From: a virus
Strand: one strand, 5' to 3'
Virus record (IMG/VR): IMGVR_UViG_3300046048_000257
Location: 1-64,000 of that record
Length of the DNA: 64,000 nucleotides
Shown here: in pieces, positions 1-64,000 of the stretch
How the letters are laid out: every line of letters begins with the position of its first letter
How positions within the stretch are numbered: position 1 is the stretch's first letter
Position numbers and translations under genes: made by a program
The notes under the pieces: generated by a model
The model's database searches: none
Seen by the model: only the letters and a program-made list of their open reading frames with translations
What the model was told of the DNA's origin: nothing

Positions 1-1
1 T

Positions 2-142
2 TTACAGGCCGTGGGCCGGGGTATGCGGACCGCTGAGGGTAAGGAGTGGGTGGAAATAGTGGATTTTTTGGACCCATATAAATATCTGGCCCGCCACTGC
101 GTGGGCCGGTTAAATATGTATAAGGAGCGTGGATGGTTGTAA
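2..142 (+). CDS. C-terminal fragment of a superfamily 2 (UvsW-like) helicase, truncated by the window start
   Basis: Manual translation LQAVGRGMRTAEGKEWVEIVDFLD...* contains helicase motif VI (QxxGRxxR) followed by the typical 'IVDFxD' strand; not in the ORF track. Confidence 0.7.
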   Translation, partial: LQAVGRGMRTAEGKEWVEIVDFLDPYKYLARHCVGRLNMYKERGWL

Positions 143-259
143 TAGCGTGGATTTTTGTAAATGTGGCGTGGCTGATACCGGGCCCTCCACACAGGTGGGC
201 CCGGAGGCTTAAGGCAGAGCGGGCAGCTGCCAGAAAATATAAACTAAGGAGGTAGGGGT

Positions 260-925
260 ATGCCTATTAAAAAAGCATTTTACGTGGAGGACTATGATGA
301 GGTGCTGGCCAGTATGCCAGATAACTTTAAGCGGGCGGACTTTTTTAAAGGGGTGATGGCCACCATGCCTGCCAAGGGCCCGGAGGGTGAGGATACCACC
401 ACAGAGGATTTTAAAAAGCAGGTAAAGTGCTCTGTGGGTAACTGGCTGCACCGTAAAGCGCAGGCAGGTATGATTAAAAAAGCCAAGCGCACAGGGTGGC
501 AGGTGGTGTACGCAAAGCCCGGAGCCAAAAAGGAGCAGCCACAGGCTCCAAAAGAGCCCACCACAGCCCCTGAGGAGCCGCAGGATGGTTTAACACTGCT
601 GGATATAGGTAAAGGTATTGAGGCACTGATAAATCATATCAGAGGGCGCCGTGACTACTGGAAAAAGCTATATTATGACCAGCTGCGGACTTTTGAGGAC
701 CTAAGCCGGGATATGCGGGACCTTAAGACCGATAAGGAAAACCTTAACCGCAGACTGGATAAGCAAAATAATGAGATACTGCGGCTAACTAATGAGGCCC
801 GGCGCTCAGGCCAGAGCACGGTAAAGCTGAGTGAGGTGGCCCGCTTTAAAACTAAAAACGCAGGTGCTGGGAGGCGGGAGGTAAGTACGGAGGAGGTAAA
901 CCATGAGTGTGCGCCCAGTTTGTAA
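260..925 (+). CDS. hypothetical protein with C-terminal coiled coil
   Basis: AAGGAGGT RBS upstream; heptad-like C-terminal region. Confidence 0.6.
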   Translation: MPIKKAFYVEDYDEVLASMPDNFKRADFFKGVMATMPAKGPEGEDTTTEDFKKQVKCSVGNWLHRKAQAGMIKKAKRTGWQVVYAKPGAKKEQPQAPKEPTTAPEEPQDGLTLLDIGKGIEALINHIRGRRDYWKKLYYDQLRTFEDLSRDMRDLKTDKENLNRRLDKQNNEILRLTNEARRSGQSTVKLSEVARFKTKNAGAGRREVSTEEVNHECAPSL

Positions 926-946
926 GAACAGAGGAGGTAAGCGCAG

Positions 947-1189
947 ATGGCAGTGAGCCTGCTAATAATAAAACAGCCTAACGGTAAACTGGCGGTGTTT
1001 AATAAGATAGCCATGACCATAGACTTATGGGATGCCAGCCCACAGCTGGTGGTGGATTATTTGATGGAGCGGCAGGATGAACACCCCTCATTTAGCACGG
1101 CCATAGAGGGCATGCGGCATGCCCATGGCTGGGAGGCCGTGGGTAAAATATTGGATACCATGGAGCGGGAGCACCCCCCGGAGGCGTAA
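947..1189 (+). CDS. hypothetical protein
   Basis: GGAGG RBS; stop overlaps the primase start. Confidence 0.5.
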   Translation: MAVSLLIIKQPNGKLAVFNKIAMTIDLWDASPQLVVDYLMERQDEHPSFSTAIEGMRHAHGWEAVGKILDTMEREHPPEA

Positions 1190-2100
1190 TGGGCTTTGAT
1201 GTAATTAAATATTTAGATGCCCGTGGGATAGCCCACAGCTCAGGCAAAAACGTAAGTGGCGGCTGGGTGGGCATACAGTGCGTATATCCGCTGTGTGATG
1301 ACCGCAGTAACCACTTAGGTATTAACCTCCAGAGCGGGCTGCACAGCTGCTGGAAGTGTGGCAATAAAGGAGGACCTGAGCACCTTGTGATGCTTATAGA
1401 CCGCTGTGATTATGGCCGGGCTGCTGATGTGGTGCGTAAATTTAGCAGCGGGCTGATAACTAACCGGGAGGAGCATGTGCGGCTGGGCTCATTTATGCTG
1501 CCAAAATTTTGCAGCTATGAGCCGCACGGTATCCATGCGGCGTATCTGGCCAGCCGTGGATATGACTGGCAGGAGCTGGTGGCCCAGTATGATATACGCT
1601 TTACAGGTCCGGTGGCTTACGTGGATACCAGCCGGGGTAAAATCCATTATCGGTGGCGTATTATTATACCCATATACGTGGATGGCGCCATGGTAAACTT
1701 TACCAGCCGTGATGTAACTGGCCGGAGTGATGCCCGGTATAAAACCGCCCCGGATGATATAGCCATGATGCCCGGAGGCACTGTGGTTTATAATCTGGAT
1801 AACGCAGGTGACCGCATAGCGCTGATGGAGGGCCCTTTTGATGTATGGCGTATAGGGCCGGGGGCCGTGGGTATGCTGGGCACCGTGTTTACTGAGGAGC
1901 AGCTGGAGCTGATAGCCGCAAAACAGCCCAGCCGCCTGTATGTAGTTTATGACCATGGCGCTGCTGAGATAGCGGAGGAGCTGGGTACCCGTATGGCCAA
2001 GCTGGTGCCCCGTGTGGATTACCTGTGGCTGGATGAGGGTGACCCGGATACTCTGCCCCTCATGGATATAAAGCGTTTACAGCACATGCTGGCCGTTTAA
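1189..2100 (+). CDS. DNA primase (Zn-binding domain + TOPRIM)
   Basis: N-terminal C..C/H/CWKC zinc ligands; TOPRIM motifs EGPFD, VVYD and DPD. Confidence 0.85.
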   Translation: MGFDVIKYLDARGIAHSSGKNVSGGWVGIQCVYPLCDDRSNHLGINLQSGLHSCWKCGNKGGPEHLVMLIDRCDYGRAADVVRKFSSGLITNREEHVRLGSFMLPKFCSYEPHGIHAAYLASRGYDWQELVAQYDIRFTGPVAYVDTSRGKIHYRWRIIIPIYVDGAMVNFTSRDVTGRSDARYKTAPDDIAMMPGGTVVYNLDNAGDRIALMEGPFDVWRIGPGAVGMLGTVFTEEQLELIAAKQPSRLYVVYDHGAAEIAEELGTRMAKLVPRVDYLWLDEGDPDTLPLMDIKRLQHMLAV

Positions 2101-2140
2101 AAATTAACTTTACTTATATACATTAACCTGATAAAAAGAT

Positions 2141-2286
2141 GGTTTACGGGATGATTAAGGCGGTGGTTACACAAAGCCCTTATTTTTAGTGCTGGCAGGT
2201 TTCACTGCCTACATACCCCGTAAACCGTGCGGTGGCACCTGCCACTGCATAGAGCTACCTGCCAGCACTAAAGGTAAGGGTTTTTT
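2141..2286 (+). promoter_or_regulatory. structured 5' leader / putative attenuator upstream of the replication initiator-like gene
   Basis: 2185-2200 is the perfect reverse complement of 2257-2272 (extends to about 28 bp with G-U pairs and runs into a T-tract); competing helix 2141-2150/2217-2226 plus 2158-2166/2202-2210; hairpin 2228-2249. Confidence 0.55.
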
Positions 2287-2342
2287 ATTGCCTAAAAACC
2301 TACCATTTAACCTTTTAACCTTACAAAATTTAGGAGGCCTCC

Positions 2343-3608
2343 ATGACAGATACACCAGAGCGGCAGTATTTTGTAGCAGCTGGCCGTGGTACGCATGTGG
2401 CAATAGATACCACGGCCTTAACTGATAAGCGGCTTAGCTGGAAAGCCAAGGCCCTGCATTATTATATACGCACGCAGCTGGAGGCGCTTAGTAACCAGCA
2501 GGAGCTGATAGCCGCTGGCCCGGATGGCCGTGACTCTGTGGGCTCCGGCATACGTGAATTAATACAGCATAAGTACCTTTTTGCTAAGCAGCAGCGTGAT
2601 GAAAATGGCCAGTTTATCTGTATGCTGTATGTATCATTTCCAGAGCCTGTGCACATATCCGATGAGCAAGTGAGCACACTACTGAGCACAGGCAGTGTGC
2701 ACATGAGCCCACAAAATGCGCCCATGGGCACACCGTTTACGGAAAACCCGGACACGGTGCAGACTGGGCAGGATGATATATATTATTTAACTTCGTTAAA
2801 TAAACATATTAGTAATAAATCACTACGTGATTTATCACATAATATGGAGGGCGCCACAGCGCCCTCCAGCATTTTAGAAAATAAACCCACGGATAAAATC
2901 GTAAAGGAAATTTTAGCCCTGTGGAATAGCCAGCCTGCATTACCCACCCATAAATTTAATCCAAAGTACAAAAAATACCGCCTGTGCCTTGCAGCGGTAA
3001 GGCAGGCTCTACGTGAAAATACCCCGGCTGTGATTAAGGAGGCCATACAGGCCTATAACAATTTGATAGAAAATGGGCACACAGTGATAGGCACAAAAAG
3101 CCCGCACCGGGTAGGGCTGGATGAATTTTTTAAGTTTAGCTCATATACACAGAGCGTGGTGGATGGCTTTAGGCCGCCCATGGCCATGTGTGGGCTCACT
3201 GGATGGTTTGATGAGTGCAGTAAGGGCGCTGATTATTTATACAAAAAATATGCCCGTGTGCGTAAAACAAAAAATACGGATGTGGCCCGGATACTGGAGG
3301 CCGGGCTGGAAAGCGCCAGCAGCTGGCGGCCAAGGGGTAACCCACAGGATGCTACGGCTTTTAATCTGGCTGCTGATATGGTGGTAAATTACTATAATGA
3401 GCACAGGCACAGCATGCCTTTTAGTTACATGGCCGGTGACTTAGCCCGTGATTTAATCAACATGGTGGGTGAATATAATAAGCCCCACCCCGGTACTTTA
3501 TCTAACGCACGTACATGGGAGGCTTTTGAGCGCTATCTGGATGAAACTGGAGTAATAAGACAAAGTACCGGAGGTGATCGTGGCTTTACAGCAACAGCGG
3601 GTGTATAG
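2343..3608 (+). CDS. putative replication initiator / replisome organiser (N-terminal HTH)
   Basis: DKRLSWKAKAL...ELIQHKYL winged-helix-like N-terminus and PFTENP linker typical of phage replication initiators; lies between primase and DnaB. Confidence 0.6.
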   Translation: MTDTPERQYFVAAGRGTHVAIDTTALTDKRLSWKAKALHYYIRTQLEALSNQQELIAAGPDGRDSVGSGIRELIQHKYLFAKQQRDENGQFICMLYVSFPEPVHISDEQVSTLLSTGSVHMSPQNAPMGTPFTENPDTVQTGQDDIYYLTSLNKHISNKSLRDLSHNMEGATAPSSILENKPTDKIVKEILALWNSQPALPTHKFNPKYKKYRLCLAAVRQALRENTPAVIKEAIQAYNNLIENGHTVIGTKSPHRVGLDEFFKFSSYTQSVVDGFRPPMAMCGLTGWFDECSKGADYLYKKYARVRKTKNTDVARILEAGLESASSWRPRGNPQDATAFNLAADMVVNYYNEHRHSMPFSYMAGDLARDLINMVGEYNKPHPGTLSNARTWEAFERYLDETGVIRQSTGGDRGFTATAGV

Positions 3609-5160
3609 AACCGCAGAGGATGACATACTGGCGGCTATGATAACCTCCACAGCTTTTATGGACCGGGCTGTGGGATGGTATAAGCCTGAGTATTTTAGTG
3701 ACTATGCGCAGCTGATAGCTGGCTGGGTGGTGGAGTTTTACCAGCAGTACAGGCAGGCGCCCGGTGAAACTATCCACCATATTTACACTATCCAAAAAGA
3801 AAACATACCCCCCGCCATGGCCTCTAATGTGGCCACTTATCTGGCTAACCTAAATGGATACCCTCATAATTTTAATCTGGAGTACCTGCTGGATAATACC
3901 CGTGAATTTTTTAAGCGGCGCAGTTATGAGTATTTGTTTAACCAAGGCCGTGAGCTTGTGAAAGCCGGGCGTTTAGATGAGGCCATACAGCTGCATGAGG
4001 ATTTTAGGGCTGTGGCACGGGCTACCTCTAAATGGGAAAATCCTTTTGATACAGAGGTGATAAATGCCCATTTTAGGGAGGATAACAGTGAGTATCAGGT
4101 GCTAAAATTCAGGGATGCGCTGGGTGAGCTGGTGGGCCCACTGGAGCGTAACTGGCTGGTGGCTTTCATGGGACCCATGAAACGGGGTAAAAGTTTTTGG
4201 TGTGAGGAGTCTATTTTTGCCGGGCTGGCGCAACAGAAACGGGTGGCGTACATAAATCTGGAAATGCCGGACCGGGCTATTAGGCGGCGGGAGTATAAGC
4301 GCATGACCGCATTACCAGACCTGCCCGCAGTGTATTATATGCCTAAGTTTGATTGTATCCTTAACCAGTATGGTGGGTGCACTATGGTGGAGCGCACTGG
4401 TGGCGGGGTGCTTATACATGGTAATGAGGCGCCTAATTATATGCCCGGCCACCCGTGGAAAGTGTGCACATTTTGCCGGGATAACCGGCTGTATATTAAA
4501 AAAACGTATGGGCATAATAAGTATGAGCCCGCTGTGTGGTACAGTTATACTAATAAGCTGGCTATTACTGCGGATGCTGTGCTTAAGGAGGCAGCTAACG
4601 CTAAAATGCTTTTGAGTGATAACCTCCGGCAGATAACATACCCGGCGTATAGCGCCACACTGGATGATGTGCGCCGGGACTTAGATAATCTGATATATGC
4701 GCAAAAGTTTTACCCGGATATAGTGGTGCTGGACTATGCTGATATTTTGGGCTCAGAGGGCTCATACACGCAGGAGCGCCATAGGCTGGATAACATATGG
4801 AAACGACTAAAGCAGGCAGCTGGTGAAATGAGCGCTTTATGGATTACGGCCACACAGACTAACCGCAAAGGTATGGAGCGTAAGGATATTAAGGAAATAG
4901 ATACCGCTGAGGATATACGCAAAATGGCGCACGTGGATGCCATGTATGGGCTCAATTTAGCGGAGCATGAGCGGGGTAAGCATGTTACCCGTATAAGCCA
5001 GCTGGCCAACAGGCATAAGGAGGCAGAGGCTAAACAGGTGGTGGTACTCCACCAGCTCCAGCTGGGGCTGCCTTATCTGGATAGTGCATGGCGCCCTATA
5101 CCTAAGACAAAGGATGAGCAAAACGGCCAGCCTGAGGTACCACCACTGAGCCCAAAATAA
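3574..5160 (+). CDS. dnaB: DnaB-like replicative helicase
   Basis: Walker A GPMKRGKS, INLEM, Walker B VVLDYAD, ITATQTNR, AEDIRK. Confidence 0.85.
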   Translation: MIVALQQQRVYRTAEDDILAAMITSTAFMDRAVGWYKPEYFSDYAQLIAGWVVEFYQQYRQAPGETIHHIYTIQKENIPPAMASNVATYLANLNGYPHNFNLEYLLDNTREFFKRRSYEYLFNQGRELVKAGRLDEAIQLHEDFRAVARATSKWENPFDTEVINAHFREDNSEYQVLKFRDALGELVGPLERNWLVAFMGPMKRGKSFWCEESIFAGLAQQKRVAYINLEMPDRAIRRREYKRMTALPDLPAVYYMPKFDCILNQYGGCTMVERTGGGVLIHGNEAPNYMPGHPWKVCTFCRDNRLYIKKTYGHNKYEPAVWYSYTNKLAITADAVLKEAANAKMLLSDNLRQITYPAYSATLDDVRRDLDNLIYAQKFYPDIVVLDYADILGSEGSYTQERHRLDNIWKRLKQAAGEMSALWITATQTNRKGMERKDIKEIDTAEDIRKMAHVDAMYGLNLAEHERGKHVTRISQLANRHKEAEAKQVVVLHQLQLGLPYLDSAWRPIPKTKDEQNGQPEVPPLSPK

Positions 5161-5199
5161 AAATAGTTTCATAAACCTTTTAGGACCTGTGCTATAATG
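5161..5199 (+). promoter_or_regulatory. phage promoter, copy 1 of a 39-bp repeat (extended -10 TGnTATAAT)
   Basis: aaatagtttcataaaccttttaggacctgtgcTATAATg; 38/39 identical to 9482-9520. Confidence 0.75.
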
Positions 5200-5251
5200 T
5201 GCCCATAGGCTATAATTTAATTTTATTAACCCAAAGTAAGGAGGTATTAAA

Positions 5252-6076
5252 ATGGCTTATATTGATATGGAGCTGGTAAAAGGCCCGGAGCTGCGCAGTA
5301 TCATAGAGGCTTTTAATGGCAGCGGGCTTTTAGCTGAGCCCATAGACCTGAAAAAAGGCAGACGCATTAACAATTTAGCAGAGGATTTTGTTAATAGTAT
5401 TGAGTCTGTTAATGGCATGGGTAGGCTGGATGAGGTGCCTGAGGCTGTGTTTAATTATTACGTGGCCATAGTTAAGGAGGGTGACCCCCCGGATAAGGCC
5501 GCAAAAAAGCAGGCGGCGGAGGATGCCAAGGCGGCCAAGGCAGTCAAAAAAATGGAGGAGGCCAAAGCCAAGGCGGAGGCTGCTGCTGAGGATGAAATAG
5601 CACTGGAGGCCGCTAAGGAGGCGGCAGAGGCAGATGCTAAGGCAGCAGCGGAGGCAGAGGAGGCGGCCAAAGCTAAGGCAGCCAGTAAAGCGGAGGCCAA
5701 AGCCAAGGCGGAGGCTGTTAAGAAAAAGCAGGATGAAATACGCCAAAAAGCCGCAGCCGCAGCTGATAAAAAAACACCGGCCAAAAAGGACCCGGCTAAA
5801 AAAGCCGCAGCTAAAAAACCCCCGGCTAAGCCCAAAAAACCCACACTGGTTAAGGCTGCTGTTTTTGGTAAAGTGCTGCTGGGTAAAAAGGCCAAAAAAT
5901 GGGATATTGTGGAGCTGGTGCAGGCCACAGCTGAAAAGACTAAAAGCCCTTATGTGGATACCCGGCGCAAGTGTAACACGTACATAGCCTTACTGCGGAC
6001 CATGGGCGTGTTAGAGGATGCAGGTGACAAGCTGGTGCTTTCCGAATGGTACCGCAAGGCACTGGCGGATAAATAG
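5252..6076 (+). CDS. Ala/Lys/Glu-rich protein with a histone H1-like PAKK segment
   Basis: AKAKAEA repeats followed by KKTPAKKDPAKKAAAKKPPAKPKK; strong RBS. Confidence 0.6.
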   Translation: MAYIDMELVKGPELRSIIEAFNGSGLLAEPIDLKKGRRINNLAEDFVNSIESVNGMGRLDEVPEAVFNYYVAIVKEGDPPDKAAKKQAAEDAKAAKAVKKMEEAKAKAEAAAEDEIALEAAKEAAEADAKAAAEAEEAAKAKAASKAEAKAKAEAVKKKQDEIRQKAAAAADKKTPAKKDPAKKAAAKKPPAKPKKPTLVKAAVFGKVLLGKKAKKWDIVELVQATAEKTKSPYVDTRRKCNTYIALLRTMGVLEDAGDKLVLSEWYRKALADK

Positions 6077-6078
6077 CG

Positions 6079-6113
6079 ATATAGGGCCTCTGGTTAAGCC
6101 AGAGGCCCTATAT
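6079..6113 (+). terminator. perfect 15-bp hairpin (terminator or processing site)
   Basis: ATATAGGGCCTCTGG-ttaag-CCAGAGGCCCTATAT just after the stop codon; U-tract is weak. Confidence 0.6.
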
Positions 6114-6125
6114 TGTTAAGGAGGC

Positions 6126-6389
6126 GTGATGTATATAAACCAGATAGAGCACAAAGGTAAGGAGCCCAGTGTGGTGGCTGCTCAGATGATAGGCTGGATG
6201 TATGAAAGCCACTGCTGGTTTGAGGAGGCCGGTAAGGCTAATAGAGTGTGTGTATGGTGTGGTGCGGAAAGTGCGGAGGATATGAAAATAGTGGGGCTGC
6301 CTGAGCCTATACTGTGCCTGCGTAACCCGCTGGTGACTGGTGCGGATTTAAAGGAGGCGCTGATAGCACTGGGGGTAAAAAGTGAGTGA
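6126..6389 (+). CDS. small putative Zn-binding protein (paralog of 9647..9958)
   Basis: SH...CVWCG...LCLRNP. Confidence 0.55.
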   Translation: MMYINQIEHKGKEPSVVAAQMIGWMYESHCWFEEAGKANRVCVWCGAESAEDMKIVGLPEPILCLRNPLVTGADLKEALIALGVKSE

Positions 6390-9078
6390 TGTAACGCTGT
6401 ACTATGGTGATAGCTTTAAGGGTAGTAACTGCCAAAAGTGCGGACTGGATGCTGAGTGTGTAACACCCCGGATGGCAGCTGGAGGCCAAGGCCTCCGGGG
6501 CTGGCTGGGCATAGGTGAGGGCCCCGGTGAAAATGAGGACTTGCAAGGCATACAGTTTGTGGGTGAGGCTGGCCAGCTGTTAATACAGCAGCTGGCACCT
6601 CATGGGATAGAGCTGCACCGGGATTTTAAGTTGATAAATGCGGTAAATTGCAGACCGCCAAAAAACCGCACACCCACGGCTGGTGAGATAGCTGCGTGCA
6701 GAGGCCGTGTTTTTGATGTGATAGATGAAATGCAGCCCAGCCACATATGGCTCATGGGTGACTCTGCTATAAAATGCTTTTATGGCGGGCGCTTTAGTGA
6801 AACTGGGATAGGCCGATGGCGGGGCCTGCATATACCGGACCGGCTAACCGGGGCGTGGGTGCACCCCATGTACCACCCCAGCTTTGCACTGCGCTCAGGT
6901 AAGGACCAGAATAAACTGAGCGTATATGAGCGGGACCTGCGGGAGGCTGTGGGCTGGCTGGGCATGGACCGGCCACAGTTTGTGGACCCGGAGCAGTATG
7001 TGCACAGGCTTAAGGATTACGGCGCCATTAAAAAGTTTTTAGAGGAGCTGCTGGCAGCTGCACAGACTGGGCCCATATCCATAGCCATAGACTGGGAAAC
7101 CACACACATAAAACCGTGGTATCCGGGCTTTCAGCGTATATGGAGCGCTGCGATATGTACGGGCCCGGAGTATGCTGCGGCTTTTCCGGTATCCTATCCG
7201 GGGGCTCTAAGTGAGGAGCAGGAGGCGCATGTAAAGGACCTGCTGCGGGCCATACTGGTGCACCCTAATATTTATAAATCAGCGCATAACCTCCAATTTG
7301 AGCACATATGGGCACAGGCTATACTGGGCGTGACCGTTAAAAACTGGGCGTGGTGCACTATGAATGGGGCCCACGTACTGGATGTGCGTAAGTATTACTG
7401 CGGCCTTAAGTTTCAGGCGTACATACACTGGGGGCTGGAGGGCTATGAGGATGAGGCTAAAAAATATATAAAAGCTGGAGCCAGTGAAATTAACCGGCTG
7501 GGTGAAATGCCACTGGACCACCTGCTGTTATATAATGGGCTGGATGCCCTGCTGTGCCAGTGGCTGTATAGCCTCCAATATCACAAAATGCAGGAGGCGC
7601 CTGAGTTGTATAACGGTTATACGTTTTTCCATGATGGCTTACAGGCGCTGGCTGAGGCCACTATACATGGGATACCCATGGATGAGCTGTATTACGCTGA
7701 GCAGCGCTGGACCTTAACGGAGCGCATGGATAAGCTGATGGCCGTACTTACCAGTGGTGAGATAGCTGAGGCATATAAGAAAAAAACCGGGGAGGAGCTG
7801 GCCATAGTAAATAAGGATTTTAGCGCCAAAGCCCTCCGGGTGGTGCTATTCGATATATTGAAACTGCCTAAAAATAAAACCACGGCCACTGGACTGGACT
7901 CTGTGGATAAGGAGGTACTGGCCAAGGCTGGTGATAATGGGTGGGTGGGCTCACTGCTGGAATGGCGCAAGCTGCATAAAATAGTTAACACGTATATAGC
8001 CCAGTTTGAGCGTGAAATACATGAGGGCTGGATGCACCCGTGGTATCCACTGCATACCACCCGGAGCACCCGTGGCTCCAGCATGAGCCCTAACTTTCAA
8101 AATATCCCAAAGCGTGAAAAGGAGGCAAAAAAGGTAACCCGGCAGGGTGTGGTGGCAGAGCCCGGATACCGCCTGTGTGCGGTGGATTATGGCAGCCAAG
8201 AGGTAAGGACCGCTGCAATACTGAGCGGTGACCGTGCGCTTATGGAATACTGCCACCAGCCAGATAGCGATATGCACGCAGATGTGGCACACCGTATCTG
8301 GCGCATAGACCCGGACTGGATAAGCAGCATGCTGCGCTTTCATAGTAAGGGTGGTTTTGTTTTTTCGCAGTTTTATGGCAGCTATTATGTGAGCTGTGGT
8401 ATAGACCTGTGGGAAAAGTGCATAATTGAGCCACTGGTGCTGGATACTTATAAAGGGCAGAAACTGGACCCGCAGTATCATGTGCTGCTTAAGGACCATT
8501 TAGTGGGCACAGGCATTATTACTAATGATGAGCACAAAAAGACTAAGCTAAAAATCCGGGGTAAGCTGGAAACGGTGAGCCAGCAGCTGGCGGATTTTGT
8601 GGTGCATGTAAAAACGGTGGAGCAGTGGTTTTGGCATAAGTTTGCAGGCCTGCGTGAGTGGCAGGAGCGCATGACATATGAATATCAGCGGACTGGGTAT
8701 GTGAGCATGCCTTTTGGTTTCAGGCGTGGCGGGCTATTGAATAATAATAAAATTTATAACACGGCCATACAGGGTACCGCTTTCCACTTTTTGCTGTGGA
8801 GTTATATACAGCTTACTCACATAAGCCGGGCCCAGTGGCGCAGCAGACTAATGGGCCAGATACATGATGAAATGATGTACCATATGGCTGAGGGTGAGGA
8901 GCAGATAGTGCTGGATACCACGGTGGATGTAATGGAGCGCCAGATACGTGAGCGCTTTGACTGGATAACGGTACCGCTGGTAGCGGAGCCTGAATGGAGC
9001 CCGGTGGGAGGTAACTGGACTCAGATGCAGGATGTGGTAAAGGGACCGGATGGCTGGGGGCTTAAGGAGGCAGCGTGA
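6382..9078 (+). CDS. polA: family A DNA polymerase with N-terminal family-4 uracil-DNA glycosylase-like domain and 3'-5' exonuclease
   Basis: UDG motifs CxxCxL, GEGPG..ED..G..FVGEAG, NAVNCRPPKNRTP, YHPS; exonuclease DWET, HNLQFE, YNGLD; polymerase motifs DYGSQEVR, K...FSQFYG, QIHDE. Confidence 0.92.
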   Translation: MSDVTLYYGDSFKGSNCQKCGLDAECVTPRMAAGGQGLRGWLGIGEGPGENEDLQGIQFVGEAGQLLIQQLAPHGIELHRDFKLINAVNCRPPKNRTPTAGEIAACRGRVFDVIDEMQPSHIWLMGDSAIKCFYGGRFSETGIGRWRGLHIPDRLTGAWVHPMYHPSFALRSGKDQNKLSVYERDLREAVGWLGMDRPQFVDPEQYVHRLKDYGAIKKFLEELLAAAQTGPISIAIDWETTHIKPWYPGFQRIWSAAICTGPEYAAAFPVSYPGALSEEQEAHVKDLLRAILVHPNIYKSAHNLQFEHIWAQAILGVTVKNWAWCTMNGAHVLDVRKYYCGLKFQAYIHWGLEGYEDEAKKYIKAGASEINRLGEMPLDHLLLYNGLDALLCQWLYSLQYHKMQEAPELYNGYTFFHDGLQALAEATIHGIPMDELYYAEQRWTLTERMDKLMAVLTSGEIAEAYKKKTGEELAIVNKDFSAKALRVVLFDILKLPKNKTTATGLDSVDKEVLAKAGDNGWVGSLLEWRKLHKIVNTYIAQFEREIHEGWMHPWYPLHTTRSTRGSSMSPNFQNIPKREKEAKKVTRQGVVAEPGYRLCAVDYGSQEVRTAAILSGDRALMEYCHQPDSDMHADVAHRIWRIDPDWISSMLRFHSKGGFVFSQFYGSYYVSCGIDLWEKCIIEPLVLDTYKGQKLDPQYHVLLKDHLVGTGIITNDEHKKTKLKIRGKLETVSQQLADFVVHVKTVEQWFWHKFAGLREWQERMTYEYQRTGYVSMPFGFRRGGLLNNNKIYNTAIQGTAFHFLLWSYIQLTHISRAQWRSRLMGQIHDEMMYHMAEGEEQIVLDTTVDVMERQIRERFDWITVPLVAEPEWSPVGGNWTQMQDVVKGPDGWGLKEAA

Positions 9079-9308
9079 GTTTATATTTAGTGATGGCATT
9101 AAAAAAGGAGCATGAGGCTATACTGGTGGGGCCCTTAGGCAGTATAACTGTGCCTGTGCAGATAAACTGGGCAGATGGCATGGTGGGCGCTCTGCCTGTA
9201 TTCGATAATGAAAAAGCAGCTGTGGCCTATGCAGGTGGTAAGTATGCAGTGATGCAGATGGCAGAGGTGGGCACAGATATTGAGGAGGATACAGATGGAG
9301 CTGAGTGA
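9075..9308 (+). CDS. hypothetical protein
   Basis: AAGGAGG RBS; GTGA overlap with the polA stop. Confidence 0.5.
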   Translation: MSLYLVMALKKEHEAILVGPLGSITVPVQINWADGMVGALPVFDNEKAAVAYAGGKYAVMQMAEVGTDIEEDTDGAE

Positions 9309-9483
9309 GCACCCTGAGGTAGCTTATAGAGGGCAGGATGCGCAAGCTGTGCGTGTGCGGGTGTGTTTTAGAGGTAAGGTGGACCATGGCTGGTACTGTG
9401 TAAACCTGCGGATACCTAAAGATAAGCTGCTGGAGCTACATGGCAGCCGTACTGCGCTGGATGAGCCTGAGCTGGAGGCTTAA
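9280..9483 (+). CDS. hypothetical protein (true start probably about 9295)
   Basis: GAGGAGG RBS before the ATG at about 9295. Confidence 0.4.
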   Translation: MRRIQMELSEHPEVAYRGQDAQAVRVRVCFRGKVDHGWYCVNLRIPKDKLLELHGSRTALDEPELEA

Positions 9484-9520
9484 ATAGTTTCATAAACCTT
9501 TTAGGACCTGTGGTATAATG
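9482..9520 (+). promoter_or_regulatory. phage promoter, copy 2 of the 39-bp repeat
   Basis: aaatagtttcataaaccttttaggacctgtggTATAATg. Confidence 0.75.
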
Positions 9521-9646
9521 CGGGCATGATAATTTTTGAGGCAAAAAAAGGGCACTGGGGTGAGCATGGCTGGGTAAGGATAAAGTGGCACCAGTGGCTC
9601 ACTTTGTGGCTTAACAATTATGTAACCCGGATAAGGAGGATAAAAC

Positions 9647-9958
9647 GTGTATCAAGATAGGCGCCGGAGGCTGATGCCTCCAGACTTTTTTGTGGATGAG
9701 CAGCTGGCGCAGTGGCGCTGGGATAGCCATTTATTTGCCGGTGGGCATAAGGATATAGATAAATGGTTTGATGAGCCCTTACACTGTATATGGTGTGGCT
9801 GGCGCCCGCCCTCTGAAATGCCACTGGACCATGCGCACCTGTGCCCGGAAAATCCGGTAATAAAATCCCATGTGCGGGTTATAGGTGATAAACTGGCCAA
9901 GGGTTTAAGTAGCATGATGGCCGATATAAAAGGAGGTGATAGTAATGGCAGAGGATAG
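9647..9958 (+). CDS. small putative Zn-binding protein (paralog of 6126..6389)
   Basis: W..DSH...CIWCG...LCPENP. Confidence 0.55.
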   Translation: MYQDRRRRLMPPDFFVDEQLAQWRWDSHLFAGGHKDIDKWFDEPLHCIWCGWRPPSEMPLDHAHLCPENPVIKSHVRVIGDKLAKGLSSMMADIKGGDSNGRG

Positions 9959-10463
9959 GGCTACCCGATATTACCCGGATGATTTACAGGTAGATAAATT
10001 TAATCTGGCAGAGGAGTGGGAGCGGATGCCTACCCTGTTTATGTACTGGGCTGAGGAGGCTGTATATTCGCAGACTGTGCGGGACCGCATAGCTGAGCAG
10101 TTGAAACTGATGGCCGCCCAGCTGGATAGTGATATACGGATAAACTGGGAGGCGTATGGCTTTCAAAAAGCGCCCACGGAGTCTGCTATAAAGGCGGCCA
10201 TAGAACAGCAGGAAACGTATAAGGCCAAAAAGAAGGAGCTGGCTAATGCCTCAGAGCATGCTAAAATTATGGAGGCTGCCCGCAGCGGTATGGAGCATAA
10301 GCGGCGGGCACTTAATGGGCTCACTGAGTTACAGATAGCTGGGTTTTACGGTGCTAACACAGCGCCTCCAAAGCATGCAGTGGATGCAGCTAAGAAAAAG
10401 CAGGCCGCTCTGGCTGATGAGCTGGAGGGCAAAGATATAAAACCACGTAAACTAAAAACTTAA
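9936..10463 (+). CDS. UvsY-like recombination mediator
   Basis: All-helical; DDLQVDKFNL..EW...P..F..W N-terminus and TESAIKAAI motif; next to SSB and near RecA. Confidence 0.55.
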   Translation: MIVMAEDRATRYYPDDLQVDKFNLAEEWERMPTLFMYWAEEAVYSQTVRDRIAEQLKLMAAQLDSDIRINWEAYGFQKAPTESAIKAAIEQQETYKAKKKELANASEHAKIMEAARSGMEHKRRALNGLTELQIAGFYGANTAPPKHAVDAAKKKQAALADELEGKDIKPRKLKT

Positions 10464-10473
10464 GGAGGATGTT

Positions 10474-11829
10474 ATGCAGCAGCCAGTTAATCCGTATGAT
10501 AGCGCTTTTCAGGAGCGCATGGCAGTAAGTAAGGAGCTGGGTGAGGGCGGAGGCTTAGGATTTTTTAAGGGTAACCTCCAAGGTATTAACTTTTGGAAAT
10601 GCGGGGAGGCGGACCATGATATTGATATTATACCGTATCTGGCCGGACCCTGTGACCCCTACCGTGAGGAGGGTAAGATAACCTATGTGCTGGAGCTATT
10701 TGAGCACCGGGATGTGGGTGGTATTGAGGGCCAGAGTTTTATCTGCATGGAAAAAACGTACATGCGCCGGGGCGCTTTGCCTGATGGCAGGCCGTTTAAG
10801 GGCAGCTGCCCCATATGCCTGCACCGGCAGCAGCTGATACAGGAGGGCGCAGATGAGGACCTGATAAAGGCACTGCGCACCAGCCGGTACCCCCGCAGCA
10901 TTTATAACGTGGTGGTGTATGACTCCGAAACGGAGCAAAACAAAGGTGTGCAGGTATGGCACACCAGCCACTATCTCATGGAGCAGTATCTGCTTAAATT
11001 ATCGGAAAGCAGCAGGCGTGAAATTGAGGGCGGGCTGCCTCCACGTAAGAATTTTATAGACCCCACAGCCGGGTACAGTGTTAAGTTTACCCGCAGCGGC
11101 CAAGGTGTTAATACCCGTTATTATGGGCACACTTTGGTACCCCGCACTTATCAGATAACACAGGCCACGCTGGACCAAGCGCACGTTTTAGATACGCTGA
11201 TACACCTGCCCAGTTTTGAGGAGGTATATACCGCATACTGGGGCCAAGCCCCGCAGGATACCCGTGCAGGTGGCGGCCAGCCCGTGGGCACCCCCATAGC
11301 CCGTGGTACCACACCTCCAGCCACGGGCACTGTGAGCCCACAAAGCAGAGGGGTGCCCACCACCCCGGTGCAGGGGCCCTCAGGGACCCCTGCACCCACG
11401 GTGGGTGGCCGGGCTGCTGTGGTAAATAGGCCGCCAGTTAGGCAGCCGGTAAATATGCCTGCCACTGGAGGCGGGGGTATAGACCCGACCACAGGGCAGG
11501 CATATATGTGCCCCGGTGGTGGCCAGTTTGGAGTAAATACCATGGAGCTGCAACACTGTGAGCAGTGCCACATATTCCAGCCGTGTGTGGATGAAAATGA
11601 GTGGCTGCTGGCTGAGCAAGGTGGGCCCGGAGTGGTGCCACCCAGTCCTGCCTATACACAGCCCTCTGTAAATCCGCCGCCTCCGCCTCCGGGCACAGGT
11701 GGCGGGCCGCCCTCTACCATACCCACTGCTGGTGGTATTAGACGTACACCTGTGGGCACAGGGCGTGGTGAGCCTATGGGTACAGGTGGCACCCCGCCTA
11801 CCCCCGGAGGGCGCCAGATTATAACTTAG
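10474..11829 (+). CDS. gp32-like single-stranded DNA-binding protein with a long Pro/Gly/Thr tail
   Basis: IDIIPY...H...C...CPIC...YNVV...GVQVW...G.SVKFTRSG.G..TRY core; position between UvsY-like and RecA genes. Confidence 0.65.
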   Translation: MQQPVNPYDSAFQERMAVSKELGEGGGLGFFKGNLQGINFWKCGEADHDIDIIPYLAGPCDPYREEGKITYVLELFEHRDVGGIEGQSFICMEKTYMRRGALPDGRPFKGSCPICLHRQQLIQEGADEDLIKALRTSRYPRSIYNVVVYDSETEQNKGVQVWHTSHYLMEQYLLKLSESSRREIEGGLPPRKNFIDPTAGYSVKFTRSGQGVNTRYYGHTLVPRTYQITQATLDQAHVLDTLIHLPSFEEVYTAYWGQAPQDTRAGGGQPVGTPIARGTTPPATGTVSPQSRGVPTTPVQGPSGTPAPTVGGRAAVVNRPPVRQPVNMPATGGGGIDPTTGQAYMCPGGGQFGVNTMELQHCEQCHIFQPCVDENEWLLAEQGGPGVVPPSPAYTQPSVNPPPPPPGTGGGPPSTIPTAGGIRRTPVGTGRGEPMGTGGTPPTPGGRQIIT

Positions 11830-11855
11830 CCTGCTGCTATGCCGGGCAGTAGGCG

Positions 11856-11901
11856 GGCGGGCCGTGGGGTACCTCCTTTTACCTCATAGGGCCCGCCTTT
11901 T
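11856..11901 (+). terminator. hairpin + T-run with an anti-Shine-Dalgarno sequence in the loop
   Basis: GGCGGGCC...ACCTCCTTTT...GGCCCGCC-TTTT. Confidence 0.5.
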
Positions 11902-11903
11902 AA

Positions 11904-11971
11904 GCGGGGGCGTGTAACACGGCCAGAGGCCCCACCTCTGGAGGCCAGTGGAAGTCTGGCACCCCGCTCCA
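11904..11971 (+). ncRNA. tRNA-like element with tRNA-Gly acceptor identity (non-canonical)
   Basis: GCGGGG...CCCCGC-T-CCA acceptor; arm GCCAG-TGGAAGT-CTGGC in the T-arm position; arm CCAGAG-GCCCCAC-CTCTGG; very short D-like arm CGTG-TAA-CACG. Confidence 0.5.
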
Positions 11972-12364
11972 CTTAAAAAGGATAACCACATGGATAAAAA
12001 TAGCATAATCTGTGTAAAGTGTAATGAGTGCTGTAAGTGGATGACCTTTACGCTAAGGCCTGAAACTAAAAGGCTTATGGATAAGTACACTGAGTTTTAT
12101 AAAGCCCGCAGCTGTAAAGTAAAGCAGGCTGTGGGTGGCGCCGATGGTAACCCAGCTTATGTGCTCACTGTGATGGTGCCTTATATGTGTGGGCATTTAA
12201 ACTTAGTAACGGGTATGTGTGATGTTTACGATAGGCGCCCACAGTTATGCCGGGAGTATGATGGCCGCTGGGACCCGGATATGCAGGATATATGCCAGCT
12301 GCCTGTGGAGCCTAACGGAGGCCCTGTGGTGGAGCTAACGGAGGATACAGATGACAAAGCGTAA
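11948..12364 (+). CDS. YkgJ-family (CxxCxxCC) Zn/Fe-S cluster protein; true start probably the ATG at 11990
   Basis: CVKCNECC...CGHL...CDVYDRRPQLCREY. Confidence 0.8.
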   Translation: MEVWHPAPLKKDNHMDKNSIICVKCNECCKWMTFTLRPETKRLMDKYTEFYKARSCKVKQAVGGADGNPAYVLTVMVPYMCGHLNLVTGMCDVYDRRPQLCREYDGRWDPDMQDICQLPVEPNGGPVVELTEDTDDKA

Positions 12365-13487
12365 GCTGGTGGATGATAAGGGCCCAGTAATAGGTGGCCG
12401 CAGAGCAGATGACCCGGCGCCTGAGCCTGCCCCAGTGCAGGATAGGCCCACCATGATGGCAGCAGATGTGGAGGCCGCTATAAACAGCTCTGTGTGCAGA
12501 GCGGATACCATAAATGAGGGTGATTTTAAACGTGGTGTGCTTAGCACTGGCAGCACGTTGCTTGACTGTGCCATTTCAAGTGAGCGCATATACGGCGGAG
12601 GGGTGCCCGCAGGCGTAATACTGGAAATATATGGGCCCAGTAGCAGCGGGAAAACCGCTATACTGGCGGAGCTGGCTGCCAGTGCTAAGTTTAAGGGCGG
12701 AGGTGCCCGCTTTGATGACCCGGAGGGTAGGCTGGATACTAAGTATGCTGAGCAGTGTGGGCTCATTTTAGGTAAAAATGAGTATGGGCGCCCGGATACT
12801 GTGGAGGACCTTTTTGAGGGGCTGGAAAAATGGGCCCCAAAAGGCAAAAAGGGTGCGCTGCATGTAAGCTGTGAGGATAGCATAGCGGCTTTTAGCACAC
12901 GGGCGGAAATGGCGGACCCTAACATGGAGTATGCTGCGGCTAAGCGGGCACAGAAATACCACCAAGGCTTTAGGACCTTAGGGCGCCGGATAGCTCAGGA
13001 GGGGTGGATAATTGCATGCAGTAACCATGAGCTGCAAAATTTTGAAACTGGGGCTAAAACCACACCGGGTGGTAATGCGTTAAAATACTGGGCCAGTATT
13101 AGGCTGCGGATAGCCAAGGCTTTCAGGCAGGGTGATATTGAGCGCTCATGGAAAATAAGCAGTGCCACTGTTAAGCGTGTTATAGGTATCCGCTCTGATG
13201 TGAAAGTGGTTAAAAACAGCTGTGGGCAGCCATTTAGGGAGGCCCCGGTGTTTATCATTTTTGGTAAAGGCGTGGATGATGTGCGGGGTAACTTGTGGTG
13301 GCTTAAAACTACACTGGGCACAGAAAAATATGACTGTATGGATAAGGAGTACAGTGATATTTATGCAGCCATTAAGTATGTGGAGGATAATGGCTTAGAG
13401 GCTCCGCTGCGTGATAAAGTGATAAAACTGTGGAATACCATAGACCTGCACTTTACAGATGACCGTAAACCTAAAGTGAGGTTTTGA
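12351..13487 (+). CDS. recA: RecA/UvsX recombinase
   Basis: STGSTLLD..., GGGVPAG.ILEIYGPSSSGKT, DSIAA, TTPGGNALKYWASIRL, VKVVKN. Confidence 0.93.
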   Translation: MTKRKLVDDKGPVIGGRRADDPAPEPAPVQDRPTMMAADVEAAINSSVCRADTINEGDFKRGVLSTGSTLLDCAISSERIYGGGVPAGVILEIYGPSSSGKTAILAELAASAKFKGGGARFDDPEGRLDTKYAEQCGLILGKNEYGRPDTVEDLFEGLEKWAPKGKKGALHVSCEDSIAAFSTRAEMADPNMEYAAAKRAQKYHQGFRTLGRRIAQEGWIIACSNHELQNFETGAKTTPGGNALKYWASIRLRIAKAFRQGDIERSWKISSATVKRVIGIRSDVKVVKNSCGQPFREAPVFIIFGKGVDDVRGNLWWLKTTLGTEKYDCMDKEYSDIYAAIKYVEDNGLEAPLRDKVIKLWNTIDLHFTDDRKPKVRF

Positions 13488-13488
13488 A

Positions 13489-13743
13489 ATGAGCAGAGAT
13501 ATTTTAGCTTTGTGTTTTGATGAGCTAACGGAGGCCCATGAGGCATTAGATGCTTATATGGTAAAGGTGGTATGCCCTAAATGTTATAGGGTATTACGGA
13601 TACACCCACCTATGCAGCAAAAAACAATAGAGGCACAGTGCCCTGTGTGTGAGTGTACTTTTTATATGGGTGCCATGTATGTGGCTAATCTGTGCCCACA
13701 CGAATTATGGGCGGCCATAGATAGGGCCCGGCAGGCTGTGTGA
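13489..13743 (+). CDS. Zn-ribbon protein
   Basis: CPKC...CPVC. Confidence 0.55.
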   Translation: MSRDILALCFDELTEAHEALDAYMVKVVCPKCYRVLRIHPPMQQKTIEAQCPVCECTFYMGAMYVANLCPHELWAAIDRARQAV

Positions 13744-13749
13744 GGGTAC

Positions 13750-13980
13750 ATGAGTATATGGAAACCATATTTTAATAAGTTACAAGGTGACCAGTGCGCC
13801 TGTGGGCGGCTTAAGGCACGCAAAATGAGCTTTTGCCGGGACTGTTACCATATGCTGCCTGCTGGTGCCCAGCGTGCGCTGTACCGCAGAATAGGTGAGG
13901 GTTATGAGGAGGCCTATGACCATGCGGTGGAAATATTAACCATAAGGGAGCGCATAAAAAAGGAGGTGCCTGATGATTAA
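13750..13980 (+). CDS. small Zn-finger protein
   Basis: CACG...FCRDCY..LP. Confidence 0.55.
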   Translation: MSIWKPYFNKLQGDQCACGRLKARKMSFCRDCYHMLPAGAQRALYRRIGEGYEEAYDHAVEILTIRERIKKEVPDD

Positions 13981-14099
13981 CTTTAATATACTGGTGCTGG
14001 GTATAAGTGCGGTGGTTTTAATAATTTTGTGGGCCGGTAACAGGACTGTAACTAATAGGCGTAAGCGGGCGCTTAAGCGCAGGCTGGAGGAGGTACTTA

Positions 14100-14363
14100 A
14101 TGGAAACAGATAAGCCCATGGGCCCCACGGATGCCATAGATTATGAGCCACAGAGGCCAGCTGATGCTGTGGGAGCTGCCCGTGCTAAGTTTGCAGAGGA
14201 ACTGGAAAAGGCCGCTAATGAGCTATACAAAAAAACCGGCTTTGTGGTTACTGCCTGCACCCTCCAGTATCATGTGCAGCGGAAAATAGGTAACGTGGGT
14301 GTGGCTAACGTGAGAGTGCATGCGCTGGATGTGGAGGTACTTATGCCGGAGGATGTGCTATGA
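14100..14363 (+). CDS. hypothetical protein
   Basis: GGAGG RBS; ATGA coupling to the next gene. Confidence 0.5.
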   Translation: METDKPMGPTDAIDYEPQRPADAVGAARAKFAEELEKAANELYKKTGFVVTACTLQYHVQRKIGNVGVANVRVHALDVEVLMPEDVL

Positions 14364-15268
14364 GGGTGCTTATAGTGGATGCTATGAATATAGGGCATAT
14401 CATGTTCCACTCTATGGGTGAGCTGGACTTTCACGGGAGGTACACGGGTGTGATTTTTGGTTTTTTAGCAAAGGTACTCCAGCTGGCGGAGCGCTTTAAT
14501 ACTAAGCATTTTGTTTTTGCATGGGATAGCCAGCAAAGCCTCCGGCGCCATGTATATGAGGCCTATAAGGACCGGGAGCGGGGCACTAAAGTAGTTAGGG
14601 GCACAGGTGAGGTAATAGATTACCAAGCCCTCCATGACCAGATGCAGGAGCTGTATAACCCGGTGCTGGGCAGACTGGGCTTTGTAAACGTGATACGCTG
14701 GACCGGGCTGGAGGCAGATGATGTAATAGGCGCCGTGGTTAAATATGGGCAGGTCCACCCTGCATACAGTAATGGTGATAATATTGAGTGGGTGATAGTG
14801 AGCACAGACCGTGACCTGTACCAGCTGCTGGGCTCTGCTGTGCGGATGTATAACGTGAGTAAAAAGGAGGAGTACACGGAGCGCCATTTTAAGGATGAGT
14901 ACGGAATAGAGCCCAGCCAGTGGGTGGAGGCCAAGGCCATGGGTGGGTGTTATACTGATAATATAGCAGGTATCAGCGGCATAGCGGACCCGGCCAAAAG
15001 CACAAAAAGCCGGGCCCTTAAAATATTGAGGGGTGAGCTAAAGGATGGCTATTATGTGGAGCAGGTAAACAGCCAGCTGGGCCAGTTTGTGATTAATCGT
15101 AACCGCCTGCTGGTGCAGCTGCCTTTTATGCCTAAAATGCCGGTGGTACTGCCTGATATGTTTAACCGGGCTGCCTTTTTGGAGCTATTTGACCAGCTGG
15201 GCTTTACCTCATTTTTAAAGCCTGAGCGGTGGAAAAAATGGGAGGATTATTTTGAGCTGGCTAAGTGA
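14360..15268 (+). CDS. 5'-3' exonuclease / flap endonuclease (T4 RNase H or PolI N-terminal type)
   Basis: LIVDAMN, FAWD, YK..R, EADDVIG, STDRDLYQL, DNIAGISGI. Confidence 0.9.
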   Translation: MRVLIVDAMNIGHIMFHSMGELDFHGRYTGVIFGFLAKVLQLAERFNTKHFVFAWDSQQSLRRHVYEAYKDRERGTKVVRGTGEVIDYQALHDQMQELYNPVLGRLGFVNVIRWTGLEADDVIGAVVKYGQVHPAYSNGDNIEWVIVSTDRDLYQLLGSAVRMYNVSKKEEYTERHFKDEYGIEPSQWVEAKAMGGCYTDNIAGISGIADPAKSTKSRALKILRGELKDGYYVEQVNSQLGQFVINRNRLLVQLPFMPKMPVVLPDMFNRAAFLELFDQLGFTSFLKPERWKKWEDYFELAK

Positions 15269-15569
15269 AAAAGCAAAAAGTGTACTGGGCTTTATGGGCT
15301 TTAGTAGGGAGCTGCCTTTAATGGAGCCCAGCATGATAAGCGGAGTGCATGTGGATATAGAGCTGGATATTACCTGTAACAGCATGAGCCTCACTGAGGC
15401 GCTGCTTACAGTGGCTGAGCTAAAAAGCCACATAGATGCACTGCCCGGTGTTAAAAGTGCGCATATACGGCCTCTGGTGGAGTTAAATGGGCTATTATGG
15501 GAGGGCAGTGAGCCCGTAACCAGAGGGGTGCTGTTTAAATTACAGGAGGATGCAGATGGCAAAAGGTGA
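15252..15569 (+). CDS. hypothetical protein
   Basis: GGAGG RBS; operon context. Confidence 0.45.
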   Translation: MSWLSEKAKSVLGFMGFSRELPLMEPSMISGVHVDIELDITCNSMSLTEALLTVAELKSHIDALPGVKSAHIRPLVELNGLLWEGSEPVTRGVLFKLQEDADGKR

Positions 15570-16200
15570 CCAGTGGGAACGGGACTTAAGTAAGTGGATG
15601 AGTCTGTGGTGGACTGAGGGGCACCGTGATGATGTTATATGGCGGGTGCGGGCCTCCGGCAGCCGGGCCACCTCCAGAGCCAAAAAAGGTAAGGCCACGG
15701 CTGGTGGTGCTGGTGACCTGAAAGCTGAGGATATTATAGCCCAGCCACTTTTTGATTACTGGCTGGCAGAGGCTAAGCGTGGGTATGATGTTAAAAAGGG
15801 TAAAAAAACCCGTAATAATGAAAGCATAAACGTGCTGTACTGGCTGGATAAGCCGCATGGCACTAAACACCCCCGGCTGTATCAGTGGTGGCTGGAGGCG
15901 GATGCCAAAAGGAAACAGCAGGGCCGCTTTGAGGCAGTAATAATATTTAGGCGGACCGGTAAGCGTGCTGTAATAATGATGAGGGCGCAGGCTTTTGGTG
16001 ACCTGCACCACTGGTGTGGTAATTATGAGGGCATTACCATAGATATTAGATATGGAAACACGTGGGAGCAGGGGGCTTTTACTTTGTTAGATTTAGAGGA
16101 CTTTTTTGCATGGTGCAGCCCGGAGTCTATAAAGCAGGCTCTGGCTGAGCGCCAGCAGGGGGTGGTAAATGTACGGCCAAAGCGGGTGCTCATAATGTAA
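15550..16200 (+). CDS. PD-(D/E)XK Holliday junction resolvase-like nuclease
   Basis: KG..WER, SG, GDL and EAKR motifs of Hjc-like resolvases. Confidence 0.7.
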   Translation: MQMAKGDQWERDLSKWMSLWWTEGHRDDVIWRVRASGSRATSRAKKGKATAGGAGDLKAEDIIAQPLFDYWLAEAKRGYDVKKGKKTRNNESINVLYWLDKPHGTKHPRLYQWWLEADAKRKQQGRFEAVIIFRRTGKRAVIMMRAQAFGDLHHWCGNYEGITIDIRYGNTWEQGAFTLLDLEDFFAWCSPESIKQALAERQQGVVNVRPKRVLIM

Positions 16201-16212
16201 AGGAGGTAAATT

Positions 16213-16695
16213 ATGGGGTGGATACTGATAGTGGCTGCGGCATTTTTTGCAGGCACTTTAGTGGGCTCAATTACTATGAGCCTTATGTGGCATAGTAAAT
16301 ATGAGCGTGAGCTGGGTGGCCATATAATGAGCCTACTGGACTGGGTGGAGCGGATGTATAACCGTGGCAGATTACTGGAGGCGATAGCTGAAACCAGAGC
16401 TTACTGGGACTTAAAAACACAGGAGGGTAACATGGCACGTATTGAAGTATTAGAAAATAAACGGGCGCCGCAGAGCATATGCCCGCACTGTAAAGGGCTG
16501 CTGTATCTGGACCTGAGCTTATTTGAAAATGATGTGAGCAAGATAGTGGAAAGCAAGTGCCCTAAATGCGGCGGTACAATATTCACAGCTTTGCTGATAT
16601 TAACCCACCCACAGATACATGGGCTGGCCCGGACCATAGCCAGTATAGTGGAGCAGATAGATGAGGGTAAGCGCCACCTGCTGGGAGGTAACTGA
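16213..16695 (+). CDS. N-terminal TM segment + Zn-ribbon protein (possible internal start near 16431)
   Basis: Hydrophobic N-terminus; CPHC...CPKC; internal AGGAGG RBS. Confidence 0.5.
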   Translation: MGWILIVAAAFFAGTLVGSITMSLMWHSKYERELGGHIMSLLDWVERMYNRGRLLEAIAETRAYWDLKTQEGNMARIEVLENKRAPQSICPHCKGLLYLDLSLFENDVSKIVESKCPKCGGTIFTALLILTHPQIHGLARTIASIVEQIDEGKRHLLGGN

Positions 16696-16970
16696 TGGAT
16701 ATATGGGGTAACATTTACATAGGTAAGCGCTGGGTGGAGGATGATGGTACACCGGGCTGCGAGATACAAAACAGTAAGGAGTGGCATGTAAAAACCTCCA
16801 CTAAAATAAAAGTGGAGCCCACCCCGGAGTTTAGGCTGCAATTTATGCAGCTGGGCACAGAGTGCGCCAAAATAATAGCCATGCAGCTGGAGCAGATGCG
16901 TGATGAGCTGCTGTATTTAGCTGAGTACGGTATAAAGGAGGCCGGTACTGATGAAACGAAAAAAGGCTAA
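16695..16970 (+). CDS. hypothetical protein
   Basis: RBS and translational coupling. Confidence 0.45.
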   Translation: MDIWGNIYIGKRWVEDDGTPGCEIQNSKEWHVKTSTKIKVEPTPEFRLQFMQLGTECAKIIAMQLEQMRDELLYLAEYGIKEAGTDETKKG

Positions 16971-17259
16971 GACTTTCAGGCTGGATATGGATAAGCCTGC
17001 CACTGGCGCCGGGCCGGAATATGGGGCCCAGCCGGATAAAAAGGTGGTAAAAATCAGGCCGTTTAAGGCTAAAAACGATATAAACCGGTACCCGGTGCGC
17101 AAGGGCCAAGGCGTGACCATTAACGGGTGGCAGTTTGAAGTAAAAACCATACAGCCTAATGGGATGCTGTACCTTAGGCCCATAGGGTTTATTATTGAGG
17201 ACCTAACACGGGGCCCAGTGGCGGCAGCCCTTAAGCCGGAGGCACAGGCTGATGATTAA
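16951..17259 (+). CDS. hypothetical basic protein
   Basis: AAGGAGG RBS. Confidence 0.45.
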   Translation: MKRKKAKTFRLDMDKPATGAGPEYGAQPDKKVVKIRPFKAKNDINRYPVRKGQGVTINGWQFEVKTIQPNGMLYLRPIGFIIEDLTRGPVAAALKPEAQADD

Positions 17260-18223
17260 TAAAATAATGATAAAAAATTTTAGGAGCCATGAGCACACGG
17301 TAATAGAGCTGCATGAGCATGTTAACGTGATAGTGGGTAAGGGCCAAGCTGGTAAAAGCAATATAAAGCGGGCTGTGGAGTGGGTAAGCACTAACCGCCC
17401 GCTGGGCGCCGCTTTTATAAGCTGGTGGGCTAACGGTGAGCCCTGTGCTGTGCAGATAGGTCTAACTAACCCGGATGGCGCTTACACGGTGACCATGACC
17501 AAAACAGGTGAGGGCTCAGCTGAGTATAAGGTGGATGGACCCGGATGGCGTGAGCCTCAGGTGTTTAGCTCAGTGGGCACAAAGGTGCCTGATTTAGTGC
17601 GCCGGATACTTAATATGGATACAGTAAACATGCAGGACCAGCTGGACCAGCCATATCTGGTGGTGGGCAGCAAGGGTGATATAAGCCGGGCTGTTAACCG
17701 GGTAATAGAGGCTGAGGTGGCTGATAAGTGGCTTATGGAGTTAAATAGCCGGGATACACGTAACCGGCAGACCATTAAAGCGCTGGAGGCTGTAATAGAC
17801 CAGCAGCAGACTAATGCCAATTTACTGGCCCCTGTGCTCACAGCGGAGGAGTTTATAGTGCAGGCAGAGCTGGCGGATACCCGGTTGACTGTGGCATATA
17901 ACCGGGCTCAGGGTATAGAGCAGCTGCTGGATAGCTTAAAACAGGCTGAGGCCGTGGTGACTGGTTTAGCTAATGTGGTAGGGCCTCTGGAGCAGATGGT
18001 AAACATGGCAGAGGCGGTACAGGCTGAGATAGGCGCAGCCGTGGCCCAGTTAGTGGCCATAGATGGCTGGTGGCGCTCTGAGCAGGCTGTAAATGAGCTG
18101 GCTGGCCAGTACCAGAGGGTGGTGGCAGAATACGTGCAATTATTGGAGCAGCTGGGCCAGTGCCCCACATGCCTGAGCCCGGTGGATGAGCAGATGATAG
18201 CACAGCTTAAGGAGGAGCTATGA
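17252..18223 (+). CDS. sbcC: SbcC/Rad50-like ATPase, N-terminal half (Walker A to Zn hook)
   Basis: IKNFRSH, GKGQAGKSNI, Q-loop QDQLD, coiled coil, CPTC hook near the C-terminus. Confidence 0.85.
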   Translation: MINKIMIKNFRSHEHTVIELHEHVNVIVGKGQAGKSNIKRAVEWVSTNRPLGAAFISWWANGEPCAVQIGLTNPDGAYTVTMTKTGEGSAEYKVDGPGWREPQVFSSVGTKVPDLVRRILNMDTVNMQDQLDQPYLVVGSKGDISRAVNRVIEAEVADKWLMELNSRDTRNRQTIKALEAVIDQQQTNANLLAPVLTAEEFIVQAELADTRLTVAYNRAQGIEQLLDSLKQAEAVVTGLANVVGPLEQMVNMAEAVQAEIGAAVAQLVAIDGWWRSEQAVNELAGQYQRVVAEYVQLLEQLGQCPTCLSPVDEQMIAQLKEEL

Positions 18224-18536
18224 GCGTGAGGTGTAAAAAAATAATTAGATGCCTAAATATGGATTTAGATTTAGTTTTACTGGGCATGTGCGCCATGAGC
18301 GTACTTTTGTGGGTACTGCTGGCGGGCTGCGCCACTAAGGTGGGCTGGGGTGAGGGTGATACCATGCTGCGCCAGTATCCTGTGCCCATAGAGTTTTACA
18401 TAGCGGAGGGCGCTACTAATAACACGCAGTGAGTGTATATTTATGTAACCGCTTCCGTGCCGAAGCATATAAGCCCTGAGGGTGAGGTAAATTTACCGGG
18501 TGCCCAGCCGGGGATAATAACAAAGTGAGGCGCTGA

Positions 18537-19490
18537 ATGGCTATACAGATATATAGTGAGTCTGGAGTAAAGCCAGAAAAAATAATTTTTGTAAGTGATA
18601 TGCACATAAGCAGTGAGCAGCCAATAGGCCGCATAGATGATGCTCCGGCCACGTGCGTAAAAAAGTTTAAATGGATTTTGAGGGCTGCCATACAGCATAA
18701 TGCGGTAATAGTGCAGGCCGGTGACTTGTTTAATAGCTCACGGGACTGGGAGGCACTTAACGCTATAACCATGGCACTGCGGGAGCATGCAGTGCCATTT
18801 TTTTGTGTGTACGGCCAGCATGATATGTATATGCGCAGCAAAAAGGCCCGGCCATACACGTGCATGGGCCAGCTGGCCGCAGCCGGGCTGGTGAATATAC
18901 TGGGCTCAGTACCATTATTACTGGAGGGCTGGGCTATATATGGCGCCAGTTACGGTGATGCTGTGCCCACACCTGCTCCGGGTGATTACCGTAATATACT
19001 GGTGCGGCATGCCCCTGTGCACACTCAGGCACTTTTTGATGGCCATGAGTATATAGATGCAGTGGGCACATTAAAACGGCTAAAGGATTACACCATAATC
19101 CACTGTGGTGATATACACCGCAGCTTTCATATCACAGAGGGGGCACGTGCGATATTTAACACGGGCCCTTTTTTTAGGCGGGATGCCACGGAGTATAATT
19201 TTAAGGTGCATGTGCCCAGTTTTGTGGTGCTGGATATTGCAGGTGATAATAATGGGCAGCTGCACTGGTATGAGGCCCCATGTGAGCCCGCAGATAAGGT
19301 GCTGAGCCGTGAGCACATAGATGAGGTACAGGCCCGCAAAATATTGAGTGAGTTTATTGAGGCTATACACGTGCACGGTCCGCTGGTTAACGTGAGTATA
19401 GTGGACCGGGTAAAAAAGGCGCTGGAAAGCCCGGAGGTGCCCGCCAAGGTAAAGGCACTCATGGAGGAGGTTATGGGGCATGTGGGCTAA
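18537..19490 (+). CDS. sbcD: SbcD/Mre11-like metallophosphoesterase nuclease
   Basis: SDMH, AGDLF, GQHD, CGDIH and NTG motifs. Confidence 0.88.
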   Translation: MAIQIYSESGVKPEKIIFVSDMHISSEQPIGRIDDAPATCVKKFKWILRAAIQHNAVIVQAGDLFNSSRDWEALNAITMALREHAVPFFCVYGQHDMYMRSKKARPYTCMGQLAAAGLVNILGSVPLLLEGWAIYGASYGDAVPTPAPGDYRNILVRHAPVHTQALFDGHEYIDAVGTLKRLKDYTIIHCGDIHRSFHITEGARAIFNTGPFFRRDATEYNFKVHVPSFVVLDIAGDNNGQLHWYEAPCEPADKVLSREHIDEVQARKILSEFIEAIHVHGPLVNVSIVDRVKKALESPEVPAKVKALMEEVMGHVG

Positions 19491-19869
19491 TGTGCTAACA
19501 AAGGAGTGGGACCCGGATTTTATAGGATACCTGCTGGAATGGCTGGGCTATGATGGTGTGGCGTTTTTTCAGATGTGTATGGATGCTTATAATACTGTGA
19601 GTCCAATATGGCAGGAGGGTAAGCCGGATAAGCCTTATACCATGCGGGCTCCACACCCTGTGCATTTTAGGGAGGGCGTACAGGTGCGTAATGCCATGCG
19701 CCGTATTCACAAAAAAATGGGGCTGGGCGTGTATGGTGGGCGCCACTTCTATGATGATAACTGGCAGAGTGCGGTACAGGCCGCCTTAAAAATGTGTGAG
19801 GAGGGTTACACTGATGAGCACAGAGCAGTTACAGCAGGTAAAGCAGAGGCTGGACCAGCTGAGGACTAA
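19480..19869 (+). CDS. hypothetical phage protein
   Basis: GGAGG RBS; HPVHFREG.QVRN motif. Confidence 0.5.
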   Translation: MWANVLTKEWDPDFIGYLLEWLGYDGVAFFQMCMDAYNTVSPIWQEGKPDKPYTMRAPHPVHFREGVQVRNAMRRIHKKMGLGVYGGRHFYDDNWQSAVQAALKMCEEGYTDEHRAVTAGKAEAGPAED

Positions 19870-20173
19870 CCTGAGTGCGGCCATGATGCGCCGGGATGAG
19901 GTGGTGGCTGCGCTCCAGAAAAATTACGGTTTTAACACGGCTAAGGATGCAGAGGTGGAGCAGAAAAAATTACGGGATGAAACTATACCGACCATGGAAA
20001 AAAAGCGGGATGGTTTCATAGCCAAGGCACAGGAGGTGATTAATGGGCTCAATACGCAAGCTGTACCCGGAGGAAATAGCAGAGCGGCAGAACAGACTGG
20101 ACTTAGTGGAGGAGCCGACCCCGGAGGATTACCGCAAGGCCGCACCGTGGTGGGGCGCAAGCGGCGTATTTGA
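19796..20173 (+). CDS. coiled-coil protein (true start probably about 19814)
   Basis: Heptad pattern. Confidence 0.5.
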   Translation: MRRVTLMSTEQLQQVKQRLDQLRTNLSAAMMRRDEVVAALQKNYGFNTAKDAEVEQKKLRDETIPTMEKKRDGFIAKAQEVINGLNTQAVPGGNSRAAEQTGLSGGADPGGLPQGRTVVGRKRRI

Positions 20174-20275
20174 GGGGTATAAAAAGCATTTTTTTGATAC
20201 CCGGCGTGAGGCCTTTTTATCCGGGCTGGGTATAGGTGCGTTGCTGGGCTCTGCACTGATAATGGTAATAATGCT

Positions 20276-20689
20276 ATGGATGAGCGCATGAAATTTTACC
20301 GCTATGAGGATGTGCAGTACACGGATGGCCCCCGTATCCATGAGCTGGTGCTGTATCTGGTGCGGGAAACGCCCTGCGGATACTGGATAAGTCCACGGCG
20401 CCATTATAATGAGGCCGATGAGGATAAGTGGTTTTTTTATTATGGTGACCGTAAACGCTGGGTGAGTAAAACCACCCGTAAGCGGTATGCGTATCCTACC
20501 AAGGCAGAGGCTATGGCTAATTTTAAGGCCCGTAAGCGGCGCCAGATAGATATACTGGAGTACCGCCTTAACCGGGCTAAAAAAGCCCTCCAGAGCGTTT
20601 GTGAGGGCCCTGAGGAGCTAAAACAGATGGCACTATGGCTGGAGGGCACAAAGCAGACCCTGCCACTGGGGCTGAGCATGGAGTGGTGA
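20276..20689 (+). CDS. hypothetical phage protein
   Basis: ETPCGYWI...KRWVSK...YAYPTK.EA..NF..RK, a pattern recurrent in phage proteins. Confidence 0.6.
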   Translation: MDERMKFYRYEDVQYTDGPRIHELVLYLVRETPCGYWISPRRHYNEADEDKWFFYYGDRKRWVSKTTRKRYAYPTKAEAMANFKARKRRQIDILEYRLNRAKKALQSVCEGPEELKQMALWLEGTKQTLPLGLSMEW

Positions 20690-20690
20690 T

Positions 20691-21074
20691 ATGATAGTGC
20701 TTACGCAGCTGGATAGGGACTTTTTAGAGTTTCATCACAATAACCCCAAAATATTTAAGCTGTATTTACAGTTTGCACGTAAGGCCATAGCCCGTGGGCA
20801 CACCCGGTACAGCGTGTGGGGGCTCATGCAGATTATTAGGTGGCATGTGGATATAGTAACTGAGGATATAACAGGCTATAAGCTGCGTAATGATTATGCA
20901 GCTCTGTATGCCCGGCTGATAGTGCTAAAACACCCTTATGAGTTTAAGGACTTTTTTAAGTTTAAGGCTATGAAAAACTCCAATTTAGGGCCGTACTGGG
21001 AGCAGCTGATAAAGGCTAAATACAGGAGGAGGGCGGAAAATGAGCGAACTGGCGCAAGTAAGGCAGCAGTATAA
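20691..21074 (+). CDS. hypothetical phage protein
   Basis: F..FH..NP.....RW......YKL.ND..A.YAR, a pattern recurrent in phage proteins. Confidence 0.6.
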   Translation: MIVLTQLDRDFLEFHHNNPKIFKLYLQFARKAIARGHTRYSVWGLMQIIRWHVDIVTEDITGYKLRNDYAALYARLIVLKHPYEFKDFFKFKAMKNSNLGPYWEQLIKAKYRRRAENERTGASKAAV

Positions 21075-21702
21075 TAAGCTGGCAGCTGATTACCGGGCAG
21101 CAGCGGCTGTGCTGGAAAACAGTAAAGCGCAGCTGGAGGAGGCTAAGGATGTGGGCACAGCCCTGAGTGCTACTGCCCTGCTGCTTAAAAAAATAATCCG
21201 TGAGGTGCAGGGTGAGTTTAAGGGTGAGGTGGATAAGGTGGTGACCATGGCCGTGCGCACCTTATTTGATGAAAATTATAAGTTTGATCTTGAAATAAAA
21301 ACCGGAGGCCAAGGCCTCCAGTGCAGGCCGGTGATATGGGAGCATATAGAGGGGCAGTGGCGTGAGTTTAGCCCTAAGGATGATATGGGTGGCTCAATAC
21401 TGGACCCCATAGCTCTGGCGCTGCGGACCGTATTACAGCAGTATGACCCTGAGCCCACACGGGCCTCCATGTGGTTAGATGAGCCCATGAAAAACGTGGG
21501 TAAGGGTGAGCTGCTGTTGCGGGCGGGCCAGCTCATTACGGAGGTGAGCCATGGCCTAAATATTCAGATGATAATAATAACCCATGAGCCGGAACTGGCT
21601 GAGATTGCAGACCGGGCATGGCGTGTGGTGCGACAAAAAACGGGGCGGAGCGCAGCCACTGTAATTAAAGGAGGTGCCCAAAAACGTAAAATAATACAGT
21701 GA
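21040..21702 (+). CDS. sbcC: SbcC/Rad50-like ATPase, C-terminal half
   Basis: Coiled coil, signature-like MGGS, Walker B WLDEP, H-loop IITHE, ADRAWRV. Confidence 0.85.
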   Translation: MSELAQVRQQYNKLAADYRAAAAVLENSKAQLEEAKDVGTALSATALLLKKIIREVQGEFKGEVDKVVTMAVRTLFDENYKFDLEIKTGGQGLQCRPVIWEHIEGQWREFSPKDDMGGSILDPIALALRTVLQQYDPEPTRASMWLDEPMKNVGKGELLLRAGQLITEVSHGLNIQMIIITHEPELAEIADRAWRVVRQKTGRSAATVIKGGAQKRKIIQ

Positions 21703-22061
21703 GGTGCGCCGTGGGCAGATACCGGGATGATTTAAGTGAGCGGCAGATACGCTTTGACCTGCTAAATGGCATGACCATGCGGCAGGCTGCTGCAAAATAC
21801 GGATGCAGTTATAGTCTGATTAAAAAAATTAAGGATGATAGGCGCAATATAAGCACAAAGCAGGAGCAGGTACCGCCTGAGCAGCTGTGTGAGTGTTGCA
21901 GGATACGGCCTAAGGCAGAGGGCCTGCGTTTTTTATGTTACGTGTGTTTTAAGGGTGTGGATGAGGATGGCATGCCTGTGGATAATGATGATGGCACTGA
22001 GCATGTTAACCACCACCCGCTGCCTGAGTGCAGCTGGGATGATGTATTTTATGGCAGGTAG
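21699..22061 (+). CDS. HTH + Zn-finger protein
   Basis: GMTMRQAAAKYGCSYSLIKKI HTH; CECC...CYVC. Confidence 0.6.
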   Translation: MRCAVGRYRDDLSERQIRFDLLNGMTMRQAAAKYGCSYSLIKKIKDDRRNISTKQEQVPPEQLCECCRIRPKAEGLRFLCYVCFKGVDEDGMPVDNDDGTEHVNHHPLPECSWDDVFYGR

Positions 22062-22108
22062 TGATTTTATCGGAGGCAACCAAAAGGAGGGGGTAAGGAT
22101 TATGGAGC

Positions 22109-22303
22109 GTGAGCTGGCCGGATATAAACGCTATGCTGCAAAAGGCCCGCAAGATACTAAAGGACCACCCTGATGCCATGGTACTTATGGATATTAGGGT
22201 GTATGATGCAGTGGGCCCACAGCCTGAGCACTGGGATATGGTGGCAGATGAGGAGCATGGTGATAGCCGCCTGCGCATAGGTATTACTAATAGAAACCCC
22301 TAA
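22109..22303 (+). CDS. hypothetical protein (paralog of 61431..61658)
   Basis: DIRVYD...PQ.E.W...D..G..RL.IG. Confidence 0.5.
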   Translation: MSWPDINAMLQKARKILKDHPDAMVLMDIRVYDAVGPQPEHWDMVADEEHGDSRLRIGITNRNP

Positions 22304-22318
22304 CTTAAGGAGGTAAAA

Positions 22319-22699
22319 ATGGCAGAGGATGAAAAAGTGACCGTAACTAAGGATGATGTGGCCACGATAGATGCCAGCAAGCTGGCCAGCAGTGGCAGTG
22401 CGCCAGATGAGGCGGAGGGTGCTGAGCCTTACCTGCCCACGGACCATAAGTATGAGCTGGCGGACCTAAAAGGACTGGCCACCAGCAGACCTGCGCTGGT
22501 AAAGATAGGCACTAAGGAGCCCATAGAGGACTGGCTGATATTTAGGGCGCAGGATAAGGCCGTGGTGCCCATGTTGCGGCAGTATTTTAAGATATGCAGC
22601 AAGCTGGGCAGCCCTCCAGAGCATTTAGAGGGTATAAAGATGCTGATTAACCGTGTTATAGCATATCAGGAGCACAAAGGCAGCAAGGTACCGGATTAA
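22319..22699 (+). CDS. hypothetical phage protein
   Basis: AAGGAGGT RBS; FRAQDKA...L..Y...C motif; ends KVPD. Confidence 0.6.
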   Translation: MAEDEKVTVTKDDVATIDASKLASSGSAPDEAEGAEPYLPTDHKYELADLKGLATSRPALVKIGTKEPIEDWLIFRAQDKAVVPMLRQYFKICSKLGSPPEHLEGIKMLINRVIAYQEHKGSKVPD

Positions 22700-22710
22700 A
22701 GGAGGCAGTT

Positions 22711-22908
22711 ATGTGCGTGCAGGACCAGATAGAAATACTGGCCTCTGAAATTAATAAACTGAGCAAGCGCCTGCATACTGTGGAGGCTGTACTGGTGAAA
22801 TGGCTGGAGCGGGAGCTGTTTAGTGATGAGATAGATGACCACACCAGCGTATGGGGTGGCGCCGGACCGGATTGCATAACCGTGCGGCGGGAGGCCGCTT
22901 ATTTGTAA
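22711..22908 (+). CDS. hypothetical protein
   Basis: AAGGAGG RBS. Confidence 0.45.
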   Translation: MCVQDQIEILASEINKLSKRLHTVEAVLVKWLERELFSDEIDDHTSVWGGAGPDCITVRREAAYL

Positions 22909-22967
22909 AGCACATACCACAGTGCAGCGCCGTGACCAGCAGGGTACACGGCGGGTATGTGTGTACT

Positions 22968-23003
22968 GGGCTCAGTGGTGGATGGCCACTGAGCCCTTTT
23001 TTT
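22968..23003 (+). terminator. intrinsic terminator ending the replication arm
   Basis: GGGCTCAGTGG-7nt-CCACTGAGCCC-TTTTTTT. Confidence 0.85.
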
Positions 23004-23068
23004 ATTGATTTACACAGCTTGTGGCTGTAACATGATAGGACCACAATATATAGCTAAGGAGGTGGGGT

Positions 23069-23494
23069 ATGCCGGATTTAATAAAAAAGCTGAGTAATTT
23101 ACCTAATTTAATGTATGCAATAGTAGGCGCCGTGATTGTGCTGGGCTCAATAGCAGGAGGCGCCTTTTTTATGGAGGACCGGTACGCTAATGCTGAGCAG
23201 ACGGTAAAAAGCATGATTATGTTACAGCAGAGCGTGGAAAAGACTAACGTAAAAATAGATATGCACGCTATGCAGCAAAGGATAGATGCCCTCCAGCAGC
23301 AGATATGGAAAATGGAGGACCGGTATAACACCACAGACCCCATGGCCATGCCCACAGATGACCGGGCCCGGTATAGAGCGCTGCAAAAGGCAAAAGCAGA
23401 TGTGGAGTACCAGCTGCGTACAGCAGAGGCGAATTTAGCGCCCTCAGCGCCCTCAGCGCCCAGTACGCCACGGACAATAGATGGAGGAAACTGA
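23069..23494 (+). CDS. single-TM coiled-coil membrane protein
   Basis: LMYAIVGAVIVLGSIAGGAFF followed by a coiled coil; strong RBS. Confidence 0.6.
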   Translation: MPDLIKKLSNLPNLMYAIVGAVIVLGSIAGGAFFMEDRYANAEQTVKSMIMLQQSVEKTNVKIDMHAMQQRIDALQQQIWKMEDRYNTTDPMAMPTDDRARYRALQKAKADVEYQLRTAEANLAPSAPSAPSTPRTIDGGN

Positions 23495-23802
23495 TGAGGC
23501 TGTTAGTGGATATGCCAGATGGCCTGATAAACCATGAGGGGCCCTGCGTGCCTGTGGATGAGTTAAGGAGGGCACTGTGCAGCTATGTAGCCAAAAGCGG
23601 TAACGTGGTGGTGCTTATCAGGGACCCCGGTGAGCGCCGCTGTGGTAGGGAGCGCCGCCAGTTTAGCTACACAGCGCACCTGCCTGAGCGGCGTAATGGT
23701 GATGATAGGAGGGGCGCCACCATACGTGAAAATGGAGGCGGGAACCCGCAGCGCTGCCCCCAGCCGGAGGAGGGGGGTACTTATGAGGATGCCAGCCCAT
23801 GA
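23494..23802 (+). CDS. small protein with four (D/E)RR repeats
   Basis: GERRCGRERRQFSYTAHLPERRNGDDRR. Confidence 0.55.
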   Translation: MRLLVDMPDGLINHEGPCVPVDELRRALCSYVAKSGNVVVLIRDPGERRCGRERRQFSYTAHLPERRNGDDRRGATIRENGGGNPQRCPQPEEGGTYEDASP

Positions 23803-24518
23803 CAAAGCAAAAGCAAAAACGCCAGCTGGTGGGCCCACTAACCCACCCACCTGCCCAAAAGTATAACCCTAAAAAGCCATGCGGGGCCCGTACACGGTCC
23901 GGTGAGCCCTGCACCCGCCCTGCCCTACCGGGTAAAAACCGCTGTAAATTACATGGAGGCATGAGTACAGGAGCGCCGGGTAATGAAAATGGAAAAATAG
24001 GCCGCCTGTACGGTGTGGGCTTTACTCCAGCTGAGGAGGTATTTTTAATAGAGGCTGATAAGTATAAGGGCACACTGGAGGGTGAGCTGGAGGTGCTGCG
24101 GGTGGCCCTGTACCGGGCACAGATATGCCAAAAAATATGGCTGGAGCATAAGGGCATACTGGCCAAAATGGATGATGCTGCCCCTATGGAGGATTACATG
24201 AGGCAGCACGGCCTGTGGGATGATATTGTGCTGCACACTGAAACTGGTGAGGCATGGAGTAAGGAGCATGATATGCCCATAGATATTAACAAAAAGCGTG
24301 TGGAGCGCAGGCAGCGGGATTACTCAAAGGAAATAAAAGAGATAACTGAGAAAATACGCAGGCTGGAGGAAACACAGCAGAAACTGATACAGGAGCGGCA
24401 GGACCCGGATAAAGTTAGCAAAATAGCAGAGGACTTACAGGTATTTTATGCTAATGCGGCGCAGCTGATGCCGGGGGGTACTATGGATGAGGAGGCACCA
24501 GATGAGCTGGATGAGTGA
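23799..24518 (+). CDS. HGGxSTG-domain protein, probable terminase small subunit
   Basis: CGARTRSGEPC...RCKLHGGMSTGAP; helical C-terminus; upstream of TerL. Confidence 0.7.
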   Translation: MTKQKQKRQLVGPLTHPPAQKYNPKKPCGARTRSGEPCTRPALPGKNRCKLHGGMSTGAPGNENGKIGRLYGVGFTPAEEVFLIEADKYKGTLEGELEVLRVALYRAQICQKIWLEHKGILAKMDDAAPMEDYMRQHGLWDDIVLHTETGEAWSKEHDMPIDINKKRVERRQRDYSKEIKEITEKIRRLEETQQKLIQERQDPDKVSKIAEDLQVFYANAAQLMPGGTMDEEAPDELDE

Positions 24519-24643
24519 CTTAATAAATGAGCTGATAATGGCCAGCCTGTGGTATTACGGGATAGCTCTGGTGGCTGTATGTGCTATGGCCTATGGGCTC
24601 ACTGTTATATACCATAAAATTATAGATAAATTCACACAGGAGG

Positions 24644-25222
24644 GTGATGATGGCACACGGGCAAAAAACCAGATGGCTAAAAGGCATTAGGCCGGGCTGG
24701 CGGACCGCATGGCAGGTGGTAGTGGACCCCGGTGACCCGCAAAATACAGGGGAGCGGCTGGCAGAGCGGTACACATGGCAGGAGGGTAAATATGAGCTAT
24801 TTGCTAAGGAGGTGGCCGGAGTAGGTGCCTGCGTTATTACCTTTGACTTTAAAGGGGTACCTAAGCATGCTGGAGGCGGAGGCCATGACCTGCATGTGAG
24901 CTGCTATGGCTATTACAGTGGTAACCATGCTGCGCCTCAGGCCCCTAAGTTTCAGATTTATGATTATGTGGGCACAGACTGGGAGGATATTACGGGTATG
25001 GTATTCCAGACCGGCCAAAGCGGCTATGAGCGGCTGGAGGGCCGGGTGCCTTATGATGCAAAATACTGGGGCACAGGTAATAATGTGCGGATACGGATAC
25101 TGCACCCGGTGATAGGGGGTAACCCGCTGCATGAGTTTCACATTAACCATGTAGGACTGGGCACATATGGTACCACCAGCACCACCTCCACCACGACCAG
25201 CACTACGACCACTGCACCTTAA
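24644..25222 (+). CDS. beta-rich, probably virion protein with C-terminal Thr/Ser tail
   Basis: Ends GTTSTTSTTTSTTTTAP. Confidence 0.6.
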   Translation: MMMAHGQKTRWLKGIRPGWRTAWQVVVDPGDPQNTGERLAERYTWQEGKYELFAKEVAGVGACVITFDFKGVPKHAGGGGHDLHVSCYGYYSGNHAAPQAPKFQIYDYVGTDWEDITGMVFQTGQSGYERLEGRVPYDAKYWGTGNNVRIRILHPVIGGNPLHEFHINHVGLGTYGTTSTTSTTTSTTTTAP

Positions 25223-25233
25223 GGAGGCCACTA

Positions 25234-25497
25234 ATGCCGGATGCCAAGGGCACCCCACGTGAGGTGCAGAGCCATAACCGTAAAGTGCGCTATCAGGCCC
25301 GTAAGGAGGTAGAGGATATGCTTACCAAAAAGTATGGAGGTGGTAAGGCAGCCCGTGAGCGGGCCCGCCAGTTTATGGAGGGTAAGCATGTGCATAAAAC
25401 AGATAGCGGGCGCCTTATACTTACCAGCCCTGAGGAGCATGGCAAAAAACATGGCCGTGGTAACCGGGGTAAACCAAAGGCGTACAGGAGGACTTAA
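25234..25497 (+). CDS. small basic His-rich protein (possibly degenerate HNH-like)
   Basis: AAGGAGG RBS; GKHVH...H..H. Confidence 0.45.
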   Translation: MPDAKGTPREVQSHNRKVRYQARKEVEDMLTKKYGGGKAARERARQFMEGKHVHKTDSGRLILTSPEEHGKKHGRGNRGKPKAYRRT

Positions 25498-25694
25498 TGC
25501 CTAAGTTTTGCACGGAGTATTATGTGGGCCCCATGTTATACGGTGATTATGTGGAGGCGCCGGACTGGGATGCTGCACAGGCCATATGTGATGAGCGCCG
25601 GGCTCACTGTAAGGAGCGTGTGGTGGGTAAGCTGGTGGGCGCCATAGAGGTGGATGATATAACTATGATACAGCTGGGGGCTATTTTAAACTGA
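25497..25694 (+). CDS. hypothetical protein
   Basis: Coupled to both neighbours by overlapping stop/start codons. Confidence 0.45.
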   Translation: MPKFCTEYYVGPMLYGDYVEAPDWDAAQAICDERRAHCKERVVGKLVGAIEVDDITMIQLGAILN

Positions 25695-27124
25695 TGCCTG
25701 TACTTAAGCCATACAGCCTGCCTCCAGCAGGCACATTAACCCGCAGATGGCACCCTATGTTTGACCACCCGGAGCAGATACGACTGGTACGCAGCCGGGC
25801 CCGCTTTAACGTGGTGCCTGCTGGGCGCCGCAGTGGCAAAACGGAAATAATTGGAAAGCGTAAGCTGGTGCTCAAAGCCCTTAATGCACACAGAGCGGAC
25901 CTGCCCCAGTTTCATATCCCATACCCGGACCCCCGGCTATTTGTGGCTGCCCCTACCCGTGACCAAGTAAAACGCATATACTGGAACGATTTAAAGCTAT
26001 TGATACCACCCCGGTTTATTGTGGGCAGGCCTAATGAAAGCCAGCTGATGATACAGCTGATTAACGGAGCTGAAATATGGTGTTTAGGGATGGATAAGCC
26101 GGAGCGTGCTGAGGGTGTGGCGTGGGATTACGGTGTGCTGGATGAGTATGGCAACATGAAAAAGGAAACGTGGCCAGAGCACATACGGGCTGCGCTCAGC
26201 GATAGGCGGGGCTCATGTGATTTTATAGGGGTGCCTGAGGGCCGTAACCACTATTATGACTTGTATAAGGATGCACAGGCCAGAGCTGTGTGGGCCCGTA
26301 AAAAGGGCACGCAGACCACATGGGATACTTTTCACTGGATAAGCGCAGATATTCTGGACCCGGAGGAAATAGAGGAGGCAAAGCGTGATTTAGATGAGCT
26401 GACTTACCAGCAGGAGTATGAGGCCAGCTTTATCAATTTTACCGGGCGGGCGTACTGGGCATTTATGGAGCAGTGGCACTGTGCCCCGTTGCAATATAAT
26501 CCAAAGGGTGATTTAGCCTTTTGTTTTGACTTTAACGTGGACCCCGGTGTGGCTGTGGTGGTGCAGGAGCAGCTACTGCCACAGCGTTTACGTGGAGCGG
26601 ACCAGCTGGAGGTAGGTGATGGTATTATAGGTGAGGTATTTATACCACGGGCGAGTAACACCGTAAGGGTGTGCGATAAACTGATACAGGACTGGGGTGA
26701 GCACAGGGGGCGTATTATTTTATACGGTGATTTTACTGGGGGCGCCAGAGGCTCTGCTGCTGTGCTGGGCAGTGACTGGCAGCTGGTAAAGCAGAAAATG
26801 TGGGCCCATTTTAATAAGTCTGGTGAGGACCGGGTGGCCACACGGGTAAAGCCTAATCCACGGGAACGTGACCGGATAAACAGTGTTAACAGCAGGCTGC
26901 TCAGTATTGATAAGCATATACGCTGTATGGTGGACCCCTCCAGAGCCCCTAAAACGGTGCGTGATTTTGAGGGGGTGGCCTTAGTGGAGGGGGGCAGTGG
27001 TGAAATTGATAAAACCACCAGCCCGGAGCTAACCCATTTAACTGATGCCTATGGATATAGAACATGGGTGGAGTATCCGGTAAAAAAGGAGTATGGGCCC
27101 AGCAGGCAGACTCACTGGAAATGA
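25694..27124 (+). CDS. terL: terminase large subunit
   Basis: Walker A AGRRSGKT, APTRDQ, Walker B VLDEYG, QEYEASF, nuclease FDFNVDP and HLTDAYGY. Confidence 0.93.
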   Translation: MPVLKPYSLPPAGTLTRRWHPMFDHPEQIRLVRSRARFNVVPAGRRSGKTEIIGKRKLVLKALNAHRADLPQFHIPYPDPRLFVAAPTRDQVKRIYWNDLKLLIPPRFIVGRPNESQLMIQLINGAEIWCLGMDKPERAEGVAWDYGVLDEYGNMKKETWPEHIRAALSDRRGSCDFIGVPEGRNHYYDLYKDAQARAVWARKKGTQTTWDTFHWISADILDPEEIEEAKRDLDELTYQQEYEASFINFTGRAYWAFMEQWHCAPLQYNPKGDLAFCFDFNVDPGVAVVVQEQLLPQRLRGADQLEVGDGIIGEVFIPRASNTVRVCDKLIQDWGEHRGRIILYGDFTGGARGSAAVLGSDWQLVKQKMWAHFNKSGEDRVATRVKPNPRERDRINSVNSRLLSIDKHIRCMVDPSRAPKTVRDFEGVALVEGGSGEIDKTTSPELTHLTDAYGYRTWVEYPVKKEYGPSRQTHWK

Positions 27125-27579
27125 TAAAGGGGGGTGCGGTGGAGTGTAACACGGGGCATGTGCTCATTACAGCAGAGCGCAGGCCTCCGGGGGTAAAGCC
27201 AAAATGTGGGGTGTGTAGGGATTATATAGCTGCGGATACCCCATGTATCAAGATACGGGCACAGTACACGGAGGCCAGTACATTTTATTTACACGTACAG
27301 TGCGCTGGAGGGGTGCTGTTTAACCTTATGCGGGCCTATAACTATTCACACAATGGGCTCAGCAAGGGTAAAGGCGGCGCAGGGCGTACTTTTGGAGCGC
27401 TGCTGGACACGGCGCCTCCGGCCATAGAGGGTTTTGCGGTGTGTAAGCGGGCAGATGGCCTCCATGTGGAGCTGAAAAAGCGCCGGGGCAGGCCTCCGGG
27501 CGCAAAAAACCGATTTAAAAAGCCCAAAAAGCGGGGGCCGGGCAGGCCTAAGGGCAGTAAGAATAAACCAAAGCGGTAA
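27064..27579 (+). CDS. Zn-finger + two AT-hook DNA-binding protein (true start probably 27121)
   Basis: CGVC...HVQC; KRRGRPPG and KRGPGRPKGSKNKPK. Confidence 0.65.
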   Translation: MGGVSGKKGVWAQQADSLEMIKGGAVECNTGHVLITAERRPPGVKPKCGVCRDYIAADTPCIKIRAQYTEASTFYLHVQCAGGVLFNLMRAYNYSHNGLSKGKGGAGRTFGALLDTAPPAIEGFAVCKRADGLHVELKKRRGRPPGAKNRFKKPKKRGPGRPKGSKNKPKR

Positions 27580-27589
27580 AGGAGGGCGT

Positions 27590-28231
27590 ATGGGTAAACT
27601 TAATGTGGGTGAGTGGAATAAAACCACACCCATAAGCGGCTATGTGATAGAAAACCACCGGGATGTGTGGGAGTCTAATGACCGGATAGACCGGCCTAAA
27701 TGCACACTTTTTGGCAGACCCGCCCAGCAGGCCTTTACGGCCTTTTTTGTGTGGGAGAAACTGCTGGGCCCACTGGAGTTTAAGCGTTTTGTGGAAGTGG
27801 GCACAGGCTTTGGTAACACCAGCGTGTTTTTTATGCTCCACTGTATCCAAAAAGGCGCCATGTTTGTTACCCATGAGCGGATGGCTAACCGCAGCACTAA
27901 CAGCAGCCCACTTAAGGAGCTGCTGGACCTAAAAAGCTGCTGTGTGGTGGGTGATGTGTATGGGCCCACTATCTCACAGGGTATCATGGAGCTGGTGGGC
28001 AGGCCGGGGCGCACCGTTATGTTTTTAGATGGCGGTGATAAGCCCCATGAGTTTAGCCTTTTTGTGCCTGCCCTAAAGGCCGGTGACATAGTGGCGGTCC
28101 ATGACTGGGGCCGGGCCATAAAGCGCCCATGGGTGGAGCATATCATAGAACTTAAGGGCCTCCAGCCGGTACTGGAGGAGGATAACATAAAACTTGAAAC
28201 CCTAACCCGGATGTGGGAGGTGACAAAATGA
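27590..28231 (+). CDS. class I SAM-dependent methyltransferase (Methyltransf_24/CmcI-like)
   Basis: FVEVGTGFG, FLDGG, GDIVAVHDW. Confidence 0.75.
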   Translation: MGKLNVGEWNKTTPISGYVIENHRDVWESNDRIDRPKCTLFGRPAQQAFTAFFVWEKLLGPLEFKRFVEVGTGFGNTSVFFMLHCIQKGAMFVTHERMANRSTNSSPLKELLDLKSCCVVGDVYGPTISQGIMELVGRPGRTVMFLDGGDKPHEFSLFVPALKAGDIVAVHDWGRAIKRPWVEHIIELKGLQPVLEEDNIKLETLTRMWEVTK

Positions 28232-28713
28232 TGGCAGAGGATGCACGCAGGAAAGTGGCCACCCAGCTGGCCATGACCTTTTTGGGCCTGCCCTACCTGT
28301 GGGGCGGTGATGACCCTGTGGCAGGCTTTGACTGTTCTGGCATGTGTATTGAGATTTTAAAGGCAGTGGACCTGCTGCCCCGTAATGGTGACTGGACCGC
28401 AGCTGGCCTGTGGCACCACTTTGCCAATAACCACGGCTGTGCGGTGCTGCGTACACAGGTAAGGGAGGGCTGTTTAGTATTCTGGCATAGCCCCAGTGAT
28501 GCTAAGCGCATAATCCATGTGGAGTATGCGATAAATGAGGAGCTGTGCATAGGCGCCTCCGGGGGCGGGAGCGCCACCACGGACCGGGCACAGGCCATTA
28601 AGCAAAACGCATACATTAAGATACGGCCTTTTAACAGCCGTGCGGGTATTTACGGAGTGGTGGACCCGTTTAAGTTGAAATACGGAGGCGGCTATACCAG
28701 TGAGCCAGTGTGA
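28213..28713 (+). CDS. NlpC/P60 cell-wall peptidase (endolysin candidate)
   Basis: LPYLWGG...GFDCSG...HV catalytic motifs. Confidence 0.85.
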   Translation: MGGDKMMAEDARRKVATQLAMTFLGLPYLWGGDDPVAGFDCSGMCIEILKAVDLLPRNGDWTAAGLWHHFANNHGCAVLRTQVREGCLVFWHSPSDAKRIIHVEYAINEELCIGASGGGSATTDRAQAIKQNAYIKIRPFNSRAGIYGVVDPFKLKYGGGYTSEPV

Positions 28714-28843
28714 GCACAGGGGGCGCTGCCCTATGTGCGGTAAACTGAAACCCTACACAGAGCTGTGCACATGCTGGGAGTTTAAGGATGATAAGATAAT
28801 CCGTAAGGAGGGTGATGATGCCCACAAAAAGCTGGAAAACTAA
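28700..28843 (+). CDS. small Cys-rich protein (47 aa)
   Basis: Manual translation MSQCEHRGRCPMCGKLKPYTELCTCW...; GGAGG RBS upstream. Confidence 0.45.
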   Translation: MSQCEHRGRCPMCGKLKPYTELCTCWEFKDDKIIRKEGDDAHKKLEN

Positions 28844-28970
28844 AGGTAAGTGGTGAGCCCGCTGGGGTAAAAGCGGTAAGGTGTACTGCTCTAAAAATAA
28901 AAACAGTGCTGTGGCCAGAGCTAATAAGCAGGCCAGAGCGGCATACAGCTCAGGGTATAAAGGCAAATAA
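28818..28970 (+). CDS. small basic protein with in-frame TGA (candidate selenoprotein, otherwise pseudogene)
   Basis: AAGGAGG RBS; MPTKSWKTKGKW*ARWGKSGKVYCSKNKNSAVARANKQARAAYSSGYKGK; hairpin 28872-28890. Confidence 0.55.
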
Positions 28971-28971
28971 C

Positions 28972-29679
28972 GTGGCTTTGAGTTTCGGGGCCCCGGATGG
29001 CCGGGGCGCACATGACTGGTTTTTTCATATACCCCGCACAGGGGGTAATTACACGATATACACCATTACCAAGTGCACTGAGCAGGAGGGCAGGCTGGTG
29101 TATGCCCAGCATAAAGGGCATATGCACTGCGGTCCGCTTAAGGTGCCTCCAGATATTATACGCAGGTGCTTTACCATAGTGCGCCCGCCGCTGGACTGGT
29201 ACCGCAGCTTTTACCGGTTTAGGATTACAAAGCACTATGTGGGCCGGAATATGGAGCCCGGCCACCCGCTGGATAAACACATATGGACCGGCCAGCACCA
29301 GAATGGTGGGCACATTTACCCGTTTAATGAGTTTGTGGGCTCAGTTTTGGCTGAGCACCCCCACGGGTATCTTACCAAGCTGTATGGTAAATTTATGCCT
29401 TATGTGGATGAAATACTGAGCACAGATGAGCTAACTAAGGAGCTGCCCGCTATGCTGGAGCGCTGGGGCTATGCGGTGCCACAGGTCCGCAAAAAGCCCC
29501 GCAATATTACTAAGGACCGTGATGGTAACTGGCAGCCTCCGGCCATATTCTATGAGCGGGTGAAACGGGGCCACCCTGTGGATGAGCTGCCCGTGGATAT
29601 TGCACCTGATATACTGGCAGCCATGGAGGCTGCTGAGCATAAAATCATTAGGGACTTACGTGATAGGAGGATACTATGA
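28972..29679 (+). CDS. sulfotransferase-family protein (ORF track starts it at 28906)
   Basis: 5'-PSB-like FFHIPRTGG and 3'-PB-like FTIVRPPLDWYRSFY; GTG at 28972 directly follows the upstream stop. Confidence 0.75.
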   Translation: MALSFGAPDGRGAHDWFFHIPRTGGNYTIYTITKCTEQEGRLVYAQHKGHMHCGPLKVPPDIIRRCFTIVRPPLDWYRSFYRFRITKHYVGRNMEPGHPLDKHIWTGQHQNGGHIYPFNEFVGSVLAEHPHGYLTKLYGKFMPYVDEILSTDELTKELPAMLERWGYAVPQVRKKPRNITKDRDGNWQPPAIFYERVKRGHPVDELPVDIAPDILAAMEAAEHKIIRDLRDRRIL

Positions 29680-30221
29680 GCAAAATGGACCTGTATAAGC
29701 AGCATGCCCCGCAGATACAGAGCGGCGACCTGATAGAATGGCGCAGCGCCAGCCCGCTGGGGGCGGCCATACGGTTGTTTACCCGTAAGGAGGTTAACCA
29801 CTCCAGCATAGCCATACGGCCTAAGGAGTATGCAGCGCTCAGTGACCGGCGTTTTTTAATAGAGGCCTTAAGTGGAGGGCTGGTACCCCGGCTGCTGAGC
29901 ACACGGCTGGAGGAGTTTAAAGGTGAGGTGTACTGGTGCGCCCTTAAGCCCTCTGTGGTAAGTGAGGCGCAGCGGGAGGCCATGGCCTGCTGGGCTATAT
30001 TGGAAACGGTAAAAGGCACCCGGTACGATTATGGCAGCCTTTTTGGCAACATGGTAAGCCGGGTAAATGTGGATGCCAGCCGCTGGTTTTGCAGTGAGGC
30101 GTACACAGCTATGCTCCAGCATGTGCAGCTGGTAGGCAGAAACGTAAAAGCACGGAGGCCGGGTGAGTTTGGCCCGCTGGGGCTGCATATACCGCCTGTG
30201 CTCATTTATAAAAACACATAA
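29676..30221 (+). CDS. permuted papain-like (YiiX/YebB-type) NlpC/P60 protein
   Basis: GDLI, NHSSI, YDY, WFCSE (His precedes Cys). Confidence 0.75.
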   Translation: MSKMDLYKQHAPQIQSGDLIEWRSASPLGAAIRLFTRKEVNHSSIAIRPKEYAALSDRRFLIEALSGGLVPRLLSTRLEEFKGEVYWCALKPSVVSEAQREAMACWAILETVKGTRYDYGSLFGNMVSRVNVDASRWFCSEAYTAMLQHVQLVGRNVKARRPGEFGPLGLHIPPVLIYKNT

Positions 30222-30232
30222 GGAGGTATATT

Positions 30233-31900
30233 ATGGCTAAAACTATGACCATGACTGAGTTAAGGGCCACTCATGTGTACTATGATGCTTATAAGTTGTT
30301 TTGGGATTTTATGCTGGCCAGCTATGAGGGTATCCGGGCGCTGGTGGCCGGTAACCACGTGCTGTTTAAGCATGAGCGTGAAACGCAGGCTAATTATGAC
30401 CGCAGGGTGAGTGAGGCGTATGGCTTTGGGTACAGCCAGAGCATAGTGGATATATTTAATTTTTATCTATTTAAAAAGCCGCCTAAGCGGGATATGGGCC
30501 CACTGGCTAAGGATAAGCAGTGGCTCATGTTTAATGATGACTGTGACCTGTACGGAGCGGACTTTGACCAGTGGATGCTGGAAAGCCAGCGCTATGCGGC
30601 CATACTGGGCCATGTGGGCCTGCTGGTGGATAAGGGCAGCACGGAGTATAAAACCAAAAAGCAGGAGCTGGATAATAAAGTGTATCCATATGTGGCCCGG
30701 TACTTTCCACAGGCCATACTGGACTGGACCTATGACCGGGATGACAATAACCGCCCGTATCTGAGTATGATAAAATTACTGGATGATGATGGCCGGTACC
30801 GGATATGGACCACAGAGGAGTGGGCAGTGTATGCGCCTACTGATGAGCAGGTGAAAAGTGCCCCGCAGGTGCGGGATGCACAGACCGGCCAAGTGCGTGG
30901 TGGTGGAGGCACCACGGGTGAGGAGCCGGAGGTGGAGCCGGAGGATTTTGGCCCTAATCCATTTATGAAAAATGGAGGGCGGGGTGAAATACCTTTTGTG
31001 TGGATGTATAACCTAAAAAGCAAGCTGCGTAATATCGGCGTGAGTGACATAAAGGATGTGGCGTACATAGATGGCTCCATAATCCGTAACCTCAGTGAGG
31101 GTGAGGAGGTGATAACTTATGGGGCATTTCCTATGCTGCGCACCCCTATGCGTGAAAAAGGGCTGGCGCCCTCCGATAAATCAGATGTTAAGGATGTAGG
31201 CATAACCGCCCTGATGGAGTTTGACCCGGAGCACCCGGAAAGTAAGCCGGACTGGATGGAGGCGGCGGTAAGTGAGCCCATAGATGCCATACTGGCGTGG
31301 ATGCTGCGCAAGGTGGAGGAAATATACCGCAGCTCTAATGCAGGGGGCATGGCGGGCACAGAAATACAGAGCCAAGCTAAAAGCGGTACCGCCCTTAAGG
31401 CTGAGTTTCAGCTGCTTAACTCAAAGCTGGTAAGCAAAGGGGCTAACACGGAGCAGAGTGAGAAAAGCATAGTGCGGTACTGGGGCATGTGGCAAAAAAT
31501 GGATGAGGCACAGATGGAAAAAGTGGTAATTGAGTACAGCCGCACCTATGATATAGAAAATCTAACGCAGGACCTTGAAAACGCACTAACGGCCAAAACA
31601 TTAGTGATGAGTAAGACTTTCAGGGCCCAGCTCCAGAAAAACGTGGCCCGCCAGATGCTGCCCGCAGCTGAGCCCCGCCTGCTGGATGATATAGATAAGG
31701 AAATAGATGAGGCTGTGGAGGAGCAGGAGGGCGCACCGGATACCTCCGGCGCCGGTAATATAGATGAGTTTGGAAGTAAGCCGGGTGAGGGTGCCACTGC
31801 TGCGGATGCTGTGGCCAGACCCGGCCAATTAGTACCAATACCCGGAGGTAAAAGCGTTGTACCGCCTGTGGCCTCCGGTACGGGAGGAGGTGAGCGGTAA
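30233..31900 (+). CDS. portal protein
   Basis: 555 aa after TerL; HERET..NY..R, GEIPFV, SGTALKAEFQLLN..L; acidic tail. Confidence 0.85.
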   Translation: MAKTMTMTELRATHVYYDAYKLFWDFMLASYEGIRALVAGNHVLFKHERETQANYDRRVSEAYGFGYSQSIVDIFNFYLFKKPPKRDMGPLAKDKQWLMFNDDCDLYGADFDQWMLESQRYAAILGHVGLLVDKGSTEYKTKKQELDNKVYPYVARYFPQAILDWTYDRDDNNRPYLSMIKLLDDDGRYRIWTTEEWAVYAPTDEQVKSAPQVRDAQTGQVRGGGGTTGEEPEVEPEDFGPNPFMKNGGRGEIPFVWMYNLKSKLRNIGVSDIKDVAYIDGSIIRNLSEGEEVITYGAFPMLRTPMREKGLAPSDKSDVKDVGITALMEFDPEHPESKPDWMEAAVSEPIDAILAWMLRKVEEIYRSSNAGGMAGTEIQSQAKSGTALKAEFQLLNSKLVSKGANTEQSEKSIVRYWGMWQKMDEAQMEKVVIEYSRTYDIENLTQDLENALTAKTLVMSKTFRAQLQKNVARQMLPAAEPRLLDDIDKEIDEAVEEQEGAPDTSGAGNIDEFGSKPGEGATAADAVARPGQLVPIPGGKSVVPPVASGTGGGER

Positions 31901-32130
31901 TGGTGGATAACGGTACAGATACCAAAGGTGCTAATGAACCTTACGCCCGGCAGGGCGGCACTAACCCGGCTAATGAAATACCTAAGAAAATGCGCCGGGA
32001 TGATAAGGCTTACATAGACAGTAAGCTGGGCATGTTTAAAAAGGACCATGCCATGAGTGTGCACCAGCGCCATATGGACTTAGTGCGTAAAAATGCGCTG
32101 GATAACAGTGTAAAACGTAAACTGCCATAG
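31900..32130 (+). CDS. hypothetical protein
   Basis: GGAGG RBS; coupled to the portal stop. Confidence 0.5.
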   Translation: MVDNGTDTKGANEPYARQGGTNPANEIPKKMRRDDKAYIDSKLGMFKKDHAMSVHQRHMDLVRKNALDNSVKRKLP

Positions 32131-32138
32131 GATGGCAG

Positions 32139-32194
32139 CCGGTAACCCTAAGCGCCCCGTGTAGGGCCTCTGAGTGAGCCTGAGGGGTATTTTT
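32139..32194 (-). repeat. dispersed intergenic element, inverted copy
   Basis: Reverse complement AAAATACCCCTCAGGCTCACTCAGAGGCCCTACACGGGGCGCTTAGGGT resembles 45461-45514 and 61360-61422. Confidence 0.5.
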
Positions 32195-33197
32195 GAACAG
32201 GAGCAGAACTATGAAAAAGCTACTTATTACCGGTGGCTGCGGTTTTGTAGGGCACCACGTAATAGAGCACTTTTTGAAAGCTACCAAGTGGCAAATTATT
32301 ACTTTTGATAAACTAACTTATGCCGCCAGTGGACTGGACCGGGTGCGGGATATTCAGGCCTATGATAGCAAGCGGGTGGCGTTTTATTCACTGGACTTTA
32401 GTGTGCCCATATCCCATGGGGTACTGCGGGAGTGTAGGGATGTGGATTATATACTGCACTTAGGGGCTGAAACCCATGTGGATAATTCCATAGTGGACTG
32501 TATGCCTTTTGTTTACAGTAACGTACTGGGCACGGCTAATATGCTGGAGTTTGCAAGGCTCTGCCAGCGCCTCCGGGCTTTTATATATTTCAGCACTGAT
32601 GAGGTGTATGGCCCGGCGCCTCCGGGGGTGGCGTATAAGGAGTGGGACCGGTATAACTGCACTAATCCGTATGCAGCTACCAAGGCCGCTGGTGAGGAGC
32701 TGGTGCTGGCGTTTATGAATACCTACGGTGTGCCCGGTTTCATAACTCATACCATGAATATCATAGGTGAGCGCCAGCACCCGGAAAAATACCTGCCTAA
32801 GTGTATCCGGGCCGTGCAGCAGGGCACTAAGTTAACCATACATGGCAGCCCGGAGGGTAAACCGGGCTCACGCTTTTATATCCATGCCCGTAATGTGGCC
32901 CACGCCCTGCACTGGCTGCTGGATAAGTTTGAGCAGCGAGAAAAATATAACATAGTGGGTGAGCGGGAGGTGGATAATTTAGAGCTGGCTAAGCTGGTGG
33001 CCTCCGTTATGGAGCAGCCGCTGGACTATGAGCTGGTGGACTTTCACAGTAGCAGACCGGGCCATGACCTGCGCTATGCGCTGGATGGTACCCGGATGGC
33101 GGATATGGGCTGGAGTGTGCCCATGGCTTTTGAGGATACTGTGGCCAGTACGGTGCGCTGGACTTTAGATAACCCGGAGTGGTTAGATACCAAGTGA
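32193..33197 (+). CDS. rmlB: dTDP-glucose 4,6-dehydratase (true start probably 32211)
   Basis: LITGGCGFVG, HLGAETHVDNS, STDEVYG, YAATK, RPGHDLRYALD. Confidence 0.9.
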   Translation: MNRSRTMKKLLITGGCGFVGHHVIEHFLKATKWQIITFDKLTYAASGLDRVRDIQAYDSKRVAFYSLDFSVPISHGVLRECRDVDYILHLGAETHVDNSIVDCMPFVYSNVLGTANMLEFARLCQRLRAFIYFSTDEVYGPAPPGVAYKEWDRYNCTNPYAATKAAGEELVLAFMNTYGVPGFITHTMNIIGERQHPEKYLPKCIRAVQQGTKLTIHGSPEGKPGSRFYIHARNVAHALHWLLDKFEQREKYNIVGEREVDNLELAKLVASVMEQPLDYELVDFHSSRPGHDLRYALDGTRMADMGWSVPMAFEDTVASTVRWTLDNPEWLDTK

Positions 33198-33207
33198 GGA
33201 GGTAATT

Positions 33208-33477
33208 ATGTTAAGTGAGCCTAAAACGGATAGGGAGTGGCAGGCCCGTATGGATGCTGAAACACTGGCGCAGGCTGAAAAAATAAAGGCGGATAAAGCC
33301 CGGCTGGAGGCTGCGCAGAAACAGGCTAAACTGATGGCGAATGATAAGCGTGAGGAGGCCACGGCCATGAGCAAGATAGCCGGGCAGGCCTCTGGTACCG
33401 ATGATGCAAAAAAACCCGATAAAGAGCCGCTCAGGGGCTCTGGTAACCCTTTTAACATAGGGGTGAGGATAAAGTAA
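33208..33477 (+). CDS. hypothetical helical protein
   Basis: GGAGGT RBS. Confidence 0.55.
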   Translation: MLSEPKTDREWQARMDAETLAQAEKIKADKARLEAAQKQAKLMANDKREEATAMSKIAGQASGTDDAKKPDKEPLRGSGNPFNIGVRIK

Positions 33478-33478
33478 C

Positions 33479-36400
33479 ATGCCCAGCACTGATGATGTTA
33501 TGCAGGCGGCCAATAAAATGGGCCAGACTCTGGCGCAGGAAACTGATAAGCACCTTATCAGGATGCGCCAGAGTATTAAGCGCCTCCAGCAGCGTATAAC
33601 TAACCAGCTAAAGGACTTGACCACTGGTAAGGATGGTAAACTTATGGGCCCACGGGTAAACCTTAAGCAGGCCCAAAAAGTACACCAGCAGCTCATTAAC
33701 GCTTTTGATGAGGAGTATGGTGAGGTACTGCGCAAGGGGCTGGATAAATCATTTAAGGCCATAGCGGACCAGATACAGAATACGTTTAGGGATTTAGATA
33801 TAGCCATGGAGTTTACCGGTGTGGACCGGGATATGATAGCTGCCCTTAAAACGCAGGCGCTTAAGGAGTTTGAGGCCTATGGCCAGCAGGCCATGGACCA
33901 GATGGCCACGGCTATGTATGATACCGTGGTGGCCCGTGGTACTTTTGCGGAGCTGGTGGCCACACTGGATGGCATACTGATAGGTGGCGTGGATGCCAGA
34001 GGCCAGAGCATGGCCCAGTACAGCGCTCTGTGGGCTAATGATGCCCTTATGAATTTTCAGCAGCGCATACACCTGAAAAAAGGCCGGGATGCCGGGCTGG
34101 ACCATTACCTGTATTTTGGTAACGTAATAGAGCGCTCACGGCCTTTTTGCATAGACCGGGCGGGTAAGATATTCAGTGAGGAGCAGATTAAAAGCTGGGA
34201 TGCTATGAGCTGGCAGGGTAAAAGTGGGCCCGCCCTTACTAACCGGGGTGGGTGGAATTGCAGGCACCACTGGCAGCCTGTGGACCCCAGCTGGCTGCCT
34301 GAGGAGGGGCTGGATATAGGTGACTATTTTGATGAAACGGGCACACAGCCCGGAGTGGCCCGTGGCTCCACCATGCCCGTGTGGCCGGGACCGGGGGCCA
34401 AGGGTGCTAAGCCGCTGCCACCTAAGCCGCCCCCACGTAAGCCCATAGTTTTTGGTGACCCGGCTACCCGCTGGGTGCCTCCAGATGGCTTTCACAGTGA
34501 TGCTAACGCATGGAGTGAGGCCATGTATAAGGCCGGGCAGGATTACCATAAGTGGAGTGGGCTTAATCCCAGTGGGCCCATAGCGGATAACATAGTGGAG
34601 GCACTGGAGGCGCAGGGCCGTAATGGCCGGGTGATGCAGACCACGTTTAGAAACGTATTAGGCGGCGCAAAGGGTGAGCAGGATAAATTGTTTACCCATT
34701 TTGTGGCCGTGGAGCTGGATGATACTGGCAGGGTGATACGGGTATTTGATGTGGGTAATGAGTATCTGGTGAGGGCGGAGCTGCGGACCATAACGGACCT
34801 AATGCCGGGCGGGCAGCTGCCTGAATACTGGCCCACGCTGGCTGATGATATAGACCTTAAGCGGATGAGCCCCACTATATTCAAAAAAGGCCAGTGGGCC
34901 CGTGATACCAGCAGCCTGTACTCCATGGATGACCATATGTTTTTCTATGACAAAATGATGGACCCAGCTGTGCTCAGGGAGGCTGAGCGGATGGCCCGGA
35001 TAGCCGCAGCGGAGGCCGCTAAACAGGCGGCGGAGGAGGCTGCTAAAAAAGCGGCTAAGGAGGTAGTGGAGGCACCGGGCACAAAAACGCCACAGGTGGG
35101 CATGCAACCGTGGAAAGCCGCTAAAACAAAAGCAGAGGCGCAGAGGCAGCTGATGGATATTATTGAGGAGTGTAAGCGGCGTGATACTTATGTAACGGTG
35201 AGGTGGGGTAATGACATAGGGGCACATTACGTGCGCTTTAGGCATGACCCTACCCACTGGAGCTGGAAGGATAGATATAAACCCCATAGATGGAAAGCGG
35301 CGAAACTACACGCAGAAATTAAGGTATCAAGTAAAACCACGCTGGAGCAGCTTAACGCCATTAACCGTAAGCTGCATGAGTTTCAGGCCCGGCTGAGCCT
35401 CTATGAGCTGCCTCCGCTGCGGGGGGCTTTTACGTGGGCTGGTAAAGCGGACTGGGCTGCTAATATGGGTGATGGTGTTATGGGCCTGCACCATGATGCT
35501 TTTAGCAGCTGGTTTGATGATTTAGTTTTTGACCGGGTAAAATATGCTAACAATTTAAACAGAGCTGTGGAGCAGCAGCGGGCGCTGCTTAAAACGATAG
35601 CGGATTTAGAGGGCACAAAGTCCACAGCCTATAAAGCCATTAAGGAGCAGATGGACCTCCGGCTGGCAGAGCTAAAAAAGCTGGATGAGGATATATGGGA
35701 GGGCCCGCTGTATGGTAACCATAAGGGTACGGCTACCAAGTGGCGCCCCGGTGATGATACAGTGGACCGCCCGGAAAATGTGCGGGACTATTTCAATAAC
35801 TATGCGGATAGGGGCTATAAAACCATGGAGCATGAGCTGGGCCACCATATCCATCAGCAGATGTTTGTGGATGGCGCCACAGACTTGTATGATGATCCGC
35901 CTTTTGAAAAGTGGCTGGATTATGTTTTTAATGGGCCCCAGCGCCAGAATATAACCCGGATGGCCCCCAGCCGGTACGCACTTAAAAACAGCCATGAGTG
36001 GTTTGCGGAAAATTACTGCTCATGGCAGATGGGTATGAAACACTTAGTAAATGAGGAGCTGGTGGGCGTGCTGGAGGGGCTGGATGATTTAGCAGCTGGC
36101 CGTATTTCATACCGGGACTTTAAGTATATGATGTTTGATGGCGGTGACTTTGCACGGCCTCTGCTGGTAAAGGCCCGGCGTGTGTATAAGGAGGCCGCAG
36201 AGATGGCAGATAAAGTGGATGAGCTGTATTACCAAGTGCTAAACGCTTTGAAAAAGCAGGAGGGCCGTGTAAGCGCTTTTGACTTGCATGATGTTTTATC
36301 TAAAGAGTGGGATACCATAGTGTGGACCTCCGATGTAGAAAAAGCGCTGGAAAAAGCCCTTAAAGCGGAGCTGGTGAGTAAAACACCTCAGGGCTGGATG

Positions 36401-36724
36401 TGGGGCACTAAGAAACTGGGCACGCTGCCAAGTAAGTATATGCTGCCTCCTAATTTATCAGTGCCTCCGGCGCCTAATTTCCAAAAGGCCGTACTGGAAA
36501 TGTGGGATACTATGGTGCACCGTTCACTGATGGCCGAAACTACCACCATGCAGCAGCTTATGGATACGCTGGGCGTGGATGCTCATGTGGCCAAAATATT
36601 CATAAATGATATTAAAAAGCAGGGGCTGGCCACGCAGATAGGCGCTTTTGTGGAGGGCCATGAGGCGGCTATAACTAACACCACAGAGTTTTTTATTAAG
36701 GACCCTAACCAGTTTGTGCGCTAA
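33479..36724 (+). CDS. MuF-like minor head protein fused to a long C-terminal extension containing a zincin metallopeptidase
   Basis: SRPFC...GGWNCRHHW MuF motif; HELGHH and SRYALKNSHEWFAE. Confidence 0.8.
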   Translation: MPSTDDVMQAANKMGQTLAQETDKHLIRMRQSIKRLQQRITNQLKDLTTGKDGKLMGPRVNLKQAQKVHQQLINAFDEEYGEVLRKGLDKSFKAIADQIQNTFRDLDIAMEFTGVDRDMIAALKTQALKEFEAYGQQAMDQMATAMYDTVVARGTFAELVATLDGILIGGVDARGQSMAQYSALWANDALMNFQQRIHLKKGRDAGLDHYLYFGNVIERSRPFCIDRAGKIFSEEQIKSWDAMSWQGKSGPALTNRGGWNCRHHWQPVDPSWLPEEGLDIGDYFDETGTQPGVARGSTMPVWPGPGAKGAKPLPPKPPPRKPIVFGDPATRWVPPDGFHSDANAWSEAMYKAGQDYHKWSGLNPSGPIADNIVEALEAQGRNGRVMQTTFRNVLGGAKGEQDKLFTHFVAVELDDTGRVIRVFDVGNEYLVRAELRTITDLMPGGQLPEYWPTLADDIDLKRMSPTIFKKGQWARDTSSLYSMDDHMFFYDKMMDPAVLREAERMARIAAAEAAKQAAEEAAKKAAKEVVEAPGTKTPQVGMQPWKAAKTKAEAQRQLMDIIEECKRRDTYVTVRWGNDIGAHYVRFRHDPTHWSWKDRYKPHRWKAAKLHAEIKVSSKTTLEQLNAINRKLHEFQARLSLYELPPLRGAFTWAGKADWAANMGDGVMGLHHDAFSSWFDDLVFDRVKYANNLNRAVEQQRALLKTIADLEGTKSTAYKAIKEQMDLRLAELKKLDEDIWEGPLYGNHKGTATKWRPGDDTVDRPENVRDYFNNYADRGYKTMEHELGHHIHQQMFVDGATDLYDDPPFEKWLDYVFNGPQRQNITRMAPSRYALKNSHEWFAENYCSWQMGMKHLVNEELVGVLEGLDDLAAGRISYRDFKYMMFDGGDFARPLLVKARRVYKEAAEMADKVDELYYQVLNALKKQEGRVSAFDLHDVLSKEWDTIVWTSDVEKALEKALKAELVSKTPQGWMWGTKKLGTLPSKYMLPPNLSVPPAPNFQKAVLEMWDTMVHRSLMAETTTMQQLMDTLGVDAHVAKIFINDIKKQGLATQIGAFVEGHEAAITNTTEFFIKDPNQFVR

Positions 36725-36734
36725 GGAGTAACTT

Positions 36735-36950
36735 ATGGAGCCCATATGTCATAACTGTGCTCATTTTTTTGTGCTTACGGGTAGCGGGCTGCTGGACCCG
36801 GCTGTGGAAACGTGCACAGCCTTTTACCCGGCGCCTATACCGCAGGATATTATGCTGGGTGAGGTGGGGCACAGTGAGCCACACCCTAACCAGCATAACC
36901 GTGAAATATTATTTTTATCTATGAGCCCACTTAAAAAACCACGCTCATAA
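36735..36950 (+). CDS. small Cys/His protein downstream of the MuF fusion
   Basis: CHNCAHF...CTAFY..IP..I..G...H..P. Confidence 0.6.
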   Translation: MEPICHNCAHFFVLTGSGLLDPAVETCTAFYPAPIPQDIMLGEVGHSEPHPNQHNREILFLSMSPLKKPRS

Positions 36951-36960
36951 TTTTTTTTGC

Positions 36961-36989
36961 TTGTGTGCACATAATTGTGGATGTATAAT
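36961..36989 (+). promoter_or_regulatory. sigma70-like promoter for the capsid operon
   Basis: TTGTGT-N17-TATAAT in an AT-rich intergenic gap. Confidence 0.55.
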
Positions 36990-37104
36990 ATGCAACATAC
37001 AATATATAGTATGTGCCCATGTGGGCCCAATTTATTAACCATGCAGGAGGGTAACCTACCTGCGGCACCCTGTGGGTGACCACAAAAAAAGGGAGGCGTG
37101 AGCC

Positions 37105-38025
37105 ATGGAATTGACTTTAAAACTTGACCCCGAAACTCAGCAGGCAGTAATACAGGATGGTAAGCCGGTCTATATCCTTACTGATGGTGACAAAAGTGAG
37201 GACTTTGTGGCCGATGTGCCCAGCATGTACCTTAACACCTTAAAACTTAAGGGTGAAAGTAAGCAGCACCGTGACAAGCTAAAAAGTGCCACGGATGAGT
37301 TAACCACCTTTAAGACTATTTTTGATGGTGTGGAGGATGTGGCTGAGTACAGGAGCGCAGCGGATAAAGCGCTGGAAGTGGTTAAAAATCTGGATGACAA
37401 AAAGCTGATAGATGCAGGTAAAGTGGATGAGGTTAAAGCGGAGCTGAAAGCAGCCCATGATAAAAACTTAGCTGCGGCGCAAAAAAAGTTTGAAAAGCAG
37501 CTGGAGGATATGACTGGGCAGCTGGGCAGTAAGGATAATCTCATACGCAAGTTGACTATCGGCCAGCGCTTTGCAACAGACCAGCACTTTAGTGGAACAG
37601 AACCCAAAACTAATGTGCAGCCTGCCATGGCTGAGGCGTACTGGGGCCACCTATTTACCGTGGATGAGAAAAAAACCACTGCTGATGGTAAGCCTTTAGT
37701 GATAGGGCACCACCCGGTAACCGGTGATGAGATTTTGAGCACACGCCCGGATACCGTGGGTGAAATAGCGGACTTTGGTGAGGCCATAAGTGTAGTAATT
37801 GAGCACAGCCCGCTTAGGGATGCTATTTTAAACAGCGGACCTCCGGGCTCAGGAGCCGGAGGCGGAGGAGGTGGAGGCGGCGGGGGCTCAGATGAGCTAA
37901 GCAAGTTAAAAGCTAAGTATGATGCGGCGGTAAAATCCGGTGATGGCCGGACCGCTGTGGCTCTAAAAAACAGGATTTTTGCTATGCAGCAAGGCACAGC
38001 AGGCCGTACTGCACAGCGCAGATAA
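37105..38025 (+). CDS. capsid scaffolding protein
   Basis: Coiled coil, KKLIDAGKVDEVK, Gly-rich linker; immediately upstream of the major capsid gene. Confidence 0.75.
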   Translation: MELTLKLDPETQQAVIQDGKPVYILTDGDKSEDFVADVPSMYLNTLKLKGESKQHRDKLKSATDELTTFKTIFDGVEDVAEYRSAADKALEVVKNLDDKKLIDAGKVDEVKAELKAAHDKNLAAAQKKFEKQLEDMTGQLGSKDNLIRKLTIGQRFATDQHFSGTEPKTNVQPAMAEAYWGHLFTVDEKKTTADGKPLVIGHHPVTGDEILSTRPDTVGEIADFGEAISVVIEHSPLRDAILNSGPPGSGAGGGGGGGGGGSDELSKLKAKYDAAVKSGDGRTAVALKNRIFAMQQGTAGRTAQRR

Positions 38026-38088
38026 CCACGCAGGCCGGGTAAGGTGGGCCTGCGCTAAAAACTTTATTCGATTAAGGAGGATTTAGCT

Positions 38089-39048
38089 ATGGCTAATACC
38101 AATGCAGCGGCAACCGTATGGAACTGCCCTAACTACACCGGGGAGCTGTACCTTATCGGTGCCAATCAGACCCCGTTTTTAAACATGATAGGCGGGCTGC
38201 AAGGTGGCAATATCCGCACCGTGAGTGACTTTCAGTATCCACTGGCACAACCGTGGGCGCTGGAGGCCGCCAGCCAGCCAGCCATTACGGAAACCGCCTC
38301 ACTAACGGCACCTAACCCGTGGACCTATGTGAGGAGCCAAGATGTTAACACCTGCCAGATATGGCAGCGGCAGGTATCCGTGAGCTATGCCAAGCAAAGT
38401 GTTACCGGCCAAGTAACCGCCGATGGCACCACCGGGCTGGTAATGCTGGACCAGCAGCCCGTGCAAAATGAGCTTGACTTTCAGATTACCGCCCATATGC
38501 GCCAGATAGCTCTGGATGTGGATTACACCTTTTTGAATGGCGCATATCAGCAGGCCACCAGTGCTGCTGTGGCGGCTAAAACCCGTGGTATCATTACCGG
38601 AGCCACGACCAATACCGTGGCCGCAGGCACAGCGGCGCTGGATAAGGCTTTGATAGACCAGCTGCTGCGCACCATGGCGGCTAACGGTGCAGAGTTTATT
38701 AACCCCGTTATTTTTGTTAACGCTTTCCAAAAACAGCAAATATCCAATATCTACGGTTATGCCCCTGAGGACCGTAACGTGGGTGGGTATAACATTAAGC
38801 AGATAGAAACGGATTTTGCGGTACTGGGTATTGTATGGGCGCCTAACGTGCCTGCGGCTACTTTACTGGTGGCTGACCTTGCATTTTGTGCCCCGGTTTT
38901 TCTGCCCGTGCCCAATAAGGGCGTGCTGTTTTATGAGGAGCTGAGCAAGACCGGCGCCAGCGAAAAAGGCCAGATTTATGGCCAGTTAGGGCTGGACTAT
39001 GGACCTGAGGAGTACCACGGGACCATTACCGGGCTGGCCACTTCTTAA
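38089..39048 (+). CDS. major capsid protein
   Basis: 319 aa after the scaffold; TPFL..IG, N..QI....VSVS, ETDF, ELSKTG...KGQIYG..GL.YGPE..HG.ITGL. Confidence 0.85.
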   Translation: MANTNAAATVWNCPNYTGELYLIGANQTPFLNMIGGLQGGNIRTVSDFQYPLAQPWALEAASQPAITETASLTAPNPWTYVRSQDVNTCQIWQRQVSVSYAKQSVTGQVTADGTTGLVMLDQQPVQNELDFQITAHMRQIALDVDYTFLNGAYQQATSAAVAAKTRGIITGATTNTVAAGTAALDKALIDQLLRTMAANGAEFINPVIFVNAFQKQQISNIYGYAPEDRNVGGYNIKQIETDFAVLGIVWAPNVPAATLLVADLAFCAPVFLPVPNKGVLFYEELSKTGASEKGQIYGQLGLDYGPEEYHGTITGLATS

Positions 39049-39158
39049 TCCGGGTGGGCGTTTTAAGGCTTAGCCTTAATGGACACGCATAACGGGTGTT
39101 TTGGGCCCAGTGCTCAATAGACACACCCCCATAATTTAACTAAGGAGGATTAAGGACC

Positions 39159-39341
39159 ATGACACAGCAAATTAAAAAGGATGCCATACGGCGCCGGAGG
39201 CTGATTAATAACCCAGCCATAAACCCGGAGCTGCGCTGGTATCTAAAACAGCTTAACAGTAAGCTGGGGCAGGATACGTTTGGCACCACCACTACCACTA
39301 CCAGCACTACCAGCACCACGACCAGTACCACCACCAGTTAA
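39159..39341 (+). CDS. 60-aa protein with an 18-residue Thr/Ser C-terminal tail
   Basis: AAGGAGG RBS; ends GTTTTTTSTTSTTTSTTTS. Confidence 0.65.
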   Translation: MTQQIKKDAIRRRRLINNPAINPELRWYLKQLNSKLGQDTFGTTTTTTSTTSTTTSTTTS

Positions 39342-39385
39342 TGGCGGTATGGTGGGTGGATGCTGTATGTTAGGAGGTATCCAAA

Positions 39386-39790
39386 ATGAGTGAGGTAACA
39401 TATTTTACACGGTTAAGGGGGCTGGCCACAGTAGTGTGGGACCCTGAAAAAAAACGCATGCTGGCTCATTTCAATAAGCAGGGCCTGCTGGCCACAGAGG
39501 ATAAAAGGGTGATAGAAACCCTTATGGCCATGGGGTACCGGCAGGTAACTGTGGATGAGCTGGCCAGAGCAGGGCTACCTGTGCCCTCTGTTAGTGATGT
39601 GCCAGACGCCATGCCCGCAGGAGTGCCCGGCAGGGGTTACACCCAGCCGGGTGAAAGCGGTGTGATGGATGGCGCAGCCATGAGGGATGGAGGTGGGCCC
39701 CGTTTAGGCGGTGATGCTAACCAGCTATTTGAGCCAGACCCCTCAGCGCCACCTCCGGGTGATGCTGGGCGCCGTAAGTTGATTAAGTAA
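39386..39790 (+). CDS. hypothetical head-region protein
   Basis: AGGAGGT RBS; position after the capsid gene. Confidence 0.55.
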   Translation: MSEVTYFTRLRGLATVVWDPEKKRMLAHFNKQGLLATEDKRVIETLMAMGYRQVTVDELARAGLPVPSVSDVPDAMPAGVPGRGYTQPGESGVMDGAAMRDGGGPRLGGDANQLFEPDPSAPPPGDAGRRKLIK

Positions 39791-39802
39791 GGAGGCCCCC
39801 TG

Positions 39803-40252
39803 ATGCCATACTGCACTGAGGATGACTTAGAGCAAGTGCGCCCTAATATCATGCAGCTGGGCGTGGATGGCTGGGATGACCAGCTGGCAGAGGCTGATGA
39901 CATTATTAACAGAGTGCTGGAGTCACGGTGGTACCGCACAGCTTGTAAGGAGTACGGGATAGACTACCGGGAAACACCTTTTGACCCCACGCTTATGCTT
40001 AACTCTGCCACGCAGTTAGCCCGGCTGGCCACTTACAAAACACTGGAGCTGGCCTATATGTATCTGCAAAAAGACAAAGCGGGCCCGGATGGTGACCCGT
40101 TTGAGAAACAGGCCGCTAATTTCCGTAAACTATACACCACGGAGCTGAGTGAGGTGCTGGCCTACGGTATAGACTATGACTGGGATGCCAGCGGTGATTT
40201 AGATTTTACGGAGCAAAAGATGCCTGTAACACGCAGGCTGGCCCGGTGTTAG
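39803..40252 (+). CDS. head-tail adaptor
   Basis: MPYCTEDDL N-terminus typical of adaptors; synteny. Confidence 0.65.
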   Translation: MPYCTEDDLEQVRPNIMQLGVDGWDDQLAEADDIINRVLESRWYRTACKEYGIDYRETPFDPTLMLNSATQLARLATYKTLELAYMYLQKDKAGPDGDPFEKQAANFRKLYTTELSEVLAYGIDYDWDASGDLDFTEQKMPVTRRLARC

Positions 40253-40255
40253 CTC

Positions 40256-40744
40256 ATGGCTGATAAGATAGTTGAAATAAAAGGGGCCATGGAGCTGGAG
40301 CTTAAGCTGGATGATGTGGCCATGGCCATAGTGCGTAACAGCGCACTTATGGGCAGGCTGGGTAACTTTATCAATACCAGCGTAAAAGCCCGGACCTCAG
40401 AGGGCATAAGTGCGGAGGGTACACCTTTTCAGCCGTACAGCCCACGGTACGCAGTATGGCGTAAAGAAGTTTTCGGGGCGCCTGTATCGCATGTGGACCT
40501 TACACTTACCGGGGGCATGTTTATAGCCCTAACATACACGGCGCAAAATGACCGTGTTACCTCCTTTTTTATGGATGTGCCTGATAAACGTAACCCAAAA
40601 GTGAGGGCACCAGCTAAGGCTTTTTATAACCAGCAGCTGCGTAATTTTTTTAGTATCAGCGCAGATGAGGTTAAAAAAGTAGAGAAAATGATTACCGATT
40701 ATGTTAACCAGCACCTAAGGAGTGACAAGCGTGGCACACAATAG
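40256..40744 (+). CDS. neck / virion morphogenesis protein
   Basis: G.PFQPYSP.Y...K...VDLTLTGGM...KAFYNQ..R.FF. Confidence 0.65.
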   Translation: MADKIVEIKGAMELELKLDDVAMAIVRNSALMGRLGNFINTSVKARTSEGISAEGTPFQPYSPRYAVWRKEVFGAPVSHVDLTLTGGMFIALTYTAQNDRVTSFFMDVPDKRNPKVRAPAKAFYNQQLRNFFSISADEVKKVEKMITDYVNQHLRSDKRGTQ

Positions 40745-41189
40745 CAGGCGGGAGCAGCTGCTTACCAAAATAGTGCGTGAGCTGGAGGAGCTGAACAGCA
40801 TTAAAACTGTGGACCGGGTGATGCCCGGTGGGCTCAGTGATTTAGAGCAGTATGCAGCCACTCAGCTACCACTGGCAGCCGTGGTGGGTAAGCTACCAGA
40901 CCCCACTTATAAGATGAGCGCCCGAAACGTGCACACCATAGATATGGTGACCAGTGTACTGGGTGTTAATCTATTTGTGTATGCTGAGGATAACGTGACC
41001 CCGGATACAACCGTGAGCACACTGGCTGATGATATATGGGCCAAGCTGCTGGCGGATGAAACCCATGGCTTTAAATGGGTACTGAGCACACTAATCCACC
41101 CGGATGTTAACGTGGCTGTGTGGGCTCCGTATTGCGCTTTTAACATGCTGGTAAACGTAACATACCTACATGATAAAGGAGGTATTTAA
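40722..41189 (+). CDS. tail terminator / completion protein
   Basis: Size and synteny directly before the tail tube gene. Confidence 0.55.
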   Translation: MTSVAHNSRREQLLTKIVRELEELNSIKTVDRVMPGGLSDLEQYAATQLPLAAVVGKLPDPTYKMSARNVHTIDMVTSVLGVNLFVYAEDNVTPDTTVSTLADDIWAKLLADETHGFKWVLSTLIHPDVNVAVWAPYCAFNMLVNVTYLHDKGGI

Positions 41190-41191
41190 AC

Positions 41192-41770
41192 ATGCCACAG
41201 CCGCATAGCACTCAAAATTATACGATACTTAAGGGCATATTTTATATAGCAGAGCACGATGCTGAGGGTGTGCCCGGTGCGTATTCTGATATGGGTAATG
41301 TGGTAACCGCTGAAATTGAGCCTCAGGTGGAGCGGCTGCCTCATTATTCTAACCGCAGTGGGTACCGGGTAAAGGATGCTAACCCGATTATATCCACTGA
41401 GTACATGCTGCGCATGACTTTGGATGAGCATGCAGCAGTTAACCTTAACCGCTATCTTATGGGCAGCCTTACGGGCGGCGGTGATACTATTAATGCTTTG
41501 ATGAGCATGGATAAAGAGTATGCCATACGCTTTGTGGAGGATAACCCCCGTGGGCCCAATAAGATATGGGACTTGTGGAAACTAACCCTCAGCCCTGCGG
41601 GACCGCTCCAGCTGGTAGGTGATGGCACAGAGTGGGCCGTTATGGAAATGCAAGGGGAGGGTTTAGCTGATACAAAAAACCACCCCACCAGTCCGTACAT
41701 TACCGTGGACTATAAGGGTGGTGAAACCACTACCACTACCAGTACCACCAGCACCACCACCAGCACCTAA
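41192..41770 (+). CDS. tail tube protein with C-terminal Thr/Ser tail
   Basis: DMGNV..EIEP.VERL.HYS.R.G.R.KD...TLDE beta-rich tube pattern; ends ETTTTTSTTSTTTST. Confidence 0.75.
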   Translation: MPQPHSTQNYTILKGIFYIAEHDAEGVPGAYSDMGNVVTAEIEPQVERLPHYSNRSGYRVKDANPIISTEYMLRMTLDEHAAVNLNRYLMGSLTGGGDTINALMSMDKEYAIRFVEDNPRGPNKIWDLWKLTLSPAGPLQLVGDGTEWAVMEMQGEGLADTKNHPTSPYITVDYKGGETTTTTSTTSTTTST

Positions 41771-41811
41771 TGGGCACAGTAGTGCTTATGCGGTAGGTGG
41801 CGGTATGATGT

Positions 41812-42288
41812 TTGGCGGTATGGCAGGTGGCGTATGAGCGGAGGTACACAGCTATGGCCAAGTCAAAAAGGCAGCTGGTGAGTGATGCGCCTAAAGAGGA
41901 GCAGCAAGCGCCAGCGCCTGCTATCCACAACACAGATACCGTGGAGATAGGCCCTAAAACCATTACGGTAAAGGAGCTATCTGTACGTGATATTATTAAT
42001 CTGGTAAACGATAAAAACCTGCTGGGCAGTGCCAGCTCAAAAGATGGTTTTGAGCTGGATGCCCTGCGGGAGGAGGCGGAAAAGTACCTGCCTAAATTTA
42101 TCAGCGGTGCTAACATGGATGACCTGCTGGATATGAAACCCAGCGAGCTGCGCCGGATTTATGATAAATTTATGGAGATAAATAAAACTTTTTTCGCCGT
42201 GGCCCGCACAGTGGGGCTGGACCAGATAGTGGCACAGCTGAAACTGGCACTGCAAAGGGACTTTTTGAGGCTGCTTGCAGACTTATAG
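41812..42288 (+). CDS. tail assembly chaperone (G-like; true start probably 41854)
   Basis: Between tail tube and tape measure genes; ITVKELSVRDI. Confidence 0.7.
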   Translation: MAVWQVAYERRYTAMAKSKRQLVSDAPKEEQQAPAPAIHNTDTVEIGPKTITVKELSVRDIINLVNDKNLLGSASSKDGFELDALREEAEKYLPKFISGANMDDLLDMKPSELRRIYDKFMEINKTFFAVARTVGLDQIVAQLKLALQRDFLRLLADL

Positions 42289-42455
42289 AGGCGGGCCATT
42301 TATACGTTTTAGACTATGGATATAGCTATTTTATCACTGCGCTTAACGTACACCTGAAAATCAGGCATGAGGCTCAGCGGGATAGGGCCGTGAGTTACAG
42401 AATGGCCCGGACCCTTAAAGGCCGTGACTGGCAGCGGTATTTACGTGGAGGGTGA
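42189..42455 (+). CDS. -1 frameshift extension of the tail chaperone (GT-like)
   Basis: T-TTT-TTC slippery heptamer at 42189-42195; -1 frame open from 42186 to TGA at 42453-42455 (...LIEAGH...RG*), ending 3 nt before the tape measure start. Confidence 0.75.
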   Translation, partial: FFRRGPHSGAGPDSGTAETGTAKGLFEAACRLIEAGHLYVLDYGYSYFITALNVHLKIRHEAQRDRAVSYRMARTLKGRDWQRYLRGG

Positions 42456-42458
42456 TAA

Positions 42459-45044
42459 ATGGCTATAACCAGCGATACCTTACAAATTGTAATAAAGCTG
42501 CGGGACCAAGCCACTAAAGGCCTGCGGGGTATAGGCACCACGCTGGGTAAAATGCGCAACAGCGTGAGCGGCCTGATACCTAAGTTTTCAGGCTTACAGG
42601 TGGCCATAGCCGGTGCTTTTGGTGCAATCAGCGCCGGACTCATAGCCCGCAGTTTCATACAGGCCGCAGACGCAGCAGAGGGCTACCGTGTGCGGCTTTC
42701 CGTTTTACTGGGCTCACAGCGTGAGGCCAATATGCTGTTTAAGGATATGGCTGATTTTGCTGGAAACGTGAGCTTTCAGTATGAGGAAATTATGGGCGCC
42801 GCTACCTCACTGGCCGGTGTAATGGAGGGGGGCCGTGAGGAGGTAAGTAAGTGGATGCCCGTACTGGCCGACCTATCCGCCGCCTCCGGGCTTACCATGG
42901 AGGAGGCCACTTCTAATTTTATCCGCATGTATAGCTCAGGAGCAGCAGCTGCTGATGCCTTTAGGGATAAAGGCATACTGGCCATGCTGGGCTTTAAAGC
43001 TAAAACCCAATATACCGCAGAGGAAACACGTAAGATACTTATGGAGGCGTGGGAGGCGCCCACCAGCAAGTTTAGGGATGCTGCCCTTAAACTGGCTAAC
43101 ACGTGGGGCGGCCTTATGAGCATGATGGCTGATAGGTGGTTTCAGTTACGTGTGTATATCATGGAGGAGGGCGGTGTACTGGATTACATGAAAGCGGCGG
43201 CTAAAACGCTGCTGGAGTTTATTGCTAACCTGAAAAAGGAGGGCAGGCTGGATGAGTGGGCCGCACAGATGGCCCAGCGGATACTTACCGTTTTTGAAAA
43301 GGTGGCCATAGGCGTGGGCTGGCTGGTGGATAGTTTCAGAGGCTGGAAAATGATACTGGAGGGGCTGGCTATGACTTGGAACGCCATAGGCATAGCCGGG
43401 CACTGGGTTTTTGAGCAGTTTAGAAAATTCGGGATATGGCTGGATGAGCTGTTTATCAAAATGATGAATATACGGCTTACAATACTGAAATTTTTTAGCA
43501 AGCTGGAGGAGGGGGTAAAGGATGAGATAGCCGCCACTAAGAAACTGATAGCTGAGCGTGAAAAAATGGTGGAGCAGAACAGGATAGGGCTTACACAGGA
43601 GGAGGCCCTGCGTAAAATCCATGAGGCCAGACTGGAGCAGGCACTGGCCCGCCTCCAGATTATAGCCGCTGAGGTGCCTTATAATGAAAAAATAAAACAG
43701 CAGCTGGAGGAAATAAAGAAACTGGCAGAGGAGTACCGTAAGGAGCGTGAGGGTGCAGGTGATACAGGTGTGCCCCGGCCTAAGCCCACACCTGATGTGG
43801 ATACCAAGCTGATAGAGGCCCGGCTTAATGCGGAGGCCAAGATAGCCCTTGAAAAAAATAAAACCATGATGGCGGCTATTGAGGGGCAGTGGAGTGAGCA
43901 CACCATAGCCATGAAAAAGTATTTTGAGGAGCGCCTTACGTTAATTAATGAGGCTCACGCCATACAGATTAAATTACTGGAGGAGGAGGCTGCACTTGAA
44001 AAGGACCCGGCCAAAAAGGAGGCCCTGCGGGCACAAAAGGCTGCGCTGGAGGAGGAGTACATGCGCACCATTATACAGCTCCAGCTTGACCTAAATGCTG
44101 CCACACGTGAGGAGGTGGATGCCCGTAAGGATGCTGCGGATGTAATTAGTGAGATAGACCGCAGGCTGGCGCAGAGCCGTGCCAGTGGTGGCGGACTGGC
44201 TGAGCAGTTTAGGATGGAGCAGGAGCAGCTGAGGCAGCAGCAGGAGGCCGATATACAGCGGCTGCTGGATATGAAAGCCAAGGGCTATGATATGGAGGCT
44301 GAGCTGCAAGAGGCTAAAAATAAGCACCTGCTGGAGCAGGAGCAGCTGGCTATGAACCAGCGTAAGCAGCTGTGGCAGACCTATGTGGATAGCATACAGA
44401 CCACGCTGGGCTCTATGACCTCCATGTTTAATGACTGGTACCAAGCGGCGGGCTCAAAGCATAAGGAACTGTTTAACCTCTATAAGGCGGCCAGCATAGC
44501 GGAAACGATTATAGCCACATACAGCGCCGCACAAAAGGCCTATGATGCCATGGCTAAGGTGCCCTATGTGGGCCCGGCGCTGGCGGCCTCTGCTGCGGCC
44601 ATAGCCGTGGCAGCCGGTCTGGCCCGTGTGCAGTTAATCCGCCAGCAACAGATGGCCAGCGGTGGACTGGTAGGCGGAGTGAGCCCCACCCCCACAGCAG
44701 ATAACATACCCATAAAAGCCACAGCCGGTGAGTTTATGCACCCGGTGAGCACAGTAAAATATTACGGTGTAAGGGCCATGGAGGCCATACGCAAAAGACT
44801 GGTGCCCCGTGAGCTGCTTTTACAGTTTGCAGCCAAAATACCTAACATTAAAATGAGGACCCTGCACCAGTTTGCCACAGGCGGGGCCATAACTGGTGCG
44901 GCGGCAGCCTCTGGAGGTGATACTAACCTGAGCATGCCTGTGAGTATCCGGCTGCCTGAGCAGCTTAGTTTTATAGGCCGCAGGCTGGAGGCTGAAATAG
45001 AGCCTGTGATACTGCGGGTATTACGGGAGGAGCTGAGGTATTGA
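42459..45044 (+). CDS. tape measure protein
   Basis: 861 aa helical protein; IKLRDQAT N-terminus; tape-measure domain; MASGGLV...DNIP...GEF. Confidence 0.9.
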   Translation: MAITSDTLQIVIKLRDQATKGLRGIGTTLGKMRNSVSGLIPKFSGLQVAIAGAFGAISAGLIARSFIQAADAAEGYRVRLSVLLGSQREANMLFKDMADFAGNVSFQYEEIMGAATSLAGVMEGGREEVSKWMPVLADLSAASGLTMEEATSNFIRMYSSGAAAADAFRDKGILAMLGFKAKTQYTAEETRKILMEAWEAPTSKFRDAALKLANTWGGLMSMMADRWFQLRVYIMEEGGVLDYMKAAAKTLLEFIANLKKEGRLDEWAAQMAQRILTVFEKVAIGVGWLVDSFRGWKMILEGLAMTWNAIGIAGHWVFEQFRKFGIWLDELFIKMMNIRLTILKFFSKLEEGVKDEIAATKKLIAEREKMVEQNRIGLTQEEALRKIHEARLEQALARLQIIAAEVPYNEKIKQQLEEIKKLAEEYRKEREGAGDTGVPRPKPTPDVDTKLIEARLNAEAKIALEKNKTMMAAIEGQWSEHTIAMKKYFEERLTLINEAHAIQIKLLEEEAALEKDPAKKEALRAQKAALEEEYMRTIIQLQLDLNAATREEVDARKDAADVISEIDRRLAQSRASGGGLAEQFRMEQEQLRQQQEADIQRLLDMKAKGYDMEAELQEAKNKHLLEQEQLAMNQRKQLWQTYVDSIQTTLGSMTSMFNDWYQAAGSKHKELFNLYKAASIAETIIATYSAAQKAYDAMAKVPYVGPALAASAAAIAVAAGLARVQLIRQQQMASGGLVGGVSPTPTADNIPIKATAGEFMHPVSTVKYYGVRAMEAIRKRLVPRELLLQFAAKIPNIKMRTLHQFATGGAITGAAAASGGDTNLSMPVSIRLPEQLSFIGRRLEAEIEPVILRVLREELRY

Positions 45045-45045
45045 T

Positions 45046-45462
45046 ATGATAGAAACCGGGCAGCAAAAGCTGGGTGGTTATACGTTTTACTGGGACCCGG
45101 ATAATATGACCATACCAGAAAAACAAAAGCAGGTAGCGGTGGCGGATACATATGGTGGCTCCGCCATTTTTGAATGGGCCGCCTTACTGGAGGGCACACA
45201 GGTGCAGCTGGAGTGGGATATGATGCCTAAGGGCATGTATAAGCAGCTGCGCACCATGTACCTCCAGACCGGGGTGACTTTTGTGTGGGACCCTAATACC
45301 GGGGGTAACACATACACGGTGGTGATAGAGAAACTGGAGGGCGCTTATATGGGTACTGTGCTGCATGAGGGGCAGTTTCGGCAAAATGTAAAGCTAACGC
45401 TTAATATCAGGAGTCTGGCTGCCATACTCCAGAGTACCACCAGCACCACCACTACTGAATAA
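45046..45462 (+). CDS. distal tail (Dit-like) protein with short Thr tail
   Basis: Directly after the tape measure gene; ends QSTTSTTTTE. Confidence 0.55.
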   Translation: MIETGQQKLGGYTFYWDPDNMTIPEKQKQVAVADTYGGSAIFEWAALLEGTQVQLEWDMMPKGMYKQLRTMYLQTGVTFVWDPNTGGNTYTVVIEKLEGAYMGTVLHEGQFRQNVKLTLNIRSLAAILQSTTSTTTTE

Positions 45463-45514
45463 AATAGGGCCTCAGGAGCCGCCAGAGGCTGTATATGAGG
45501 ACTTTAGGGTAGGG
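45461..45514 (+). repeat. dispersed intergenic element
   Basis: AAAATAGGGCCTCAGG...CAGAGG..GTATATGAGGACTTTAGGGTAGGG; 16-mer 45491-45506 is identical to 61390-61405. Confidence 0.55.
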
Positions 45515-45525
45515 GTAATACACTT

Positions 45526-48500
45526 ATGGCCTTAACACTGGATAGCGCTTTACAGAGCCGTTTAGATAGCATGCACCGGCAGCCTGCTATTGAGCTGCTT
45601 AGTAATGAGTTTTTAGCGAGTATCCCATTTCAGGGTAACAGCTTTGGGATAGCTCAGGGCGGTACTTTTAGGCCGCATTTAATACAGCACAGCAGCGGGC
45701 GGCTGGCTCAGGTGTACGTGGATGAGGATGGTGAGTTGCAGTGGATGTTTACGGATACCGCCCGTAACCAGTGGACCACGGTAAACCTATCCTCAATTAC
45801 CACAGGGGCCGTGGCTGCCTCCGCAGTGGAGCTGGCTAACGGTAACATAGGGCTGGTATATACCACCAGCTATTTGGGTAATGACAAGCTGATGCAGGCC
45901 ACTATCAGCGTGACCGGCGCCGTGGTGGCCAGCCAGAGCCAGATAGCGGACTTAACGGATGCTTACGCTTATAGCGCCCCATATGTTACCCGGCTGGGTA
46001 ATGGCACTTACTATCTGATATATGTGCAAAAGGATACCACCACGCCCTTATATACGATTTACGGGCAGACCTGCACCACATGGGGCTCATGGGGTGCAGC
46101 CTCCAATATAACCCCCTCAGGGCTCAATACAGCCGCTGAAATAGATAACCCCAGCCTATTTGAAACCACAGAGGGTGACCTTTTTCTGCTGGTGGACCAC
46201 GTGACCTCCACGCAGGATGATGTAACCATAAAAAATATATTTAGCTCCATAAGCACTAACAATGGCGCCAGCTTTGGGGCAGCCTCCGCCCGGACTAATT
46301 ACACAGCTTTTGGCAGCAACGGGCTGGACCCTATAATGATACAAAAGCAAAACGGGACCGTGTGGCTCATATTCTATGAGTCTATTAACGTGCTGCACAT
46401 GGATAGCTCCGCCACGGGCTTTTTACAGTGCAGGAGCTATGGCATGGGAGTTAAGGACCTGCACTGTGATTATGCTAACCGTAAAATACTGGTGGCCTAT
46501 GGTAACAGCCAAGGGGGTGTAAAGTATTTAACCGGTGTGGCCGTGGTGGATATGGCCACATGGAGTATTGATAAAATTTACTATAACAGCAGCACCCCGG
46601 CCATTAATCAAATATTTTGTGACCAGCACGTGTGGAATAATAGCCTTATACACGCTGATGGTAAGTACATGGCCATGGCCACGACTTATGGTACGGGCCA
46701 CATGGTGCTGTGTGTGATAGACCACACCACAGATAGCGTGACTCATTACGTGATAGATGATGTGGGGGTGGGTGGTATAAGTGATGGCGTACCGGCTTAC
46801 TATCTGGACCGTAATGTGGAGTATAACAGTAACCCTCCGTATGGCTTTTTAGGTATAGGGCCTGCCTGTATCAGAGTGGATGCCTCACGGGACCGGGTGT
46901 ATATTGGCTGGGATGGCGGCTATTACCGCCAGTATCACATTTTTAGCTACATAGACCTCACTGAGGCCCCGGATGGTGAGGGCATGTATAGTATAACGTG
47001 GGTAAATGGGCCCACCTCCGGCATAAGTGTGCCCGGACAAAATAGGGTATGGTATGAGTACGGCTGGCAGTTTGAGATAGATACGGAGCGCCAGTATCTG
47101 GTGGCCTACCACCCCGGAGGCGGCAGCGTGGGGGCTATTAACTGGAATGGGGGCTTATCAATACATGCCGAAAATGCCGGGGCTGCGATAGTTAAATATT
47201 ATACCCCGCAAAGTAATAACAGCATGTGCCTGTGGGGCCCCCGGCAGGCTGTTGTTTATAACGGGGCGGTGTATGGTGATTTTTATTACTCCGCTACTTT
47301 TCCGTACACAGACCAGCGTGGGCTCATTAAAATAGACTATTTGACTGATACAATAACCTATCACAGGCCCAGCTTTGTAACGGCTAACAGCCATACATTT
47401 TATGATTTTGCCATAGATGAGGAGGAGGAGTACCTATACATGGCGTGTGGGTGGGGTGTGGCTAAATTTAGTATGGCCAGTGGAGCATGGAGCATATTTA
47501 ATAGTGATACACTGCCCGGCTTTGTGCGCAGCGGTGAGGTGGATAGCATGGGCTTTGTGGCATGGGACCCCACAGACCGTAATGTGCTCATGGGTGCGTG
47601 GAATGATTACATAAGTAATTACCTCAGTGGTATAGGTATGTTTAGTGAAAATGGCGCTTATAATCAGCTCCAGTATATCACAGCTTATAAGGCTGCCAGC
47701 TGGGACTGGGATGCCCAGCAGGACCTGAGCTATTACACTAAGGAGGCAAAGCCCACAGCCGTGGTGGCTCTGGATGATGTGGCGTGGGTGGTGTGGAATC
47801 ACATAGACTGGGAGCAGGCGCAAAATGTGCTTTACTGGGATAATGATTTAGGTGAGATAGATATAACTGATGATATAACGGGCCCAGTTACTATTAAGTG
47901 GGAGCTTAAGCGTGAAAACAAGCTGGATTTTAAGCTGGCTAATGGATACCTGTATGACCCGCAGAACCTGCTGAGCACAAAAAACGTGGTGGGCCAAAAA
48001 GGCCGCAAGGTGGCGGTGCGTATAGGTGAGATTATAAGCGGGTATAACTACTGGGTAAACCAAGGCACATTTATAGTGGATACTGTGCAGCTGAGTTACA
48101 AACGGGGTGACCACCCTGTGCTCAGCCTGAGCTGTACGGGTAAAACTACTATATGGCGGTACCAGCAGGTAGCGGTGAGTGCACTTTACAGCGGGAGCAT
48201 GCCTGATGATGTTATTAGGGACCTGTTAGATGACCATACCACATGGCTAAATTCTGATTACAGCATACCGGTTTTTAGTGCTGAGCACAGCCTTTATTAC
48301 CAGTGGATAGATAAAACCCTGTGGGAAATAATTGAGGAAATATGTGACCACTTTTTTTATGCCATGTTTGAGGATGCAGATGGTGTATTTACATGCAGGC
48401 CCGTGAGCCTTACGCAGAGTGTGGACCATGAGTATGGTGATGATACCAAGCTGCAAAATTTTAGCCCGGATGATAATTATAGTGACTACACTAACCGGGT

Positions 48501-49302
48501 GCGGGTGATAGGTGAAAGTAATGACTATACAGAGGTACTGCATGATGAGGAAATGATAACCAGCCGCAGCGGTACTGTGGGCTGGTGGGTTAAAAAAACC
48601 ACTGAGGATATTTACTATGATGAGGATGGTGAGCGCCAGTGCAGAAACCCACGGCTGGAAGTGATACACAGCCCAAAGGAGTACGGGCTGCTGCTGGACC
48701 AGCTGGCCATGGGTGATGGCGGTGTAGAGATAACATATGTGGACCCGTATGAGAAGTATATAACGGTTACCATACGGGTAAAGGATTTAACCGCAGCGCT
48801 GGTGGGCGCCATTATAGCCATGGTGGTAAGTGCATGGGGTGCATGGGGCTGCGTGTACTGCGGGCCATGGATAGTGGCGCTGGCCATAGCCGCCAGCTTA
48901 GTGATGTATATACTGGCAGCCATGGCGCAGTATCAATATGAAGTGTGGGCCCGCCCGCTGGGCCGGGTGAAAAATACCATACAGTATGAGGCTAATGACT
49001 ATGAAATGCAGCAAAAGCTAAATGGTGAAATAATTACAGAGGAAATAACAGACCCCCTGTGTAACAGCGTAACAGAGTGCAGGCGTGTGGCTGAGGGTAA
49101 CCTTGCTATGGTTAAGGCACAGCGCAGCCGCATACGTTTTACAAAGCTGGCACATTTACAGGATGAGCTGCTGGATAAAATAAAAGTGTACCACCCATAT
49201 AGCGGTGAGGGCATGGAGCTGCTGATGGTGAGTCTGGAGCGCACGTACACAAAGGGGGAGGGTGTTTTTGATGAGATAGATGGCTGGAGGTATATACCCT
49301 AA
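45526..49302 (+). CDS. tail tip / baseplate hub protein with large beta-rich insertion
   Basis: 1258 aa; Asp-box-like STNNGASF; C-terminal hub-like GTFIVD...NRVRVIG; hydrophobic hairpin near the C-terminus. Confidence 0.65.
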   Translation: MALTLDSALQSRLDSMHRQPAIELLSNEFLASIPFQGNSFGIAQGGTFRPHLIQHSSGRLAQVYVDEDGELQWMFTDTARNQWTTVNLSSITTGAVAASAVELANGNIGLVYTTSYLGNDKLMQATISVTGAVVASQSQIADLTDAYAYSAPYVTRLGNGTYYLIYVQKDTTTPLYTIYGQTCTTWGSWGAASNITPSGLNTAAEIDNPSLFETTEGDLFLLVDHVTSTQDDVTIKNIFSSISTNNGASFGAASARTNYTAFGSNGLDPIMIQKQNGTVWLIFYESINVLHMDSSATGFLQCRSYGMGVKDLHCDYANRKILVAYGNSQGGVKYLTGVAVVDMATWSIDKIYYNSSTPAINQIFCDQHVWNNSLIHADGKYMAMATTYGTGHMVLCVIDHTTDSVTHYVIDDVGVGGISDGVPAYYLDRNVEYNSNPPYGFLGIGPACIRVDASRDRVYIGWDGGYYRQYHIFSYIDLTEAPDGEGMYSITWVNGPTSGISVPGQNRVWYEYGWQFEIDTERQYLVAYHPGGGSVGAINWNGGLSIHAENAGAAIVKYYTPQSNNSMCLWGPRQAVVYNGAVYGDFYYSATFPYTDQRGLIKIDYLTDTITYHRPSFVTANSHTFYDFAIDEEEEYLYMACGWGVAKFSMASGAWSIFNSDTLPGFVRSGEVDSMGFVAWDPTDRNVLMGAWNDYISNYLSGIGMFSENGAYNQLQYITAYKAASWDWDAQQDLSYYTKEAKPTAVVALDDVAWVVWNHIDWEQAQNVLYWDNDLGEIDITDDITGPVTIKWELKRENKLDFKLANGYLYDPQNLLSTKNVVGQKGRKVAVRIGEIISGYNYWVNQGTFIVDTVQLSYKRGDHPVLSLSCTGKTTIWRYQQVAVSALYSGSMPDDVIRDLLDDHTTWLNSDYSIPVFSAEHSLYYQWIDKTLWEIIEEICDHFFYAMFEDADGVFTCRPVSLTQSVDHEYGDDTKLQNFSPDDNYSDYTNRVRVIGESNDYTEVLHDEEMITSRSGTVGWWVKKTTEDIYYDEDGERQCRNPRLEVIHSPKEYGLLLDQLAMGDGGVEITYVDPYEKYITVTIRVKDLTAALVGAIIAMVVSAWGAWGCVYCGPWIVALAIAASLVMYILAAMAQYQYEVWARPLGRVKNTIQYEANDYEMQQKLNGEIITEEITDPLCNSVTECRRVAEGNLAMVKAQRSRIRFTKLAHLQDELLDKIKVYHPYSGEGMELLMVSLERTYTKGEGVFDEIDGWRYIP

Positions 49303-50438
49303 TGCGGCTGTATAATAAAAGCATAACACGCAAAAGGCTGGACCAGCTGAGGCGCTGGACCATTACAGACCGTGATGCCATAGTGTGGAGCGTGGATACC
49401 AATAACTTTTATGCGCTGGTTAAAATACAGGGCAGTAATAACACGATAAAGGTACACTATCCACGTAACTGGAAAGTGACCCCTACATGGCTTAAGCGGG
49501 GTAACGCTGTGCGCATAAGGCACCGGTCCGGGGCTCAGGGTTTCATAGAACTGGTGGGCCATGGCCGGGCCATACCCAGCCCTGTGGAGGGTGACCAGCT
49601 GCCCACGCCCACAGAGCTAACTGATGGTATAGTAACTGGTATGCAGATACTGGAGTACGGTGGCGGGGGTATGAATATTTACGTTAATGATGGCACTTAC
49701 CGCATAAATGGCACCACTTATGTTTATACCATAGATATAACCGGGTACATAGTAATGGATGACCCGGCGCCCATGACCATGGGAGTGGGCACACTTATGG
49801 GCTGGGGTGATGATGTAACCCCGGTGACCATAGAGGCGGCGCCCAGTGCAGGCTCTGGCCGGTATGATGCTTTAGTGATAGGGGCAGATGGCACAGTGGA
49901 TGTGGTTAAGGGCACAGCTGTTAGCCTGAGCACTGAGCCCACTAAGCCCGCAGTGCCCTCCGGGCATGTGCTTATAGGCTATCTGTTTATTTACGGAGGC
50001 ATGACCTCCATACCACAGAACTGGATAGGAGTGGAGTGGACCGCTCCATATCCTAATACAGTTACAATTTCAGCCGGGGCGCCGATTTATAAGGATGGCA
50101 CCTATGGCACCTTAACTATGACATGGAGCGCTGTGGATGATACACCTTATGGCTCCATAACTTTTTCGATAAAGGACCAGTATGGTGTTAGCCGCAGTAT
50201 AAGCCAGACCGCCACCCTAAGCCTGCTGGCGGGCACAGGCGGAGTGAGCGCCAGCACCTCAGGCTTTGGCAGCAGCGCCTCCAAAACATGCACCAGCTCA
50301 TGCACATTTTATTATGAGCGTAACCAGCTGGCTACGCCAGAGGTGAGCCCACTTTTGCGCATAGATTTTAATAATTACCCCAGCCTTACACAGGTGGTAC
50401 CTATAACTTTACTGGACTCTGGAGGTGACCCCGTATGA
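49302..50438 (+). CDS. minor tail protein
   Basis: GTYRING...RYDALVI...VVKGT...P.KPAVP pattern common in tail proteins. Confidence 0.6.
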   Translation: MRLYNKSITRKRLDQLRRWTITDRDAIVWSVDTNNFYALVKIQGSNNTIKVHYPRNWKVTPTWLKRGNAVRIRHRSGAQGFIELVGHGRAIPSPVEGDQLPTPTELTDGIVTGMQILEYGGGGMNIYVNDGTYRINGTTYVYTIDITGYIVMDDPAPMTMGVGTLMGWGDDVTPVTIEAAPSAGSGRYDALVIGADGTVDVVKGTAVSLSTEPTKPAVPSGHVLIGYLFIYGGMTSIPQNWIGVEWTAPYPNTVTISAGAPIYKDGTYGTLTMTWSAVDDTPYGSITFSIKDQYGVSRSISQTATLSLLAGTGGVSASTSGFGSSASKTCTSSCTFYYERNQLATPEVSPLLRIDFNNYPSLTQVVPITLLDSGGDPV

Positions 50439-50653
50439 GTGAGCTAACTGATAAACTGGATGAAATAATAAAAAACCAGCACACAATTATGAGTATGTTA
50501 AGTGACATACTGGAGGCCATGCCGGACCCCAGCCAGCGCCCGGATATAGCGGCAGCCTTTAAGCCGCTTATGGATAATCCTTTATTTAAGGATAATCCGG
50601 CTATGCAGAGCCTGCTGGGCTCATTTATAAAAAAGGGAGGTAATACCCCATGA
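50435..50653 (+). CDS. hypothetical protein
   Basis: GGAGG RBS; coupled to neighbours. Confidence 0.5.
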   Translation: MSELTDKLDEIIKNQHTIMSMLSDILEAMPDPSQRPDIAAAFKPLMDNPLFKDNPAMQSLLGSFIKKGGNTP

Positions 50654-51153
50654 GTGAATTTTACCATACACCGTATAGTGATGGTGTAACAGAATACAAA
50701 GCGGCGGATATGAACGCCCCTTTAGGTGAGCTGGACCAAGCGCTTAATGATATACGTGGGCCCCGGCGTTTTGATTTTATGGGGCAGTATTTAGGTGATG
50801 TGCTTAACAGCGGAGCGCTGCTTATGCAGGGTATCACTGGCAGGCAGATGAAACTTAAAGCCGGGGCGCCGGGCAGTAAGCTATATGTGGGCACAGGGCC
50901 TACTGCTCCACGGGTGTTTAGCATAAAGCGCAACGGTGTGCAGGTAGGCACGGCCACGGTAAACACCGGAGGCCACTGGGCCAGCTTTAGTGTGGCCGCA
51001 GATGTGCAGTTTTATAACGGTGACCTGCTGGAGTTAACCGGGCCTAACCCTGCGGATGGCAGTATGCAGGATGTGAGCTGGAATATTATTTTAGAGCGCC
51101 CGGATGTGGCGGACCGGACCACGACCACTACGACCACCACCACTACCGTTTAG
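50650..51153 (+). CDS. tail-associated protein with poly-Thr C-terminus
   Basis: Beta-rich; ends R-T10-V. Confidence 0.6.
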   Translation: MSEFYHTPYSDGVTEYKAADMNAPLGELDQALNDIRGPRRFDFMGQYLGDVLNSGALLMQGITGRQMKLKAGAPGSKLYVGTGPTAPRVFSIKRNGVQVGTATVNTGGHWASFSVAADVQFYNGDLLELTGPNPADGSMQDVSWNIILERPDVADRTTTTTTTTTTV

Positions 51154-51165
51154 GGAGGCAGAATA

Positions 51166-52254
51166 ATGACGCTCTTGATGTGTGAGGGTTTTGAAACTAT
51201 ACCAGCGAATAACCCCGGCTTAGTATTTACAGGATACGGAACGCCACCGACTGATATGACCCAATATACAGGGAGGTTTGGCCGTGGTAAGGCATGGGGT
51301 AGGCCGGGGAGTAATACCACTACTTCGTGGTGGTATTTAAACGGCACAGTGTGGGGCTATTCGGCGGATACAGTTGGTTATATTGTGGGATTTGCCGCTA
51401 AAAGAACTAATTGGAATAACTCTTTTTCCGTGCACTCATACATGACCTCCGGCTCATATACTGATGCGTTTCAAGTTAGATTTATTCAGGATTATATACG
51501 GGTTAAAATGTGGAATACGGACTATCCGGCATATGATGTTTATTTGCCAGAGGGTACATGGGCTTATGTGGAATGGTATTACAAGCGGCATAGCTCAACA
51601 GGCAGATACCATTTAAAAGTAAATGGAAATACCATTCGTGATTTTACCGGCGATACCCGATATTCAACCGGAGCAAGCCACGTGGGTGTTACATTTAGGG
51701 GCGATGCGTGGGCAGGGTTTCAATTTGATGATCTATATTTCCTTGCAGTGGATGGCTCAGGGTTAAATGATTTTCTTGGAAAATGCAGGGTTGACCCTGC
51801 CTTACCAAATGGTGCTGGTAATTATGGCCAATTTACTCCAAGTGCTGGGAGTAATTATGAGTGCGTGGATGATGACCCATACAGTGAAACTGATTATGTT
51901 GAGGCTGATACTGATGGTGACAGAGATTCATATACGATTGCAAGTGTGGATTCAGATATAGTGGATAGGCGAATAAAAGCCATTCAGCTTACGCCAGCCA
52001 TAGCACGAACGGAGGACCTTGCTAATTTAGATATGACGCCATTTTTAAGGAAAAGCTCAGTTGATTATGATGGGACTTTATGGAATGTACCTAATACTGC
52101 TTATAGAATACGGCGTGGCTTGTGGACCGCTGACCCCAGCGATAGTAACCCGTGGACAAAGGCCAAAATAAATGCGTGTGAAATAGGAGTTAAATTAAGT
52201 AAGGAAGTCACGACCTCCACAACCTCAACCTCTACAACCTCAACAGCAGCGTAA
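51166..52254 (+). CDS. tail-associated beta-sandwich (LamG/ConA-like) protein with Thr/Ser tail; atypical composition
   Basis: WAYVEW...G.YHLKVNG...FDDLY; ends VTTSTTSTSTTSTAA. Confidence 0.65.
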   Translation: MTLLMCEGFETIPANNPGLVFTGYGTPPTDMTQYTGRFGRGKAWGRPGSNTTTSWWYLNGTVWGYSADTVGYIVGFAAKRTNWNNSFSVHSYMTSGSYTDAFQVRFIQDYIRVKMWNTDYPAYDVYLPEGTWAYVEWYYKRHSSTGRYHLKVNGNTIRDFTGDTRYSTGASHVGVTFRGDAWAGFQFDDLYFLAVDGSGLNDFLGKCRVDPALPNGAGNYGQFTPSAGSNYECVDDDPYSETDYVEADTDGDRDSYTIASVDSDIVDRRIKAIQLTPAIARTEDLANLDMTPFLRKSSVDYDGTLWNVPNTAYRIRRGLWTADPSDSNPWTKAKINACEIGVKLSKEVTTSTTSTSTTSTAA

Positions 52255-52260
52255 GGTTTT

Positions 52261-55200
52261 GTGATGAGCCAAGAAACAAATGACCTGCGAGTTTCACAGA
52301 TACGGCTGCAAGTGCTGTGGGCGTTTACTTCTACCACCACCACCACGACCAGCACCACCAGCCATTACTGGGAGGAGGATTTTGAGGGCATGGTGGAGGA
52401 TGACCCGCCTACGGGCTGGACTGAAACGTGGGATACAGCTAACGTGGATACCTCCGTAAAAGCAGCTAAGGGGGCGCTGAGTTTATTTTTAGATAAAACC
52501 AGTAATGCTAAGATAGCGGTAACCCGTAATATAGGCATAAAGGCACGGGGTGAGCTGCTGGGACTATTGCAGGCTAAGGATGCGTTTAGCACTTTTGCAG
52601 GAGGACTGGGGGCCCGGATAAGCGGGGCAGTGGGCACAGAAACCGGATACGTGGTATTTATGGACCCGGCTGATAATAAGCTGAAACTGCGCCGGTATAA
52701 TAATGGCACCAGCAGTGACCGGGCGGAGGCCAGTAAAACTATTAATGCAGATAGCTGGTACTGGATACGCATGAGGCTGGATGGCGCTGTGATTAAAGCC
52801 CGCCTGTGGGGTAGGATGGCCGCAGAGCCGGGCACATGGGATATAGACCATACAGATACCAGCCCGGTGACCGCAGCAGGTGAGTGGGGTGTATGCACAT
52901 TTAATGCGGATGTGTACTGTGAGCACATATTGTATGAGCATGATAGTAACTTATGGCCCATAGCACAGCCCAGCTATGATACCACCTCCACCAGCACCAC
53001 GACCACCACCACGACCACCACCAGCACCACGACCACAGGCACTACCACTACCAGTTTGCCAGTGCCTTTGACTATTGCGAACTGCATAGAGTGGCTGGAT
53101 GCCTCAGACCCGGCCACGCTTTATAAGGATACAGGTAAGGTTGAAAATGTTAGTTTAGATAGTGATGAGGTGGCTCTGTGGGCAGATAAATCTGGTGAGG
53201 GCGTGGATGTGCAGCAGAGTAACGCTGGTGAGAAACCACTTTATAAAACCGCTGTTTTAAATGGTCTATCGGTGGTGCAGTTTGATGGCAGTAATGACTG
53301 GCTCCAGTCCACCTCCCAGTTAGAGATTACCGATACACAGCATACGATTTTTGCAGTAATTAAAAAAACCAGCTCTGCTGCTACCTGGGGAGGTTTAGTG
53401 GATTTAGACCAAGCGGAGGGCACACGTATATTTAACCTCCGTGCCAGAAATGATGGTAATGTAGAGTATGGGCCAATTTCAGGCACCACTGGGTACATGG
53501 ATTATGAGCCGTACACAGTGGGTGCATGGATGCTGATAGTAGGTAAAAATACAGACTCAGTGGTGCAGACGCATGTAAACCTAAATTCGGATGGCGCTTC
53601 TGCTATAAGTGGCACCCCTAATACTGGTTTCCATGATGTACTTATAGGCGCACACCGTATAGGCACCTCATGGGAGTGGAATTTAGCGGGGCAAATAGCA
53701 GAGGTTATAATATATGACCGCAGACTGAGCCCCATACAGACTGAAAAAATAACACATTATCTAAATATCAAGTGGGGGCTGGGATTAAATTTTGCTACCA
53801 CGACCACCAGCACCTCCACCACTACACATACCACCACAACCGTTTATGAGGGTGAGCTGGTGCGAGTAAACGGTGAGTGGAGTGATATGCGTGTGAGTAA
53901 TTATACTAATTTTTCGGAGCACGCTGCTTTGTGTGATGGCAGCATAGCTTATGCAGGCTATATGGGATATGGTGGCCAGCCTTACTGGGTGACGCAGGAG
54001 CTGGTTAAAGCGTACACTGTGTATAAAATAAGATGGTACAGCACGGGCGCAGATGGCCGGGATATGAAAAGTTTTGACCTGCTGGCCAGTAATACCGGTG
54101 CTTTTGGGGGTGAGGAGGTAACCTTGCTGCAAGTCACTAACCAGACCGGATGGACTGGTGAGTGGCGTGAGTGGTATGTACCTAATGATACAGCCTATAA
54201 GTTTTACCGGGTAGCCAATATTTACGGCAATAATTCTTTTTATATCTATTATTATGAAATGGAGCTACTGGCACCTCCCAGTGAGGTGGAAAGTTTCGGA
54301 GCAGACCAGACCGGTAGCGCCAGCATGAGTGCAGGCTCAGGTACTCCAGCTAACTGCGTGGATGATAATTTAAGTACATACTGGTCCACTGGCAGCACCA
54401 CAGACTGGTTACAGGCTTACTGGCCAGATGGTAAAGTGATACGTAAGGTAACCATGCAGCCCAGCAGTGTTAACTCCAGCCGTGTGCCACATGAGTGGAC
54501 CCTTAAAGCCAGCATGACCGGTGCTTTTGGGGGTGAGGAGGTAACCCTGTTAGATGTAGCTGGTGGACTTTATGATAACGCAAACGAAAAACGAACGTGG
54601 ATTTTTGCTAATGCTGTGGCCTATAAATATTACCGCTTTGACCCTATACATACACTCGGTAGCTCATATATTTATCTGGCAGAGCTGGAAATGATGGAGG
54701 CGGGTGCAATTACCACCACCACGACCACCACGACCACCAGCGCCAGCACGACCAGCAGCGCCACCATAGAGGCGGGGGCTCAGTATTCCACTAACTGGAG
54801 CGGATACAGCCCGGATGTGGCGCCCAGTGACTGGACTGAGCGCTGGGAGGCGCCTGTGGCAGCCATTACGGTAAAGGATGATGGCGGCCAATATGGGGCC
54901 CAGTACCTGCTGATAGACCACAGCACTTTTGGCCATTACATGGCAGACTGGAATGATGTGGGCGTGGCTAAGGATGTGGATGTGCTGGCCAAAGTGCAGT
55001 TTAATGACCCCAGCCCACTGGCCGGGCAGAATTATTTTAGCGTGATATTGAGGCAGACCGGAGGCACCAGTAATAAAAACGGCTATACGCTGCGCCTATT
55101 TCCTAATGATGACCAGATTAAGGCATACAAGTGGGTAAATAATGTAGCCAGCCAGATAGGGCCCACCAAGGCCAAAACACTGAGCACATATTGGTATTGG

Positions 55201-55530
55201 GTACGCTTTCAGGTAATAGGTAATGCTGTAAAAGCCAAAGTGTGGACCGGGCAGCCCTCAGACCAGCCCGGCACATGGGATATTGAGGTAACCGATAGTG
55301 CCCACGCAGGTGTGTATGGTACAGTGGGGCTGGGCAGTTACAATGGTGATGCCACGTGGGTGGACTATTTTAGCGTGGGCACAGGTGGGCAGAGTGCGCC
55401 AGCCCTTGCGGATTATATAAGCACGACCACCAGCACCACGACCACCACCAGCACTACGACCACAGGCACCACAGAAACACCTATGGAGCCCGCCACGTAT
55501 ATATCAGTGGGCTCATTACAGGGCGCATAA
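52261..55530 (+). CDS. multi-domain tail fibre / adhesin (LamG-like and discoidin-like domains separated by Thr/Ser linkers)
   Basis: WLDASD...W.DKSG...FDGSND...G.IAEVIIYDR.LS; duplicated ASxTGAFGGEEVTLL modules; related N- and C-terminal domains; five Thr tracts. Confidence 0.7.
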   Translation: MMSQETNDLRVSQIRLQVLWAFTSTTTTTTSTTSHYWEEDFEGMVEDDPPTGWTETWDTANVDTSVKAAKGALSLFLDKTSNAKIAVTRNIGIKARGELLGLLQAKDAFSTFAGGLGARISGAVGTETGYVVFMDPADNKLKLRRYNNGTSSDRAEASKTINADSWYWIRMRLDGAVIKARLWGRMAAEPGTWDIDHTDTSPVTAAGEWGVCTFNADVYCEHILYEHDSNLWPIAQPSYDTTSTSTTTTTTTTTSTTTTGTTTTSLPVPLTIANCIEWLDASDPATLYKDTGKVENVSLDSDEVALWADKSGEGVDVQQSNAGEKPLYKTAVLNGLSVVQFDGSNDWLQSTSQLEITDTQHTIFAVIKKTSSAATWGGLVDLDQAEGTRIFNLRARNDGNVEYGPISGTTGYMDYEPYTVGAWMLIVGKNTDSVVQTHVNLNSDGASAISGTPNTGFHDVLIGAHRIGTSWEWNLAGQIAEVIIYDRRLSPIQTEKITHYLNIKWGLGLNFATTTTSTSTTTHTTTTVYEGELVRVNGEWSDMRVSNYTNFSEHAALCDGSIAYAGYMGYGGQPYWVTQELVKAYTVYKIRWYSTGADGRDMKSFDLLASNTGAFGGEEVTLLQVTNQTGWTGEWREWYVPNDTAYKFYRVANIYGNNSFYIYYYEMELLAPPSEVESFGADQTGSASMSAGSGTPANCVDDNLSTYWSTGSTTDWLQAYWPDGKVIRKVTMQPSSVNSSRVPHEWTLKASMTGAFGGEEVTLLDVAGGLYDNANEKRTWIFANAVAYKYYRFDPIHTLGSSYIYLAELEMMEAGAITTTTTTTTTSASTTSSATIEAGAQYSTNWSGYSPDVAPSDWTERWEAPVAAITVKDDGGQYGAQYLLIDHSTFGHYMADWNDVGVAKDVDVLAKVQFNDPSPLAGQNYFSVILRQTGGTSNKNGYTLRLFPNDDQIKAYKWVNNVASQIGPTKAKTLSTYWYWVRFQVIGNAVKAKVWTGQPSDQPGTWDIEVTDSAHAGVYGTVGLGSYNGDATWVDYFSVGTGGQSAPALADYISTTTSTTTTTSTTTTGTTETPMEPATYISVGSLQGA

Positions 55531-55535
55531 ATTTA

Positions 55536-55563
55536 TTGATAATACAGGTAGGTACTGTATAAT
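55536..55563 (+). promoter_or_regulatory. sigma70-like promoter of the glycan operon
   Basis: TTGATA-N16-TATAAT in the intergenic gap. Confidence 0.55.
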
Positions 55564-55607
55564 AAAACACATTATGTGGCGTTTTTTAACGTGTACGGCC
55601 ACCAGAT

Positions 55608-57005
55608 ATGGGGTGGCGTAACTTTAAAAAAGTAAGGAGGATAATTATGAGGGTAGCTATTTTGTCACACTTTCAGAGCTTTGCACCCAGCTATGCGCTG
55701 GCTGTGGGGTGGTATGAGCGGGCTAAGATGCTGGAATATTTTGGCGTGGACTTTACTTTTTTTACAGCCAAAAACTGCCCGCCGGGCTCATATCCTAACC
55801 AGCAGAGCGTACTTTACACCATACCGGGCTCCAGACCGTATAAGGAAAAAGTGGAGCGTTTTACGGAGCAGTACGTGAGTCTGCTGGCTGATTATGATGT
55901 GGTGCTAACCCCGGATATTATTTACCAGCGCAAGGGTAATTTTTTGGCATGGAATCAGGCCGCCCGTAACGCAGCCAGAGTGATACGGCCATGGTGGTGC
56001 CACTGGATACACAGCAGCTGGGTAACCCGCCCTAATAATCTAAACTTAAAGGACCCGGATAGCCTGCGCTTTCAGATGATGGACCGCAGCTTTTTAGTTT
56101 ATCTTAATGAGTCTGAAAGCCTCCAGCTGTGCCAGATGTATGATACAGAGCCTAAGTGGGTGCGCTTTGTGCATAACCCTAAGGACCCCCGTGTATTTTT
56201 TAACATGCACCCATTTAGCTGGAAAATCATTAAGCAGCTTAAGCTGTATGAAAAGGAGGCCGTGTGTGTGTTTCCACACTGCTCCACCCGGATGGATGCC
56301 AAGGGTATAGATGGCGTGATACGGGTAATGGCTGGGCTCAAAAGGGCCGGGCATAGTGTGGGGCTGGTATTTTGTAATGCTAACGCCCGTAAGGTGCAGC
56401 ATGAGATAGGCCAAAAGCGCCAGTATATTGCACAGCGGGGCCTGATAGAGGGTGAGGATTATATGTTTACCCATGAGCTGGATGATTACCGGCCTATGCC
56501 CCGCAAGGTGGTGCGGGACCTGATGCAAATATCTAACCTTTTTGTTTTTGCCAGCTGGCGTGAAACCACTGGAAACGCTTTTCAGGAGGCGCAGATAAGC
56601 GGTAACCTGCTGGTGCTTAATCAGCACCTGCCTTGCTTACAGGAGCTGGCCGATAAGGACCGGACCCTGTGGCTGGATACCTCATATAAAACACCGGGCC
56701 GCATGGATGGCCAGACCGGTGACCTCCAGCAGGTAAACTACATGCCCAGTGAGGAGCCGTATTTTGACCATTTAGCCAAGGTGCGCATTATACCTAACCT
56801 ATGGCCTAAAAAACATATGTGGGCTTTTAGTTTTGAGCGCATATGGCACACACAGTTTAAGCCTCTGCTGGATGAGGCCTGTAAGCTGGCTCACAGCATA
56901 GACCCCCCGGATATGCCTAAAACTGAAATACTGGAGGTGGATGCCCCTGAGCACACGGGTGAGGCTTGTGATATTAGTGAGGTGGAGGGAGGTGCGGCAT
57001 GTTAG
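55608..57005 (+). CDS. GT-B (GT4-like) glycosyltransferase (true start probably 55647)
   Basis: MRVAIL N-terminus; RMDAKG; LFVFASWRETTGNAFQEA (Ex7E motif). Confidence 0.8.
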   Translation: MGWRNFKKVRRIIMRVAILSHFQSFAPSYALAVGWYERAKMLEYFGVDFTFFTAKNCPPGSYPNQQSVLYTIPGSRPYKEKVERFTEQYVSLLADYDVVLTPDIIYQRKGNFLAWNQAARNAARVIRPWWCHWIHSSWVTRPNNLNLKDPDSLRFQMMDRSFLVYLNESESLQLCQMYDTEPKWVRFVHNPKDPRVFFNMHPFSWKIIKQLKLYEKEAVCVFPHCSTRMDAKGIDGVIRVMAGLKRAGHSVGLVFCNANARKVQHEIGQKRQYIAQRGLIEGEDYMFTHELDDYRPMPRKVVRDLMQISNLFVFASWRETTGNAFQEAQISGNLLVLNQHLPCLQELADKDRTLWLDTSYKTPGRMDGQTGDLQQVNYMPSEEPYFDHLAKVRIIPNLWPKKHMWAFSFERIWHTQFKPLLDEACKLAHSIDPPDMPKTEILEVDAPEHTGEACDISEVEGGAAC

Positions 57006-57847
57006 TGCACTCCTATCTGACTAATGGTTTTGTGCCCATGGCTGAGGTATTTTTATTGAGTCTGCATAAGGTTATGGGCACAGCGGCGCCTCTGGTGTGG
57101 CTGGATACCCGGAGCCTGAGCCCGGTGCAGATACAAAGCCTGCGGCTGTGTTACCCGGAGGAGCTGCTGCATATCGTAAACAGGTCTATACCTATGGAGG
57201 ACTGGGCTAAGCAGGCGGGAGTGGATGTACCCACCCTTAGGAAATATAAGCGGGAGTGTGAGGGCCGTTTTGTATCGAATAAAAACCGGGTATGGAAACT
57301 AATGACCGCTGGTGATGACCGGATAAAAGCGCTGTATGATTTAATATGGGGTGTGCCCACCCGGCCACGTAATGAGTTACCAGACTGGGAGGGCGTTATG
57401 CCCAATTTTGTAGCACATTTTGATATTGATACACTTTTTAGGCGCCCGCTGGAGGGCCTGCCTGCTATGATGGAGGAGGCTGATATATGGCTTAAACTGA
57501 GGCCGGGGCACCCCACGCTTAAGGCCCGGATAACCATAGACTGTATTTTTTTAAAAGGCAGTAATGGGGTACGGCATTTTTTTGACCGGTGGCGGTATCA
57601 CATAGACCGTGTGCCCCCTCCACAGCGCCCGGTAGGCTGGGGGCAGGCCAGCTGCTGGCACGGATTTACTGAGGTAATGCCGGACCTGAAATATAGCACC
57701 CTGCCTTTATCTTACGGCCTACCGGGCCGTAACCATCCTGATGATGTAATATGGACCGGTAATGTGCATAAGCTAACTAAGGATGATTGTGTAAAACTAT
57801 TCAAAAGGGAGCTAAAACATGGCCCGTATAATAGTGCTGGGCGGTGA
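56999..57847 (+). CDS. putative GT-A glycosyltransferase
   Basis: DxD motif HFDIDTLF; GWGQ; operon context. Confidence 0.55.
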   Translation: MLVHSYLTNGFVPMAEVFLLSLHKVMGTAAPLVWLDTRSLSPVQIQSLRLCYPEELLHIVNRSIPMEDWAKQAGVDVPTLRKYKRECEGRFVSNKNRVWKLMTAGDDRIKALYDLIWGVPTRPRNELPDWEGVMPNFVAHFDIDTLFRRPLEGLPAMMEEADIWLKLRPGHPTLKARITIDCIFLKGSNGVRHFFDRWRYHIDRVPPPQRPVGWGQASCWHGFTEVMPDLKYSTLPLSYGLPGRNHPDDVIWTGNVHKLTKDDCVKLFKRELKHGPYNSAGR

Positions 57848-59054
57848 TGGATTTTGTGGCTGGCCCACTGCGCTGCACCTGAGTGCAGCCGGATATGATG
57901 TAACTGTGGTGGATAACTTTAGCAGGCGCACCATAGATGTGGAGCTGGGCTGTGGGAGCTTAACCCCCATAACCACTATGGATAACCGGGTAAACCGGTG
58001 GCGTAAGCTAACTGGCAAAAAGCTATTTTTTAAGCGGGTGGATATAGCCCGTAATTATCATGGCCTGTATGATGTGTTAAAAAAGCTGGAGCCAGATGCA
58101 GTGGTACATTTTGCAGAGCAGCGGGCAGCTCCGTACTCCATGAAAAACGCAGCGCATAAACTTTACACGGTGCGTAATAATATCATGGCCACCCATAACC
58201 TGCTGTGCGCTCTGGTGGACCTCCGGCTGGATACGCACGTGGTGCATTTAGGCACCACAGGAGTGTATGGATACAGCGGTGACTCAGATTTTAAAATACC
58301 GGAGGGGTATATAGATGCTGAGCTGCGCAGCGGTGAGCACACTTTAGTTAAGCAGATAATGTACCCGCCAGACCCCGGCAGCGTTTATCACATGACCAAG
58401 GTAATGGATGGCATGCTGTTTTATTACTATAATAAAAATGACCGCATGCGAATAACAGACCTGCACCAAGGTGTGGTTTGGGGCACTGAAACAGAGGATA
58501 CAGCCCTGCACCCGGAGCTGGTTAACCGCTATGACTATGATGGTGATTATGGCACGGTGCTTAACCGCTTTATCATGCAGGGCGCCACAGGCCACCCGCT
58601 TACAGTGTACGGTACCGGTGAGCAGGTCCGGGCATTTATCCATATACAGAATACCGTGCAGTGTGTGCGGATGGCCATAGAGGCGCCGCCTGAGCGCTCA
58701 CGTGTGCATGTTTTTAATCAGACCACGGAGCAGCTTAGGCTTATGGACTTAGCGCAGCGTATAGCGCAAATAACAGGCGCTGAAATACGTTTTTATGCTA
58801 ACCCACGGGTGGAGGCGGTAAGTAATGCGCTGCGGCTGGATAATGCCCAGTTTTTGGATTTAGGGCTGGAGCCCATAACTTTGAGTGATGACCAGATACT
58901 TAAAGCGCTGGAGGTGGTGCACCGGCATAAGGACCGGGTTAACTTTAAGCACATTATATGCACCAGCACATGGCGCCATGATATTGAGGTGGACCATAAA
59001 GGAGTAGCCGGTGAGTTTCAACAGCAGGCAGCTGGTAAAGCTGCTAACGGATAG
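57819..59054 (+). CDS. sqdB: UDP-sulfoquinovose synthase
   Basis: GGDGFCGWPTAL, VDNFSRR, SLTPI, HFAEQRAAPYSM, PGSVYHMTK, TDLHQGVVWG, YDYDGDYGTVLNRF, all characteristic of SqdB/SQD1/Agl3. Confidence 0.92.
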   Translation: MARIIVLGGDGFCGWPTALHLSAAGYDVTVVDNFSRRTIDVELGCGSLTPITTMDNRVNRWRKLTGKKLFFKRVDIARNYHGLYDVLKKLEPDAVVHFAEQRAAPYSMKNAAHKLYTVRNNIMATHNLLCALVDLRLDTHVVHLGTTGVYGYSGDSDFKIPEGYIDAELRSGEHTLVKQIMYPPDPGSVYHMTKVMDGMLFYYYNKNDRMRITDLHQGVVWGTETEDTALHPELVNRYDYDGDYGTVLNRFIMQGATGHPLTVYGTGEQVRAFIHIQNTVQCVRMAIEAPPERSRVHVFNQTTEQLRLMDLAQRIAQITGAEIRFYANPRVEAVSNALRLDNAQFLDLGLEPITLSDDQILKALEVVHRHKDRVNFKHIICTSTWRHDIEVDHKGVAGEFQQQAAGKAANG

Positions 59055-59565
59055 ACCCCATGAGGTAGGAGCAGAGGTGGGTGTATTTAGAGGTGATACC
59101 TCTAAAGGCCTGCTGGAGGCTCTGCCCGGTTTGCGTAAATTGATATGTGTGGACCCGTGGACTGAGCTGGATGAGTTTAAGCGCCACTGCCCTAATAAAG
59201 CAGGGTATGTATATAATGCTAACTGGGCACACATACGGGACCGTTTTGTTAAGCATGTGATGGGGCCCTATGGTGAGCGGGTGCTGCCCCTCCAGATGCT
59301 AAGCACGCATGCAGCGGACCTGCTACCTAACAGTGGGCTGGACTTTGTTTTTATAGATGGTAACCATGGATACCCTTATGTACGTGAGGATATAATAGCG
59401 TGGTGGCCTAAAGTAAAGCCGGGTGGGCTCATAGCAGGTGATGACTATATTAATAAACCTACTTACGGAGTAATACAGGCGGTGCATGAGCTGTTTAATG
59501 GGGCGCATGGCAATAGGGGCCGCATATGGTTTGTGCGTAAGGATAACGTAACTTTAAACGTGTAA
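59011..59565 (+). CDS. class I SAM methyltransferase (Methyltransf_24-like)
   Basis: GAEVGVFRG, DFVFIDGNH.Y, VKPGGLIAGDDY. Confidence 0.85.
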   Translation: MSFNSRQLVKLLTDRPHEVGAEVGVFRGDTSKGLLEALPGLRKLICVDPWTELDEFKRHCPNKAGYVYNANWAHIRDRFVKHVMGPYGERVLPLQMLSTHAADLLPNSGLDFVFIDGNHGYPYVREDIIAWWPKVKPGGLIAGDDYINKPTYGVIQAVHELFNGAHGNRGRIWFVRKDNVTLNV

Positions 59566-59573
59566 AGGAGGCC

Positions 59574-60263
59574 ATGATGATAGTTTTAGTGGTAGGCATG
59601 CACAGGAGCGGTACCAGTGCGCTGGCTGGCATGCTACACAGTAATGGTATCATAATGGGCCGGGAGGGTAGCTGGTACCCGCCCCCTATGAAAGAAAACC
59701 CTAAGGGCTTTTATGAAAATAAGGAGTTTAGGGTGCTAAATGACCAGATACTGCGGGACCATGCGTATAGGGTGAAAAGTTTTGACCCGGTTGTGCCTAC
59801 TATAACGGTGGAGCGGGTAAGATATGAAACCCGGATGCAGATGCAGATACTGGTGGAGGAGTATGATAGAACGTATGCAGACTGGGGCTTTAAGGACCCC
59901 CGGACCTGCCTAACCCTGCCCATATGGCTGGGGGTGATAGGTGCGGCGGGTATTAACTCAGAGGATGTGCGGATACTATTAACGTGCAGGCCCACTGATG
60001 ATATAGTGGGCAGTATGCTGCGCCGTGGTAATAAGGAGCGGGAGGGTGGGCAGTTTAGGGATTTAGCCATAGCCTACCAAAAGGCGGCGCTGGAGGCCTG
60101 TAATGGCTGGGTAAAATACAAAACTGTGGATTATGCGGACCTGATGTATAGGACCAAGGCCACGGCGCTTATCATTAGTGAGTTTATAGGGCGCTCCATA
60201 GATGATACTGAGCACATAACCCCGGAGCTGGCCGATAGGGCCAAAAGGAGGAGCCATGGATAA
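59574..60263 (+). CDS. sulfotransferase-family protein
   Basis: VVGMHRSGTSAL, NPKGFYE, WGFKDPR. Confidence 0.8.
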   Translation: MMIVLVVGMHRSGTSALAGMLHSNGIIMGREGSWYPPPMKENPKGFYENKEFRVLNDQILRDHAYRVKSFDPVVPTITVERVRYETRMQMQILVEEYDRTYADWGFKDPRTCLTLPIWLGVIGAAGINSEDVRILLTCRPTDDIVGSMLRRGNKEREGGQFRDLAIAYQKAALEACNGWVKYKTVDYADLMYRTKATALIISEFIGRSIDDTEHITPELADRAKRRSHG

Positions 60264-60843
60264 AATAACCGTGGGCATACCTTATAAGCCGGGGCGCCAG
60301 CTGGCTGCTGCATATAATGAGTATATGCAGGCCGCTACCACAGAGTGGGTGCTTATGCTGGACCATGACCTGTTTAATTGTAACCCTCACTGGTATGATT
60401 GCTGTGTGAGCGCCATAGAGCAGGTGGGCGGGGATGCTGGCTGGATTACGTGCGTAACTAACCGCATAGGCAGCAACAGCCAAAAGGCCGCCCGGTTTAT
60501 GCCAGATGACCCTCCGCCACAGAGCCATGATGTTACTGAGCACATAGCGTATGCCCAAAAAATGCACCAGCAGTATAACGTGACCGATGGTAACGGCCTG
60601 CTGATTAAGACCACTGTAAAACGCATACCGGGGGCCCTGAGCGGGTTTTTTATTCTAACCAGTAAAACTGCATGGACCGCAGCCGGGGGCTTTGATGAAA
60701 ACCGTAAGCGCCTAATGGGTGTTGATAATGCGTACAGCCGTGATGTGAGTAAGGCCGGTTATAAACTTTACTGCATGCCGGGGCTTTACTTTTATCACAT
60801 TTACCGTGAAAAAAATCGTTTTTGGAAGGGCAGAGGCCATTAA
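60256..60843 (+). CDS. GT2-like glycosyltransferase
   Basis: AYN...EWVLMLDHD, SGFFIL...W...GGFDE, GVD, YH. Confidence 0.7.
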   Translation: MDKITVGIPYKPGRQLAAAYNEYMQAATTEWVLMLDHDLFNCNPHWYDCCVSAIEQVGGDAGWITCVTNRIGSNSQKAARFMPDDPPPQSHDVTEHIAYAQKMHQQYNVTDGNGLLIKTTVKRIPGALSGFFILTSKTAWTAAGGFDENRKRLMGVDNAYSRDVSKAGYKLYCMPGLYFYHIYREKNRFWKGRGH

Positions 60844-60869
60844 TAACATAACTTAACGGAGGTAAAAAA

Positions 60870-61340
60870 ATGATGAGCAGATTTAAAAAACACTGGATTA
60901 TGGCAGCCTTTATGGCCGTATTATTAACGGCCACGGTTGCATGGGCGCTGGAATGGCATACGGCTAATCAGGCCACGGTGGCATGGGATGCAGTGACCAC
61001 GGATGTATCTGGTAACCCTGTACCGGCTGCTGGTGAGCGTGTAACGTATGTGGTGTATCTGGCTAATGCAGCAACAGACCCCAATAAAACTAACCCTGCT
61101 GAGGTGGGCAGTACGCAAAACACCACGCTTACTTTTACGCTGGGCGCTAAGGGCTCATACTTTGTGGGCTTAAAGTCCGTGCTGGAGGCAGATGATGGTG
61201 CAGGTAACTGGACCAAGGCCAGTGAAAGTGAGGTAGCATGGAGTGATGACCCTCAGTATGCGCAGGGTGGAGTAACTTTTGGTATAAGGTACTACCCTGC
61301 CCCCAGTGCGCCGGGTGGCCTAAGGCCCGGTACAGAGTGA
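60870..61340 (+). CDS. secreted fibronectin type III-like protein
   Basis: Sec signal peptide ending AWA; TVAWD, YVVY, YFVG, SES, PSAPGGL. Confidence 0.65.
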   Translation: MMSRFKKHWIMAAFMAVLLTATVAWALEWHTANQATVAWDAVTTDVSGNPVPAAGERVTYVVYLANAATDPNKTNPAEVGSTQNTTLTFTLGAKGSYFVGLKSVLEADDGAGNWTKASESEVAWSDDPQYAQGGVTFGIRYYPAPSAPGGLRPGTE

Positions 61341-61359
61341 TGTACTTCAAATATTAGTC

Positions 61360-61422
61360 AAAATGGCCCCTCAGGCCGCCTGAGGGGCCGTATATGAGGA
61401 CTTTAACCCTTACCGGGTAGGG
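61360..61422 (+). repeat. dispersed intergenic element with 11-bp hairpin
   Basis: AAAAT-GGCCCCTCAGG-ccg-CCTGAGGGGCC-GTATATGAGGACTTTA...GGGTAGGG. Confidence 0.55.
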
Positions 61423-61430
61423 ATGGTACC

Positions 61431-61658
61431 ATGCCAGAGGATAATGGGCTTAAAAACATGATAAAGGACTTGACCCGCACGCTGGCGCCCTATGATGAGC
61501 GCAGCGCCATACTCATAGATGTGCGGGTATTCGACCACAGCGCCCCACAGGAGGAGCTGGCGCAGGAGTGGGAGGTGCTGCATGACCAGCCATATGGGCG
61601 TAATGAGCGCCACAGGCTGAAAATAGGGCGGATGCCCAAAGGAGTGCCCCATGGCTAA
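61431..61658 (+). CDS. hypothetical protein (paralog of 22109..22303)
   Basis: DVRVFD...PQ...W...D..G...RLKIG. Confidence 0.5.
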   Translation: MPEDNGLKNMIKDLTRTLAPYDERSAILIDVRVFDHSAPQEELAQEWEVLHDQPYGRNERHRLKIGRMPKGVPHG

Positions 61659-61860
61659 GGTGGATGTAACACGGACTGTGATGCTTAAGGCCAAGGCGGA
61701 TAAAGTGCCTTTTTGGGAGCTGGCACAGGAGCTGGGTATGAGCAGTGTGCACCTGAGCCAGTGCCTGAGGGGTGAGCGGGAGCTGGCGCCAGAACGCATA
61801 AACAAGCTGGAAAAAAAGCTAAGTATTAAGCTGCCTGATAAAATGAAAATAAAAGGATAA
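61651..61860 (+). CDS. XRE/Cro-type HTH regulator
   Basis: WELAQELGMSSVHLSQCLRGER. Confidence 0.75.
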   Translation: MAKVDVTRTVMLKAKADKVPFWELAQELGMSSVHLSQCLRGERELAPERINKLEKKLSIKLPDKMKIKG

Positions 61861-61864
61861 AAAG

Positions 61865-64000
61865 ATGGCCATAGCCACTCCATTAAATTGTACCACGTAT
61901 GCAAAAGACAGCACAGGTGAGGCGCTGCCCTCACAGGCTGCTGCTGCCAGTGATGAGATAATTTTTAGTAACCCTATGGGTACTAACAATAATGGCAACG
62001 TGGTGGGCCCACCTACTGATGGCACGGCCACTTATGTGGGCAGGCTGGTGCACTTAGATAAGGGCGGTGCTAAGGACCAAGTGCGGTATATAACAGCTCA
62101 AAGCGGGACTGGGCCTGTAACCTGCACAGTTAATGAGCCGTGGGATAGCCAGCCCGCCTCAGGTGATGCTTACGGTATTCCATATGTAACTACGGATATG
62201 GATAGCAAGGGCAACAGCTTTAAGGAACTGCTTAAGCGGGTAACTGACTGGGCCGCTGCTGCTGTAATTGAAGTAAGCAGCGGTGGAGGCTTTGCACTGC
62301 TGGATGGGCACAGTATTGAAACTGTGGATAATAGCAGTACCACTAATGCAGATATAGTGGTGTATAGCGGCGGCAGTTTATATGTGGGGTATTTATCAGG
62401 TGGTAAGCCCGTAAGTGGTGGGTATATTGTGCCCACACCGGCTGTGGATGGTGAGCTGGCTTTTGATATTAAAAGCGGCGGATATGGGTGGTTATATGAC
62501 TTTTTTATGAGTGCAGTTAAAAATAACCGCTCATATTTTGCGGGCACAGTTGTGATGCGCCGGGCCAAGCTATTTAAGTGCTCATATCAAATGAATTTAA
62601 CCGGCGCACTGGAAATTTACGATAGCATTATACAAGGGCTGGAGGGCGGCAGTGAGCAGGTAACTGTGGATGGCTCCACAGATATACAGTCACTGGTTTT
62701 AGTAGCCGTGAATGGCTTTGATACTGATAATGATAGCAGCCCGGATACCATTACGCTTAAAAATGTTAGCTTTGTTAACATGGCCAAGTTTATCACGGTC
62801 TATGATGAAAAATACTGGAAAATAGTAAACCCTGTGTGGACCATAGATGTGGATACGCAGGACCAGATAGACTTCGTGGTGAGTACACCTAATGGTGAGT
62901 ATGTGCAGGAGCTGTTTAGCTTTGATACCCTGATAACCACCCCAGCGGGCACGGCCATACAGACCGCCCGTGTGCTCATTTATGAGGGCCTGCTGGCTCA
63001 GGATGTGCCCCACTATGGCGCCACGGATAGCTTAGGTGAGTACAGTGTGGATATTTTAAAGCGGGAGTTTACTAACCCGGATGAGCAGACCACCACGACC
63101 ACTACCAGCGCAGGCGGGCCCGGTATTGTGCCCACAGTCCGGGGTGATTTTGCGCTGCATATTTATAAACATGGGTACACACCCTTTATCGGCGCCCTTG
63201 CAGTAAGTGAGGCCATAGACCAGCCCATAGGGCTCAGCGTGGATAATGCAGTGGCTGAAACTAACCAAGCCACGGCACTGGCTGCGGGCTCCGGCATTAC
63301 AATAGAAAAACATGGCACAGGTGAAACTGATACCCGCCCCATGAAAGTGCTTAACTATGATGGCGGTACGGGCTCTGTGCCCAGTGTAGGTGAAACGATT
63401 ACGCAGGCCACCTCCGGGGCCTCCGGTACCGTGGTGGAATATTTAGGGACCGCCACGGAGGGTACGCTTGTGCTGGATGGCTGGAACGGTACAGAGTTTG
63501 TAAATGACTTAGCCCTGAGCGGCGGAGTTTCCAGCTTTGCAGCATATGCGCACCTGAGTGGTACAGGCAGCTTTTATGATGAGTACACATGGGAAATTAA
63601 CTGCAACAGCCTGAGCCTCCAGACCGTTTATGATTATTTAGCAGCCTTTATGGCCAGCAGCCCGGCCACGTACAGCCAGATACTGGATATAGTGGCGTGG
63701 GGTGAGGATGAGCAGAGCCAGATGCTTTACAGCGGTACCTCTGGATATTATACAGCCCGTAATGTAAACCTCACAGAGGGTGTGTGGCTGCGTAACAGAG
63801 GCAGTGGGACTGTGGCATATTTTACAGCGGATGATGGCACCCAGTATTACCCGGCTGTGCAGTACACGCATAAGCTAACTGGCGTGAGGCCGGGCACAGA
63901 GGTGACTTACATGCAGGGCGCCTCTGAGGTATTCCATGTGGAAAACGTAACCGCCTCCGGTGAAACTAATTTTACTTATGTGTATGCGGGTGACATAACC
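61865..64000 (+). CDS. large beta-rich, probably virion protein, truncated by the window end (712 codons visible)
   Basis: Manual translation is open from MAIATPLNC... to the window end; absent from the ORF track because it has no stop; contains EQTTTTTTSAGG. Confidence 0.75.
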   Translation, partial: MAIATPLNCTTYAKDSTGEALPSQAAAASDEIIFSNPMGTNNNGNVVGPPTDGTATYVGRLVHLDKGGAKDQVRYITAQSGTGPVTCTVNEPWDSQPASGDAYGIPYVTTDMDSKGNSFKELLKRVTDWAAAAVIEVSSGGGFALLDGHSIETVDNSSTTNADIVVYSGGSLYVGYLSGGKPVSGGYIVPTPAVDGELAFDIKSGGYGWLYDFFMSAVKNNRSYFAGTVVMRRAKLFKCSYQMNLTGALEIYDSIIQGLEGGSEQVTVDGSTDIQSLVLVAVNGFDTDNDSSPDTITLKNVSFVNMAKFITVYDEKYWKIVNPVWTIDVDTQDQIDFVVSTPNGEYVQELFSFDTLITTPAGTAIQTARVLIYEGLLAQDVPHYGATDSLGEYSVDILKREFTNPDEQTTTTTTSAGGPGIVPTVRGDFALHIYKHGYTPFIGALAVSEAIDQPIGLSVDNAVAETNQATALAAGSGITIEKHGTGETDTRPMKVLNYDGGTGSVPSVGETITQATSGASGTVVEYLGTATEGTLVLDGWNGTEFVNDLALSGGVSSFAAYAHLSGTGSFYDEYTWEINCNSLSLQTVYDYLAAFMASSPATYSQILDIVAWGEDEQSQMLYSGTSGYYTARNVNLTEGVWLRNRGSGTVAYFTADDGTQYYPAVQYTHKLTGVRPGTEVTYMQGASEVFHVENVTASGETNFTYVYAGDIT

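What the first reader, a model, noticed from the sequence alone, without database searches (positions are those of the whole stretch)
28805..28970. Candidate phage selenoprotein: in-frame UGA followed by a SECIS-like hairpin
Seen: AAGGAGG RBS, ATG at 28818, TGA at 28854-28856, then the frame continues RWGKSGKVYC...ANKQARAAYSSGYKGK to TAA at 28970, one base before the next gene's GTG. The post-UGA part resembles a recurrent small basic phage protein (RWG..GKVY...A..Q.RA...GY, from memory). A 7-bp stem AGCGGTA/TACTGCT with loop AGGTG has its loop 22 nt after the UGA, fitting the bacterial SECIS pattern (G early in the apical loop, about 16-37 nt from UGA). A Cys lies 11 residues downstream. Inference: Sec is inserted by the host SelAB machinery.
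Basis: partly seen in the sequence, partly recalled or inferred. Interest (0 to 1): 0.72.

Follow-up and report, generated by a model that had tools for sequence, protein, structure and literature searches.

The report
Phage gene likely encoding selenocysteine
A tiny, very basic protein gene in the head-packaging region of an uncultured sediment phage runs through an internal UGA "stop" exactly where its relatives have a paired cysteine, so the phage most likely makes a selenium-containing protein with its host's machinery.

Summary

The gene is real. It belongs to a large family of 40-52 aa basic phage proteins (phrog_31267 for typical members).

- Close homologues all have Cys at the TGA column. 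That Cys covaries perfectly with the Cys 11 residues on: 9 of 120 proteins have both, 111 neither, 0 only one.
- A second, diverged phage contig (L040) keeps TGA at the same codon. Its gene is 66% identical in nucleotides; its portal is 49% identical.
- Downstream of the TGA, synonymous sites are saturated (pS 0.80) while pN is 0.26. L040 has no in-frame start after the TGA.
- Both TGA forms carry a 7-bp hairpin with a G-containing loop 22-23 nt after UGA. By synonymous resampling these are the two least expected hairpins of 13 forms.
- TGA is otherwise an ordinary stop in both phages.

Best reading: SelB/SECIS-type selenocysteine insertion giving a Sec-Cys pair (about 0.63).

Not shown: the host, its sel genes, selenium itself, and the read-level base.

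This scan has noted similar phage cases on other DNA. I found none in print.

The parts
28805..28811 (+). Shine-Dalgarno-like AAGGAGG, 6 nt before ATG 28818
   Evidence: Read directly from the sequence.
28818..28970 (+). Small basic protein gene, 50 codons plus stop, with an in-frame UGA at codon 13. Product: MPTKSWKTKGKW-U-ARWGKSGKVYCSKNKNSAVARANKQARAAYSSGYKGK.
   Evidence: Translation. Full-length homologues at 56-67% identity in IMG/VR phage contigs. Family profile hits. Purifying selection after the UGA against L040.
28854..28856 (+). In-frame TGA, the proposed Sec codon (residue 13 counted from ATG 28818)
   Evidence: Aligned with Cys in L004, L005, L007, L035, L036 and P0003-P0006, and with TGA in L040.
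28872..28890 (+). SECIS-like hairpin: 7-bp stem (28872-78 / 28884-90) with apical loop AGGUG (28879-83). The loop starts 22 nt after UGA.
   Evidence: MFE structure. dG -7.3. Only 2.5-3.6% of synonymous recodings of the same peptide give an equally stable G-loop hairpin in the 16-37 nt range.
28887..28889 (+). TGC for the partner Cys (residue 24), 11 residues after the UGA
   Evidence: Across 120 family proteins the two columns are both Cys in 9, neither in 111, and never only one.
28700..28843 (+). Upstream 47-aa Cys-rich ORF. It overlaps the start of the candidate gene by 26 nt in another frame.
   Evidence: ORF list. A homologue at 45% identity in L001. No Pfam hit.
28972..29679 (+). Next gene (235 aa from GTG 28972). 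Its frame is open from 28819, so a mechanical ORF from GTG 28906 overlaps the candidate's 3' half.
   Evidence: The L040 homologue (38% identity) aligns from residue 12 of the 28972 start. No Pfam or PHROG hit.

Best explanation
The stretch 28818-28970 is one gene for a 50-residue, very basic phage protein. Its family sits in head and packaging modules.

Codon 13 is UGA. I propose it is decoded as selenocysteine by the host's SelA/SelB/SelC/SelD system. The hairpin that starts 15 nt after the UGA would recruit SelB, acting as a bacterial-type, in-ORF SECIS.

The inserted Sec takes the place of one member of a strictly covarying Cys pair (C-x10-C around the conserved WG-x-SGK-x-Y turn). The mature protein would therefore carry a Sec-Cys pair, most simply a selenenylsulfide staple across a small hairpin.

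What is shown:
- one gene spans the UGA;
- the UGA is conserved and read through;
- homologues have Cys at that column;
- hairpins are present in both UGA forms.

What is inferred:
- that the inserted residue is Sec;
- that SelB is the factor;
- that the pair forms a Se-S bond;
- that the protein acts in the head or in DNA packaging.
For: 1. One gene across the UGA. Homologues in L004, L005 and L007 (56-60% identity, E about 1e-13 to 1e-14) align from Met-Pro to the C-terminus without gaps. Two more, L035 and L036, were found.

2. Cys at the column. All of these homologues, and P0003-P0006, have TGY there.

3. The Cys is functional as a pair. Of 120 family proteins, 9 have both Cys, 111 have neither and 0 have only one.

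4. A second UGA. L040 (an IMG/VR contig) has TGA at the same codon. The two genes share 97 of 147 nt.
   - Downstream of the UGA, pS is 0.80 (19.0 of 23.8 sites) against pN 0.26 (22.0 of 84.2 sites).
   - L040 has no ATG, GTG or TTG in frame after its TGA (codons printed).
   - L040's phage is only distantly related: TerL 60%, portal 49%, two neighbouring genes 38%.
   - The two UGA forms are sisters (support 82/94) inside the Cys subfamily (95/95).

5. UGA is not globally reassigned. 13 of 34 ORFs of at least 200 aa in the window end in TGA, as do 3 of 9 ORFs in L040. The genome has no tRNA gene.

6. Hairpins. Both UGA forms have a 7-bp stem with a G in the first two loop bases, 22-23 nt after UGA (dG -7.3 and -10.9). 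Of 11 distinct Cys forms, only one (L223) reaches dG <= -7 there.
   - In synonymous-codon resampling the two UGA forms score 0.036 and 0.025, the two lowest of 13. Cys forms range from 0.053 to 1.0.
   - With the phage's own codon usage the values are 0.025 and 0.087.
   - The hairpins dominate the 47-nt ensembles (frequency 0.64 and 0.69).

7. In-frame stops are rare in the family. None appears in the 119 loci (judged by eye on the printed translations; 2 loci are cut by contig ends). With otherwise identical DNA patterns, IMG/VR gave 11 Cys-Cys loci and 1 TGA-Cys locus.

8. The case meets the criteria for a 'new selenoprotein' used in PMC1976440 (passages read).
Against: - The host is unknown, so the presence of selABCD could not be checked. 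The phage itself has no tRNA-Sec, SelB-wing or SelA match.
- Only two UGA forms exist in what I could search. There were none among 19 hits in JGI metagenome contigs, none among 43 hits in representative genomes, and no further close relative among proteins.
- The two hairpins pair in different registers, so there is no true covariation.
- The peptide motif SG...YC itself favours complementarity. One Cys form (L223) has an even stronger hairpin (-11.3, loop AAAA).
- Against dinucleotide shuffles the folds are unremarkable: z -0.18 for 71 nt, and -1.7 and -1.5 for 47 nt.
- No Rfam family matches, SECIS families included.
- A structural, non-catalytic Sec would be unusual among known selenoproteins (general knowledge).
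- Sec insertion is usually inefficient (stated for most selenoprotein mRNAs in PMC8310308). That fits poorly with a protein needed in quantity.
- A downstream hairpin can also stimulate plain readthrough.
- The base at 28856 was not confirmed in reads.
Confidence: 0.63

Rival explanations
1. Plain leaky or programmed UGA readthrough without SelB. A near-cognate tRNA, usually Trp, reads the UGA at low frequency, perhaps helped by the downstream hairpin. Most ribosomes would make a 12-residue peptide and a few the full protein, as in the readthrough extension of the Q-beta coat protein (recalled).
For: The UGA is clearly read through. UGA is the leakiest stop (general knowledge). A hairpin follows it, and hairpins are not specific to SelB. 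The host's Sec capacity is unknown.
Against: The column is Cys in every close homologue and covaries perfectly with its partner Cys: 9 both, 111 neither, 0 single. A Trp there would break the pair. A Sec/Cys swap at a single-base distance is the classical selenoprotein signature (PMC1976440). Both loops carry G in the first two loop bases at the same distance from the UGA.
Confidence: 0.2
2. The UGA is read as cysteine by a special host tRNA, either a tRNA-Sec-like tRNA charged with Cys and delivered by SelB, or a tRNA-Cys with a UCA anticodon. Such tRNAs have been described in some anaerobic bacteria (recalled, not checked in a paper here).
For: The same evidence as for Sec applies: the Cys column, the conserved UGA and the hairpin.
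Against: Such tRNAs are rare. Nothing in the phage encodes one. A UGA gives no advantage over TGY if plain Cys is the product, yet the UGA has been kept while synonymous sites saturated.
Confidence: 0.07
3. A dead gene or an error: a nonsense mutation, or an assembly or sequencing error turning TGC/TGT into TGA, in a dispensable small gene.
For: TGY to TGA is a single base change. The base could not be checked in reads. In-frame stops are otherwise absent from the family.
Against: A second assembly from another sample has TGA at the same codon in a gene only 66% identical in nucleotides. Downstream of it pS is 0.80 against pN 0.26, with no frame disruption and the same length. The two phages are distant.
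Confidence: 0.04
4. Two separate products, or the wrong frame. Either the part after the TGA is translated from its own start (GTG 28881), or the region is the N-terminal extension of the next gene (frame open from 28819, GTG 28906).
For: GTG 28881 gives a 29-aa ORF, and GTG 28906 gives a 257-aa ORF overlapping 28906-28970.
Against: L040 has no in-frame ATG, GTG or TTG after its TGA. The residues between the UGA and GTG 28881 (ARWGKSGK) belong to the most conserved motif of the family. Substitutions follow the candidate's frame, with 21 of 41 downstream differences at third positions. The L040 homologue of the next gene aligns only from residue 12 of the 28972 start.
Confidence: 0.03

Closest known systems
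Bacterial selenoprotein genes with an in-ORF SECIS read by SelB (prototype E. coli fdhF; bSECISearch consensus)
   Same: An in-frame UGA at a column where homologues have Cys. A stem-loop lies immediately downstream inside the coding region, with G early in a small apical loop about 22 nt from the UGA. At least two diverged sequences keep the UGA. This is the rule for a 'new selenoprotein' in PMC1976440.
   Different: The gene belongs to a virus of bacteria and must borrow all trans-acting factors. The protein is a 50-residue basic protein of a phage-only family, not a redox enzyme. The Sec replaces one member of a covarying Cys pair. No Rfam SECIS family matches. bSECISearch itself was not run, and its numeric limits (16-37 nt, loop of 3-14 nt) are recalled.
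Poxvirus selenoproteins (glutathione peroxidase homologues of molluscum contagiosum virus and fowlpox virus)
   Same: A virus-encoded gene whose UGA is redefined as Sec by the host machinery. In fowlpox the SECIS lies in the coding region (PMC8310308, passages read).
   Different: Those are captured cellular enzymes of eukaryotic viruses and use the eukaryotic SECIS/SBP2 system. This case is a phage-specific small protein with a bacterial-type hairpin. The review lists no phage example.
phrog_31267-type small basic phage proteins (40-52 aa; function unknown)
   Same: Shares the family's invariant M-P start, WG-x-SGK-x-Y turn and Q-x-x-A-x-Y-x-x-GYK tail. Lies in the head and packaging gene block.
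   Different: It belongs to the longer 'WK...WCA' subfamily, which carries a Cys pair. P0003 of that subfamily does not itself score against phrog_31267. Only this gene and L040 have UGA in place of the first Cys.
Leaky UGA readthrough in phage genes (Q-beta coat readthrough protein; recalled)
   Same: A phage gene whose full product needs a ribosome to pass a UGA.
   Different: There the inserted residue is unimportant and the short product is the main functional protein. Here the short product would be a 12-residue peptide, and the UGA column is a conserved, paired Cys.

Membership tests
Bacterial-type selenoprotein gene (SelB/SECIS-dependent UGA recoding) | In-frame UGA inside one conserved ORF, with coding constraint on both sides | tested here: met
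   Homologues align across the UGA without gaps. Downstream pS is 0.80 against pN 0.26 versus L040. The upstream 11 codons are too few to test on their own (pS 0.24, pN 0.28), but they carry the family's M-P...W-K start.
Bacterial-type selenoprotein gene (SelB/SECIS-dependent UGA recoding) | Cys-containing homologues aligned at the UGA (at least 2) | tested here: met
   The 9-row subfamily of the tree holds 7 Cys forms (L004, L005, L007, L035, L036, P0005, P0006) beside the two UGA forms. A further 5 Cys-pair members lie in the sister group.
Bacterial-type selenoprotein gene (SelB/SECIS-dependent UGA recoding) | [quoted passage not shown] | tested here: met
   The window and L040 share 97 of 147 nt. 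No third example was found.
Bacterial-type selenoprotein gene (SelB/SECIS-dependent UGA recoding) | Stable stem-loop just after the UGA with G in the apical loop (bSECIS model; limits recalled) | tested here: met
   My own scan, not bSECISearch. Both forms have 7-bp stems, with loops AGGUG and GGUCUA 22 and 23 nt after the UGA. They are the 2 lowest of 13 in synonymous resampling. Caveats: the pairing registers differ, and one Cys form also has a hairpin.
Bacterial-type selenoprotein gene (SelB/SECIS-dependent UGA recoding) | The decoding organism has selA, selB, selC and selD | not testable with these tools
   The host is unknown. No family member was found in 43 pattern hits in representative prokaryote genomes. 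The phage has none of these genes.
Bacterial-type selenoprotein gene (SelB/SECIS-dependent UGA recoding) | Selenium is actually incorporated at the UGA | not testable with these tools
   Needs 75Se labelling or mass spectrometry.
Rfam SECIS families | Covariance-model match at or near the gathering score | tested here: not met
   No SECIS family at E<=10 in window 27000-31000 or in L040 4300-5100. Those models are built on particular cellular genes, so this says little.
phrog_31267-type small basic phage protein family | Significant profile similarity and the shared invariant motifs | tested here: met
   The profile of the window protein plus 3 homologues finds 138 proteins at E<=1. Invariant columns M2 P3 G18 G21 Y24 A36 Q39 A42 Y44 G47 Y48 hold over 70 sequences. 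P0045 hits phrog_31267 at 8.8e-13, but P0003 does not, and the window protein has no Pfam hit.
Genome-wide stop-codon reassignment (TGA read as an amino acid, codes 4 or 25, or recoded phages) | TGA frequent inside genes and not used as a stop | tested here: not met
   TGA ends 13 of 34 ORFs of at least 200 aa in the window and 3 of 9 ORFs in L040. No suppressor tRNA is present.

The most novel reading that the evidence does not exclude
This is a natural selenoprotein of a bacterial virus in which Sec is structural rather than catalytic. A Sec-Cys selenenylsulfide would replace the disulfide staple of a small head- or DNA-associated protein. That cross-link would hold in the reducing, anoxic sediments where this phage lives. 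The phage would get it by presenting a minimal SECIS to the host's SelB.
Probability: 0.3. Interest if true: 0.85.

Novelty: new variant of a known kind. Interest (0 to 1): 0.72.

Why it matters
Sec insertion is known for cellular genes and for two poxvirus enzymes (PMC8310308). My five searches of the held library listed no paper on a natural selenoprotein of a phage.

If confirmed, this would show three things:
- Phages can exploit the host's SelB pathway.
- A 19-nt hairpin inside a 150-nt gene is enough for that.
- Sec can be selected as half of a structural Cys pair.

It also matters for annotation. Gene callers cut such genes at the UGA, so phage selenoproteins are invisible in protein databases. 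The window's protein has no entry: one search found nothing.

The gene would also be a compact natural UGA-plus-SECIS cassette to test in reporter systems. The presence of such a gene would predict a Sec-using host.

Interest is tempered because only two sequences carry the UGA, and because this scan has already noted several analogous phage cases in other families.

Tried and rejected
Read-level check. One search found the stretch in sediment and marsh metagenome runs; no RNA holder was listed. laid Logan contigs of X1-X4 on 26500-31500. No laid piece covers 28854-56. The nearest pieces are X2 27111-28393 and 28917-29464, and X4 28627-28777, all with 0 other letters. Only about 21% of X1 was read. 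The base therefore stays unconfirmed by reads, and this is evidence neither for nor against.

Published phages. blastn of 28200-30250 and tblastn of the protein against 50,697 phage records gave no match.

Single-sequence protein search. No candidate. Only the profile searches worked.

Sulfotransferase-like neighbour as bait in IMG/VR. 3 pattern hits, none confirmed.

More UGA forms.
- JGI metagenome contigs: 19 hits, 0 of the family.
- Representative genomes with TGN at the column: 43 hits, 0 of the family.
- IMG/VR, N-terminal pattern: L040 plus 2 chance hits.
- IMG/VR, TGA at the second Cys column: 3 chance hits.

Other interrupted genes. A scan of the whole 86.9-kb genome for other UGA-interrupted ORFs listed 51 mechanical candidates. 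None was convincing by eye, and none was compared with homologues.

Rfam: nothing relevant.

Function of the family. There is no Pfam family. The only PDB sequence hit has E 0.73. The ESM Atlas returned only unnamed viral clusters.

Global recoding was rejected. Pseudogene or error, an independent start, and an extension of the next gene were each rejected for the reasons given under rivals.

A possible -1 slip at AAAAAG (28826-31) in the 47-aa ORF would lead into the next gene's frame. I considered it but did not pursue it: the heptamer is imperfect, and the substitution pattern supports the candidate's frame.

Supplementary files of papers were not opened. BSepDB and deep-Sep supplements (PMC13326102, PMC12013277) might list phage-borne entries that I could not see. 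Their main texts contain no 'phage'.

Full report
WHAT IS THERE

The window is the first 64 kb of an 86,878-bp single-contig virus record that CheckV rates complete. Nearly all long ORFs lie on the + strand. The window holds a DNA polymerase, a DnaB-like helicase, TerL (25694-27124), a portal (30233-31900), a tape measure protein and tail proteins.

The finding lies in the variable block between TerL and the portal.
- AAGGAGG at 28805-11;
- ATG at 28815 and at 28818;
- TGA at 28854-56;
- an open frame to TAA at 28968-70;
- then one base and the GTG of the next gene at 28972.

Read through, the product is MPTKSWKTKGKW-U-ARWGKSGKVYCSKNKNSAVARANKQARAAYSSGYKGK. The stem 28872-78/28884-90 with loop AGGUG is the MFE hairpin.

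IS IT A GENE?

Yes. TerL was used as bait and brought in 34 related IMG/VR loci. tblastn of the read-through protein found full-length, ungapped matches in three of them: L005, L004 and L007, at 56-60% identity and E 2e-14 to 2e-13. The other 8 rows had E >= 0.39.

A profile of these four sequences found two more loci (L035 and L036). In the 5.8-billion-cluster protein collection it found 138 proteins at E<=1, of which 120 were listed.

These are 40-52 aa, very basic, phage-only proteins. They share an M-P start, a WG-x-SGK-x-Y turn and a KQARAIYASGYKKK-like tail.

A typical member (P0045) matches phrog_31267, of unknown function, at 8.8e-13. The longer subfamily member P0003 does not. There is no Pfam family, no PDB relative by sequence, and only unnamed viral clusters in the ESM Atlas.

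Among 107 upstream and 99 downstream neighbours, the commonest downstream gene is TerL (14 loci), followed by a head scaffolding protein (9 loci). The family therefore belongs to the head and packaging module. Its function beyond that is inferred, not shown.

THE UGA COLUMN

Every close homologue has Cys (TGY) exactly at the window's TGA.

That Cys is not incidental. Among the 120 family proteins, the column three residues before WG and the column after the conserved Tyr are both Cys in 9, neither Cys in 111, and never Cys in only one. The two residues act as a pair, either a disulfide or a shared ligand site, flanking the conserved turn. The window keeps the second Cys (TGC 28887-89).

A SECOND, INDEPENDENT UGA

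A degenerate DNA pattern for 'TGA-x2-WG-x-SGK-x-YC' found one IMG/VR contig, L040. On its minus strand this contig encodes MPVRTWKRKGKY-U-AKWGGSGKVYCRKSKTAAKSLASRQARAAYSSGYKG, with TGA at the same codon.

- The two genes share only 97 of 147 nucleotides.
- Downstream of the UGA, synonymous sites are saturated (pS 0.80; 19.0 differences over 23.8 sites). Non-synonymous sites are constrained (pN 0.26; 22.0 over 84.2 sites). 21 of the 41 downstream differences are at third codon positions.
- L040 has no ATG, GTG or TTG in frame after its TGA, so its conserved C-terminal 36 residues can only be made by passing the UGA.
- L040's phage is a distant relative: TerL 60%, portal 49%, and two neighbouring genes 38% identical, with a different gene order.
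- In a small tree the two UGA forms are sisters (ultrafast bootstrap 82, SH-aLRT 94) inside the Cys-bearing 'WK...WCA' subfamily (95/95).

The simplest history is one TGY-to-TGA change that has been kept ever since. This excludes a sequencing error or a recent nonsense mutation.

UGA IS OTHERWISE A STOP

Of the 34 mechanical ORFs of at least 200 aa in the window, 13 end in TGA, TerL among them. Of 9 ORFs in L040, 3 end in TGA. ARAGORN finds no tRNA in the whole genome. There is no tRNA-Sec, SelB-wing or SelA match either. Recoding is therefore site-specific and must use host factors.

THE HAIRPIN

Both UGA forms have a 7-bp stem whose loop starts 22-23 nt after the UGA and has G within its first two bases.
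- Window: AGCGGUA / AGGUG / UACUGCU, dG -7.3.
- L040: GCGGCAA / GGUCUA / UUGCCGU, dG -10.9.
- A GGU triplet sits at +24 to +26 in both.

Of 11 distinct Cys forms, 10 have nothing better than -3.2 at that place. One, L223, has a strong hairpin (-11.3) with an AAAA loop.

The peptide motif itself (Ser-Gly ... Tyr-Cys) favours complementarity. To allow for this, I resampled synonymous codons for the 20 codons after the UGA/TGY codon.
- With uniform codons, an equally stable G-loop hairpin 16-37 nt downstream arises in 3.6% of resamples for the window and 2.5% for L040. For the Cys forms the range is 5.3% to 100%. The two UGA forms are thus the two lowest of 13, which has a 1 in 78 chance if ranks were random.
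- With the phage's own codon usage the figures are 2.5% and 8.7%.

Weaknesses of this evidence:
- The two stems use different pairing registers, so there is no compensatory covariation.
- z-scores against dinucleotide shuffles are modest: -0.18 for 71 nt, and -1.7 and -1.5 for 47 nt.
- No Rfam family matches.
- The numeric limits of the bSECIS model are recalled, not read. bSECISearch was not available.

INTERPRETATION

In the field's own terms, this case counts as a new selenoprotein family rather than a mere candidate. The rule, from passages of PMC1976440, asks for an in-frame TGA, at least two Cys homologues, at least two different TGA-bearing sequences and a stem-loop behind the TGA.

I therefore hold Sec insertion by the host's SelB system as the best explanation, at about 0.63. 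It would yield a Sec-Cys pair in place of the Cys-Cys pair. The Se-S bond, and any advantage of it in reducing sediment, are inference.

The rivals are:
- SelB-independent near-cognate readthrough (0.20). It would put Trp into a strictly paired Cys column.
- UGA read as Cys by a special host tRNA (0.07).
- A dead gene or an error (0.04).
- A separate start or the wrong frame (0.03).

The main gaps are the unknown host, the small number of UGA forms (two), and the lack of read-level and biochemical evidence.

WHERE THE PHAGE LIVES

Identical pieces of the stretch occur in contigs of sediment and marsh metagenome runs from several studies. None of the laid pieces covers the UGA.

NOVELTY

Five full-text searches listed no paper whose title or abstract describes a natural phage selenoprotein. 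The passages I read in four papers did not mention one either:
- a 2021 recoding review (PMC8310308), which names only the two poxvirus glutathione peroxidases;
- two recent bacterial selenoprotein resources (PMC12013277 and PMC13326102), whose main texts contain no 'phage';
- a crAss-like phage paper (PMC12386605).

Supplements were closed.

Within this scan, at least seven other phage selenoprotein candidates in other gene families have been noted by agents like me. These are unchecked notes and I do not use them as evidence. They do mean that the kind of finding is no longer unique inside the scan.

The mechanism is a known one (bacterial Sec recoding) in a new setting and a new protein family, so I class it as a new variant of a known kind.

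Noticed in passing
window 28700-28843: A 47-aa Cys-rich ORF (six Cys, spaced like a small zinc ribbon) overlaps the candidate's start by 26 nt. It has a homologue at 45% identity in L001 (5132-5251) and no Pfam hit.
   Followed up: partly
window 28972-29679; L040 3508-4107 (minus strand): The 235-aa gene right after the candidate has no Pfam or PHROG hit. Near its N-terminus it carries an FFHIPRTGG stretch that I recall as sulfotransferase-like. A 38%-identical homologue also lies downstream of the UGA gene in L040, so the two genes travel together in both phages.
   Followed up: partly
window 28826-28831: AAAAAG inside the 47-aa ORF: a -1 slip here would enter the frame of the next gene, which is open from 28819 to 29679. 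The heptamer is imperfect and I did not test it.
   Followed up: no
L070, L073, L128, L175, L178 (family genes in IMG/VR loci): A second kind of Cys pair occurs in the same protein family at other columns (MPI-x-R-C ... GK-C-Y). The family appears to have acquired cross-links more than once.
   Followed up: no
family loci L060-L178: The small basic protein gene lies directly upstream of the large terminase in 14 loci and upstream of a head scaffolding protein in 9. It also lies downstream of a PhoH-like gene in 7 and of a 709-aa unknown protein in 11.
   Followed up: partly
window 29676-30218: A 181-aa ORF just before the portal gene matches phrog_1128 (enoyl-CoA hydratase/carnitine racemase-like, E 1.3e-12). 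Its start overlaps the previous stop (ATGA).
   Followed up: no
window 26500-31500: Pieces identical to the window occur in contigs from a second sediment run and from two marsh runs of other studies. One marsh run also holds a diverged relative of the portal gene (31202-31497, 14-15 differences per 150 nt).
   Followed up: partly
window 27064-27579: A 171-aa ORF overlaps the end of TerL and has a C-terminal tail of repeated GRP/PKK motifs (AT-hook-like by recollection). It has no Pfam or PHROG hit.
   Followed up: no
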